This document shows, piece by piece, positions 1 to 64,000 of a DNA stretch of 64,000 nucleotides. The stretch is from assembly GCA_965153455.1 (NCBI GenBank), contig OZ234493.1:3348001-3412000 (forward strand). The letters run 5' to 3'. The DNA comes from Sphagnum compactum (lineage: Eukaryota). Each line of letters opens with the position of its first letter. Positions within the stretch are counted from its first letter, which is position 1. Made by a program: the position numbers and the translations under genes. A model generated the notes under the pieces. That model saw only the letters and a program-made list of their open reading frames with translations, made no database searches and had not been told where the DNA came from.

Positions 1-112
1 ATGTCCTTTATGATTAATGAATGAAATGTGCTACATCATTGACACATCGTGTCTTAAATGACTATTGTTTTCAACAATTCATTCGTAATGACTTTATGGC
101 TATTAGTCATTT

Positions 113-520
113 TTGTCCTTTATGACTAAAATACTAGTCATAAACTCAATATATACTTCAAGATTTTTTCTAATGTATTCCTTCAAATTAAAAGGTAATA
201 CCATTCAAATGCAAGTTGTTGTGAACCATCGAAAGAGGCTTTGGGATGTGTATCTTGGGATTCTAGGTTTTGTTGATGATGCTCGAGTTTTGAAGATGTC
301 TTCCTTATACCACAAAGCCATTAAACATAATTTGCTTGTTATTGAACTTAAACAAGAAGGTATCAAACCTTACATTCTAGGGGACAAGCTGGGCAATCCT
401 TTATTACCATGGCTGATGGTGCCACATAAATAAATAAGGGTACGTTAAACAATGCTTGAAATTTTGTACAATTGACATTTATCTTATGGCAGAAGTGTGG
501 TTGAATTTTTTTTTGAAATC
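113..520 (+). pseudogene. PIF/Harbinger-type (DDE_Tnp_4-like) transposase fragment
   Basis: ORF 113-433 reads QVVVNHRKRLWDVYLGILGFVDDARVLKMSSLY...YILGDK..PLLPWLMVP, matching the Harbinger transposase G-x-x-x-D and LGD-x-x-x-PL-x-x-W-L motifs. It is truncated and interrupted by stops. Confidence 0.8.
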
Positions 521-2170
521 CTTCAAAATGTTGTTCAAGGGGTTGAAGTCATGTTTAAGGAGCCAAAGGCACCAAGGTAAAAAGTCCCTTTTTAGTGGCT
601 ACACATGACATGTGTCATTTTTACGTTGGTTATAATTTAAAATTTTACATTTCAAATACCCCATTTAACATTACATTTTAGATATAAAAACATTTTGACT
701 ACAAATTTATTTTATATCATATATATTATGCATTTATGCCCTTTAACACATATATATCACAAATTTTGTTAAAGCCACATTTTCAAAATTCATAATTTTT
801 AAGGTCAAAAACACTTTTGAACCAAATGTATTCAAATGGGTTTTTAAAATTAATTTTCATTAATTCAAGTGCTTTTGCCCTTCTAATCATCAATGTTAAA
901 ATCCTTTCCCATTTTCAAAAAGAATAGTGAACATTTGGTAAAAAAAAAGACATTTGAAAAAAACAAAGATTGTCCATTCTCAAGGTTTGAGTGCTTTGAA
1001 CATGCAAAAACATTTTTGATTTGTGTCAAGTTTTGAACATGTAAACTTTGCAATTAATAAAAAATATTCCAAAAAAAGTTATGATAATTCAGACTATAAT
1101 GTTTCCTTTCTAATATTTCAAACATATAAAACTGTAGTTTTAAGAAGTGTCCATTCACTTGGGTGGCTCCTCTGATTGTGATTTTACCTAGGGAGCTCTT
1201 ACAAAAGATTAACTTAAATATCTTTTTTTTGTTGGATGCTATTGTTTACTACTATATGTTACATAATTCGATCCTCAATGGCATAAATGACGTTGTTGAA
1301 TCCTTGATGACTTAATTGGAAGTTGAGAATCATGAACAACTAGCTCAAGTTGGAAAGAGGGATGAAAAAAGAAATGTAAAGGTAGGTGTTGACATTGATG
1401 ATGAACATGTTCCTTTACATGTTGATGAAGTTTCTGGAAACACATAATAAACAATTTTAAAGCAGTATCTTGGAACTCGTAAGCCACAAATTTGAAGATG
1501 AATTTGGCCTAATGTTTTGAAGATTTCATGAATATGAAAACCACGAATTTGAAACTAAAAAAATTGGAACTGAAAAATGATCTACTCTACATGTTTTCCT
1601 TGATGATTCAACTGGCTTCATCATCACTAACAAGAATGTTGGTTGGTGGATTTTCATCTTGTGATGAATAAGAAAAAATGTTTATTGGTGCTGGCATTTC
1701 AATTTTAACTTGAATGAAACCGTGACACATTACGATGCTCAAATTGGCTAGAACATTCACCATGTTTTTACTTGTGTGATGAATTTTTTTTATCTCTGGA
1801 TTTCAATTATTGCAAATGTTATTTGGTTTTATGCTCCTAAGTTTTGCTGCAATGTTTTTCAATCTTGAGCTATGTCACATTTATGCGTTCCATCGCATTA
1901 AAAAGCATTTTTTTGTTCTTGTCTGAAACTTCTAGGATTGAGGAAAACACATTTGACCTCTTGTGCTTGACATTTATGTTCCCAAACGTCAATAATGTTG
2001 TCAATTTGTTTGTAGTTGTTACTGTAGATGGAAAATCTAAGATCACTATCTTTGGATGACCTTGGGAGGATTTGGAATAATCATCAAGATCGACAACATG
2101 TACCTTGCCTTGTCTCATTCTAGTTATTGGCGTTACTTGTTGTCCTTGACTTGCATTCTCCATAGGAACA

Positions 2171-5100
2171 CACTAGAAGAAAACTGGGTTTTTGTAGTTA
2201 ATCAATTTGTGATTACTTGCAACTATTTGTCATTTGCAACTATCATTGGTTATTTCTTTAACTACTTTTTGCATTTGGTTGTGCTTACAACTACATTACA
2301 ACTACCTTGTGACTAATGTTTTTTTTTCATTCTTCCATTTGAATAATTTTTAACATGGTTTTCATCCAAGAGACCCATTCATGTTCCATTAGTCGCAAAT
2401 CTGGTCAAATGAGTTGTAAACTTATGTGTATTCAAAATGTATTTTAAGTATTCCAAGGTGTATGGACTTATAGTGGTGTATAATATGTAATCTACTCAAT
2501 AATATATTGGTGGATATTAAACATGTGTATATGAGGGGTGATGTATAATATTTGTATTTTATAAAGAAATTGTTATTATGTTTTAATCAAAAAAGCAATT
2601 TCCCTCGGGGAAAAGGGGACTATGTTCCCCTAGGGAGCAATTTCCCTTGAGGAAAAAGGTATTAACTTCCCCTAGGGAGAAAAGGATTTTGTTCCCTTGG
2701 GGAACAAGTTTTAAATTGTTTGAGTCAAAATTATAAGGCTTAAAATTTGTCCAAATCAATTTTTTTCATGCCATTGGAAAGCTCTCAAAGATTAGATATC
2801 TAAAATGATTTTTGATTCTTAATTTGAAAGTATGAGCTAAAAGTTATGATGAAAAGAAGAGCTAAGGGTCAAATTTTTTCCTTCTTCCCAAGGGAATTTC
2901 TTCCCGAAAAGAAATTTGACCCTTAACTCTTTTTTTCCATCATAACTTTAAGCTTGTACCTTCAAATTGAAAACTCAAGATTATTTTAAATATCTATGCT
3001 TTGAGAGCTTTCCAATCATATAAAGATTATTTGATTTGGACAAATTTTATCTTTTGTAATTTTGACTCAAACATTTGGGAACTTGTTCCAAGAGGGAACA
3101 TAGTCCCCTTCTCCCTAAGGAAAAAAAAACATAATCCCTTTCTCCCCGGGGGAGAAGGCAACATTAATATTAATATTATTACATAATATTATTCATTTCT
3201 CATTTTAAATATTAATTAATCAAAGTACTGACATATATATTATTAGTTTCAATATTTATTATTGAAATTTATTATTTATTAATTAGATAATATAACATTA
3301 TAATTAGCATTTTAAATAAATTGAATTCTCATTTTTATATATTTAATATTATTTTAATTAGTTGGTTAATTATATAGTTATGTACTTAAAAATTATTGGT
3401 GAATTATTATTATTAATTTCTTTGTTAATTATTTAATTAGGTAGTTTATTTGCTAGTTAATTAATGAATAACTAGTTTTTTCATTTAACTAGTTAATTAG
3501 TTAGTCATTTACCTATTGAATTATATAATTTACAAAAATAAAAATAAAGATAAAAGATATAAAATGAACCTTCTAGTTGTAAATAGTTTGCAACTAAACT
3601 TTCTAGTTGCAAAACAATTTACAAGTAAATTCCAAGTTCAAAATTTATCCCATAAGGTTTGTCTTATTTCATGAATAAAATAATAATACACTAAAAGAAT
3701 ATTGGAAAAAAACAACTACCATTTACAACTATTTTGTAGTTGCAAAAAACATTTCTTACTAAAAATTGCCTAGTTGCATTAGTTGCAAGTGTGGATGAAG
3801 TCAATGGTCAACAAGTACTTAACCATCCGTATACTATTATATGCCATCCATGTATTACCATAAAAATCAGCAACTTACATAATGACATGTGGCAATTGAA
3901 AAAGGTTTTTAATAATTGTTTTAAAAGTAGATAATGGATCCGCATTGTCTAATTCAAATGGTTTTAAATATTGACACATGGCATAATATTATATGCCATG
4001 TGTCAACTTTGGATTTTGGTCAAAATGAATTAAAAATCAATATTTAAGTAGGTAGGTCACAATAGGTGGGTAGGTATGCAAGTAGGTTAGGGAGGTAGGA
4101 AAATATTTAATGTTTTCACTTTGGGGTTAAACTTTTTAAAGGGTTAAGATCCTTTGGCTCATCCCAATACATGTGTTTTTGTATGCGCAAAAGTAGGATA
4201 AAGCCTCATCGTTAAATAGTTTTCAAGATGGAAGTGGAGGACAAAACATATGGTATAAAAATTGAAGTTGCAACTTAGTTACAAACTAAATTGCAACTAA
4301 AAAGATTATCTCATATCTTTTGTCCTCCTTTAAAATTTTGTAGATTATACAAAAAAGTAGATAAATAACTAACTAACTATTTTGTAATAAATTATTAATT
4401 CATAATTCATAAATAGAAAATAAATGACTGAAATAATAACTAATTAACCACATTATCACATATAAATTTTCAGTAATAGCTTTTGAATTTAAATAATAAA
4501 TAACAAAAATATTAGCCAATAAATAGTTAATATCTAAGTAATAGCTAACTAATTTAATAATTATAAATTTAATAAATTAGTTTGAGTTATTAATTAACTA
4601 TGATTTAATAATAATAATAATAAAAAAATTAATAACTATTAACTAACCAATAATTAACTAACTAATTAGCTATAAATAATTGATCAATAGTTCATATAAA
4701 AACATATAAACGACTTATATATTGAATAATTATGAAATATTAATTATAAATATTAAGTATGAGCTATTTGTTATCAATTAATTAAAATAAATGTAATTGA
4801 TTAATCATTGATTAATTAATAAGCGGGTAGTAATTTACATTAGGTAGGTATGTAACCTATGCTAGATAGTTAGGTAAACATATAAGTAGATAGGTTGGTA
4901 GGCTAAGCTAAGTAGGTAAGCAAGCATATATAGGTAGGTAGGTAGTTATTTTGCTTAAATATAAACTAAATACAACTTTATAAATACACCCATTATACCC
5001 CCAATATAACTTAACAAAAATACACATACCTTTCAAAAGTTTTTAGCTTTTGCACCTTTGACGATTCTTGTATCTATGCTGCAATTACATTTGCAAATTA

Positions 5101-5478
5101 GCGAATTTTTCATCTTGCATTTAAAGAGTGTTTTCATCTATGATCATGTACATATGTCCCATTAGTTGCAAATGGACCAAACCTAGTTGCACCTCTAAAA
5201 TGTCAAGATATCCCCTAGTAATATAGATAGGTGTAACCAATTTGCCCAAAAGAGAAAACTTAAGAGATTTAGAATATTCTATCAAGTTGCTTAAGGAAAA
5301 AAAGGGGCTTGGAAATCTCAACTAGGTTGTCCCAAGGAACAACTTCCATGAAAAAAAATTAGGGATTTTTTTTTTAATTTTTAAAGGGGACAAAGTGGTA
5401 GCCCCATTGAAGTTCCATTGTCTATGTCTAAAAACTAGTCACAAAAACTAGTTTGAAAAACCTTGATTTCTTCTAGTG
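2171..5478. mobile_element. Non-autonomous CACTA (En/Spm) DNA transposon, 3.3 kb
   Basis: Begins CACTAGAAGAAA (2171) and ends TTTCTTCTAGTG (5478). 3-bp TSD ACA at 2168-2170 and 5479-5481. Interior is AT-rich with no transposase ORF. Confidence 0.88.
2600..3160. repeat. Long imperfect foldback (palindrome) inside the CACTA element
   Basis: ttgagtcaaaattataaggcttaaaatttgtccaaatcaa (2720) pairs with ttgatttggacaaattttatcttttgtaattttgactcaa (3031). Pairing continues inward to about 2880-2910 and outward through CCCnnGGG-rich blocks. Confidence 0.85.
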
Positions 5479-5481
5479 ACA

Positions 5482-6060
5482 TAGTTGTTTCCTAGTAGAT
5501 CTTGTAACATAGAAGTTCAAGCTATAGGAGAGTTTGGTGTATGCTCTTCTAGTGGTGCAATGTAAACACCATCTCCTTTAGCATGAATATTTCGCGCATG
5601 TAAAGGTTTGTTCATTGCCCACTCTTCTTGGAATGATTCAATCGTGTTGTAAAATTCCAAGTTGAATTGCCTTGGAAGGTGGTGTTTATCACATTCTTCC
5701 ATTCCAAGTCCAAGAATGAATGTGATGGCCAATCCTTATGTGATAGTTTGAAATTTTCTTGAAATCAAAATTCAACCTGTTCCATTTGTTTTTGCACATT
5801 TTTCAAATGTGCACAATTCTTGATTTGGTGAGGTTTTGTAGTTTTTTGATGATATTGTCCCATGTTTACGTTGCTGAAAGCATTTGTGAACGCGGGTCAA
5901 CCAAAAGTTTGAAATTAACATGTTCTTGTTTTTTGCATTTGATGAACACAATTACTTTAGCATGATCCCAATTGCCTTGCCTTTGGTGCGATGGTCTGAT
6001 TGTTCCAATGACGTTAGTTGATGATGCTATGATTTTATGTGGCTCCTTCAATCGATGCTA
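5482..6060 (-). pseudogene. Myb/SANT (trihelix)-like protein, probable accessory ORF of a Harbinger element; C-terminal part probably continues at ~1700-2170 beyond the CACTA insertion
   Basis: Minus-strand translation WDHAKVIVFIKCKKQEH...TWDNIIKKL...MCKNKWNRLNFDFKKISNYH...LPRQFN shows the W...W...CxxKW trihelix pattern, with stops and a frameshift. ORF 1870-2163 (-) abuts the other side of the CACTA element. Confidence 0.6.
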
Positions 6061-6975
6061 TGACTACTTCTATTGGCCTTGCACGAATTGCTGTTACATG
6101 GCTCCCTTCCCCCTCCCTCTCTCTCTCCTTGCAAATTTTTCTTGCTGTTGTGGGAAAGAATTGTTCCTCTTTATGGTTTCCATTTCTTGAAGACTTGAAG
6201 GCCTGCTCAACAATAATGTGCAGACAACAAATGCGAAAAACTTGACATAGAGAAATTTTGCTCAAGACTATAGACGAAAAAGTTACACAAGAAATGTTCA
6301 AGCCCTTTTGTGACAAAGGTTGCCCGCAATGGTCAGCTCATTGATTAAGAATTTGAAACCTTTTAGATAGGATTGATAAACTACCAACGCTAGTAGGTGC
6401 CCAAAATGTACACATTTGCAAGATTTTACTTGTGTAATGTTAGCTTATCATTTCACATTGTCTACTGTTGGTAACTTATTAACATCCTGCCACATCAGCA
6501 CGACATGTCAGCGACTTATTAAAAAAATTCCACATGTGAACAAATGATACTTTATCATTGTCTTTAGGCCCAAATGTGACCTGACCTTGAATAGACAAAT
6601 AGAAGTCCTTTGAATATATGAAAACCTTCAGATGTTTTGGTAGTGTAAATGGAGGTATTAATTGTGAACATGCCTTTCGAAAAGTGAAACACCCACCTCA
6701 GCGGGCATTTCACTTTTCAAAATGCATGCATTACCTTCTTAAATAGTAAATAACTGTGATACATGGGCACTGATTGGGCGTCAATGCAAAAAAACTCTAA
6801 AGAAAGGTAAAAATCCAGTTGATTTTTCTACGCTGTGCAATGCCCTTGAGCATAGGTGTTCCCAACATTCCCAACATAACAATGCCTGAGGGCCCTAGGA
6901 CTGGGGATTTTTTGAAATAACGGTCCTCAAGGCCAAAGGCCTCCATTATTTCAAGAACGGCCCAGCCAGAGGCAG

Positions 6976-7240
6976 GGTTTTTTTTTTTTTTTTCAATTTT
7001 GTGATGTAGCTGAAGTGGCTATCATCCATAAGAGGCTTTAGCCAGATTTGGTTTCATATTAGATATGAAAGTAGAGAAAACCCAGAATCCTTAATTATTT
7101 TGGCTACCTACTGGAACCTATCATAAAATCAGAGATTTGGAAAAAATTTCCTTCAAAATCTGGTTAGCGTAATTTGGGTCATTATTTCATTAAAATTCCT
7201 TTGAATAGGTCGAAATTTGGCGACATTTCCCCAAAAAAAA
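6976..7240 (-). repeat. Dispersed poly(A)-tailed repeat (SINE-like); related copy at ~44600-44758 (+)
   Basis: Poly-T followed by caattttgtgatgtagctgaagtggctatcatcc...tttagccagatttgg. A reverse-complement-like sequence (ccaaatgtggctaaatcttctggtggatgatcaccaatttgaatacatcacgaaattcaaataaaaaa) lies at ~44690-44758. Confidence 0.55.
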
Positions 7241-8118
7241 CTCTGGCCAGATGGCGTTACCGTACAACACTTAGCCATTGTCGGCAGCAGGGGAAACAAT
7301 TGTGCACTTCAAATTGCAACACCTATCAATTCAAAAAGAAATGAAACTGGCATTTAATTTTTACACCTGCTCAACATTCCTCAGAATGTGGCACCAAACG
7401 AGAACTACAATCGTTCCGTAAGTCTCTGGGAGAGCCAATAAAATACCTATGTGCCAGTAAGTAGTGCTGCTGCAGCGCCGTAGGAGTACCCTACTGTTAC
7501 GCTGCACCTACTGACGAATACCAGTACCCTCCATTTCAAACCTGCGGACGGTCTAGATCCATCCCTCCTTGTTTCTAGCACACTTGTGTCAGGAATGCAC
7601 ACGTGCTGCCAACTAATTCCCCCCCCCTCCGCCCTCCCCCAATGGATGATAACATCTCACTCGACATACAACGTATGGATGTTGTGGATGATAAAATGTC
7701 AACTGGCAAACGATATATGGATGATGTGGATGAAAATTTCATTACGATGACTGTGCGTCGTTGCCTAACTACATTATGTGCGCGCGCCAGAGAGCGCTGT
7801 TGGCAACAACTGCGGAGAGTGCGTTCTTCTTTGTTGGAGCTTTCTCTCTGTTCTGCCCTGCTGCTGCACACATACTTCAGCATCGTCGGCGTGTCTTTTG
7901 TGGCGCGCGTTCGTGGTTTTTCTTTCTCTGTTTTCACTGGAGGTTCGCGCGCTTCGTGTTGCCAAAGGTGTGTTTTCTTTCTGTTTTCGAAAGGAGTACT
8001 GCGTTTTGGGGGGCGGCGGGAGTGAAGAAGGCGCGGAAGGAACAGAGGAAGGCAGGCTTTCGATTCGTTTCTTGACAAGACCTAGTGCACGCGTTTTGCG
8101 ACTGGAGGCGGGGAGGAG

Positions 8119-8337
8119 ATGGCGGGAACCATGCTGCGGTTTGCGGTGTTGGCGGTTTTGTTGGTTTGTTTGATGGGAGCGCTGTTGCCTGCGGTGCACG
8201 CGCAAGGACCTGCAGCACCTCCGAGCACCAACGGATCGACTATTGACCAGGGCATTGCATATGTCATGTTATTCATGGCGCTCGTGTTGACATACATTAT
8301 CCATCCTCTTGATGCTATCCCTTATAATATTTTCTAG
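8119..8337 (+). CDS. Arabinogalactan peptide, AGP16/AGP20/AGP22 family (signal peptide, short Pro/Ala region, C-terminal hydrophobic segment)
   Basis: 72 aa: MAGTMLRFAVLAVLLVCLMGALLPAVHA|QGPAAPPSTNGSTIDQGIAYVMLFMALVLTYIIHPLDA.... Contains the diagnostic G-x-x-IDQGIAY...ALVLTYxIHPLDA motif. Intact single-exon ORF. Confidence 0.93.
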   Translation: MAGTMLRFAVLAVLLVCLMGALLPAVHAQGPAAPPSTNGSTIDQGIAYVMLFMALVLTYIIHPLDAIPYNIF

Positions 8338-11300
8338 GACGAAAGCACACTTTGAAGAGGCGCGGTTGGGCATTTCGTCCAGTATAGGGTGATACTAGCT
8401 TGCTTGTTGCTTCTTAAAAGCAGCCGCCTATTGTTGGATGCTGGTTGTTCGTGGATGTGCTTTTAATCTCTGTCTATTTTCTTCTTTGAAGGAGAAGGGA
8501 GCCTGCATGGCGGAGTGTTGTAGAATAACATTTCAAGCAATTCTTGGATTCCATTCTTTGGTCCTGTGACTAAACCGCATATAGAACCTTTCTTCTCCAA
8601 GTGTTATGATGTGTTGTGGAATCTGTCAGCTTTTTGCTCATGGCTTCAATTGCCTGTCTTTGCATTGCTTGTCGTTGATTTCTTGGCAAGCGCCACTGTA
8701 TTGCTTCATGGCCTGTCTCTTTATGAAACTGCTTGCTATCATGGTACTTGTCAGTAATGAGATCACTGAGGAACTGCATGAGGAGAGTGTTGTGTAAGGC
8801 AAGCTATGCACTGTCTGCTAGGGTTTGTGTTTTCAAGCCTTTCTTCATGTGCTGAATGCCATTTTTATCCATATGTTTTTATGGATTGGTGATTATTGTT
8901 GGTTATCAACCCATGGCAGCTATTTAGAGAGGGATTGGGGGTGTTATAATACTTTTAACCTCCAATGCAGATAGCTCATACGTGTGGTAAGAGATTCCAG
9001 AAATTAATCATGCCCTCCCTTTGATTCTAACTGCCATTGTGCTCAATTCCTTGCTTCTACTGATTGATCTTATTAATCACTGAAAATAGATATCCAGATG
9101 TTAGTTTTTCATAATCTCAGACTCATTACTTGACATTCTCGGAATTGCGCTGGATATAGCCTTTTCATTCTTGTTCAGTGCTGATTCCATTGGGATCCCA
9201 TGCAATCTTGGCATTTGGTGAACACAATGTTGGATGGGGATTGCGAGATGTGGGGTATCCTAGAAATTTTCAGATTTTTTGGAGCTTGTGAGTCCAAGTT
9301 TAAATGCTCCAAATGCCCCAACATACCAATCATGAAGGAATTTGGAGTTCCAATTATGGCTCTAGGTCCACGATTGGAACTACAGGCCTGGGACCCTGGA
9401 CAGTGAAGCTTGTTTGAAGGGCAACCAAGTTAATGCTTAGCCTGACTTTATACTGCCTCATCCACATGACTAGTGATTGTGATTCTGCTTGCTGTCAGCC
9501 TTCCCCCTGAACTTTTCAGTGTTGAAAACACAAACTGTTGTTGGTAAATGTATGGGTGCATGGCCTAGGTGCCTTAGTCAAATGTTGTGTACATTAGGTT
9601 AAGCACTCTGTTATGTCCATCAAAACTTTTTGTTGGCTCTGTCCATAGGGAAGAGATTGTGTATTCTTGTAGGATTTGGGCATAAATTTTTTGCTCAAAC
9701 TTGACCCAATGTGTTAGTGACAAGTGGAGTACTTTGTGTGCATACAATCTATAGGGTTTTCAGTTTGAACCTGCCATAGAGGGCAGAGTCACTATGTGAT
9801 GAGCTACTTGTTCCACATGCAACTATTTTCAATGTCAAATGTTTTATTGTGGGAGAATCATCAGTTCCTATGTGAGATATGAGAGAAAGATATAGGTTAA
9901 TTATATATATAGCCAAGAATCAGTTGGGGATATGATCAGAATACAGTTCAAATTTCCAAAAATATGCCCCTGTCCCCAGTTTTTGGAAGGCATTATTGCA
10001 CAGGTTCATTTCTCTACCGAAGAATCTATACATAACCTGTCTTCCAATCTGAAGAATCTGTACATAACCTGTCTTCCAATCTGAATTGAGGTTTGATATA
10101 TGTTGGAATGATGTTTGCTAGAGTAAATTTGGTTCAAGTCCAAGTGCTAATTTGAACTTTCATGCAGAAAAAGGAAACTAGTTGCCATTTGGTGGAAACA
10201 GAACCATCTTCTAATGTGTGTTGCAAAGCAATTTAGGTGAGTTGAGAACACAAATAGGTAATAGAGCACAGCTAATGCTCACCAGGTGTGATGTGAGGTA
10301 CGAGCACCTTCAAAAACAAGGGTATTAGTCTAGAGACAACCTACCTAGAGTATGCCAGTTTAGGATAAAGAAACCTCATTGTTGTCCTATAATTTACAAA
10401 CCTTGTGCGAGGTTTTTCATTGTTTTACTTCTTACATAACCATCATTACATGGAAACATGGCAGCTTCAAGGGTGAAAATTCATAAGCCATGCACAGCGA
10501 AGGTGATTCTGCACAAGCTCAAATGTTTGAATGTTGTCACACAAGAAATAACTCATGTGAGAAATATGTAACTGATGATAAACAAGTCAATTGCCATTCG
10601 ATATTTAGTTTGCAAAAACTTAACTGTTGGAATAGAACAGAGTCCTGACTATAATTCAACTAGTTCCACAAATTACCTTCTGTCATTTGCTGGAACCTCT
10701 TCACAGGAAAATAATGGGGTAAACAATAGAGGGCTTGGAATCTTTGTCCTCAAGAAAAATGTTTCCCTAACTTCAGTGGAATTACCCCCCAGGAATTGCA
10801 TCTTTGCGATATCCTTACATCTGAATAGTAAGAATGGAAAGCCGAACAACTAAATTGAAGCAACTGAAGCAATTGTCATGTGTATGTGCAAACTACTATA
10901 CTTGGAAGTGATGGCAGGAGAATTCACAATCTCCATGAAGGGAGTAGTTGGACCTAGTTCTATTGCATTGTATACATAGTAAATGTTGCAGATGAAAGAG
11001 CTGCTTTGGAGCTCAGGTCTCAGAGTATAGTGGGACAACCCTGGATCAAGAAAAGAAACAAAGTTGTCCTGTTGATAGCACTTCCCAACACACCCTTTGT
11101 CTCATACATCAAACTTCACCACTTGATGATTCTTCATACTTGTACCTTCTATCATCCAACACACGTTAGAGAAGTTTATTATGTCTATGGCAGCTCCAGA
11201 GGAGGGGTGGGAGTTCCCCAAAATAACCCCAAGGCTTGAGCTGAGGGTGGTTATTTTGGGGACTCCCCACTCTGAGTTACCTTGCATAAAGCCCAAGTAC

Positions 11301-11454
11301 CCACCAACATCACAAAAACCAGGTACCAATTGATGTCAGACCCTGAAATTTTTTATGAAGTGCCAAAACACCCAACAAAAAAACTAAACTCTCTCCCACC
11401 TCCTGGGAGAGAGATTCCACTTTATAAAACCTGCTCCTGCTGGTGTTAGAAAAC

Positions 11455-12127
11455 GGCAAGCACTAAACATGCGCAATGAATTAAATGCGGTGCGATCTTT
11501 GACGCGCTCTGACCACCGGTTTTCAGGATTCCGATGGCCCAACCTGGAGCCCCTATCCCCAGTTAACCACCCTGACCTGGTTAACTAAACCCACTCATTC
11601 ACCCGGCTTGGCGACCCCGGAGCCCCTATCCCCAGGCCAGAAGCCATAATCCCATTCTTTTTTTTCAGACCTACCCCGCACCTCGCGCCGGGAACTCCCA
11701 CCTCCTCGCGAGTGCCACATCCAACCCGCGGAAACAAGCCGCTCCCTGGGCCCCATCCCCCTCCCTTCATGGGAAAGGCAACCCCTATACTACCCAGGGA
11801 ACCCCATGCTCCTCTCCCCGTGGTGCTACATCCAATCCTCTTGACATCGTCGTCCTGCTCATAGTGTCTCCCCAATGGAGACTACCCTTCCTAGGGAAAC
11901 CACCTTGTCCCCACTAGCTCCCTAAGGGAGATTCCCATTCTTGGGAACCAACTTTCGTCGCACCGGGAAGCTCCTTTTGCTCCCCAGGGGAGACCAACCT
12001 TCCCAGGAAACCCCACCTTCTCCCCGCCGGGAGGTTCCTTTCGCTCCTCGGGGAACGTGCCTTCTCCCCATTGGGAAGTTAACTCAACTCCCCGAGGGAG
12101 ACACTCCCCACTCAAATGCCTAAGAGC
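11455..12127 (+). repeat. Left terminal inverted repeat of the MULE
   Basis: Aligns in reverse complement with 28817-29439 (e.g. acctggttaactaaaccca / tgggtttagttaaccaggt). Roughly 80% identical by eye. Confidence 0.9.
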
Positions 12128-12779
12128 CCGCCCAAATTTCTTGCCACCTCCCTCGGGGCAAAGCATTAACATATTTCAAGGCAAGAATTATTTTAGTATG
12201 CATTGTTTCTATGGATGAAGTGGAAGTATTCAAACCATCCAAATTAGTCAAAATCTTTTTCATCCCAAATGTCTGCATCTTGTTCAATATCTACCATGGA
12301 TGTATTATCTACAAACCTCCTTCAAGACGAATCCATCCATAGGTTTCGTAAGAAATGAAATTGTACTAGCGGCACAATATTGTCATTATTATGAGTGTTT
12401 CGAATTTCAACGACACGATCAAATTGCCTTTCCATGATCGCGTCTAATCATGAACATTTAATCGATCACAATGTGATCACATTGCAATTTTCGCACAGAA
12501 CAAATCTTACAAATTTCTTTTCTTCGTATCTACATTTTTGCAATTCGTGCATAAGTCCCACTGGCATGTCTCCTCGAAACGTCCATTGGTTCAATTGATG
12601 CGCTGATAGGCTATTTTTCTTGTTTGTACTTTGAACTACAGCAACCTCTGGATGGTAGTTTCAACTATCGTGATCTTCAATGGGTTAACAAAAAGACAAG
12701 TGGTCATGGTTTCTGCAAGGTTTATGCATTTGTAATCATTATGTAGTTCAGAGTACCCGATTTTTTAATGGCAAATGTG

Positions 12780-15566
12780 AGCAACCTAGTGAAAAAGCAC
12801 ATTTTGTGTAGAAGAAATGTACGTTAGCTCCATCTGGTTCGTTCGAATCACTTCAAATCAATAGTTGTCTTACCATGTTGACATATCACTATGCGTTTGG
12901 ACCCAAGGATGAAAGGTTAGAGGATCCTATTGTAGACAAGGTGCAAGGTAGCGAAAGACTTGGGTGGTTAGGCCCTAGGAGAATGAAACAATCTCACAAT
13001 GACTCCATTAATAGGATGTCAATGTGGGTTTAGAATTGGCCAAAGCTACGTCACACTTTATATTACATTAATCCATTATTATTGTATGGAACATGTGGAC
13101 AATGTAGGAAATCTTTATTGTGGGCAACGCTCAACCCAATTCAAAGGCATGCATATGCAATTTGCACTGCATTTGGGCAAAGCAATGAAAGACTGGATTA
13201 TGGACAATATTAGGTTCGGGCACTCGACTGCGCAAATCATGACAAAGCACCAACAACATTGCTACGAGCAAGATCCCTCTAGAGAATTGTTGACATGTAA
13301 TCATTTTGTCTTCCCCCATTACATACACAATGCCATGGATACATATGTTAGTTTGGAGTACAAATGCCATCGGGACATGGCAACCAGCGTCAGATTGTGG
13401 GCTGATGCAAATTCCGACAAAGTATTCTTCTTCAACAAGAAGTAATAGCCTCAATGTCAATCTGGCTTAAATTTTCTATTGGAATTCAAATTGCTTCCCA
13501 GATAAAGCTGATGGTAGATCTCGGCCATCAAAGGGTTGTTGCATGTGATGCAACATTCGGGACAAATGACAAGGTATGAGATCTTTATCCTATTCTTCTG
13601 CCTTTAGACATGTAATGTCTCCCAAGGACATCTAAATAACAAATGTTTTGTTTCTCGCAGTTCCCGTTGTATACACTAATGGTTTTTTATGAATGGCAAA
13701 ATGGAATTTTGGTGGCTTGGATTGTGTCAACTCGGAACAAGAACACAAACCTCCAATCCTGGTTGACCACGTTGAAAGACATGTTCAGGCAAGATTTGCT
13801 TGAATGGAATCTGATTACTTTCATAGTTGACAATGTCGATTTGGAAATTAACGCCATCAACTAAGTGGAGTTCATAGTTACTTTTATTTGAATGTTGCAT
13901 GGGTTTAATATGTCATTTCCCCAAGGAGTTTCCATGAGAATGGCTTTCTCAAGGACAACAAGGGTTGATTACCTTCCCCGGGGAGATAGTGGATTCCCTC
14001 ACATCCTATAATAGGAACCCGTAGGCAAGCATAGGGCAAGGCCCCCCCTTTAGAATATCAGGGTTGGAATTCTCGGGGGAGCATATTGGGGAGATGGTTC
14101 CCTATTGAAACAATTTCCCCGAATGACGTTTCTCCAAGAAACATATTCCATTATAAGTAAGGTTCTTCGAGAAAACACTTCCTTGAATCTCAGAAATCCG
14201 CTTCCCTGATAAGTCAATTCCTGCTGCCCTAAGAAGACTCTTCCGTAGGAAGCACATGAATGGATCACTAGAATAGTTTTTGCTCGCTTTTGGCGCATTA
14301 CAATGTTAATAAGTTGAATTATTTTTTATTGTTCTCATGTTTAGGGCTTGTTTTCTCGAGTCCGTCATGTTACTTTGTTTTTGGGACGTTCGTCAAGCAT
14401 GGCTCAAACACTCTTTCAAGAAAATTTCGGACCCCCTGGTTAATTCCCATGTTTTCAAAGCAATGGGAGATATCATGTACCTCCAAGGGGTTTCACCATG
14501 TCCGTTGTCATAGGTTGCAGTTGAGAAAGAGGCTTTGATTCAACTTTCCAACCTCCGGACAATGTAACCATTAGTGAAGTCATTATTTGATTATGTCGAT
14601 GCATACTAGGTGCTGAAGATCTCCATGTGGTGCACCGATGCATAGATTATACCACATGCAAACCAAGATACGAATGCCACTATAGAAGCATACCATGGGA
14701 ATTTGAAGGAATGGCTCAAAAGCATGAAATGTAGGTTGGAAGGGAGGAGATTAGATTGGTTGATTCACCAACTGGTCAGAAAAGTCACCACACATTACTA
14801 GTATATTAGAGTGTTAAAACATGACAGTTTCCTACGGAACCATCAGGTAGAACAATATTTGTCAAATGCATGGTGGTTAGGATAGGAAATCCCAAATTTG
14901 CACATCCATCTCCCAAAGCCAAGATCCACAAATCCAGCAAGGTTCCACTCGTAGTCGCACAATCGTATACAATATACAATTTGCAATCCTGAGTCAAAGT
15001 GGGCATCTTGTGATTGCCCATGGGCACAACAAGGAAACCTATGCAAGCACCAAATTGTTGTGCTCATGAAGTTAAAGCCGAACCTTCCCCCCGAGATTGT
15101 TGTTTCATCTTGCGAAACATTTCTCAAAACATTGGCGCGTGGACTTGGGGCATTGAAAGACTTGCCTTCCCTTCTCTCAAACTTAAAAACTGCAACAACT
15201 TGTTTGTCGACCCTTGGATCATGTACGACACCAAGATCGAGTAGATTGCAACCGTATGGTTCATCAACACCGTCATCTACCCCACGGTCGCTTATGGGTG
15301 AGATCTTGCAAGTGATTAGTGTTTTTTTTTACGCTGTGGGACAAAATGACTACTTGTAATCCCAAATTTTGGTGGAGTTCAAGTCTATACAAGGAAAAAT
15401 GGAATCTTTAAAGGCCCCTTTGGAGGCCGGGTTGTGTCACCCTGTTGGCAACATTCTTTTTGCTATAACAAATGGCAATAACCTTAGCATTAAGAGAAAG
15501 CTTGATTTTATTGATTGCATGAAAACCAAAACCAAGCCCATTTCTACAAATGAGAGCAAGAATTAG
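12780..15566 (+). pseudogene. MULE (MuDR-like) DDE transposase with SWIM zinc finger; degenerate, intron-containing
   Basis: Motifs in order: DATFGTNDK, intron 13574-13660 (GT..AG), FPLYTLMVF..GILVAWIV, FIVDNVDLEINAI, LCFWDVRQAWLK (CxxH with H->D), TNATIEAYHGNLK, GRRLDWLIHQL, and SWIM CDCPWAQQGNLCKH (~15009-15050). Several stops and frameshifts. The 5' boundary is approximate. Confidence 0.88.
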
Positions 15567-18500
15567 TCGCCTGCAACATGAAGATATGGATCAGTCTCAA
15601 CTTGATGAACGAGTCTCATAAGCAATTACCCTGGGAAGCCAAAAAGTATAAGGTAAAGGACCTCTTCCTCGGGAACAAAAATTGTAATGTTTCAAAGGTA
15701 TTCAATAGCATGTAAAATTGCAACCACATTTGTCCCTACCACATATTGGAAAATAATAGTGTTCTTATACTCACTTGTAACCTACAATGTGACTCTTTCC
15801 TTATCAATAATATCTACTAGGTTCCCCATGTACGCATATTAATTTCATCATGTTTTAGTAGCAGAACACCTAAGACATTAAATTTTGCCTTAAATGTTTG
15901 CAGACATTTGCGCATCTCTATTAAGGGCAAGTCCACAGTATAATGAGCCACACCCAACTCCTTTGTTCTTTTCAAAAGGACAAGGACTTGAAATTTGAAA
16001 TTGAGATGGCATGCAACCATTGCACAAAATTCATGGTTTAATCATATATTTGACTTGTATCATATATTTGACTTGTATATAAAATTTAGTTTCTTTGAAT
16101 TTTACAACTTATCTTTATATTTATCCTAGAGTTATTGGAAGAAAATTGTAGATTTTGAATTTTATAATTTATTTATGTATCAATTCCAATGATGATCTAA
16201 AACCATGTAAAGATTAATAATTATTCAATCTACATGTGAAAAATTTTCAAACAAATCTAGATTAATTTTGATTATTTTTATGTGACTTACTCAAGACCTT
16301 AGGATTGGTTACAAGTGCTTAATTAGTCCTTTTTCACCTTCAAATGTTGATATAATTGATTCATATTTTTATATGTCATTCTTGAATGTATTTTACATCA
16401 CACTATGTAGATTTTTTGAAAAACATTTAATCCTAAGTGAAGCTAAAAGTTGACAAGTGTGTTATTCAACAGTGCTTACATTTACAATGGTTCATTATAT
16501 TACAGACTTACCTTTATACCAAGAACTTGTCTGCAAGTGGAAGTCAAAGAACTCTGAGAGGATCAAAAACCAACTTACTTCAAAGTTGTCTGATTCTAAT
16601 CGCAACAAAGTTCTTGTGTATACAAACCCATTTTGAGGACATTGTGAATTACCTTTAATTCGCCACAAAGTGAAATACATAGTTAGGACAATATAAAGTT
16701 TAAATGTTCTTTATCATCTTCACAAGCTACAACATACACTCCCTAGTGACATCCTTCTCGAAAGTGTAACGCATCCCTAGCAAGATTTGTTCTGTGAAAT
16801 CACCTAGGGAAAAATATCCCTGGGGAAAACTCTTCCCAAGGAAGAGGCATCCTAGGGAAGACACTCCCCCAAGAAACTCTTCCACAGGGAAAACTTTTCT
16901 TGGGGATAAATCTCCCTGGGAAAAACTCCTTTGGCAGGAAATTCCAACCCTCCCACATAACTTATCTTCCTCCCCCAGGAAACACAATTTTTTCCCCGCC
17001 AGGGTGATCTTATAGCTTCCCGAGGCCACCTTCCATGCGCCATATTTCAAAATTGTGTGGGTTTGACATATGTTGCGTTCCCAGGGAGCCCAACATTGGG
17101 TTGGGGATAACCTCCCCAAGGAAAGCACCCTTATATTCATCGTGAACTTCTGAATGCTCCCTAAGGAACATACATTCTCTCCTGCTAAGGAGATCTATTC
17201 GCCTTTTCCCTGGGTAAAACCATCCAGGACTAAGGTATGATGACATTGCCATAGGAGCTATGGCTTGAAAGCACATGACGAATATGACATAAGAAGGTGA
17301 TAATCATTTGTGACAATGTTGTTTACAATGAAGATGGCATTTACAAGCAGCAAAAGAAGACCAGTAATGCAAAAATGGCAAAAATTTGATTAAAAGTTCA
17401 TGCATGCTATCTATATTTATATGCACTTCAAATGAGGGGAAACCAATGCCACCTCTTTGCCCAAGTGTCGTCTAATCCTTAGGTAGAAGGGAATCCAATA
17501 TTACCTATCAGCATCATCCTTGGGATGATGGGAATCCTATGAACATTTAACTAATCTAGTGTACTCGGGTAAACCGCTCGTAGGGCATCATAGCTTCTTT
17601 GGATAGGGTAAAAACTCTCTCGCATGAGGCTCAATTCCTTCTCCCCCTAGGATACATTTTAGTTCCATGATTAGTGACCTAGACAAATGGTCATTCGCCG
17701 ATTGGAACTTCCAAAATTGCCAAGGAGAAATGCACACATCAGCTAATGCCCATTATGTTTATATCACTTTGTTACCCCATCGTTACTTTCCCTGGAACCA
17801 TCATGTATTGAATAACGACTTTCAATGTGTAAGGTTGATTATATTATTCAAATCGGGCATAATTTTTACCTCTTAAAAAACCACACCTACTTTCCATGTC
17901 TTCCTTTAGTGGTGATCAAGTTGGTTCCTACTCTTGATTGTGAAGTTAAAGTTTACGCTAGTCCGTTCGTCGAGCTGCACCTAATAAACATCTCAGACAG
18001 ATATGAAGGTCGATCTAGGCTCGATATTCCAACATTTAAAACTTTATGCACTGTATTATCATGAACAACCAACAATATTTTTGAACTCCATACACCACGA
18101 TCAGCTTGCATGCGAGATTTAGTCTCCTCATAAATACTCTAATGGACTTGTTGGTGGTGTATAGGATTTATCATCATTCGAGTCATCATCCTCATTTTCT
18201 AACACAACAATGCAACACTTTAGTGTTTCCCATATAACATTATTGACCCTAGTCACTTCTCTCTAAGTGAATGGCTTCCTTTTCGCATTTTCCATCACGT
18301 CACATCGTGGAACTACCATTAATTGAAGCCTTTCGGAAAAACTACAACTCTTGCAAATATCATGGTGAAGTTTTCACCTCAATGTGCTGGGTGTGCAAAG
18401 TAAATTAGTCTCGTGTAATTGACTTTCGATTCATAAAGGTTATTTATCAAGGACCATTCCCTAGGAAAGATGTCGTTATTTTCAACTTGCACCGCAAAGA

Positions 18501-19606
18501 TGAATTAAACATCATCCTAACCTAATGCGCCAAGGAGGTGGCGTGCTCCCTCGGGTTCTTGCTGGGAATAATTTAGCCTGTAGGGAACTTTAGCTCCCTG
18601 ATGATTTCAGCTCAAAAGTATGGTCCCTGGGAGAAATAATAGCGAACTTAGCTCCCCATGAAACTGAAAAGTTATTCAATTGCACGACGCCCTAACATGA
18701 AAAACAACTCCTTGAGGAACAAATAGGGATTAACTCCCCAGGAAGTTTCCAAATTTCAAACTCATGGTGATCAACATTCTCATGTCCCCGGGGAAGAGAG
18801 GACTCCCCTTGGGGAATCAAGATAACCTCCCCAGGGAATTGTGAAGACTTTCCTTGAAGAAAATATTGTCTCCCCAAGGAAAGACTAAAGGGTTTCCTTG
18901 GAAAGTGATCACACTCTCCTCGAGGAAGAGAAAAAACTCTCCTCAGGGGATTAAAAAGACTTTCCCTAGGAGGAGAGAGACTTTCCCTAGGGAAGAGAGA
19001 ATTTTTTCCGGGGAACTGTAAAGATAGTCTCCCCGAGATAGTGATCATACTCTTTTTGGGGGATTGAGAAGACTCCCCTTGGGAAGTGTAAATCGTCTCC
19101 CTGGGAAAGTGATGACATTCTCTTCGGGGAGGAGACTCGGGGAAAAGAAAATACTCTCCATGGGGAAGTGATTCATACATTACCCTAGGGATCTTCAGTT
19201 ACTTAGGTCCTTCGAAAGGAATCAGGTTCAACTCTCCAGGAACAAAGTATGCAAATTCTTCGAAGGATGTGCTAAAGTCCCAGGGACGTTTCTAGGTTTC
19301 ACCTTTGCATGGTATATTTTAACGAATGCTCTTTGGGGAACTGCCTATTGGCAGCTCCCCAAGGACAAATATATATATGTTTCCCAAAGAGTTGGTATTG
19401 GCAACTGCCCGAGGACCTATTTATTTTTGCTAAAAGTAGAAAATATTGCCTTATGGAATACAAATATCAAAAAACATAAGCATAGAACAAATCACAAATT
19501 TTTTATTAAATAAAAAAGAACGTACATTATTTACATGCTAAGAGGATTTTAACACTCAACATGGTCTCTCATAGATTGTTTCATCTCTATTCGAGAATTC
19601 CTTCTT

Positions 19607-20340
19607 CTACTCCACAAACACTACGTCCTTGATTATCTTATAAACTGCACCCTGCAATTCCTCTGCATCCTTTATGGTGAACCACTTACCACCATCAAAA
19701 ATTGCATCTAGGCCTTCTCGTTGTGCCTTGAGGTGCTGAAACAAGTTCAACATCATGTAATATGTGCAATTCGTACTCCCTTGTTGTTGGGGGATCTGAG
19801 GCTTCTTCCATGACAAGCTAGAAATAACGATCTTACTTTCATCATCCCACGCTTCCATGAGATCAACCTCAAGTCTTCTAAAAAAATGGGTCACTTGCTC
19901 TTCTGTGTGGGATAATTCCCATGAGTTCAATTGCACAAATCAGTTAGGTTTGTAGCAAAGGATGCTCCAATGTCTAGAGAACCCCGTAGCTCACCCAATG
20001 GTTGCTTGTGCAACTAACCAACCATGGTTAAGCCCCTTGTGCACTGCACCGTATGCAAATGGGAAGATGTGGTGGGACTTTCCCTTCGCCATTCTCCAAT
20101 CTAGCCACTCCATAAACTCTCCAATCCTTTCCAACCATTGTTTCACATCAACTTCCCACAATGTATTCATTAGTTGTGTGGGTGCAATCCATGTATCTCA
20201 TGGGACCCCCTTGAGGATGCGACAAAAGAAAATGTCCATGATATTGTTTGTGGCATCACTACTTTTTATCAGACATTTGATGTCATTGAGGTTGATCATA
20301 ATCTCCTCTTGGCCAAATGATATTTTGACATCCGACCTCT
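19607..20340 (-). pseudogene. Ulp1/SENP-like (peptidase C48) domain carried by the MULE
   Basis: Minus strand reads INLNDIKCL...NNIMDIFF...HIFPF...HWSILC..FVQLNS...PQIPQQQGSTNCTYYMM. This gives the His, (Asp->Asn), Gln and Cys catalytic-site order of C48 proteases, with in-frame stops. Confidence 0.72.
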
Positions 20341-20899
20341 AGTCCTCACTCGTGTGCTTTTTGGCGATGTTACTGTAGGATGATCTTGTGCCGAAAGAAG
20401 ACATAATTTGAACAAAAAATTGAGGTCCACAAGGAGTTGAGCAATGCATCTCTGCGGGAAAACGAGAGTATCAAATCCTCGGGAAGGTTTACACTTACAC
20501 TCCCCTGATGATTGAAATCCTGGGGAGCTGGTCACATCCTTGGGGAATAAAATTTATCAATTGCCTGAAAAGCTATGATGTACAGTTCCCTAGGGCCGTC
20601 AGATGTGAGCTCCCCAGGAGTTGGGGTCCCTGGGTTACCTAATTCATCATATACTCAGAGATGACGGGTTAAGCTACTCGAAGACTTCAGCTTTCGGGGA
20701 GCTCGTGGGTGACATCCCCACGAAGCTATATAAGGTGATTTTAAGGGAAATAACACCTTCAAGTCCTTGGGGAGCATCCAAGTCTCAGCTCTCAGGCCGA
20801 TTGCACCATTTAGTGCGCCCAGGAACTGAAATCATAGGTCCTCGGGAAGGCTTGATGGGAAATAGAAACTCAATTGCGAAAAAAGTTTTGGGGCATCTT

Positions 20900-23800
20900 A
20901 CCTAGATTTTTGTGATCAAAATTACGAATTTAAGTTGAAGATCTCATGCCATGCATTCCATTACATTGCCAACTACTGCACTTTTGAAATTAACGGCGAC
21001 TTTTTCTTTTGAGGCTCTACCTTCTATCCCCAATAGCGAGAGTGGGCATCTTGTTGTTTGCTTTCAAGTACGGCTCATATTGTGCACCTTTCTTACCTTT
21101 TGCGTCTTTAGAGGCATTCGATGGGCTTTGAGTTGATCACCTTCCCTTATCGAGTTTAGGTTTTATTGTCAAGGACGCAGGTTGTTCAACTCCCTATAGT
21201 ATTCTCTATGCCTGGCCACGGGGCCAGCACCCAAATGTCATTTTGTCCCGAGACTCCCAAGTGGGAGTCCCGAAATTCCCTAAATTGGGACTCTTATAAC
21301 TTTGGAGGCGCATAACTTTATGTGCAGACCTTTGATTGAAATGAAGTCTAAAGCAAAATTGTAGCCCTTGTCAAAAGCTTTCTAACGATATGTGACACGC
21401 CACCTGAACACAAGGAAATTAGGGCAATTCTTGACTTTTAGTGGTTGGGAGTCAAATTGGCAATTTGACTCCTAGCCCTTCTTTTGGCCATAACTTGTGT
21501 GTTTTAAATACCTAACTGGGTCATGCGAGCCCATTTTAGACATTAAGTTCCACGACTTTTCCAATGATATAGAGAACTCTTCAATCCAATGGGTTTTGAC
21601 CCCTGTAATTGCTCTCTGAAAATTCGGGAATTCATCGAGACTCCAACTCCCAAAATGGGAGTTCATTTGGGAGTGTGGAGGTTCATTCCCTCACACCCTC
21701 CCACACTCCCGGGAGCATGAAATATGACTCTTGGGCTTCATTCTTGGCCCACACCTTCACAAGCCCTTGCCTTGGTCGCGAGCCCAAGGCTAAGGTTGCA
21801 ACAGTAATTCTCGACTTTTAGTGGTCAGGAGTCAAATTAGCACTTTGACTCTCAACCTTTCTTTTGGCCGTAACTTATGTTATAAATACTCAAATGGGTC
21901 ATAGGAGCCTACTTTAAACATCAAAATCTTAATAATTTTGCAATGGTATAAGCAAGTATTCAATCTAATGAGTTTTGACCTTTGAAATTGCTCTTTGAAA
22001 ATTTGAGATTCCATAGGGATTCTAACACCCAAAGTGGGAGTCCACTTGGGAGTGTGTGGGCTCATTCCCTCACACTCTCTTGCACTCCCGGGAATATGAA
22101 TATGACTCTCGGGTTGCACTCTCAGCTCGCACCTTTCCATGCCCTTGCCTTGGTCACTAGCCCAAGGCTAGGGTCGTGACAATACCAGCGGAATAGGGGA
22201 TCTTTGGGATTCTCCGCAAGCCACTCTAGAACCTTTGTTCTAAGGTGGTCTAATTAAGGACATCACTACAACTCAATTATCATAGATGTCGCAAAACGTT
22301 AGTTCCTTCGTTGTCCCCATGTGTAGCACCATGCCAATTGTTGCCCCCAATTTTCAACGCACACTCGCTAAAGTATTGATACTTATGATTGTTATTCGAT
22401 GGCAACCAAACCAAGATGGCCCATTTATTTTGGAAGTTATCAATCACAAGTCCAGAACTCCTACACCTTAGAAGTGGGTTTTTCGAGAGAATGCAATGTT
22501 GATGCTGCCATCTAAGAAACCGCTACCCTTTGAACCTCCTCATTTATAGTGCGATGGAAAGACCCACTGATGGATTACAAATGATGTTGAAAGGGCCAAT
22601 GGGGGAGAAGTGTTCGAATAGACCAGGTGGTGGCTTCCCAAAATCCGGGCCATGGTGAGTCTTGTGAGTCTGTGTTTGCCCATGGTTCTTCCATGCACCA
22701 AAAGTGTTCCAGCTACGCACTAACCAACTTATTGTTTGGTTTGTGGAGGTCTATGTGAGTAATTTACTTGCTTGTCAATCTTCCTAGTCCCCATCTCGGA
22801 ACTCCAGCACGCCTCTCTACCCCCGAAGTGCTGCGAGCCAGGGAGTGCGCCGCAACTCCTTCTCCTTCCACTATCTTCACCTTGAGACTCGTAATTGAAT
22901 CCATCAAGGAGCTTGGGGGTGCATCAATTACCCTGAATTACATGCATGTAGGTGGCATGCCACATATATGTGGAAAGCTTTCAACGAGATCTATAATTTT
23001 GTTTTAAACCTTGTTTCAATCGAAGGTCTGCACAAGAAGTTATTGGCGTCCAAAGTGGCAGGAGTCCCAATTTTGGGAATTTCGGGACTCCTGACTTGGG
23101 AGTCCCAAGAAAAATGATTTGGATGTAACCCCTATGGCCAATCAAAAAGAATAATATAAGGGGGAAGGTGGTGGCTTCCCCCAAGTCCAGGTCATGGTGA
23201 ATCTTTTAAGTCTATGTATGCCCGTGGCTCGTTTGTGCACCAAAAATGTTTCAATTATGCACTAAGCAACTTGTTGTTTGGTTTGTGCAGGTCCATATGA
23301 ATAATTGAACCGCTTGTCATTCATCCTAGTCCCCATCCCAAAACTCCATCACGCCCTTCTTATCACCAAAGTGCTATGAGCTAAGGAACGTACCGCAATT
23401 CCTTCTTCTTTCGTTGTTTTCACTTTGAACTCGCATTTGAATCTTTCAAGGAGTTTGGGGGTATGTTAGGTACCAAAAGAAACCTTAGCACCAAACACTT
23501 TCTCCACACCCATGGCCTCTCTAGCAACATCTGTGTCTTGGGCCCTTTTAGCCTCCTCAACCTTCTCCCCACCTTGACACGTGTCTAGGGCCACAACTGT
23601 CTTTGGCCCTCCAAGCCTCCCTAACCCGATTCATGTCCCAAGAAAAACACCTATCCTCGGCCCATGCCTCTTCTTCGACCTAAACCATGTTTTCGAGAAC
23701 CAATGTCTATTCGACACTATGAACGTACTTAACCTTCTCCCTGACCATGTCCGCCTCCTCAGGCACTTCCGCCTCCCCGGGAACAATCATCTCCCTGGGC

Positions 23801-24830
23801 ATGTCGCCCTCCCTATGAATTGATTTGGTGTCAACACGAAAGGTTAATATATCCACATGTATAATTCCCTCATCCTTAGATGGGCTTGAGGGTGGGCATT
23901 TATCAACAGCCTTAGATGTTACGCTCCTCCTGACCTCAATAGCAAAAACAATGTTGTTTTCGATAAAAACTTTTTTGACGACATCCTGATTATGGGGGTC
24001 ACCCATTTCAATGTCAAGGGCATCTACGTTCGACCGGGCCTCAGACATCACCTCCATCATGTCTAGCCAACTTGCTTCAAGGCCACCTCAGTGGCCAATT
24101 CCTACTTGACTTCTTCCATCATGGCATCGACTTCATGCCCTTGCACAGCTAGGGCAAGTGAGGTTTGATAAGATCTATTGCCTTCTTCAACTATATCCAC
24201 ATGCATTCTATATGGGTCATGTTGAAAATCTATAGCCCTTGGGCTTTCTTGTCACTTTGGATTCCCCAACAATCCAAGTACTCATGGTCTGTTTCTAACA
24301 AATTGTAGCTTTTACAACTTTTTGGCTCCACCGTCATCAGTTGGTTCCCACCCCGTTCTGCAAACATTGATGTTGCGTTTGGCAGGGTAGCGAAAGCCAT
24401 TTCAAGATGACGCTCGGATGACTCCCTTGGAATCTTTAGCTTTGGGGAGATGTTGACCTTGGGGAATGTAGACTTCTTCCCTGAAGATAGGTCTCCCTAA
24501 GGAGCCTACCTTTTTGGGGAGACATCATTCCCGAGGAAGGGAGACTTTGTCCCTAGGGAAAATGTCATCGTGGGAAGATGTCTCCCCAGGGAGGACAGTT
24601 TAGGTAATAGGAGACATGAACAAGATAAGGAAGAGACTTACGAGACACTAAAAACAAGTGGCGCAAATCGAGGTTTTGCCGAACCATCATCGCCTACTTC
24701 AACGTTTTTTCGACTAATATTCGGTCTTCGAATGGGGTTTCTGACCATAATACGCGCCACATTTGTTCGCTATTTCGAGCCCATTCCCAGAGTGTTCATA
24801 CTTGCATTGATTGAACAAAACTAGTCATCA
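20900..24830 (-). pseudogene. Low-complexity cargo coding region, probably the N-terminal exons of the Ulp1-like gene, interrupted by nested solo LTRs and an inversion
   Basis: ORF 23707-24060 (-). A GTAAG donor lies at ~24640. The reading frame continues across the LTR TSD from 23469 (-) into 22187-22471 (+). Confidence 0.5.
21190..23468. mobile_element. Two nested solo LTRs (related to the 37459 LTR) whose 5' halves are inverted
   Basis: LTR starts TGTTGCAACC (21803, -) and TGTCACGACC (22181, -). LTR ends GGGGGTGCATCA (22926, +) and GGGGGTATGTTA (23468, +). Inner TSD ATTAC (21804-08 rc / 22927-31). Outer TSD GGTAT/GGTAC (22182-86 rc / 23469-73). Confidence 0.85.
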
Positions 24831-25197
24831 TTTCAAGGTTAAGGCAATGAAAAGGGATATGAAATGCACTAAATACAATGTCAACTCGCTTAAAATAAGA
24901 TGTAGCTAGCTACAAAGCTTGAAAAAAAAGGGAGAGAAATGGTGATGGAGGTGGATGTAAGGTGGCCCATTGTTGACATCAACAAGGCTGACAATAAATG
25001 GATGCGACTTGGGACAAGATGACATGGACCCTTTAGTGATTTTCAAAGATTGCAAATTCAAATCTATGGTTAGCCCAAGATCCTATGGTTAAGACTATGA
25101 TGAATTTATAGCTATAAATCCATTTGATTTAACAAGGGTATGTAGAATGGGCCATTGGGATCTTGCCACTTGGTGAAATTTTGTAAGAAAAATGAAA

Positions 25198-27900
25198 TTA
25201 TATAGGGAGCTTAAAGGAAAGGGTTTGCATGATGTCTATTTTGGGAGTTGCAAAAGTTTGCTCACCACATTCCTTTTTGAACAAATATGTGTCCATTTTG
25301 ATGTTTTGGATGAACCGTTCAAATTTGTTATGAAACACCATGAAGTTTCTCCATCCACCAAAATTATAGGGGAGTTTAGCACGCAACAATTCAATCTTGT
25401 TGTGCGTCATGGTGCCAAACCGTTCAATGTTGAGATCGATTAACCCATCCCAAGGATTAGTTAGTAATTTTAGCCTTAATTGCTTCAAAATGCACATCAT
25501 TATAGGATGACTGTCGAAAGGCGACATTGCAATGAAGTCCTCCTGAAGGCACTTGTACACAATCTCGAGCGTTTTTTGTTCATTCACTTGTTTCCTCCCC
25601 CAAAATTGCTTTCCCATTGCTAGAAGTGGATTCACCCAAGCATCTTCCTCTCTTTGCATACGATGGAATGTTATTCCACACACTTTCAATTTGGGCAATG
25701 GAGGGTTATTAGGTAGAATAATGAATGCCCCGTTCAAGCAACTATTGGCCTAATTATTTTTCAAGGAAGCGACACATCAGTCCATTTCTTCTTGGAGACC
25801 CACAGAAGTATGCCACGCATCCTGCGGTTAATAAACCGCCGCAACCTTTCATCAAACTTGGTTGTCATAAAGCCACTTTGCGACCAAACATCATATTTTC
25901 AAATCAAAATGGTAGAAAAAAACAAAAATTAGTTGATGTCCTCAAGATATACCCGAAGAAGGAGTGAGCCCTAGGGAAGGAGCTCCATGAATACATCTCC
26001 CCAAGAATAGTGTGTACAATTTCATCTTCTTCAGGGAAACAATCACATCTCCCCGGGGAGACACCATCATTGCCCTAGGAAGACGATCACATCTCGCTAG
26101 GGAAACAACATCATTTCCCCTAGGGAGACGAACACATCTCCCCAAGGAGACACCATCATTTCTTCGGGGAAACATGAATGTCTCCTCGAGGAGACAAAAA
26201 CTTTTCCCCAGGAAGACAAGCACATCTCCTCAGGGTGACATTGTCATTTCCTTGGGGAGACGACAACATTTCCCCGGGGAAACGCAAATAATTCCTTGTA
26301 GAGACTCCACTTTGAGTGGTTTGCATATGCCCGGGGACAGTCACATCTTCTTGGGGACTAGGAGCTCCTTGAAGGAATATATGGGATTTCCCCCAGGGAG
26401 CCAAAATAAAGTAATGTCTCCCTAGGGTAGACGCTGTTCGGGGGAGACATTACATCTCCCCAACAATTTAGTTTATTAATGCTTTCATGGAAAATATTTC
26501 AATAGAATTTTAAAAACATTTTTGAAGAACCCAATGGTTGAACAAAAAAACTAGAAAGATAAGGCAAAGTTCCAAGCATGCACTTACGATCCATGAGTTA
26601 CAATTTTTCTCAAAGTCCTCCTTGTCAGATCTGGCGGTTGGGAGGTTGATGAATGTTTGTAACAAGATTACACCCCAGATATGTCTGGAGTTTTTTGCAG
26701 CCAAAACCTCCGATCCACCATGACAATAAGTGTCCTTGGCTACATTCCCATTCTTTTGTGCTAATTTGCCACAACCAACGATGAATTATATTGAAAGGTG
26801 TTTGGCGGGGAGATTGTTCTCGCCAATCGGTTGAGACAGTATTTGATTTAAGGGGAACATGAAGGATGCGTATCATCATTGTTGTTGTTGGTGTTGGAAC
26901 CTTTAGATGCTACCTTGGTACACAGGTTGAATTACCTTGTAATTGTTACAACTATAGTCGATTGCAATGGGCATGCAAGTGCCAATGAAAGCCCAGATTA
27001 CACTTGCGAAGGAGAAGGAATAGACATAGTTGATTCCGTAGGACGAACTAGTGATTGTGTATTCATGAATGTAGAGAAGCCAAGCCTCCCCATTTAGGTT
27101 AGTAGCCTTAATTCTTGAACGTTTGAATATGGTGGGACTTTGCTAATCGAATGTTCAAATGTTCAACTCCACCAAGGCGATCGGTCCTAGGTATGGCATT
27201 GGTTGTGGGAATCGACCAAGGTCTATAACTTCTCTCCTATTGCAAGCGTGTGCTAGAAGCGATCATCTACCTCCCCAAGGCTATTGCGTTTCCCCCATCA
27301 CTTGGGTTTCCCGGGGCTACCAACTTCCTTGGGGCTATTGAGTATCCTAAGTCCCTATACTTCCTTTGGTGGAGATCGCTCCTTGGGGATTTGGTGGGAC
27401 TACAGCCAATGTTCAGCTTTTCGTGTGACTAAGGCGCTGCTTATTGCAATCGCGTTGGATGGAGCCTACACACTTGATTATGAAATTTCCTTGACGGTCG
27501 CAATAACTGGCCAAGGCTTGCGATCTTCAATTGTTTTCGCACCATCGTAAGGTGTGTGCAACCAATGACAATTGAATTTCACTTTGGATCCCCATAATTT
27601 ATTGCAACATGGGCATCTATACTTTGATTACTTTTTACCCGTGCGCATTTCAGCTGTTTCTTTGAATTTTGTGTCAATTTCAATAACCTTCTTTCTCCAT
27701 TCCTCTAGAGCATACAAAAGAATATGTATGTGCCGGGAAACATAGTCTTCCTTTTTTCCTTTCCCCGCTCCATGTGCCAGAAATGTAACATGCCTAGCTT
27801 TGGAGGCTTTGGTGTGGGTGGACGCACCACGCACATTGATGACTTGCTGCCATCACTATCATCATCTGACATGCTTGAAGAACGCACTTTGGATGATGCC
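25198..27900 (-). pseudogene. Additional uncharacterised MULE cargo gene with an N-terminal C2H2-like zinc finger
   Basis: MASSKVRSSS... start at ~27900. YRCPCCNKLWGSKVKFNCHWLH at ~27556-27621. The 179-aa ORF 25198-25737 has no domain I recognise. Exons are separated by motif-array introns. Confidence 0.5.
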
Positions 27901-28816
27901 ATCGGAGTTAAAAAAATTACAAATTTTATGAAATTGTAGTGACAAAAGCGAAATGCAAGAAGATAAAACAAAATGACGAGGAAAAACAATGCACATGAAA
28001 AAAATGGGCCATGAAGATGCTTCAACAAACATTCACAAAACAATTTATGTCTAAAGGAGCTTAATTGCTAAGCTGGAAGAGAATGGACAATGCAAATCGA
28101 AATTAGAAGCGCGAGTAGCAACAATAAAAAAGAAAAAGCAAAATGGAGACACACGAGTAGCAATGATGAAGGATAATGATGAAAGTGCAAACAAACTATA
28201 GTAATGACATAGAGGAGAAACACAAATGAGGCTTGCAGAATAAGACAACATCCCTCAAGACGACATTACCCTGGGAAATGAATCAATGTGCTTTGGGAGT
28301 TATGACACATCCCCAGGAACCTCGATTTATATTGTAACGGGTTACATTCTGGACTACTTTCCACCATATGCATATTCTGGCCATTGATTTAAAACCTTAA
28401 GCCTAACGTTGTAACGAATGATTTTGGGTACCCATGAAAAAATAATGATCATTAGTAGACGAGCTAGTTATCGGGTTTGAATTACTTATCGAATTATGTT
28501 GGGTAGTGCAAAGGTTTCCATTAGATGTTATATTTGGCAGATCAATGGCCAGGAAAAGGTGTCATCTTGCCCCTTGAAGGATGGGTAGGAAATGATGAAA
28601 TGACAACAATTAAATTGTTGTTTTTATTCCTGCCACAAATTCAAAAATTGACTTTATTTCCGAAGAATCATAAATCTATGTGTATTAATCTCCTTGGGTT
28701 AGTTTCGTGAAGCACAAATACCTTGAGGGGACATCGAAAATCCCAGGGAGCCTTTACACATGCTTTCCACTTGGAGGGATTTGTAGGCCCAAGATGCATT
28801 AGCTCTCCCTCGGGGA

Positions 28817-29439
28817 GCTCTTGGGCATTTGGGTGAGGACTTTTTCCCCCGGGAGTTGAATTAACTTCCCAGTAGGGAGAAGGTGCGTTCCCTGGGGATG
28901 GTTTTCCCTAGGGAGTGGAAGGAAGGTGGGGTTTCTCGGGAGGGTTGGTTTCCCTGAGAATGGGAGTTTCCCTCGGGGAGTTGATGGAAACATCCCAGTG
29001 GGGTCAAGGTGGTTTCATCGAGAAGGGTAGTCTCCCTTGGGAGACATTAAGGTTGGGGACAATGATGTCCCTAGGGATTAGATGCAACATAGTGGGGAGA
29101 GGAGAATGGGGGTTCGTCGGGCAGTATAGGGGTTGCCTTTCCCATGAGGGGAAGGGGATGGGGCTTGGGGAGCGGCTTGTTTCTGTGGGCTGGACGCAGT
29201 AGTCGTAAGGAGGTGGGAGTTCCCGGTGGGAGGTGTAGGGTAGGGCTGAAAAAAAATGGGGTTAGGGCTTTTGGCTCGGGGGGGCCAAGCTATGGGGTCG
29301 CTAAGCTGGGTGAATGAATGGGTTTAGTTAACCAGGTCGGGGTGGTTAACTAGGGATAGGGGCTCCAGGTCGAGACATCGAAATCTTGAAACTTAGTGGT
29401 CAGAACACATCAAAGCCCGTGCTGCATTTAGTGCTTGCT
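28817..29439 (-). repeat. Right terminal inverted repeat of the MULE
   Basis: Reverse complement of the left TIR. Ends at the 9-bp TSD. Confidence 0.9.
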
Positions 29440-30771
29440 TTAGAAAACCAGGCCAAGGCTTTACAATAAGGCGGGGAATTGATGCACTAATGTAATGATG
29501 AAAATTTTGGTTATTTAACAAGTGATATCTTAGGCCTACTTTAGACTAGGAGTTGTGGCGAAAAAATCTTGGGGTTAGTAATGAAAAATTTGAACACTTC
29601 TTGGTTCATTGTTTGGCCCCAAGTTACTAATAAAATATTGTTTGTTTGGGGCCCAATGAGTTCATGTGTAAAGTCATTAAGGTCAATTTGTAAGTACCAA
29701 GGTTTCAATTTTTCATGTGTTTTCATTTTTTTTGGGTATCATTCTTTTTCTCATTTTACTTTCTTTCTCCATGGATGAGCATAGACACAAGATTCTTGTT
29801 ATGTTTTTCATGGTCATATCCCAAATAGAAAAAGTAAAAAACTCTTTCATCATTCAGAAACAAGCATAGAAGCTCAACAAGAAGAGAAGAAAATGAAGAA
29901 GAAAAAAGAAATGTAAGGTTTGATCATTCAAAAACAAGCATACAAGCTCAACAAGGGGAAAAGAAAATGAAGAAAAAAGAGAAGATATGAGGTTTTGTTT
30001 AAGATTTACTTTGATCTATAGCATAAATTTCATCAAAATAACAATATTTTATTGCAGCAACATTAGTCCCAAGGGTTGCAAATTGGCCTCCCAAGTTGAT
30101 AGGTATTGCAGCCTAGGGTCAGTTTCCACATTGACATTTCTTTTTTTTTTTCAAAAAATTAATTCGTTTTCAAAAATTAAAATTATTGAATTCTCCATGA
30201 TCTATTATGATATTGTCACATGAGTAGTGAAATTATTCAGAATGTAGCCTATGATAATTATGATGATTTTCAACATGTCAACTTCATATTCTCACAAAAA
30301 AATCATTTCACTATTTTGAGGATTATTTAATGACAAAACTGACTTTAGGGTAAGGCATCCTTTTTCTGCCTTGGGACCAAGTCAGTGGCTGTAAAGTGGT
30401 ATCCTTGTTTTGGTTTTCAGCCTTGAGTCCTAGTGTAAAGCCCTTGGGGCTGATTTCAGTGATTGCACCAATAGGAATGCTTGGTTTGAGTTCAACCTTG
30501 GCCTTGAGTCCTAGTGTAAAGCGGGCCTTATATTTCCAGTTGGGCCTCAAAATACAAAAAGGAAGTTGAGAATTTGATTGTGAATTGTAGCTGCACTGTT
30601 TTAAGCCTAATCAGACAAATTCTGTAGCTTCTAAAGAAGAGAGATTGTTGTTTTGCAGAGGGGTTGAGTGCATACTGGGTCCACGAGTTGGGTTAAGAAT
30701 TCTTAGGGGATAATTTTTTCATGGGCGTAGGGGAGATTGGCCCCCGGAAATAGGGCTGAATTTTGTTCCAG

Positions 30772-31281
30772 AGGCAACTAGTGATATTACGAGAAGCAAA
30801 CGCAAAAAGAAAACAGAGAGGTTGCTATACATTAGGGTTTCAGGCTCGAACGCAATGTGTTGGAAGCGAAGGTCGTCTGTGGGGTAAAGACGGTAGAGCT
30901 CTTCCTTGCTTTGTCTCAGACGCGTTGCTTAATATGGCCTACTAATAGGAGTGATGAAATACAAACAATACACGGTGAGAGACAGTCCAGGAAATTCTAA
31001 GTAATCTCATCTCACCTCCAAAATGAGACAACTGGTGATATTACGAGATGCAAACGAAAAAAGAAAACGGAGAGGTTGCCATTCATTAGGGTTTCAGGCT
31101 TGAACGCAGATTGTTGGAAGCGACGGTCGTCTGTGTGGGAAAGACGGTAGAGCTCTTCCTTGCTTTTTCTCAGACGCGTTGCTTTTTATGGGTTACTAGT
31201 AGGAGCGATGAAATACAAACAATACTCGGTGAGAGATAGTCCAGGAAATTCTAAGAAATCTCATCTCATCTCCAAAATAAG
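30772..31281. repeat. Tandem duplication of a ~255-bp unit
   Basis: caactagtgatattacgagaagcaaacg (30775) recurs as caactggtgatattacgagatgcaaacg (31029). Similarity spans the whole unit. Confidence 0.9.
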
Positions 31282-34200
31282 ATAAAATATCTTCAAAATC
31301 CTTGAACCAGATTGGAGAGAACGACCTTGAAGCTCCCCACATCTTCTTGCCACACACGCACCCTCCACCCCCCGACACAACAGTGCTGATGAAACTTTCT
31401 TGCACAAGACGTCACTGTGTAAATGGTGCGAGCTTTCAGCGCAACGCCACTGAAATCGCCACGTCATTTGCTCCATCACGGAAATTAACCAATGCAGAGT
31501 GAAGTTGAGTAAGGAAGTAGCGTATGTATCCTCGACTGAACTTTCTTCCTGATTGCGTCCCAAATTCTCCAAATTAGACTCCAAATGCGTCGAGCTAAAC
31601 CCTAAACCCTATCCTAAAACCCTAAACCAACATGCGTGAACACCGGTAGATGCACACGAACGAATTAGAGACGAAATTGGGTTGAAACTCACCGAAAAAG
31701 TGCTACACACTTGTAGACTTAACGAGATTCTCCGTGAGCTTTGGTTAAACAAGTTAATGCTTCTTTTAGAATCTTAAGCACCCCTTCACACACCCAGCTT
31801 ATCAGTAATGGTGTGGGGGGGGCCGTTAGATACAAAGTGTTGAATCACAAGGCTGATTCTTGTCGCTGCCAGAAGGAGTAGTATTGCTCAAGATAGACGC
31901 CAATACTACTACTACTACTACTACTCCTGTGCAACACGAGAGTTGAAAAAAAACGAGCACACACACATGTGTCGCACCACCGACCACATGCCGTGTCCAC
32001 ACCAGTGACGCACCATAGACCCTGACAGGCCCCCCTCCCGCCAAATTGTCATTGAATTTGGGTGTCAAAATTATATGAAATTTTTCAACCCTTTTGCAAA
32101 CACAACAGCTTGGAAGTTGGGAGTTGGGACCAGTGTTGGGTGGGGTGATTCTCTGTTTTTTTTTTTTGGAGAACCTCCAATGTCAGTTTCTCTCTTATTA
32201 TTATTATTTTTTGAAAGAACCTCTAGGTAAAGTTTTGAATTAAAAAAAAAAATTCAAAACCTCGGGTTAAGGTTGATGTTTTTTTTTTTTCAAACATGGG
32301 GGTTCTCTGGTAGTAGGGTTTAAGCTTTTTTGACAAGGGGTTGATTTGCATAGTTGTTATGGTTTAAGGATCAAATTGTTAAAAGGAAAAAAATTGGTCA
32401 ACACAATTATAAGGCAAGTATTACATCTAACTTGTGACAATTATGTGACCAATGTCTAGTTGCTATTCACATAAGCAACAATATGCTTCCTTGGAATTGA
32501 GCTTTTGGGCATTTGACATCAAACATATGATTTCAATATTACACTTTACAAAATCCTCAATAGTGCACTTGACAAATGATAATAAAATGGATTTGATAAA
32601 CCTCCAAAACAACAAAATTCTAATAGCAAATCTAGCCATAAAACCAACCACACAAAATTCACAAGTTATTTCAAAATCCAAGGACTATGGAGTTGCACAT
32701 GATTATGCATGACATAGATTGTGGCTAAGAAAAAGATGGTTGAAGTTTGCTAGCTCTGCAAGACAGATGACTTTAAATTCATAAACTAAGAATATAAGAA
32801 TTATTGCATTTTGTTGGAATAACCATCATTTAAAATCAAGTGTTTTGATAAGTAGGCTTCTTAGCTCATGGCAGTCGGCCACTTTTTTCAACTTTTGGAT
32901 TTTGCTCAAGTGATGAGATTTTTCTGAAAAAACACAGTTTGTACTGAAAAAAAAAATTTCTTAAAGTTTTCCACAAAGATTTTTTTTGCAAAATAGCATA
33001 AATTCACCACCAAAAAATTTCAGTGATGGCATTGCGATAATAGCCCTCAGCATGATGGTCTGGCTGTTCATTCAGCATGTGTGGAATTTCTTCGTCTTAC
33101 TTAATAAGTCCACACATTATGGTCATTCAGAAAATGAAAGAAAAAGACCTGGTGATCTCCGTGCTTTGGATCATGCCAGTAAAGTTTCAGGGCATCCGCT
33201 CTGCTTTGTGTAGAACTTGTTATGGCCTTTTTGCGGGTAGATTCATACTCATAATCTGGTTGGCTATTTTCCCACTTTATGCAAATTCATTTTTTCCCCC
33301 CCTAAATCTGTGTTTTCATGAATTGCAAATGCAAAGTAAGATTTGGTTGAATCTTCACTTTATTCAATTGCAAATGGAAATACAACACAAGACTCTGCTG
33401 AGATTGTAGATCTGCAGATTGAAATAAACATAGCAGAGAGTATATATACACCATTGACAAAATGGAAACAACCAGTGTTGTGCAGTTATTTGAATTTATA
33501 AAGAATCAATGGTTTTGGTATTTTAATTATTTCAGCATCAAAGAACCACCAGTCCCAGTTATTTCAAAAACCATAAGGAACCGATGGGTTTCAGGACAGG
33601 TTTCAGGAAAGAACCAAAAGTGAACTGGCAGTTTTTTTTTCGAAAAATTGGGAACTGTGGCTATACACCAGTACCAAGCTATTATGAATCCTAAGAACCT
33701 CCCTGATTCTGCCAAACATTGGAAACAACCAAATCTTGGCTGTGGCATCCTGGAGATTTAATCTACAGGTCGCAGCCAGACCAGATAATCATATAATCAG
33801 CCTTCCTGCTGCCTCATAACAAAACTTAACACAATACTGTAATAACAAAGTGTGCAATTCCTCCAACAAGATCTTTTCCCAAAAGGGCACCAAATGGATT
33901 TTAAAAAAAAAGATTTGTCAAAGAATGCAAATTTCTTAAAAAATAGCAAGTTCCATCTTGAAATACTCAAAACTATAGAACTGAGAGCACACACTCTCAT
34001 GCACCAGTCTTCAACGTCGTACATTATATCAGATGTTATTTCCTAATTGACCTATAAATTTCGCAGAAGAACATGATTGCATTCCAGTTTGATCCAAAAA
34101 TAAATGAAAGAATGGAGATCGCTTGGACATGGCCAAAAACTCCTGAAAAAATGTTGAGGTGAGGTTGGGAAGAATTCTTCTCCTGCAGGTGAGATCAGCG

Positions 34201-34372
34201 GTTTCTGTGTGCTAATGAATTAGCTGCGAAACTGCTAAGATTGCTAGGTACGTCAAAGCAATCTCTTGGTTTCGCAAGCTCTAAACCGAACTAACAAGGT
34301 CGTGAAGCAGCTGGGATCGAGACTAATTAGTCTGGTCATTGACCTCAGCGATCAGATGTCATGAGATTTTCA

Positions 34373-34549
34373 TCAGCGGAAGTCGTTAGCGTTTTGTTTT
34401 TGAGGTGGAGGTGGAGGAGGGTTTTTAGGCCTCCAGGCTGATCTTCCGCCATCTGGGACAAAAATTATATTCGCCTGTTCTTGAGTGCCGCTCCCATAGA
34501 CACAATCGATCTTCCGTGCATCGGCCTTCGCTGCCTCGTATCGCTTCAT
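34373..34549 (-). CDS. Candidate 58-aa small ORF, distant relative of the 121-aa ORFs in the inverted repeat
   Basis: MKRYEAAKADARKIDCVYGSGTQEQANIIFVPDGGRSAWRPKNPPPPPPQKQNANDFR, preceded in frame by QGKEHFGGK. A plausible upstream intron lies at 34760-34922 (- strand GTGAGA...TTGCAG). Confidence 0.35.
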   Translation of the reverse strand: MKRYEAAKADARKIDCVYGSGTQEQANIIFVPDGGRSAWRPKNPPPPPPQKQNANDFR

Positions 34550-35895
34550 TTTTCCACCAAAGTGTTCTTTTCCCTGACTATACTTGCAGGATTATTGTGA
34601 GGTCGGGGAGATGATGGCTCGACGATAGCTCTAGACTTGCGGCCCTGCGCATCAAATATCCACGACAGCTAAAAAATTACAAATGGCAGAAACAAGAATT
34701 GCAGAGATTCCAGTGTTCTGAGGGAATATAATTCAAAGGGAAAATTCACCGAAGTTCTACTGCAATACAAGAAACAAAGAGATTCAGTTACAGAGAAGTC
34801 TCATCTGTTCTCCCTCAGATGATGAAGTCTCACAGATAAAATAGAACGTAGGAGGAACGTGGAAGAACCAGGAATTAGCATATACGCCATAGAGAATTCC
34901 TAACGATGCAACTTTATCTCACCTGAACAATTCTGTTTGAAGGCGACTAGAGCAATTCGGAACAAACTATTCAACCCAGAATCAACGAGCTTGAATTAGA
35001 ACGTCGTGCCGCCGGCTTCAACCCAAGTCTTGAACCTGCTTGAACTCAAAACTTTTAAGAATTTTGATGTAAGAGGACAACAGATATGTTCTAGAGAGCG
35101 ACTGAGTTCGAAAGCATGGAGCTTTAGGCAAAGATAATGACAAACATATAGGCGATCTGTTACGAAGTCTTGGGAAATATAATAAGAGAATTTAAACTGA
35201 GTTCGAAGAAGTTAGGTGACTTCATGATCTTTTCCGAGTCACTTCTTATGTCATTAGTCGGCCCCGACACTCAAAGAGATCACACGCTGCAAGCATTGTC
35301 TACAATTCGAGGACCCTTCGAGATCTGAATTTTCAATTGTGTTTATCCTGATGAAAATATGACAAGAAGACTCCACACAACGGATTATACGACCACAATT
35401 CCAGTACAAATTCCAACAGCCAGCTTCGATCGCAATCCACCCCCAGTTCATGACTCCCTAATTTCTCCGCAAATCTAGACTTGCGACAGCAGCTTTGATT
35501 CAACGTTTAGTGTCGGGGTCCAAGTCGGTCCACGGCCATTTCTAATTTACTGAATAACCTGTCGGTCCACCCGGCCGATAGATGATTATGGCCAGTGACG
35601 GAATCGCAAGCTTCTACAGCTTCCTTGACTGCCACACCATCGGACATTGAAGAGAAAATAGCCTTGGTTTCAAAACCATTTTGGTACCCATTTGAATGAA
35701 GGCTCTTTTTGGATGACATGTGATTATCCAGTCTCTGTGATATCATCTGCAGGTTTTTTGTTTTTTATTTTGTTTTACCCCTCCAATTTCATGTTGTAAA
35801 AAATTTGGGAAATTTTCCCGAAATTTTGAAAAATTAGTCAAAGTTGCACTACAAAAAAAATTCCAAAAAATTCCCAAATTTTTCCAAGAAAAACA

Positions 35896-36153
35896 GCTGA
35901 TCATAATTCATGTGTAGCATATATTAGGCAGTATATATTAGATGATATTAGGCAGCTCTTATACTTGTGTAGAACTTTGAGAACATTCCAGATATGAAAA
36001 AATGAATAGATTATAAGGGTGCAATAATAAATGCTGGAAATCAGCAGACTTTTTTATAAGATTGGATTTATGGAAAATCATAAACCCAGGCCAAATAAGG
36101 GCCTATATCTGCTGCCCAATATATGTGATAGCTACACATGAATCGTGATCAGC
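35896..36153. mobile_element. MITE with ~23-bp TIRs (superfamily unassigned)
   Basis: gctgatcataattcatgtgtagc ... gctacacatgaatcgtgatcagc. No clear TSD. Confidence 0.65.
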
Positions 36154-37458
36154 CTTTTTTTGGGACAAAAAAATTGGGAAGATTTTGGATTTTTTTTTGG
36201 GTCATGTACACAATGGCTTGCATGCCTCAGAGCTTTTGGTACACGTTCATACACCATCTGAACTGTGTCCTTTTTGCAGGTGTGATTAGATCTTCTTGAT
36301 CACAGCCATACTTCACCTTGTAAACTTACTTTCACATCAAGTGATTAAATTTTGTTCTTCTTCACACGAGATCCAGTGTCAATTAGGCTCTCACCCCATA
36401 GACTTAATTCTCACCATTGAGTGTGTTCTCGTTCACACCTACTACAACGCAACTACACCCTGTAGACTAACTTTTACCTCATTTTGTTCCTGTTCACACG
36501 AGATCCATAATCCACTTGGCTGTCGCACCACTGTCATATTTGAGTGAATAAATTTGTCGGGCCCTGCCCCAACAGGGACAGGGACTATTGCATTGGATCC
36601 AACTTTTGGAAGTTTTACCTTATTAGAACCAGTTTCACATTAGGTGAACTGGTTTCTTTGGTGAAAGTGTTTAGACTGTTTAGATCGGAATGGATTTTTT
36701 TGGTGTTCAGAGTGTGGACATAGTAGGTAGATGTAGAACATCTTATCTATTGGTAGGGCCAGAGTGTTTGTGATGCCTTGTTCTTATTCACAAGAGTACC
36801 CTGATTGGTATTCAGATTGTCATTTTTTTGGTGTGAGAACCGGATCTAACCCATACCCTTTCCAAATGGCAAGAACTAGAACATACAAAACTGGTGAAAT
36901 GATATAGAATGAAAACTTTGATACTTTGTCCTGGTCCTCATATATAATTTTAAAAAGAAAACCAGTAGGTTTTTCAAACCCTTATGAATACCAGATTTGG
37001 TAGTTTAAAAAAAGTGAGAATTACCCAATGACAGGATATTGTGACTCATACCATAATACTTAGGATGGTTCGGCATTGAGGTGCCTAATATTGATTTATT
37101 ATTGTTCAACATTAAAAATGAAAATGAAAGTTAGATATTGTACTAAATAATGAAACTACTGTGCTTGAGAGTTTCATGTAGGTTTTTTGCATGGCAAGCA
37201 CATGTTTTTTTAGAATTTTTGGCAATTCCAAAAAATAATTAATTGGTGCCTAACAAACTTAAGTACTAGGTTAATAATTAGTTAGCAACACTCCCAAAGT
37301 TCAATTTTTTTTCTTTTTTGATAGGCATCTTGGATTGGCCCATAAAAAAATTAAAAAAATCTTTGGATAATCCCAAAATAGATATGTTGTAACTTCCTCC
37401 TTCAGGTTGGTTATATAGGTTACAAAAATAGAACTTAATGCAAAGAATTGGGACAAAG

Positions 37459-38308
37459 TGTCGCAACCCCACTTTGAGGCATGTGTGAGGATGAGACTCA
37501 CACTCATGAAAGTGGGAACTTGGAGTCCTCCGGGACTCTCGAAAACTCAGAGCTTGATTGCAGGGCTCAAAACACCTCGCATTGAGGTGTTCTTTATACA
37601 GTTGGAAAGGTCTTGAAGTGTAGATGTCGAAAATGGCCTTGCATGAGTCATTCCAACATTTGAATCACAAGTTATGGTCGAAAGAAGGGCCGGAAGTCAA
37701 ACTGGCAGTTTGACTCCCGATCACTAAAAGTCGAGAATCGACCCGATCCCGATGCGTGCAGGTGGAGTGCGACACACCGTTGGAAAGCTCTTGAGGAGAG
37801 CTACAAGATTGTTTCAAACCTCATCCCAAGATTGCTCCACACTTCATCCCAACCGGAGGTTTGAGCTGGGAGTTAGGAGCTTTCAAAGTCCCGGGAGTCC
37901 AAACCGGGACAGTTTTGGGACTCCTCCTTGGGAGTCTCGGGACAAAAAGCCATTCGGATGTGCGTGCCGTGGGCGAACGCAGAGAATACTATATGGGGGA
38001 AGGTGGTGGCTTCCCCCGAGTCCGGGCCGTGGTGAGTCTTGTGAGTCCAGAGTTGCCCGTGGCTTGTCCTAGCACCAAGGTTGATCTAGAAAGTGAACTA
38101 ACCAACTTGTTGGTTGGTTTTGATGCAGGTTCGAGTAAGTAAGTAAGTAAGCTTGTCACTCTTCCTAGTCCCATCCCGAGGCTTCAACACGCCCCTCTAC
38201 CCCTTTTAGTGCTGAAGGCTGGGAGCGTGCCCCGAGTCCCTCCCCTTTTCCGTAACTTGAGCAAGTTAGCCCCACCTTAGGACTAACCAGGGACTTGGGA
38301 GCGCGTCA
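37459..38308 (+). repeat. 5' LTR (850 bp)
   Basis: TGTCGCAACC...GCGCGTCA. Direct repeat of 43510-44378, roughly 94-95% identical by eye. Confidence 0.95.
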
Positions 38309-38310
38309 CT

Positions 38311-38322
38311 TGGTATCAGAGC
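38311..38322 (+). promoter_or_regulatory. Primer-binding site complementary to the initiator tRNA-Met 3' end
   Basis: TGGTATCAGAGC, 2 bp after the 5' LTR. Confidence 0.93.
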
Positions 38323-38358
38323 TTAAAGTGAGCTCGATTCACTTCTTGGGAGTTTCGG

Positions 38359-41300
38359 ATGGCACCCAAGAAGAACCGTAAGCAAGCTCAAGAAGCTATG
38401 TTGGAAGAACCCATCGAAGACCTAATAGTTCCGCCAGAGTCAATTGGGGAGGAGGAACCAAGAACCCGAGAGGACCAAGATGAGCCCGAAAGTGAAGAAG
38501 AGCAACGGAGCTCGGTCCTATTCATCCCGGAACAATTGGAGGTCCTCCTCAAAATGAATAGGCCCAACTTCGGTGAGTTGGTGGCAGCCCTCAAAACGAG
38601 GACCTCCAAAAATGAAAGGTTTCAACCGGCCAAGTCCGGGAACTTCGATGGTGCCCGTGACCGAAAGGTTGTGGATGCTTGGCTTGCCGAGATGGATGAT
38701 TATATACATGCCGCCAAGGTTGGACGGCATTCGGCCGTGGAGCTTGCCCAATCCTACTTGAAAGGGTATGCCGCCACATGGTGGAGGACAATGTGACAAG
38801 AGGAAGGGAAGAACCATGGCTACACTTGGGAATTCTTTAAGGAACGCATCGAATCAGAATTTGTTCCAAGGAATTCCGACTACATCTCAAGGTGCAAACT
38901 CCGCGACCTTGTGAATGCCACAAATGGCAACTTGCGGCAATATGGGAGGGCTTATTCGGAACTCATGCTCGAGATCCGGCACATGCATGAGCTGGATCGT
39001 GTGTGCCAATTTGTGATGGGGCTTCCAACTTGGGCCAAGCGTAAGCTAAAGGAAAATTGGCCCTCCTCACTATCTGAAGCCATCATGAAAGTGGAAGGCT
39101 TCTCGGATGTGAGGCGGGGTGAAAAATCCAGGTTCAAGAAGGACAACAAGTTCCTTCACAAGAAGCCAAGGCATGAGGGAGAATGGAACCGAGGGCAAGG
39201 AAGCCCAACGAAGGATAAGCCCAAACAATTCCAAGGCGCGGGGTTCAAACCCAAGGGGAACTTTGTGAAGAAGGGGTTCATTTCAAAGCGAGCCAACTAA
39301 AGGGAGATTTTGGGGTGAAACCCAAAGGAGCTTGTTTCAATTGCAACGAAGTGGGACATTACTCCAAAGATTGTCCCAAGTCCAAAATGGGGAATGGGGG
39401 CTTTAAAGTAATTGCCCTCAATGCCAACCTAGCCCAACTTGAATGCAATCGACTTATCTTCTTAAAGGGGAATATTGGTAAGCGGGATGTGTTATGTATT
39501 TTGGACACAGGGGCTTCTCACAACTTCATAACCCGGGAAAGTGCCGAAAGGATGGAGCTCCACTTGGAGGAGCTCAAGGCACCCATTGAGGTGCACTTCG
39601 CGGATGGGGTTCCCCATCCCACAACGTTACAAGCAAAGGAAGTGCCTTTCTAACTAGGAAATTGGAGAGGAAAGGTGGACTTGTTAGTTTCCACCTTGGG
39701 TGGAATGGATTGCATTTTGGGAATGGAGTTCATCACCCAAAATAACGTGCTCATAGAAGGGCACAATAGGCTAGTTAAAATACCATCTAAAAGTGGGATT
39801 GTGCGGGTGAAGGCACACGAATTGCCTTGTGCGGGTGGACCAACCATCCACTTTATGTTAAAAAAATCCTGGGAAAGAGAATGTGTGGGAACCTATGGCA
39901 TGATGTGTGTTATGCAGGTGTTGGACGAGTATGAGCCCAAGGAAGCCACCGAGTTGGTGACTTCCTCCAAGTGCATAAAGAGAGGTTTGGAAGAGTTTCC
40001 GGATGTGATGCCCGAAGAGTTGCCCAAAGACCTGCCCCCGAGAAGACGAGTTGATCATGCGATCGAGGTGATGCCGGGAGTGGCACCTCCCACCAAGGCC
40101 CCATATCGAATGAGCCATGAAGAGTTGAAAGAGCTTAAGGTTCAACTTGAAGAACTCCTCGCAAAAGGTTATATCAAACCAAGTAAATCACCATATGGGG
40201 CACCCGTCCTTTTTGTTCACAAGAAGGATGGGATGTTGAGGATGTGTGTGGATTATAGAGCCCTCAACAAGGCAACGGTGAAGAACCGGTATCCTTTACC
40301 TCGAATCGATGATCTATTTGATCGTCTCTCGGGAGTTAAGGTGTTTAGTAGGATTGACCTACGTTCGGGGTATTACCAAATTCGGATTGCGGAAGGGGAC
40401 GAAGAAAAGACTACATGTTTGTGGTCGTCTACATAGACGACATTTTGATCTATAGTGGCTCCTTGGAGGAGCATGAGGAGCACCTTCGCAAGGTTTTCCA
40501 AAGGCTAAGGGAAAACAAGTTGTATGCCAAGCTTGAGAAGTGCGAATTCGGGGTGGCGGAAGTGGACTTCCTTGGACATAAGATAACTCAAGAAGGTTTG
40601 AAGATGGATGATCACAAAGTCAAGGCAATTTTGGATTGGGAACCGCCTAAGTTGGTTCTGGCCTTGAGATCCTTCTTAGGATTGGCATCCTACTATCGTA
40701 AGTTCATCAAGAACTTTGCGAAGATAGCCGCACCTTTGACAAACCTCTCAAAGAAGTATGCCATCACTTATGAATGGGAAGAAGCATGCAACAAAGCCTT
40801 TGAGACCTTGAAGGGCATTTTGGTGAAGGCGCCGGTGTTAAAGTTGCCCAACTTTGACAAAGATTTTGAAATCCATTCCGATGCTTCCGACTTTGCAATT
40901 GGAGGAGTCCTAGTGCAAGAAGGAAGACCGGTGGCATTTGAAAGCAAGAAAATTGAGTGAGACGGAGCGAAGGTGGCCAACACACAAGAAGGAAATGTGG
41001 GCGGTCATACATTGTCTCAAGACTTGGGGCCATTATATAGGCTCCAAGGATGTGGTGAATTGGACCGACAATGTGACCTTGAAGTACTTTGCCACTCAAC
41101 CCAAGTTGTCATCAAAACAAGTGAGATGGCAAGACACATTGGCATTGTTCAATGTGGACATTCGGCACAAACCCGGGAAGGAGAACATAGTGTCTGATGC
41201 ATTGAGCCGAAAACACCAACTTAGAGTGGTGTATGTGGGAGAGACGGAACTTCAAAGAGAAGTTCGACTAGCAAGCTACCGGGATGCATTTGCCAAAGAG

Positions 41301-42716
41301 GTGAAGCAAAACATTCAAAATGGAACCAAGTCCCACTTCCATTTGCGAAATGGATTATTGTGGTACAAACAAAACCGATTCTATGTGTCGGAAGGGAAGA
41401 TGAGGGACACCATCTTGAAGGAATGTCATGATGGACCGCTTGCGAGCCATGGTGGTGCAAAACGCACCACAACATTCCTAAAGAAGTCCTACTATTGGCT
41501 TAACTTGAAGGATAGTGCGGAGGAGTATGTGAAGACTTGTTTAACTTGCCAACAAAATCGAACCCTCAACAAGAAGCAAACGGGTTTGTTGCAACCTTTG
41601 CCAATTCCCGAAGGGCCGTGGGAAAGTGTGTCCATGGATTTCATAGTAAGCTTGCCCCCATCAAAGGGATTTGATGTCATCATGGTGGTGGTGGATCGAT
41701 TTAGCAAGATGGCACATTTCATTCCCACAAAAGATGAGGCCATGGCCCAAGAGATAGGTAGGTTGTTCTTCACATATGTCTTCAAGCACCATGGCCTCCC
41801 AAAGGACATAGTTTCGGATCAAGACCCGAAGTTCACAAGCAAGTTTTGGCGAGCCTTGTGGAAGCGTATGGGGTCGGAACTCAAGATGAGCACTTCGTTC
41901 CGCCCCCAAACTAATGGACAAACCGAAAGGGTCAACTTGGTGATCCAACAATTCTTAAGGAATTATGTGGCGGCGGACCAACAAGATTGGGTGGACCATT
42001 TGGAGTTAGCCGAGTTTTGTTACAACAACTCGGAACATTCCACAACTGAGTCCACCCCATTCCAAATGGTGACGGGCAAGTCACCAATTGTGCCCATGAC
42101 TTGGGCAGCACAAGGACAACCCCCAGGTGATGCAAGTGAGGAGGTGTCAATGGTCACACAACTTGATGAAGAAAGGCGGCGCTTGTGGGAGGTGGCCAAG
42201 GCCAATTTGGAAAAGGAGCACAAAAGGTACAAAGATTTTGCGGACAAGTCCTGACGAAAGGTGAAGTTTCAAGAAGGGGACGAAGTGTGGTTGAACATCA
42301 AAAACTTTTAGTTGCTAGAAGGTTTAAGTCGTAAGTTCTTGGGCCCATATGTGGGCCCATTCAAAGTGTTGGAAAAGAAACTTTCCGACAGTTATAAGTT
42401 AGAACTACCGGAAAATCTTAGAGTTCATCCCACATTTCATGTTTCTTTTCTGAAGCCAGTCTCCCGCGATGCCTCAAGGCCTAATCGAGAGCAAAACTCA
42501 AGGCCCCCACCTGACTTGGTTCATAATGAACCAGAGTTTGAGGTGGAGGCCATGCTCAAGTTAAGGCAATTAAGAGGACGAGAACGAGAATACCTAGTTA
42601 AGTGGAAAGGATACCATGCAATAGAGGCTTTTTGGGTGACTGAATCCGATATGGAACATGCCCAAGAAGCCATAGAAGAATTTCACACTAGACCGGCAAA
42701 GAAAAGACGTAGATAG
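38359..42716 (+). pseudogene. gag-pol polyprotein (Gag, CCHC knuckle, aspartic protease, RT, RNase H, integrase, chromodomain), inactivated
   Basis: Motifs CFNCNEVGHYSKDC, LDTGASHNF, YIDD, SDASDFAIGG, integrase zinc-finger H..H..C..C, SMDF / VSDQD / GQTER, and FEVE..YLVKWKGY. Premature stops at 38794, 39298, 39651, 42252 and ~42309, a frameshift at ~40950 and an internal RT deletion at ~40417. Confidence 0.95.
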
Positions 42717-43497
42717 TGATGAGGACATCACCTTTCTTTTAGTGGGCAGAGTGCCACATAAAATGTACCACATCAAGTTACAAGTGAAATAAAGGCAAAA
42801 ACTTCCAAAAAATTGTATCACGAGAATTTTGTATAAGTGCAAATAGGGTCGTCAAATGGCATTGGACAAATGGAACTATCTTGTGTAGGCCCAAATCAAA
42901 ATTGAACTCCTACTTTGGGGTTAATGAAACTTGGCTTCAAGAGAGGAGGCAAGCAAGGTGAGCTTGCGGGGACACGCACATGCCTTAAGTGCATCCCAAA
43001 GGGTTGGTTGGTAGTGGCGGCCAACGCGAGAAGTCATGACCCCGCTCGCGTACTTTAATAATGTAATTTGGGACTTGGGTTTTGGCAAGACCCAAATGTT
43101 GCTTCTCGTACCTTGATAAGCAAACCTTCTAATTAAGGCTTGGTTGTTGTGACCAAGGCGCGAGATTGGAAAAGGAGTCATGTCAAGTAGCTTAAGTCAA
43201 AAGTAGACTTGACTTGAGTTCCTCATGAAGAGAAGAATGAAAAAGTTCCTCGCAAATGAGGGGCTTCGTAAAATTAGGCTAGTTTAGTCCTCTTTTGACA
43301 AAGCATTGGAAGAGGGTTTTTCAGGAGACCTTCTTAGATTTGTCAAGAAAATGTTGGAAACTTGGGGACGCCTAAGTTAGCTTGAGACAAGATCCAAGCC
43401 ACAAAAGTCGGCAAAGATGGCCAAAGATCCAAAAAAAAGCAATTGCAATTGTGTGAGAAAATTCTAAGTGTCAATGAGGACATTGACCTTTTCTTCT

Positions 43498-43509
43498 AGT
43501 GGGGGAGAG
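43498..43509 (+). promoter_or_regulatory. Polypurine tract
   Basis: AGTGGGGGAGAG immediately before the 3' LTR. Confidence 0.9.
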
Positions 43510-44378
43510 TGTCGCAACCCCACTTTGAGGCATGTGTGAAGATGAGACTCACACTCCCGAAAATGGGAACTGAAAGTCCTCCGAGACTCCCAAAAACTCA
43601 ATGCTTGATTGTAGGGGTCAAAACACCTTGCATTGAGGTGTTCTTTATATCGTTGGAAAGGTCTTGAAGTGTAGATGTCGAAAATGGCCTTGTATGAGCC
43701 ATTCCGACATCTAAATCACAAGTTATGGTCGAAAGAAGGGCCGGAAGTCAAACTGGCAGTTTGACTCCCAACCACTAAAAGTCGGGAATCGACCCGATCC
43801 CGATGCGTGCAGGTGGAATGCGACACACCGTTAGAAAGCTCTTGAGGAGAGCTACAAGATTGCTTCAGTCCTCATCCCAAGATTGCTTCAGTCCTCATCC
43901 CAAGATTGCTTCAGACCTCATCCCAATCGGAGGTTTGAGCTGGGAGTTAGGAGCTTTCAAAGTCCCGGGAGTCCAAACCGGGACAGTTTTGGGACTCCTC
44001 CTTGGGAGTCTCGGGACAAAAAGCCATTTGGATGCGGGTGCCGTGGGCGAACGCAGAAAATACTATATGGGGGAAGGTGGTGGCTTCCCCCGAGTCCGGG
44101 CCGTGGTGAGTCTTGTGAGTCAAGAATTGCCTGTGGCTTGTCCTAGCACCAAGGTTGATCTAGAAAGTGAACTAACCAACTTGTTGGTTGGTTTTGATGC
44201 AGGTTCGAGTAAGTAAGTAAGCTTGTCACTCTTCATAGTCCCATCCCGAGGCTTTAGCACGCCCCTCTACCCCTTTTAGTGCCGAAGGCTGGGAGGGTGC
44301 CCCGAGTCCCTCCCCTTTTCCGCAACTTGAGCAAGTTAGCCCCACCTTGGGACTAACTAGGGACGTGAGAGCGCGTCA
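43510..44378 (+). repeat. 3' LTR (869 bp)
   Basis: Direct repeat of the 5' LTR with one extra ~23-bp caagattgcttcagtcctcatcc unit. Confidence 0.95.
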
Positions 44379-46125
44379 CAAAGTAAAGAGCTATTGGGAA
44401 CATGTTGGGAATTTGATGAGAATAAAGTGAAAATTCATGAGACCACATTGAGAGCAAAAAATCCCACCCCCAACCCCGTGCCAACAACATTTTTTTCCTA
44501 GCTAACTGTAGGTAGTTGGTTAATTGTTTTTCAAAATGGCTGAAAATATGCATTTCTTTTGTTTATCTAGTAACCATATTTCAACAATTATTTTTTGAAA
44601 ATCGCTAGATTTCTATATTGGATTCTAGCATGTAGCCAAATATGTAAAGGATTCTTAAATTTTTTAATTATTTTCTTACCTAATCTATAGCCAAATGTGG
44701 CTAAATCTTCTGGTGGATGATCACCAATTTGAATACATCACGAAATTCAAATAAAAAACCCTCCTAGGAAACATCTCAAGAGATGTACTGTAATCATCAT
44801 ACTAATTCAATATCCTTTACCTTAAGGTGCACAGGCCATTGTGATTTTGCAACATGCTACTGCATTTGGGAGGCGTTCCTCATCTCTGTCAGTGCGCCTC
44901 CATGTTTACCTGATTTGTGACAAATTACTTGTTTTTAGTTTACGGTCTTCTATTTTATTAGTGTACTAGTGGTGTCTTCATTGTTATGGTCTTTCATGAC
45001 ATGTGTTCTTGGGCTTTTATTTGCCTTGGTACTTCTTCTGGATGGATTCCCATCCCTGCCTTTTGTATATACAAGTGTTTTCTTTCTTTTCCTTACCTGC
45101 AATACTAACCAGTCATTGCTCAACAATGTTCCAAGGAAGATCATCAGCCAAAAGTAACCCAGGAGAAAAGTAACCAATTCGTTAACCGCATTTGGAGGCC
45201 AGTTTCTAATGAGTCACTGAAGAAAGTTTGGAAATCCCCGCCATTTGCCAGGCTTTAGGGTTTAGTTAAGTAGTATGTGCAGATTTCATCCTCAGTGTTC
45301 CTGTCCAAAAGTTAATGCAAGCCCATGTGAGTTTATTGAACTCAACCCAAACACAAAACAAATGATTGAAAGAAAAAGCGAAGTCCAGAAGGAAACCAGA
45401 TGTTCTACTTGGTTTAGGATTGAGGATGTATCCTAAACCCTAAACGCAGGCAATACTTGACAGACTGGTAATAGCCTGATCACACTCTAAGTGATATTGG
45501 CACCATTGTTTTATTTAGGAATTTTTGTTTCGAGGCAAACTGGATCTACTTTGGTCCCCTGAGGACCAATTTAGCTGAGAAAACTAGTTTCGTCCCCGGA
45601 CAACCGATTTAGCGGAGATTTTTTAAAACTTTTTTCCTGCTGTACTGTTTTGAGATCTTGACTTCTCATTTCATCCCCAGTTTGGCTTACTTCTCACATC
45701 ATTCTAGTAGAAGTTAAAATGTCATTCTGATTAAAATTGAACAAAATGGACAGTATATCATGGTTTCCACATGGGGGCATCTGAGTACTCTTCAGATTTG
45801 AATGTCAAGAATTCCTGACTTATAGCCTAGTATTCCACAGTCATAAAATTGCCAAAGTTGTTCCAACAGATAGGAGGACTTTTATTAGTACTTAAATTTG
45901 ACCTGCGCCCCAACCACGATTCCAGTATTGGCCATGGATGGGAGTAGTTGATGCATACCTTGGACTACCTGGATGGCTATTTCTTCATGTCAAGACTCAT
46001 TGCTTCTGGCTTCCTCACTTGGAAATGTAGACAACCAAAGGTGGATCATGGTGCATTGGCCTCATGTATGCAACCTCAAATCTTTAGAAAAGCCTGGCAT
46101 GTGAAGGAGCTCAATATTGGTTATA

Positions 46126-46565
46126 CAGTAAACTCTCTTTAAATTAATATCCTTGAGACCGGTCGGAAGATATTAGTTTATGGAGGATATTAGTTTACAC
46201 AAATTATATGGGGGGTAACAAAAATTATTCCGGAACCTGTCAGAGCAGCATGGAAGGTCATGGAGGTTAGTAGAAGATCATGCATCATTGGGGAAGGTAA
46301 CGGACTTTCTGTGAACTACGCGAACCTTGTCCGTCATTCTACCAGCTCTGTATTTTCAAAGGTGTTTCCTCTGATTTCATCGCTTTTTTGGTGCCATATG
46401 TATGATGTATTAGTTTATAAAATGCTATGGGATCGAAAAAAATATTGAATATCAGTTTATGGAGAATTATTAGATTAAGTATGAGGCCCGCCACGGGCCT
46501 GTGCCCGCATATTAATTTAGAGAGAACATTAATTTACACAGTATTAGTTTAGAGAGAGTTTAGTG
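46126..46565. mobile_element. pogo-type (Emigrant/Lemi1-like) MITE, 440 bp
   Basis: TA|CAGTAAACTCTCTTTAAATTAATA ... TATTAGTTTAGAGAGAGTTTAGTG|TA. TA target duplication on both sides. Confidence 0.85.
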
Positions 46566-46587
46566 TATGTACATGCACTGCACGTGA

Positions 46588-49235
46588 TCTTTATTCAAGA
46601 GATTCTTCCTATGTACAAGCTAAGTTCCACAAAATGTGTGAACTGAATATGAATTCCAGGTGCTGTTAACTACTCTGTTTCTCTTTTCCTTCTTCCCCCC
46701 TTATTCAGTAACTGGCCCAATGGTCTGCTGGGATACACAAGGGGTTGGGGTAGCTAACCACAGGTGAAAAAATTGAGCACAATAAATGACCTGTGTGTAC
46801 AAATTGAAATAAATTGATGACTCTTTCATGCTTGGTTGCTTCCTATGGCTAAAAAGAATGATGGGTTTGGAAAACCCACAAAGAATTTGTGTTCAATATG
46901 TCCTAAAGCTATCTATTCTTCAAGCACAAAGACCCAGAAAGGTTTTCCTGGGTTCAATGTCCTGAGCTTTCTTTCCAGCAACAAGAAAACCATCTAGCTG
47001 AAGCATGTACTGCAATTCATGTGTTCAGAGGTGCTGCTACTGATGATTGTCACCAGATATCACACTTCCCAGGTTTAATTTTACTCCCACCTCCATCTCC
47101 ATAGCCACCACCATCAACTCCCCACCCCAAAATATTCGTTGTGCTGCCTGTACACATAGCGCCCCCAGGGGGAGGTGGGGGATTCCATGGCGATCCTTTG
47201 CCATCTCCAAAAGATTTGAGGAACTGGGTTCTCTTTGGAGGTTTGTAGTTTGACGATCCACCGTCTCCTTCGTTGTCAGCAAGATAGACATACTGGCGAT
47301 TCTCGATGGCCATCCTGCCGCAGAAGCTCTGGTGTAATTCCTGCCCCTGTCCTGCAGATACACTCTTGCGGTAACTGTCTGGATCCACCACCTTAGATAG
47401 CGCCGGCCAGGTCATTGTGTTGTTGTCTGCGGTCATCCAACAAACCAAATTCTGCAAGCCTTAGGAAATCTGGCTTTGACACTCTCTGAGAAGTCTGGTA
47501 GCTCCAAATGAAAGCTGCAGCTCTGGATCGAATCCACACACCAAAAAGCCAAGAAAACCAAGATCTAGAACGGGGAGGGAATATGCTGGAAGTTTTGTAT
47601 TGGTCTAGCTTGAGTCCAAGGGGAAATGAGAATTTGGAGAAATAGGAATTCTGCAGGGACAAATTGTAGTACTTAGATATGATCTAGGAGCTGGAAGAAG
47701 CTGGAAACGAAGTTTTCACTGAGGAAACTCCTAATTGATCGTTGAAATCGAAAAAGGATGTAATTGCAGGACTTCGGTTCACCACAATCCAGTCGAATGA
47801 TGTCTTAATTGAGCTGATTCGAAAAGAATATGGAAAAATCCAACTTTGTGATTGAACTGATGAATATCCCACTCGATGCTGCGCTCTTTGATGGAGAAGA
47901 GACTGTTGAGTGAAGAATTAGCGGAGCTAACGGTTTCCTATATATTCTCTCTAAGCTCCCAGTCATGCCAAACCAAAGAAAAATCTCCAAGGGTTAGTTC
48001 TGCTAGAATGAATTACTCGGCGTGGTCCTATTCTTGCATCGCAAGAAACACGCATTTACCGTTGTCGAAATTGTTTGTTTTGGTGGGTGGGGGATCGCTG
48101 CAAGCATTTACCTCCACATGGGCGGGTTATGAAAACCCCGGAGCTCCGGCGTATTATGTAAGGAACTGGAAATTTTCGTAGCTCCGCATCGCGAACTTCG
48201 CGCTTTGAGCGAACCTGTTTCTCATCACGCGTTGCCAGTGCAATCGAGTAGCTGTTCGGATATCACTTGGAAATTTTTCAATTCTCGGTAAGAATTTGGT
48301 GGGTCACAGCGCCAGCAGCATGTGTGGCGAAATTACAACAGAAATTAGCGAATGTAAACAACCATGGAGTAACCGCTAATTCACTTTTGCAACTTCTTCT
48401 GTCGACGTCCCCAGACCAAATTTACCGGAAGCTCATACGAAATCGTCAACAAATTTAGGTGGATCATGGACTTTCCGAACAGATTTGTCGAAACAGATCC
48501 TGTCGGGGCTTCTGTGTCCACCATTACATCTAATGAGTTCATCCATGTCGCCAATGAAAAGAGTTAAGTTGTAATCCATCTAACAAATGTTGACAGTTAT
48601 ACCTATCAATTGTGCACGTGTAGGATAAAGGCCTACAGTGGGAGAAGTCCCAAAATATGGGGCCTAAGATGAGGACTTCGGCAGTTGCACAGTCTGGCCC
48701 CACATTTTGGGATTACCCACCCCCCCCCCCCCCCCCCTCCCCTTCGTGGGCTTTCCCCATCATACATGATGACATTATCATAAACATAATTTGAGTAGGA
48801 TCTTGGCCATTTGATATGGACAGCAAAGGTTCACACATCATTACATGGTAAGGCACTTGGATGGGGCCTTATCAGAATAAGGCACCCATCACCTAAGGTT
48901 GATGCCATATTTTGGTAATGTCAGTGGTGGGCACCTTATTATTCTAATCCCTCCATCTGCAGGCCTTATGCACCTCTTAAACATAGGTAGATCAGAAGTT
49001 GTAAGACAGGAGGGTTCTTACACCTACTAGTTAAGAGTTGGAAAGATCTTAAATCTATAAGTAGGCATAATTTCGCTCAAATTCTTGAGTAGCTACAGTA
49101 AGATTCTTCCTCGTTTATAGAGGAGTGATATTCATGAATATAATGTGCCCGCAAAAATTCAATGGCCCTACAGAATTTCTTAGGCTCACTTTAGATTTGG
49201 GGACCACGCATTCCAGTCCTTTGACTGACCCCTCT
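46588..49235 (-). repeat. Left arm of a large inverted duplication
   Basis: Reverse complement aligns continuously with ~56680-59785 (e.g. gcttgtacatagg, aaggcacttggatggggccttatcagaa). Confidence 0.93.
47050..47415 (-). CDS. Candidate 121-aa Gly/Pro-rich small protein of unknown function (copy A)
   Basis: ATG in acaATG context. The ORF is open with identical length in both inverted arms. TATATA upstream at 47939-47944. No recognised domain. Confidence 0.45.
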   Translation of the reverse strand: MTWPALSKVVDPDSYRKSVSAGQGQELHQSFCGRMAIENRQYVYLADNEGDGGSSNYKPPKRTQFLKSFGDGKGSPWNPPPPPGGAMCTGSTTNILGWGVDGGGYGDGGGSKIKPGKCDIW

Positions 49236-50384
49236 TTGACTGACCGTGGTTCGGTATATACCGACACCAACTGCATATCTAAAAACCACCACGAAAACAA
49301 ACCGAAGATATCCTTTTTAAAGTGGGCCCAGACATCGAACCACGTTTCCTAGCCCCTCGCCGCTCCGACTGGATTTGGACACTGGACCCCAGGTACCCAG
49401 GATCAGGTCAAGGTCAGCCCCCCTCCCCCGCTCCCAAATTCGGGAGTCTTGAGGAACAAGTTACAAGATTGCACTTTCTTGCCGACAGAATCCCCGCCTT
49501 GTACTGCAATGTGGTCTCTATATGAACATTCCATCCGGCACCGCCTCACACAGCCACCTGCTGCGCCGGATCCGGACACTCGACCCCACCCAGGATCCCA
49601 TTTCCACGTACCAACTACTGTTGCCTTCTACTGCATTTTCCTGAAAATTGAAGTTTGTGATTTTCCCTCGGGCTTTCCCCTATTTTTTATAAATTTAATT
49701 TGTAGTGACGTGGGCGGGTGTTTAATTTTGCTACTACCGTAACTGTCAGTTTCAGTTTTCTTTATATTTTGGAATTAGGGAACTAGCGGCTTTGATTTTA
49801 TTTTCCAACAGCAGATCAGAATCAAATAATTGTCAGTTCTAGTTATTTCAAAAACCTCAAAGCGCCAGTGGTGTTCATGAGAGAACAGGTAAAGAATTAG
49901 GGTACCCAGGCCTGTAACTGTCGCGGCCAAAAATGAGGCGATGGAAAAAGTTTCAACCAATCATGAGGTCTACAAAACAAGGTTAGCGAGTCCACCCCAG
50001 TAATTGCTTTCAACCTTCATCTTCCCAAACGCGCCCTCCTAGGCGCACAACACTAAGCGAATCAAGCCAACTCAAATTATGCAATAATGGTGGATAATCA
50101 TATTTTTTAGAGGTACTAAGTACAATTCTATAGATGAGCAAAACGATGATTGCATTAGTAAGAAAGATCTTTGGGAAAGGCACTAAAAAGTCATGTTCAA
50201 ACATTTCTTCAAACCTTTTTTTTATGTTTTTTAATCAAATTTTCCATGTTGTAGTAAGTTATGTATGGAAGTATGCATACATTCTAGGAACATTTCAGGG
50301 TAAACACCCCATCTAAATAATTTCAACAACAAAAGGTAAAACCATTAGAACTTCTCTTTTATTTAAATTGAAATTTTTTTGGAA

Positions 50385-53300
50385 TCTGCGTAATTCTTCA
50401 GATAATGATTCAAGAATTGCATTGTTGACTTCATCAACGTCAGTATTTTTGGGGGCCATAATGCTGCGTTGCATAAGATACATGGTATCTCCAAAGTGGC
50501 GTTGGTGATCCGGATAGATGGTTTGGATGAATCCTCTTAAGTTGCAATCTTTTGTTGGCAGCCTCATATGGGACGGAATCTTGATCCAATCTGGATCGAC
50601 ACCTTCTTCTTCTACAATGGCAGGAAGACTGCCGTCTCCAACGTTCAACACCCCTTTGGCAAACTTTCGCTGCTCTTCAGAATTGGTTGCCATGACTCGC
50701 ATGTTGATATGAAGACGAAGAATCATAACATGTTGCCAAAGATGCGATCGAGGCAACGAAACACTAACAATGTCTTCTCGTCCTCCCTTGGGAACAACAG
50801 GCAGGATTTGTCGAAAATCCCCACCAAGGACCATGGTTTTCCCACCAAAGATCTTCTCAATTGTCTGTGCATCATCCAATTGCATCAAATCACGCAGGGT
50901 CTGATCAACAGCTTCCAAAGCTCGGCGATGCATCATCGGTGCCTCATCCCAAATGATCAGATCAACTTTACGCACCAACTCGGCCACTTTCATCTATTGT
51001 GTGATGTTGCAAGTCGACTCATCGTGCAGATCAATCAGAATCTTGAATCTTGAATGGGCGGTTCTGCCGTCTAGAAGTAACAAAGATGCAATTCCTGATG
51101 AGGCAACTGCAAGCACAATTTTTCCTTGCGCTCATAAACGGGATAGAAGCATTGTCCAAACAAATGTTTTGCCGGTTCCACCACTACCATACACAAAGAA
51201 CAGTTTGCCATGTTTGTTTGTCACAGCATTCAAAATAGTTTTGTATGCGCTGCGCTGATCATCATTGAGCCTATTTTCTGCATCATCTGCATCTGTGGTC
51301 AATGAATGCTGATCATAAGCCAGCTCTTCTTGGACCAATCGGTCTCCTCCATGAACAGGAGGGATGTAATTAAACTTGGGAAGTGTTGGAAAATCTTCCA
51401 GGCGGTGTCCGTTGCGGATGAAAACCTGATCGATCTCATATAATGCACAATCCTTTAGCGCATCCTCAGAAAGGGTAATAGTTGGATCATCACACTCGTA
51501 GCGTGTCATTGCCTCAATGTCATCGCTCAAAGACTCCCAATGTGCATCCCATAGCTGTCTGGGATTCGTCACCTCACAAAACATTAGCATGGAGGCAAAC
51601 ATGTCACGCAACTGTCGTCCTGGGGCCTAAAGACCGACTTCTTCCAAGGCTTGATGCCATTCATTGTCGTCTGTAAGTAAACCCATTGCAATGCATACAT
51701 CTTTGAATGTGTTGTGCTCTGTGCCATCCACTATCCGCAAATGTTCGTAAGATGTGGCACCTTTGACGCAGTTCAGCAGCATCCGCAAATAATAACGTTC
51801 ACCCGATGTCGAATGTGCATAATACATGCGACCAATGGCAAACCCTCTCTTGCGCATTATCCATCGTTTCGACCACATTCCCTTCGATGGCATTGTCGTT
51901 ATCGCGTGAGATCTTAACAGTTGCACGATCATGTCCTTTGTAAACGTACTTGAATAGATACTTGACTGCACGAATGTTGTTGCAAACCTCAACATTGATG
52001 TGTGCATCGTATTTGGTCGACAAATAAACATTGTGCGGTACCACCCAACGATTGTCCAATTCAACGCCGTGAACCAAAACTGTGCGCCTCGTATCTCTGC
52101 ATCGATAAATAGGATATCCGTTTACATCCGTCATCGTCTTAAATCGGAACTTGCGTGGATATTGTTTTTTACATTTGCCATCTTCCATGCATGGGGCATT
52201 TGGAAACACAGCTCCACATGGACCATGCATCATGCATCTGGCAACCGTCTCGTGGGCCAACCTTTTTGTCTTTGGATTCGGAAATTCAACACTAATCATG
52301 CGGTCTACATCCTCGACTGTGCGTGGCTTGTAGTCTTCGGCAAAGAAGATGAGAATGTGTGCATGTGGCAGCCCACGCTTTTGAAACTCAATGACATAGA
52401 TTCCCGCAATCATGCGTCCCAGAATATGCTTCGTGTGAATGTCATTGATCAACTCCTTTAGTTTGATTTTGAACACTTAGGTTACCAAATCCAGTCGATC
52501 CTGAGGTTGTTGTCCGGGCAGCAAAGCTCTCTTGATCTTAGGTCATTAGGGATTACAAGTGAATGTAACAAATGCATCCGAGCAACGAGCCCATCTGCAG
52601 ATTGCCATGGCATCTTGATAATTCTGAACCATGTGACGTGGACCTCCTATGAAAGAAGATGGCAGAATGATCCTCTCTCCGATGGCAATTACGTTATTAT
52701 CACCTGCAGCGATGGCGTCCTGAAGGCCTTGATAGAGATTTGCACGAAGTTTTTTTTGATTTAGGCGCAGATACCTCAAGCGATTTTGTTCGACAGCCGC
52801 ATCAGCATTCACAATGTATTATTGCCTCAATTGGTCACCCCGAAGCAACACAATGCCATCAGTGTCTCGATGTTGAAGTCGATAACCGTAAAATTTGGCC
52901 ATTGTCATATTGTGAGGCTTTCTATGATGCTCAGATTCTTTCGCATGGTCTTCATCTAAATCCGCATGAGCATCCTGCAAAACAACACCATTGAGCGGAA
53001 TATTCGAATGCCATCCATCCTCACCGTAAGAAAATAGCAACGGATAATGTAGAGCCATGTATCCCACATGTAGCTCGGAAATGAGCTGAAATGGGCCACC
53101 TTGCTGAGCAACGACGACGTCACGCCTGTCTATAACCTCATAACCATCTCCTACCATCAATGCAGTGATTTCATCGGCCATCGGCACATTGTATCGGCGG
53201 GCATCCTTTGTTCGAGAGGCAATGAGACGCAATTTCAGATCCATGGGAGCACCTTCTATTGCATCATATCCCTTGCCATTTTGAACACTTTGACATAGGG

Positions 53301-54438
53301 ATTGATATTGTATATCATGGTCAACAACCAATCCAACATCGTTGGATCAAGCAATGGCATAACGGCATGGCGATTTTGACGTTCGCTCTCCGTATCATGA
53401 ATGTACAGCTATGCAAACTATGGACGTTGTCCTTCGGTAGGACACAAGGATCCAATTTTGTGATAAAGCTCACCTTGAATGTAAAAGGAGTATGGTCCAA
53501 TGCCTCTTGTTATTGACTCATCAACTTTGGCGCCGAGCGAAGTGAATGCCAACACTGAATTGAACATGCGAATCTAATTTCGAAATTTGATAGCACTTCT
53601 CTCTTTGCTGGTTAAAAGAACTTCTAGCTCTTGCGATGTTGCAGGAAGACTCGGCAACAGAATTTTACCATTCTCCCAACATAGGGAAAACTTTGGGTTG
53701 CTGTTGCTCGACTTTGCTAATTGTTCTTTAATCCACATTTTCGCATTGCAGAATCCATAGATTGTGTCCATTTCTCCACAATCCCATCGTGTCGGGGCTG
53801 ACGCGTCTTCGTCTGCAAACAATTGCAATGCGTCATTGCGAAAAAAAGGATGTGCACGTGCTGCTGCTTGTCGTACGGTTCGTCGTTCTCGACGTAAACA
53901 ATTACTTCGCTCTTGTGGCGTTTTAGATGGCCCGACTGACTCTACAAACAATTGCAATGCGTCATTGCCAAGAGAAGGCTGTGCACGTGCTGTTGCTTGT
54001 TGTACGGTTTAAAGTTCTCGAGGCAGACGATTATCGTTCTTGTGGCGTTTTAGATGGCCCGGCTAACTCTGCAAACAATTGCAATGCGTCATTGCCAAGA
54101 GAAGGTTGTGCACGTGCTGCTGCTTGTTGTACAGTTCGTCATTTTTGACGTAAACGATTACTTCACTCTTGTGGCGTTTCAGATGGCTTGGCCAACTCTA
54201 CACGTTGCCTGGCACGCCGTTCTCTCTGCAGGCGATTGCAACGTTCACGTGCAGATTTCGACGTGGCTTGATTGAATTCTGCTGGAACATTAGTATGTGG
54301 AACATGATTTTCCAAAAAGTCAGTTTGCTCGTCATTCTGCTGAGCTTCTGGGTGCTGCCAAAGGGCCACCAAAGCTGCCAAAGCACTACCATGCTGCGCA
54401 ATGAATGCACGCATACGTCCTTGTATGTCTTCGGGCAT
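50385..54438 (-). mobile_element. Helitron Rep/helicase (RepHel) gene, degenerate and 3'-truncated
   Basis: Rep motifs FVTFTCNP, YVIEFQKRGLPHAHIL (HUH) and YLFKYVYKG. PIF1-type helicase motifs YGSGGTGKT, IIWDEAPM and LGGDFRQILPV. N-terminal zinc-finger-like region and ~127-bp coding repeats at 53815-54250. Multiple stops, frameshifts and deletions. Confidence 0.93.
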
Positions 54439-54503
54439 TGTGGAGAATATATGTTGAGTTTGTTGCTAATATTGATATCAAAATGGGGGGGGGGAGGTTT
54501 TTT

Positions 54504-54759
54504 CTCCTTCATTCTTGTCTGCTGGTGCCGTATTTTCTCTTGGAAGTATTCTCACAGGCGTCATCACAGCAACACGGGTAGCATCGATCGCGATGAGGTT
54601 TTCGTTCCCAAGAAGAAGGAGATTGCTGTTGTAACAGGAGGAGGATGGGGAGTCACAGAATACCTTCAACATCCACTGGGTCGGATCTTTATGATCGCTC
54701 TCATGCTTCTGTTAGGATGGCCTTTCTATTTTATTTGCAACGTTTCAGGGAGAAAATAC
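54504..54759 (+). pseudogene. FAD2: Fragment of an omega-6 (delta-12) fatty acid desaturase gene
   Basis: [10 protein letters not shown](frameshift)[25 protein letters not shown]...YLQHPLGR...[17 protein letters not shown], the second His-box region of FAD2. No N- or C-terminus. Confidence 0.88.
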
Positions 54760-57247
54760 TTACTGCTTGGGGGCTACTCTGAATGAAAGCATCAGTAGGG
54801 CATTGCCAAGACCATATGAGGTAACATAGGAGCAAGCTCTTTCATCTGAGGCATAATGCATTCCCCTTCAAACACAATTGCAATGTTGTGTACTGCATGA
54901 AAGCCACATTGGGTAGAGACCTTAAGTCAAAGAAACATGTACCAAGAAAGACTGATGAAAATACTTCATGTGCATGCTAATGTGATGATAAGATTATATT
55001 CCACAGCTTACAAAGGACAGCACACAACACAACCATTGAGAATCAAACTTCCTGAAAAGCTCTCAAAATCCAACCTGACCATGAGAACCCTATGCAAGAA
55101 CATAGAAGAATACCTGTTGCTAGAGATGGTGAACCACCATCTGGGTAGTTTTCTTTTGGTGTGGGCTGATGTTGTTGCTGGCAAAGTGCTGCTCATTGTC
55201 ACATTTGACTGAGTGCCACTTGATTTTGCAACAGCTGCTGCTCATGGCCCCCCCTAACCATAATAACTTTTAAAACAGCCTACTTTGGTCAAATTCACAA
55301 AAAAGATGTCCCAGTTCATAACCCCACATTTGGAAGACTCATAACACAATACAATAGCCCACCAGCACTACTATAACACTACATGGGGAATACCACACAC
55401 TGACTATTTCAAAGTTGCTTAACAATTGTCTCACTTAACACTGAACCTTTAATTTCTCATTCCTACTTCACTAAATGCAAGGATACAGAAGCAAATTCCT
55501 TCTGCTATATGTTATCAACAAACATTCACAACTGCAACCACTGAAAAAGTCATGAGCTTGAAACAGGCTAAGTTGGAGAAGATGAAGAAAGGGGAGAATG
55601 GGTGGCTGCTGCAGCAAGAGGAGGATGGGGAGTCACAAAATACCTTCGTCCCCCTCCGGGACTGATTGGCCATTTGTTTTATGTCGTCGTTAATTTCTTG
55701 TTCGAGTGGCATTTGTGATGACAATCAACAAGAGTCAAGGTTAGACATTGAACAACGTTGGGGTATGTTTGCCGTCTCCAGTCTTTTCCCATGGTCAACT
55801 GTATGTTGCTATCTCACGGGTCACAAGCAGTGCAAACATCAAGATTTTCAGCGGCCAGGGTCCTGATGGATACATGCGGAATGTGGTATATAGAGAGGTT
55901 TTGGAAATGTAGTCTGTAGTTGTAATTTTGTAATATGTACCGTCAAATACACACACACCTATGCATTAGGCACGGGGTTTAGGGTTTAGGGTTGTAGGCT
56001 GCAAGAGGTCTATATCTTTTATTGACTTTTTAGCCATAGCGGCACTATAAGTAAATATATCACCCCGCATTTGTGGACATGATGCCCGTAATAATTGCAT
56101 AACTTGATGGGCTTTTGTATGCACATATTATGTAATTGCATACTTGGTTTTTTTAATTGCTTTGCCTAATGCTTTAGGGCCTGCTTGCTACTATGACCGG
56201 CCCTAGTCAAAGCCGAAGGGATAAGAAGTTGTTTGGGCCAAAAAAATTGTTTTTTCAATCTATGTTTTGTTTTGTTTTTTTTTCTTTGACGCTCAATCTA
56301 TCATTCCATCATTCCAACCTTTACTTCCTTCTTTCCCCTTTTGAAATTCCTTATAAGACCAAACCAATATTGTGCTTTATTTAAGGACTCATGTTTTCAT
56401 GATTCATCGTAGATGAATTGCAAAGCGTAGCTTGGGCCTTGGGCTCCAAAAAAAAATCTATTTTTTCGCTTATTAGGTGGGCCTTGGTTGGGCCTCTCTC
56501 CAAGCAGAGCCCAAAAAGGGGCGTAACACTAGCTTATCATTGCGTCCCTTAAAGTTCTGTGATATTATACAAGGAAATATGAGCCCTTAGTTCGTGCTAA
56601 TGTTTCTTTCGAAATGAATAAATAGAAAACTCACTATGTAAATAAAATATAATTGATTATGTACTCAAAAATAATCTACCAGGGTGGGTCAAATGACTCA
56701 AACACATGATCCCCAAATCTGAGTGTACCTAAGAAATTTTGTACTATATTTGAATTTTTGAGCACACCTTAATATATTCATGGATACCACTCCTCTGTAA
56801 AACAGTAAGGATCTTACAATAGCTACTACTCAAGAATGGGAGGGAAATTATGCCTACTTATAGGCTTCAGATCTCTCCTGCTCTTAAGTAGTAGGTGTAA
56901 GAACCCTCTGCTCTTATGCCTTATGATCTACCTATATGTTTAAGTGGTAGGTAAGGCCTGTGAATGGAGGTGTTAACAGAATAGGGCGCTCACCACGGAC
57001 ATTACCCATACAAGTCTTCCACCTTAGGCAATGGGTGCCTTCTTCTGATAAGGCCCCATCCAAGTGCCTTACCATGTGTAATGTGCCGACCTTTTTTTTC
57101 CATATCTAATTGCCAAGTTCCTACTCATATTGTGCACAGAATTCATCTTAGGCCCCATGTTTTGGGAATTCTCCCACTCTAGGGCTTTCTCCTACAAGTG
57201 CCCTAACTGATAGGTATAACTAGTAACATTAGTCAGATGGATTACAG

Positions 57248-57601
57248 CAGTGGCGTAGCCACGGCATAGGCACACATAGGTGCTGCCTATGCTGGGATTG
57301 CCCGGAGTGCCTAGGCCTATGCTAGATTTGCCAAGGGCCCAGCCTACTCGTATCAGATTGACACCTTCAAGCGTCTGCACAGAGGTCAGGAGAGACCAGG
57401 ATCCGGCTCTGATCAATCACCACTCAATACTCATTACACTGTAATCAAGACGTGCACTGGATGAAATGACATTTTTCGAAAACTCAAGACGTACACTAGA
57501 GAAAATAAGTTTTTTAGATATCGAGACTCAGAGACGTACACTGGAGAAAATGACTTTTTAGGGCGAGCCTATGCTGACTTGAGAGGCTGGCTACGCCCCT
57601 G
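57248..57601. mobile_element. hAT-type MITE, 354 bp
   Basis: TIRs CAGTGGCGTAGCC / GGCTACGCCCCTG. 8-bp TSD GATTACAG/GATTACAA. The empty site (agatggattacaac) is present in the left inverted arm at ~48568-48581. Confidence 0.92.
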
Positions 57602-58957
57602 GATTACAACTTAACTCTTCTCATTAGCGACGAGGATGACCTCATTAGCTGTGAGGGTGGACACGGAAGCCCAGAGACGATCTGTTTCGACAAATCTGTT
57701 CGGGAGGACAATGCTCCACCGAAATTTGTTGACGATTTCGTATGAGTTTCCCGTAAATTTGTTCTGGGGACGTCCACAGAAGCAGTTGCGAAAGTGATTA
57801 GCTTTGTACTCCACGGTTGTTTAGATTCTCTAATTTCTGTTTACTTCGGTTGTTATTTAGCCACACATAATGGGAAATGGGCATGCTGCTGGCGCTGCGA
57901 CCCACCAGATTATTATGTCTGAGAATTGAAAAATTTCCAAGTGATATCCGAGCAGCTAGTCGATTGCGCTGGCGCCGCGTGATGAGAAACAACTTTGCTC
58001 AAAGCGGGAAGTTGGCGATGGGGAGCTACGAAAATTTTCAGTTCGTTACATAATATGTCGGAGTTCGACGGTTTTCCTAAACCGCCCATGTGGGGGTAAA
58101 TGCTTGCAGTGGTTCCCTCCCCGCCCCAAAACAAAAAATTCCGACAACGGTAAATGCGTGTTCCTTGGGATGCAAGGATACCAGCACGCCGAGTAGTTCT
58201 TTGTTGCAGAACGACCCCCTGAAGACTTTTCTTTGGTTTTGAGTGGGAGCTTACAGAGTATATAAAAGAATCCGTTAGCTAATTCTTCATTCGACAATCT
58301 CTTCTCCAGATCAAAGAGTGCAGCATCGAGTGGTATATTCATCAGTTAAATCACAAACTTAGATTTTTCCATAGTCTTTACGAATCAGCTCAATTAAGAC
58401 ATCATTCAACTGGCTTGTGGTGAAGCGAAGTCCTGCAATTAGAGGCCTTTTCAATTTCAAGGATTAATTAGCAGTTACCTGATTGAAAGCTTCGCTTCCA
58501 GTGGGGATATTCATCAGTTCAATCCCAAGGTCAGATTTTTCCATATTCTTTCCGAATCAGCTGAATTAAGACATCATTCAACTGGCTTGTGGTGAACCGA
58601 AGTCCTGCAATTAGAGGCTTTTTCAATTTCAACGATCAATTAGCAGTTTCCTCATTGAAAGCTTCGCCTCCAGCTTCTTCCAGCTTCTAGATCATATCTA
58701 CGTACTAGAATTCGTCCCTGCAGAATTCCTATTTTTCCTAATTTTCATTTCCCCCTGGATTCAATCTTCACCATTACAAACTTCCAGCATATTCCCTCCC
58801 CGTTCTAGATCTTGGTCTTCTTCGCTTTCTGGTGTGTGGATTCGATCCAGATCTGAAGCTTTCATTTGGAGCTACCAGACCACTGAAAGCGTGTCCAAGC
58901 CAGATTTCCTAAGGCTTGCAGAATTTGGTTTGTTGGATTACCACAGACAACAGCACA

Positions 58958-59323
58958 ATGACCTGGGCGGGGCTATCTAAGGTGGTGGATCCATGCAATA
59001 ACCGCAAGAGTGTATCTGGAGGACAGGGGCATGAAGTACACCAGAGTTTCTGCGGCATGATGGCCCTCAACAATTGTCAGTATGTCTATCAGGCTGACAA
59101 CGAAGGAGATGGTGGATCGTCAAACTACAAACCTCCAAAGAGAACCCAGTTCGTAAAATCTTTTGGAGATGGCAAAGGATCGCCATGGAACCCCCCACCT
59201 CCCCCTAGGGGCGCTATGTGTACAGGGAACACAAAGAATATTTTGGGGTGGGGAGTTGATGGTGGGGGCGATGGAGATGGAGGTGGGAGTAAAATTAAAC
59301 CTGGGAAGTGTGATCTCTGGTGA
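58958..59323 (+). CDS. Candidate 121-aa Gly/Pro-rich small protein of unknown function (copy B)
   Basis: Paralogue of 47050-47415 with about 30 substitutions and no indels or stops. TATATAAAA at 58259-58267. Confidence 0.45.
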   Translation: MTWAGLSKVVDPCNNRKSVSGGQGHEVHQSFCGMMALNNCQYVYQADNEGDGGSSNYKPPKRTQFVKSFGDGKGSPWNPPPPPRGAMCTGNTKNILGWGVDGGGDGDGGGSKIKPGKCDLW

Positions 59324-59905
59324 CAATCATCAGTAGCAGCACCTCTGAACACATGAATTGCAGTACATGCTTAAACTAGATGGTTTTCTTGTTGCTGGAA
59401 AGAAAGCTCAGGACATTGAACCCAGTAAAACCTTTCCAGGTTTTTGTGCTTGAAGAGTAGATAGCTTTAGGACATAATGAACACAAATTCTTTGTGGGTT
59501 TTCCAAACCCATCATTCTTTTTAGCCATAGGGAGCAACCAAGCATGAAATAGTCTTCAATTTATTTCGATTTGTACATACATAGGTCATTTGATGTGCTC
59601 AATTCTTTGACCTGTGGTTGGCTACCCCAACCCCCTGTGCATGCCAGCAGACCATTGGGCCAGGTACTGAATAAGGGGGGAAGAAGGAAAAGAGAAACAG
59701 AGTAATTAGGAGCACCTGGAATTCATATTCAGTTCACACATTTTGTGGAACTTAGCTTGTACATAGGAATCTTTTAAGAATAAAGAATATTTTAAGAATA
59801 AAACAGTGGTCTAAGGGGGCATGTGTGCCTCCTAATAGCGTGGTTGGACCCTTTGGTGATAACCTTGTTGAAAACATCCTTGGTGATAGGCTCAAAACCA
59901 ACATA

Positions 59906-62897
59906 CCGTAGTGCTCACCCTAAACCCCGCAGCCCCAGAAAATGGAATTATTTTTTCCCTCCCGCAGGCAGTCCCCGCAGGCCAAATTAAGAGTTTTGCA
60001 ATCCCGTAGCATAAAGAAACAATTAATTAAGGGTCCCGCAAGGGAAAATGGCAATACCACAAACAGTCAGTACACACAGTCAGTGTCCCCCTCTATATCG
60101 TTGGGCTGGCTGAACACGGTTCCATTGCACACTTCTATTTTCCCAAATCTTTCTCAAAGGTCCTGAGGAACCCTTTGCAGCACTCCCTAGCTATTGCTAA
60201 GCGAGCGCTCCACAAGCTGAGCTGCCCTACTCCTCGTCTGCCTCTGCACTGTCAGAATCCTCTGCTGATTCGCCATCCTCATCTGATGCGCTAGATGCTG
60301 CTGCCTCATCAGCAGGGTCTGCGCTCACTGCAGCTGTTCTCTTGCGGATGCTCCTCAAGCGCATGGACAATTTGTTAGCAGGCAGCTCAAAGTCCGAGTC
60401 CCACTCTGCATCTGACGACCCGCTGCTCAACTCTGACTCTGCATCGCTGTCGTTGTCGTCATCTGCCTCCTCCTCATCCTCGGCAGGCACCTCGTTTGCG
60501 TGTGCCAGCTCTGCTACTGACGCTCGCGGCAGTTCTATCTGCAAGCCCAGTTGCGCGCACGCGGCTGCGGTCCGGTGCCGCGTCCCCTCCTCAAAGATCT
60601 GCAAGGTGCTCGCCTTGGCGTAGCCATCCAGCACGCTGTGCTGCATTCCCTTGATGCGCTCCCAGCCAGCGTAGATCCAGTGGATGCCCTCGTCCCTCAG
60701 GCGGCCGACGGAGAGGTCCAGCTTGCAGTCCTTGGGCGCGATGCCCGACTTGACCTGCTCTATCACGAGGCTTGCTGACCAGTCGCAGAACCGCTGGCGT
60801 ACAGCGTTCTTGAACGGCTTGTTGAGGACAGTACCTGCCACCTGCGCAAGAATGAATGCTTTGTCAACTCACAAATGAGTTTCTTCTTTAAACTGCATCA
60901 TGGTGAGAGGAAAAAGTAATGCTGCTCAGGCAAGGATTTGATTTCAATGGCTTGACCACAGCAACGCAAAGCAATCTCACAGAGCATTAAATGTTAGTGC
61001 AAAATCAGAGGACCAATGTAGTCAATTAGAGGAAAAATGCTATCCCTGTCAATAATGGCTACCTGAGCAACCGAGGTAGTCCCTCCCGGCACAAACACGA
61101 TGTGCATGTACGGGTGGTTCAGCTTTAGCCAGTCCCTGAATGGGGCGCCGCGGTGGACGCTGTAGACATCCAGCTGCAGCAGCGGCGGCTGCTCGCGGGG
61201 AGGCAGCAGGTCAGTGCGCTCCTCGCAGACGCGCACATAGGCTGGGTAGATAAGCTGCAGAGAACCAAATGCTATGAGTGACGATGATTTTGAAAAAAAT
61301 GTTTGTACCAGGTATCGTCCAGAATTACTGCATCCCTAGTCAATGTTGCAGCCTGCGGAGGTATAACAAAGCTATTTAGGATATTCACCTTCTCGATCCA
61401 CTCCTGCATGGACTCGAGCGTGCACCAGTGGTTCTTGGTCAAGCTGAAGACGAAGCCAGCTGCCTCAGCCTCGCTGCGCGCCTCCTTCCTAGGCAGGCTC
61501 TTCTCCCTCTAGCCACCGTAGATCAGCTGCAGCGCCAGCACAATCCCTGCGAGCGTTGTTGTGACGCAGGCTATGAGGCCACGCTTGTCCTCCTTGCCGG
61601 TGACTTGCACCTGCATTCAAAGGTTGCTTATCTCCATCGCAAGAGTTCATTAGCGCATTAACTTGCACAATTTGACCCATTTCATCTTCATGGCAGGCAA
61701 GCACGGTGAGGCTTCCCAAAAGATTAGAGCTGCACACCTGTTTCGCGTTCCTGATATCGTATGTGGTTGCCATCCCCATGGGTGTGTACCACACAAACGT
61801 TTCGTCCATGCTAAAGACGAGCTCAGGCGGAATCTTGTACAGGTAGCAGCACCATGCCATGCGCAGGTTCATCTCGTCCACTAGACGCTCACAGTCCTTT
61901 GGCAACTTCTGTGGTGCGCCTGTCGCACGCCTGCGCAGAATTCAACTGTACTTAGGTCGCTTGCACAGCAGCGGGCGCTTTCAAAGAAATGGCTGTAGGC
62001 GCCCAAAGTTCTGCTTGGATAAAGAGCACATGTAGTGGCAGAGCTGTAAACAATAAGCAGCCCAAGCTCACAAGAAATTGTGCCTGTACCTGAATGTCCA
62101 TCCCATCTTCTTCCTGAGGAACCTGCGGACAGTTGGCCTGCTTGGCCCATAGCGCTCGCCGTTCTTTTTCAGCAGGTCAGGGCGGCGGGCCTCCAGGATG
62201 CCGATCATGATGTGTTGTGTGGTGACGCTATTGATTACATTCCCAGCTGTCCTCTGGGCACAGAGAGCTTCGTAAATCTCCTTCTCGACGTCCGGTGCCT
62301 GCAGCAGCCAAAATATTTAATTTCACCATATTACAACCATTGGAAGTGTCTCTGGAAGCGTGCATACGTCAACGAATGCAAGCCAGACTTTCAGCTCACC
62401 TCTACGAAAAGGGTCATCTGATTTCAGCCACCACGGGAAGAAAAGCCAGCTTTGAGCTTGTCCTGGGCCTCTTTGGTGAGGATGAATGGACCAGTTGGGC
62501 TTTCCTTCTTCTTGAACCACCCCTTCACAGTGCTCTCGTCCAACCCCTCAAACAACGTTCTGAGGGGCCCCTCCTTCAGCGCTTTCACAGCAGGCCGCAC
62601 TTCGTTCTTGGCATGGACGGCTGCCAAGATCCTCTCAATGAGGAAGGGCTTCCACCAGTTCTTCTTCTTGTTGCTCTTTGAGGCTAGTTTCCTGCAGACA
62701 CAAGCCCTTATTAGTGTGGCTCTTCTCTGGAAGCCTGTTTTAATCTTATCAGCAGATAGGAAGCAAGAAGCTACTCTGCTCTGGAAGCCAGCTTAGATCT
62801 TGTCAGCAGATAGGAAGCAAGAAGTTAATCCTTGCCAGCAAGTGATCAGCTACAAACCAAGACATGCCTACCTCGTGAGCTTGCGTCCTGCCGCTTG
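59906..62897 (-). mobile_element. pogo/Tigger-type (DDE_1, CENP-B HTH) transposon; GC-rich, six introns, 5'-truncated and inactivated
   Basis: Exons (-): ~62897-62872, 62691-62400, 62298-62090, 61930-61738, 61610-61389, 61254-61063 and 60841-60227 splice in frame via GT-AG introns. Motifs FSMDET, GKEDKR, NHW, QLDVYSVH and VPGGTTSVAQVAG(D expected)TVLNKPFK, plus an acidic tail. Stops at 62424 and 61509. Probable terminus TA|CCGTAGTG at 59906. Confidence 0.88.
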
Positions 62898-63619
62898 AAA
62901 AATTCTTGTTGGGCTAGCTTGATACATACACAAAGTTTTAGGCAAACACATTACCTTGTGCAAATTTTATCAACATATATATGCACACACTCAAGCAAAG
63001 GCAGAATGCATGGTAGCCCCAAAATGAACTTGACATCACATAATGAAATCAAGTTCTTCAAAGCAACCTCACTCTTTGTAGATTGAACACAAATTTTGAT
63101 AATAAAAAGGGGTGCACATACATATCTAAGAGCTAAAAACCATGTCAGATAGTAGTGGAAACTATGAACTTTTCTGCATATGTTTTTTTTTGACATTTTA
63201 AAGTTATGTTAATCATTCCATGTTGTTTTAAATGATTAATATGAATGTTGAGAAATTGAAATTAAAATTTCGTTAAATTGAATTTTCGATTTTGGTTTTA
63301 ATAAAGGACATGTGAACTTGAACAAATGTTACATCAGATTATGGTTAATTTTAGAAAGGACTAGGTAAAGGACTATTATAATAACATAATTTTGATGATA
63401 AAAAAATTTAAATGATAGTAACCTACTACTCACATTCAAAAATCACTCACAATTAGGGTTGTCAAAATTGACGTGATGCTACCATTTTGCGTTGGGCGTC
63501 ACGTTGGCGTTTATCATGATGCGTCCATCACATTTGTCAAAACAAAGGCATGAAATTTTTTCTTGACATTTGGGTAGCCCTTAATACAAATGGTGATAAA
63601 AAATAGATTTCAATTGTTA

Positions 63620-64000
63620 ATCCTGCGACGACCGAAAATTGGTGGCCATAAGGTTAGCAATTTTCGGCTACCAATCATGTGACGACCGAAAATTTGGGGT
63701 GGGGGATGATTTCTTTTCAAAAATGATATTATTTGCACTCTGCATTTTTGGTGACCAAATTTTTTTAATCACCATCTAACATACCCACATCATTGAATCG
63801 CGACCGAAAGGGGCGGGGCCACTTTCCTTTTTGGGCAATCGAAGAATTTCGGTCGCCATCCAATGGTGTGGGTTTGTTAGATGGCGACCAAAATTCTTCG
63901 GTCACCATTCGACAATGTGGATATGTTAAATGGCGATTGAATTTTTTCGGTTGTCTTCAGATACACCCCATTCTCTAATGGCGACCAAATGTTTTTCGAT
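63620..64000. repeat. Array of GGCGACCRAAA-like motifs, probably the subterminal region of another transposon running off the window
   Basis: cgaccgaaa / tgaccaaa / ggcgaccaaa and their inverse (ttcggtcgcc) recur about 8 times. Confidence 0.5.

Follow-up and report, generated by a model that had tools for sequence, protein, structure and literature searches.

A probable dead, 5'-truncated copy of a pogo-type transposon family with six predicted introns in a moss-like genome

The GC-rich block at positions 59906–62897 of the window (the whole stretch of 64,000 nucleotides of Sphagnum compactum DNA that was analysed) is, with high confidence, what is left of a cut-and-paste DNA transposon belonging to the pogo superfamily (IS630-Tc1-mariner group): a dead copy that has lost its 5' end. 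It carries, on the minus strand, a GC-rich transposase gene whose seven exons are separated by six introns, and its family is multi-copy in the moss-like host and in related organisms. The full element carries one transposase gene, whose predicted product combines a helix-turn-helix region at the N-terminus with a catalytic core of the DD37D type. In annotation terms, the block should be read as a decayed transposon copy, not a host gene and not contamination.

The retained end of the element coincides with the 3' end of the gene. A terminal inverted repeat (TIR) of approximately 26–27 bp, which starts with CCGTAGTGCTCACCC on the plus strand, lies at 59906–59932 (minus strand), directly beside a TA target dinucleotide at 59904–59905; full-length copies have TA at both ends. 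This TIR occurs once in the window, no chance match appeared in 100 shuffles, and an exact 21-mer of it was found at the element ends of 10 of 19 loci. In all 15 loci reaching the 3' end, similarity to the window stops at 59894–59904 and gives way to unrelated flanks, and a joint starting at 59905 was found in run X9. Between the TIR and the gene, other copies also keep the subterminal and 3' untranslated stretch at 59933–60226 (minus strand), in which short repeats resembling CCCGCAG occur.

The opposite end is a truncation. Similarity ends at 62888 against copies L007 and L002 and at 62897 against L013 and L015; behind 62888, the contigs of runs X3, X9, X13, and X16 continue into unlike sequence, and past 63000 the GC ratio drops to 0.24–0.38. 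The window copy therefore lacks the first 412–421 bp of the element, and with them the 5' TIR, the ATG with its leader, and the greater part of exon 1. Owing to this truncation, an inverted-repeat search inside the window returned no paired element ends. The bounds given in a preliminary description of this DNA agreed with these ends, the first base of the TIR being 59906. The loss of the 5' part had been overlooked there.

On the minus strand, exon 1 survives as a remnant at 62872–62897, where the copy is cut off and similarity to full copies ends. An exon 1 model spanning 62927–62872 from an ATG was rejected, as the sequence past 62897 is flank outside the element. Intron 1 (62692–62871, 180 nt) includes a 54-bp tandem duplication at 62720–62827 and is 251 nt long in copy L002. 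Exon 2 (62400–62691) holds the NWWKP motif region and an in-frame TGA at 62426–62424, and is followed by intron 2 (62299–62399, 101 nt). Exon 3 (62090–62298) probably encodes the second part of the DNA-binding region that resembles a helix-turn-helix, given its alignment to the part of the relative P0038 that passes Pfam HTH_Tnp_Tc5. After intron 3 (61931–62089, 159 nt), exon 4 (61738–61930) encodes the first catalytic D within the motif SMDETF; intron 4 (61611–61737, 127 nt) leads to exon 5 (61389–61610) with an in-frame TAG at 61511–61509, and intron 5 (61255–61388, 134 nt) to exon 6 (61063–61254), which bears the second catalytic D within LQLDVYS. Intron 6 (60842–61062, 221 nt) reads GTAGCC...GCGCAG, and its junction is colinear with intronless relatives. 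Exon 7 (60227–60841) contains the third catalytic position and an acidic C-terminal tail, closed by a stop codon at 60229–60227.

The lesions of this gene are few and specific to the copy, in line with the preliminary description, which had named two stops and a catalytic D-to-G change. At the two stop codons, where the window has TGA and TAG, other copies have CGA and CAG, respectively, and runs X3, X9, and X13 show A>G at 61511. The codon at 60835–60833, which corresponds to the third catalytic residue, encodes G in the window copy; the other copies, like the relatives, have D there.

GC-rich exons, six introns of 100–220 bp, and (T/C)GCAG intron ends had also been reported from inspection, and all three observations were borne out by measurement. 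Exon GC ratios were 0.53–0.64 and GC3 of the window copy was 0.72; the introns had GC ratios of 0.40–0.49 in both the window copy and the family consensus. All six introns start with GT, and their ends (CTGCAG in three, GCGCAG in two, and ATGCAG in one) agree with (T/C)GCAG in six of six cases by raw count. Elsewhere in the window, coding sequences have GC3 values of 0.38–0.61, so that the contrast with the gene is real but moderate. The element is accordingly a compositional outlier, as had been claimed, but its surroundings, at 41% GC overall, are not strongly AT-rich.

Splicing of the six introns is a prediction from the sequence. The spliced protein is colinear with nine relatives without indels at junctions 2–6, and seven of the nine are intronless metagenome ORFs. 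The same six introns are present in the copies that reach them (nine loci aligned), with mostly equal lengths. In the one RNA run examined (X16), no contig contained a splice joint; its contigs include the complete introns 2, 4, and 5 together with a portion of intron 6, running across the boundary of exon 7 and intron 6. These contigs may represent DNA carryover and back neither expression nor splicing.

Full copies show what the window copy has lost. The full element is approximately 3.4 kb long, and all three full-length copies (L007, L002, and L015) have TIR arms of 26–27 bp and TA target duplications at both ends. Using a single exon as the query, by which only close copies are detectable, at least 11 other insertion sites were found in AT-rich metagenome contigs, as the 15 loci that extend to the 3' end show 11 or more distinct flanks there. 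The flanks of these copies have 26–33% GC and contain repeats common with the window at 70–80% identity. The element was covered by contigs of the DNA runs X3, X9, and X13 (organism labels A, B, and D), where its depth was approximately 4–7 times that of nearby low-depth flank contigs. Stops, frameshifts, or truncations were present in all ten copies examined, leaving none intact, and copies differed by 2.3–4.5% from their consensus, approximately 80% of the changes being C>T or G>A. The majority consensus of ten copies forms a single open frame of 648 codons encoding an intact 648-aa protein. Its catalytic triad consists of D284, D409, and D447; 37 residues separate the latter two (DD37D), and all three positions are invariant in 12 relatives.

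The earlier reading of the gene as a pogo-type transposase with six introns is upheld; the DD37D consensus, the DDE_1-type relatives, the TIRs, and the TA duplications speak for pogo. Searched singly against Pfam, none of the six window exons gave a match at E ≤ 1, and none of four Haematococcus relatives reached the cut-off of DDE_1 (PF03184; 22 bits); pogo membership thus draws its support from structural hallmarks and from relatives at a greater distance. Among the more distant relatives obtained with the same profile, 7 of 10 passed the DDE_1 cut-off, and one relative, P0038, passed HTH_Tnp_Tc5 (23.0 against a cut-off of 22.2 bits), across which region the moss protein aligns colinearly. 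Atlas clusters nearest a Haematococcus relative likewise carried DDE_1 and HTH_Tnp_Tc5, under the names Tigger, Jerky, and POGK. The spliced window protein matched the profile built from the 12 relatives at E 1.8e-151, and exon 7 had 67 relatives at E ≤ 0.001. A word-index protein search with residues 1–110 of exon 7 found no near-identical annotated full-length protein in the collection, and no solved structure matched the family profile.

In its TA duplication, TIRs shorter than 40 bp, and size within 1.2–5.2 kb, the moss element resembles members of the pogo superfamily such as pogo, Tigger, Fot1, and Lemi, and its relatives pass the cut-offs of DDE_1 and HTH_Tnp_Tc5 (a CENP-B-type N-terminus). 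The 37-residue spacing lies inside the DD29-56D range given for the superfamily in PMC7386202. That source describes pogo elements with one or two ORFs, and its main text does not use the word 'intron'; the six spliceosomal introns set the moss element apart from pogo elements as described there. The moss element differs further in that its protein is too divergent for Pfam detection in single exons. The Lemi1/Lemi family is pogo-like and is listed from 23 eudicot species, with none from bryophytes among those described (PMC7386202), and is likened to the moss element here by description only, as a pogo-type family of land plants. Selaginella and dicots are the land plants named with pogo elements in PMC7325037. 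Pogo-type transposons are thus reported as rare in land plants (PMC7386202, PMC7325037), and bryophyte pogo elements are missing from these two surveys as far as they describe the distribution; a moss-like host carrying a young six-intron family in multiple copies widens this picture. The Tc1-like elements PpTc1 and PpTc2 of the moss Physcomitrella patens, as described in PMC4054914, offer a comparison as a young multi-copy IS630-Tc1-mariner family in a moss, but have a DD34E triad, whereas the third residue of the moss element described here is D at a spacing of 37.

The history of the window copy can be pictured as follows. It would have been inserted at a TA within a host repeat and would later have lost its first 412–421 bp, probably together with approximately 189 bp of flank: in record 26 of run X9, 59905 is followed by 189 other letters and then by 62893, a version of the site that appears 'empty'. 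The stops (CGA>TGA and CAG>TAG) and the replacement of the third catalytic D by G would have followed. The C>T/G>A spectrum is what would be expected from the decay of silenced, methylated copies. With one TIR gone, the window copy is presumably no longer mobilisable, and given the lesions acquired it probably makes no transposase.

Two other explanations of the block itself were weighed, and both appear very improbable. A chimeric assembly, or algal contamination fused to moss sequence, which the preliminary description had raised as its alternative, would account for the abrupt change in composition at both ends, and no contig among the pieces listed bridges either of the window's own two junctions. 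It is hard to reconcile, however, with an end at 59906 that is a true element terminus adjoining TA, with a 62897 end that comparison with full copies shows to be a truncation and that has an 'empty' site counterpart in X9, or with a family present at 11 or more other sites in AT-rich DNA whose repeats are common to the window; the DNA runs with organism labels A, B, and D moreover carry the element at several-fold the depth of low-depth flanks. A domesticated host gene derived from a pogo transposase, with no transposon copy involved, is equally improbable. Such a gene would fit a multi-exon structure, which is uncommon among transposons, and pogo transposases are described as frequently domesticated in vertebrates (PMC7386202). 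This explanation is contradicted by the many sites at which copies show inverted repeats together with TA duplications, by disabling changes in ten of ten copies examined, and by substitutions that are mainly C>T and G>A and give no hint of constraint. The decayed pogo copy thus remains strongly preferred.

The origin of the family is a separate matter: it could have been inherited within plants since long ago and have survived patchily, or it could have invaded from an alga or a different donor. The best full-length matches were the Haematococcus lacustris proteins P0097, P0098, P0081 (KAJ9519827.1), and P0011 (GFH32369.1), with 36–40% identity over 420–545 aa and E values of 1e-92 to 1e-101. 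These proteins, annotated as hypothetical or DDE-1 domain proteins, agree with the moss element in domain order, in an NWW(K/H)P motif, and in the motifs SMDETF, AQV.D, and N(K/R)PFK; they are multi-copy in the alga, as the moss element is in its host. The two sides, compared at the protein level, are separated by a deep divergence. Among 30 of the 67 exon 7 matches that were looked up, Haematococcus lacustris was the only named relative, most relatives being metagenome proteins. The named matches of word-index searches were also exclusively Haematococcus (9 of 9 and 12 of 14), but add little, as these searches were seeded with Haematococcus proteins (P0081, and alignment A2 headed by P0097). 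In a tree with only two labelled taxa, the moss element and Haematococcus form one clade with support of 100/98, on long branches (1.08 changes per column on the moss end branch). This clade points to an algal affinity of the family.

The preliminary description had gone further and proposed a relatively recent transfer from alga to plant. As we would formulate it, the family would have come to the moss lineage fairly recently by horizontal transfer from a green alga, the donor being a chlorophyte and possibly a moss-dwelling trebouxiophyte; the introns would have been acquired with it and handled by the plant spliceosome, and a burst across related mosses and decay would have followed. We consider this scenario possible but rather unlikely. 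In its favour, the only named relatives (among the 30 of 67 matches) are chlorophyte proteins in a well-supported clade, GC3 of 0.72–0.73 exceeds that of the remaining coding sequences of the window (0.38–0.61), the element has 51–54% GC within flanks of 26–41% GC, and the copies, at 2.3–4.5% from their consensus, are young. Against it, similarity higher than the divergence of the hosts would predict was not observed, as the best named non-moss relatives are 36–40% identical on long branches, and none of the relatives found is a plausible donor; the chlorophyte affinity of the original proposal was thus retained, and neither the recency of the transfer nor the transfer itself was. Most chlorophytes have a high GC content, and the consensus introns, at 40–49% GC, are lower and near the host value. 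The transposon proteins of plant genomes are seldom annotated, and the search covered collections outside the bryophyte and streptophyte-alga genomes, which makes the absence of land-plant relatives weak evidence for a transfer. Land-plant acceptors have the consensus TGCAG|G, to which the TGCAG acceptor of the element is also close. In line with the chlorophyte style attributed to the acceptors in the preliminary description, the GCAG ends do match the Chlamydomonas consensus as inferred from PMC7419008. The land-plant pogo elements recorded in PMC7386202 and PMC7325037, as far as these surveys describe them, are those of eudicots (Lemi) and Selaginella, with no bryophytes, which fits an arrival from elsewhere.

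If such a transfer did occur, it would be a rare documented case of transposon movement from an alga to a bryophyte, together with the first pogo lineage described in bryophytes. With chlorophytes as the nearest named relatives, the family provides a concrete case in which the exchange of transposons between mosses and their resident algae can be tested. A transfer would bear on where the family came from and is compatible with the anatomy of the element.

The GC-rich transposase gene at 59906–62897 (minus strand) belongs to a pogo-type transposon family that has six introns, is young and multi-copy, and resides in a moss-like genome. Scanning metagenome contigs with exon 7 yielded 19 loci at 84–92% protein identity, whose DNA was 93–96% identical to the window over the common part. 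In all 15 loci reaching the 3' end of the gene, similarity ended at window positions 59894–59904 and unrelated flank followed; at least 11 of these flanks are distinct from one another. Full-length elements were present in L007 (5503–8935; 3433 bp), L002 (3511–6983; 3473 bp), and L015 (1994–5356; 3363 bp), each with inverted repeats of 26–27 bp starting CCGTAGTGCTCACCC and TA at both sides; in the window copy, the repeat begins at 59906, with TA just before it (59904–59905). The flanks of the loci contained 26–33% GC and dispersed repeats that also occur in other parts of the window (70–80% identity); thus, the copies lie in the same kind of genome and not in an alga. Part or more of the stretch was present in 20 of the 24 runs listed, and 44–62% of its words were found in fourteen DNA runs with five organism labels. 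Contigs were compared for three public DNA runs, X3, X9, and X13 (labels A, B, and D), where the element was covered approximately 4–7 times as deeply as low-depth flank contigs nearby (~30 versus 4–6, 158–170 versus 22–39, and 81–99 versus ~20, respectively), a coarse indication that each genome has several copies.

Exon borders were set from the minus-strand sequence and stop-to-stop frames. Besides a short remnant of exon 1, the window copy comprises exons 2–7 of 292, 209, 193, 222, 192, and 615 nt (GC 0.53–0.64; GC3 0.72) and introns 1–6 of 180, 101, 159, 127, 134, and 221 nt (GC 0.40–0.49). All six introns start with GT and end in CTGCAG (three), GCGCAG (two), or ATGCAG (one), confirming the GC-rich six-intron gene with (T/C)GCAG acceptors reported in the preliminary description, as well as its coordinates. 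The six introns recur, mostly at equal lengths, in those of nine aligned loci that reach them, and the majority consensus of ten copies forms a single open frame of 648 codons (exon GC 0.55–0.64, intron GC 0.40–0.49, GC3 0.73). No indels were observed across junctions 2–6 when the consensus protein was aligned with nine relatives, seven of which are continuous, intronless metagenome ORFs; intron 1, which sits in an unconserved part, was placed by frame continuity alone. A profile of 12 relatives matched the window's spliced protein in one stretch (E = 1.8e-151). The contigs of X16, the one RNA run compared, contained the complete introns 2, 4, and 5 as well as a portion of intron 6, and no splice joints, so that the six-intron model, with its predicted splicing, is supported by comparison rather than RNA. 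Intron 1 carries a 54-bp tandem duplication (62720–62827; units 87% identical) and is longer in L002 (251 versus 180 nt); the element copies seem to differ in how many of these units they carry.

Similarity to other copies ends at 62888 (L007 and L002) or 62897 (L013 and L015), and the full copies extend a further 412–421 bp, a stretch that contains the second inverted repeat, ~214 nt of leader, the ATG, and the bulk of the 224-nt exon 1. Because of this truncation, a start of exon 1 at 62927 was ruled out. Unlike sequence was also found behind 62888 in contigs of four public runs (X3, X9, and, as loose ends, X13 and X16). A 603-nt X9 contig links 59905 and 62893 across 189 intervening letters of other sequence, and X13 contains the joints 59901>62959 and 59903>62956; element-free versions of the flanking repeat therefore exist. 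The element would have inserted at TA, and a subsequent deletion may have taken the initial ~415 bp of the element along with some 189 bp of the flank.

The few lesions noted earlier are specific to the window copy, which is dead and 5'-truncated. Its in-frame stops TGA (62426–62424, minus strand) and TAG (61511–61509, minus strand) are CGA and CAG in other copies, in agreement with A>G at 61511 in X3, X9, and X13 for the latter, and the G at its third catalytic residue is D in four in-frame copies, the P0001 cluster, and all relatives. None of the ten copies examined was intact, all having stops, frameshifts, or mutated splice sites. The copies differ from the consensus by 2.3–4.5%; C>T and G>A together account for about 80% of the differences, a spectrum that would be expected of methylated, silenced repeats.

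Exon 7, used as the query of an exhaustive HMMER search, retrieved 67 proteins at E ≤ 0.001. Among ten longer relatives, Pfam DDE_1 was passed by seven and HTH_Tnp_Tc5 by one; four Haematococcus relatives scored under the DDE_1 cut-off (13–17 bits or none versus 22), and the window exons scanned singly gave no Pfam match. The catalytic triad of the consensus (D284, D409, and D447) is DD37D, within the range of DD29–56D stated for pogo in PMC7386202. With its TA duplications and short repeats, the element has the structure that defines transposons of the pogo superfamily, as originally proposed. The Atlas neighbours of one Haematococcus relative were DDE_1/HTH_Tnp_Tc5 clusters with Tigger-, Jerky-, and POGK-like names, which provides a lead rather than a test. 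P0003, a 204-aa ORF on a 44-kb ENA contig, is 40% identical to exon 7 over its entire length, begins at the same codon, and has the acidic tail and DWDSDF motif in common; it may thus be a more distant relative whose last intron has the same position.

GC is ~0.41–0.46 left of the element, 0.50–0.65 at 60150–62850, and 0.24–0.38 beyond 63000; outside the block the window ranges over 0.23–0.50 in 2-kb steps and, without the element, averages 0.411. Chimeric assembly, originally raised as the alternative, is very unlikely to account for this block, since its left boundary is a true element terminus at TA, its right boundary reflects a truncation when compared with full copies, and members of the family are found in independent runs and at many sites in AT-rich DNA. 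An insertion into the moss-like genome by recent transfer from an alga, the origin first suggested, would suit a young family that is a compositional outlier (GC3 0.72–0.73 versus 0.51–0.61 in Ty3/gypsy ORFs, 0.38–0.50 in Helitron ORFs, and 0.56 in a desaturase-like ORF). However, its intron GC (0.40–0.49) is close to the host value, and land plants, too, have an acceptor consensus close to its motif.

Haematococcus lacustris was the only named source, a chlorophyte, among the 30 of 67 HMMER hits looked up, the rest being metagenome or run-assembly ORFs. Two word-index searches again named Haematococcus alone, and carry little independent weight because both started from Haematococcus proteins (P0081, and alignment A2, in which P0097 comes first). 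Transposon proteins are, however, rarely annotated in plants. The moss consensus was 36–40% identical to the Haematococcus proteins P0097, P0098, and P0081 over 420–545 residues, versus 29–34% to intronless relatives. A maximum-likelihood tree was built from 22 rows, chosen by us from proteins of ~390 residues or more with reference pogo families left out; in it, the moss protein, four Haematococcus proteins, and three others formed a clade (100/98 support), although on long branches (moss end branch, 1.08; Haematococcus stem, 0.89). Bryophytes are absent from the pogo hosts given in the accessible parts of two surveys, which also favours an algal origin. An algal affinity is suggested, whereas no close donor was found, the best named relatives being only 36–40% identical; we regard a recent algal transfer as rather unlikely, and horizontal transfer as a reasonable open hypothesis, not a result. 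P0082 (104 aa), attributed by its label to a Bosea metagenome-assembled genome, shares a 90% cluster with Haematococcus transposase fragments and probably represents algal DNA that was binned with a bacterium.

Elsewhere in the window, coding regions of a Ty3/gypsy-type LTR retrotransposon (38332–42254, plus strand; RVT_1, RT_RNaseH, Integrase_H2C2, and rve; GC3 0.51–0.61) and a Helitron (50313–53346, minus strand; PIF1 helicase and Helitron_like_N; GC3 0.38–0.50) were identified with Pfam. The ORF at 54154–54786 (plus strand) has a histidine-box motif reminiscent, by eye, of FAD2-type fatty-acid desaturases; it had no Pfam match at E ≤ 0.001 and may be a host-gene exon or fragment. The strongly AT-rich stretch at 63186–63507 (GC 0.24–0.32) reached depths 10–100 times those of its neighbours (308, 4190, and 3572 in X3, X9, and X13, respectively) and looks like a high-copy host repeat. 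At 63600–64000, nested inverted (I1 and I2) and direct (D4 and D8) repeats on a GGCGACCGAAA-like unit resemble a MITE or foldback element.
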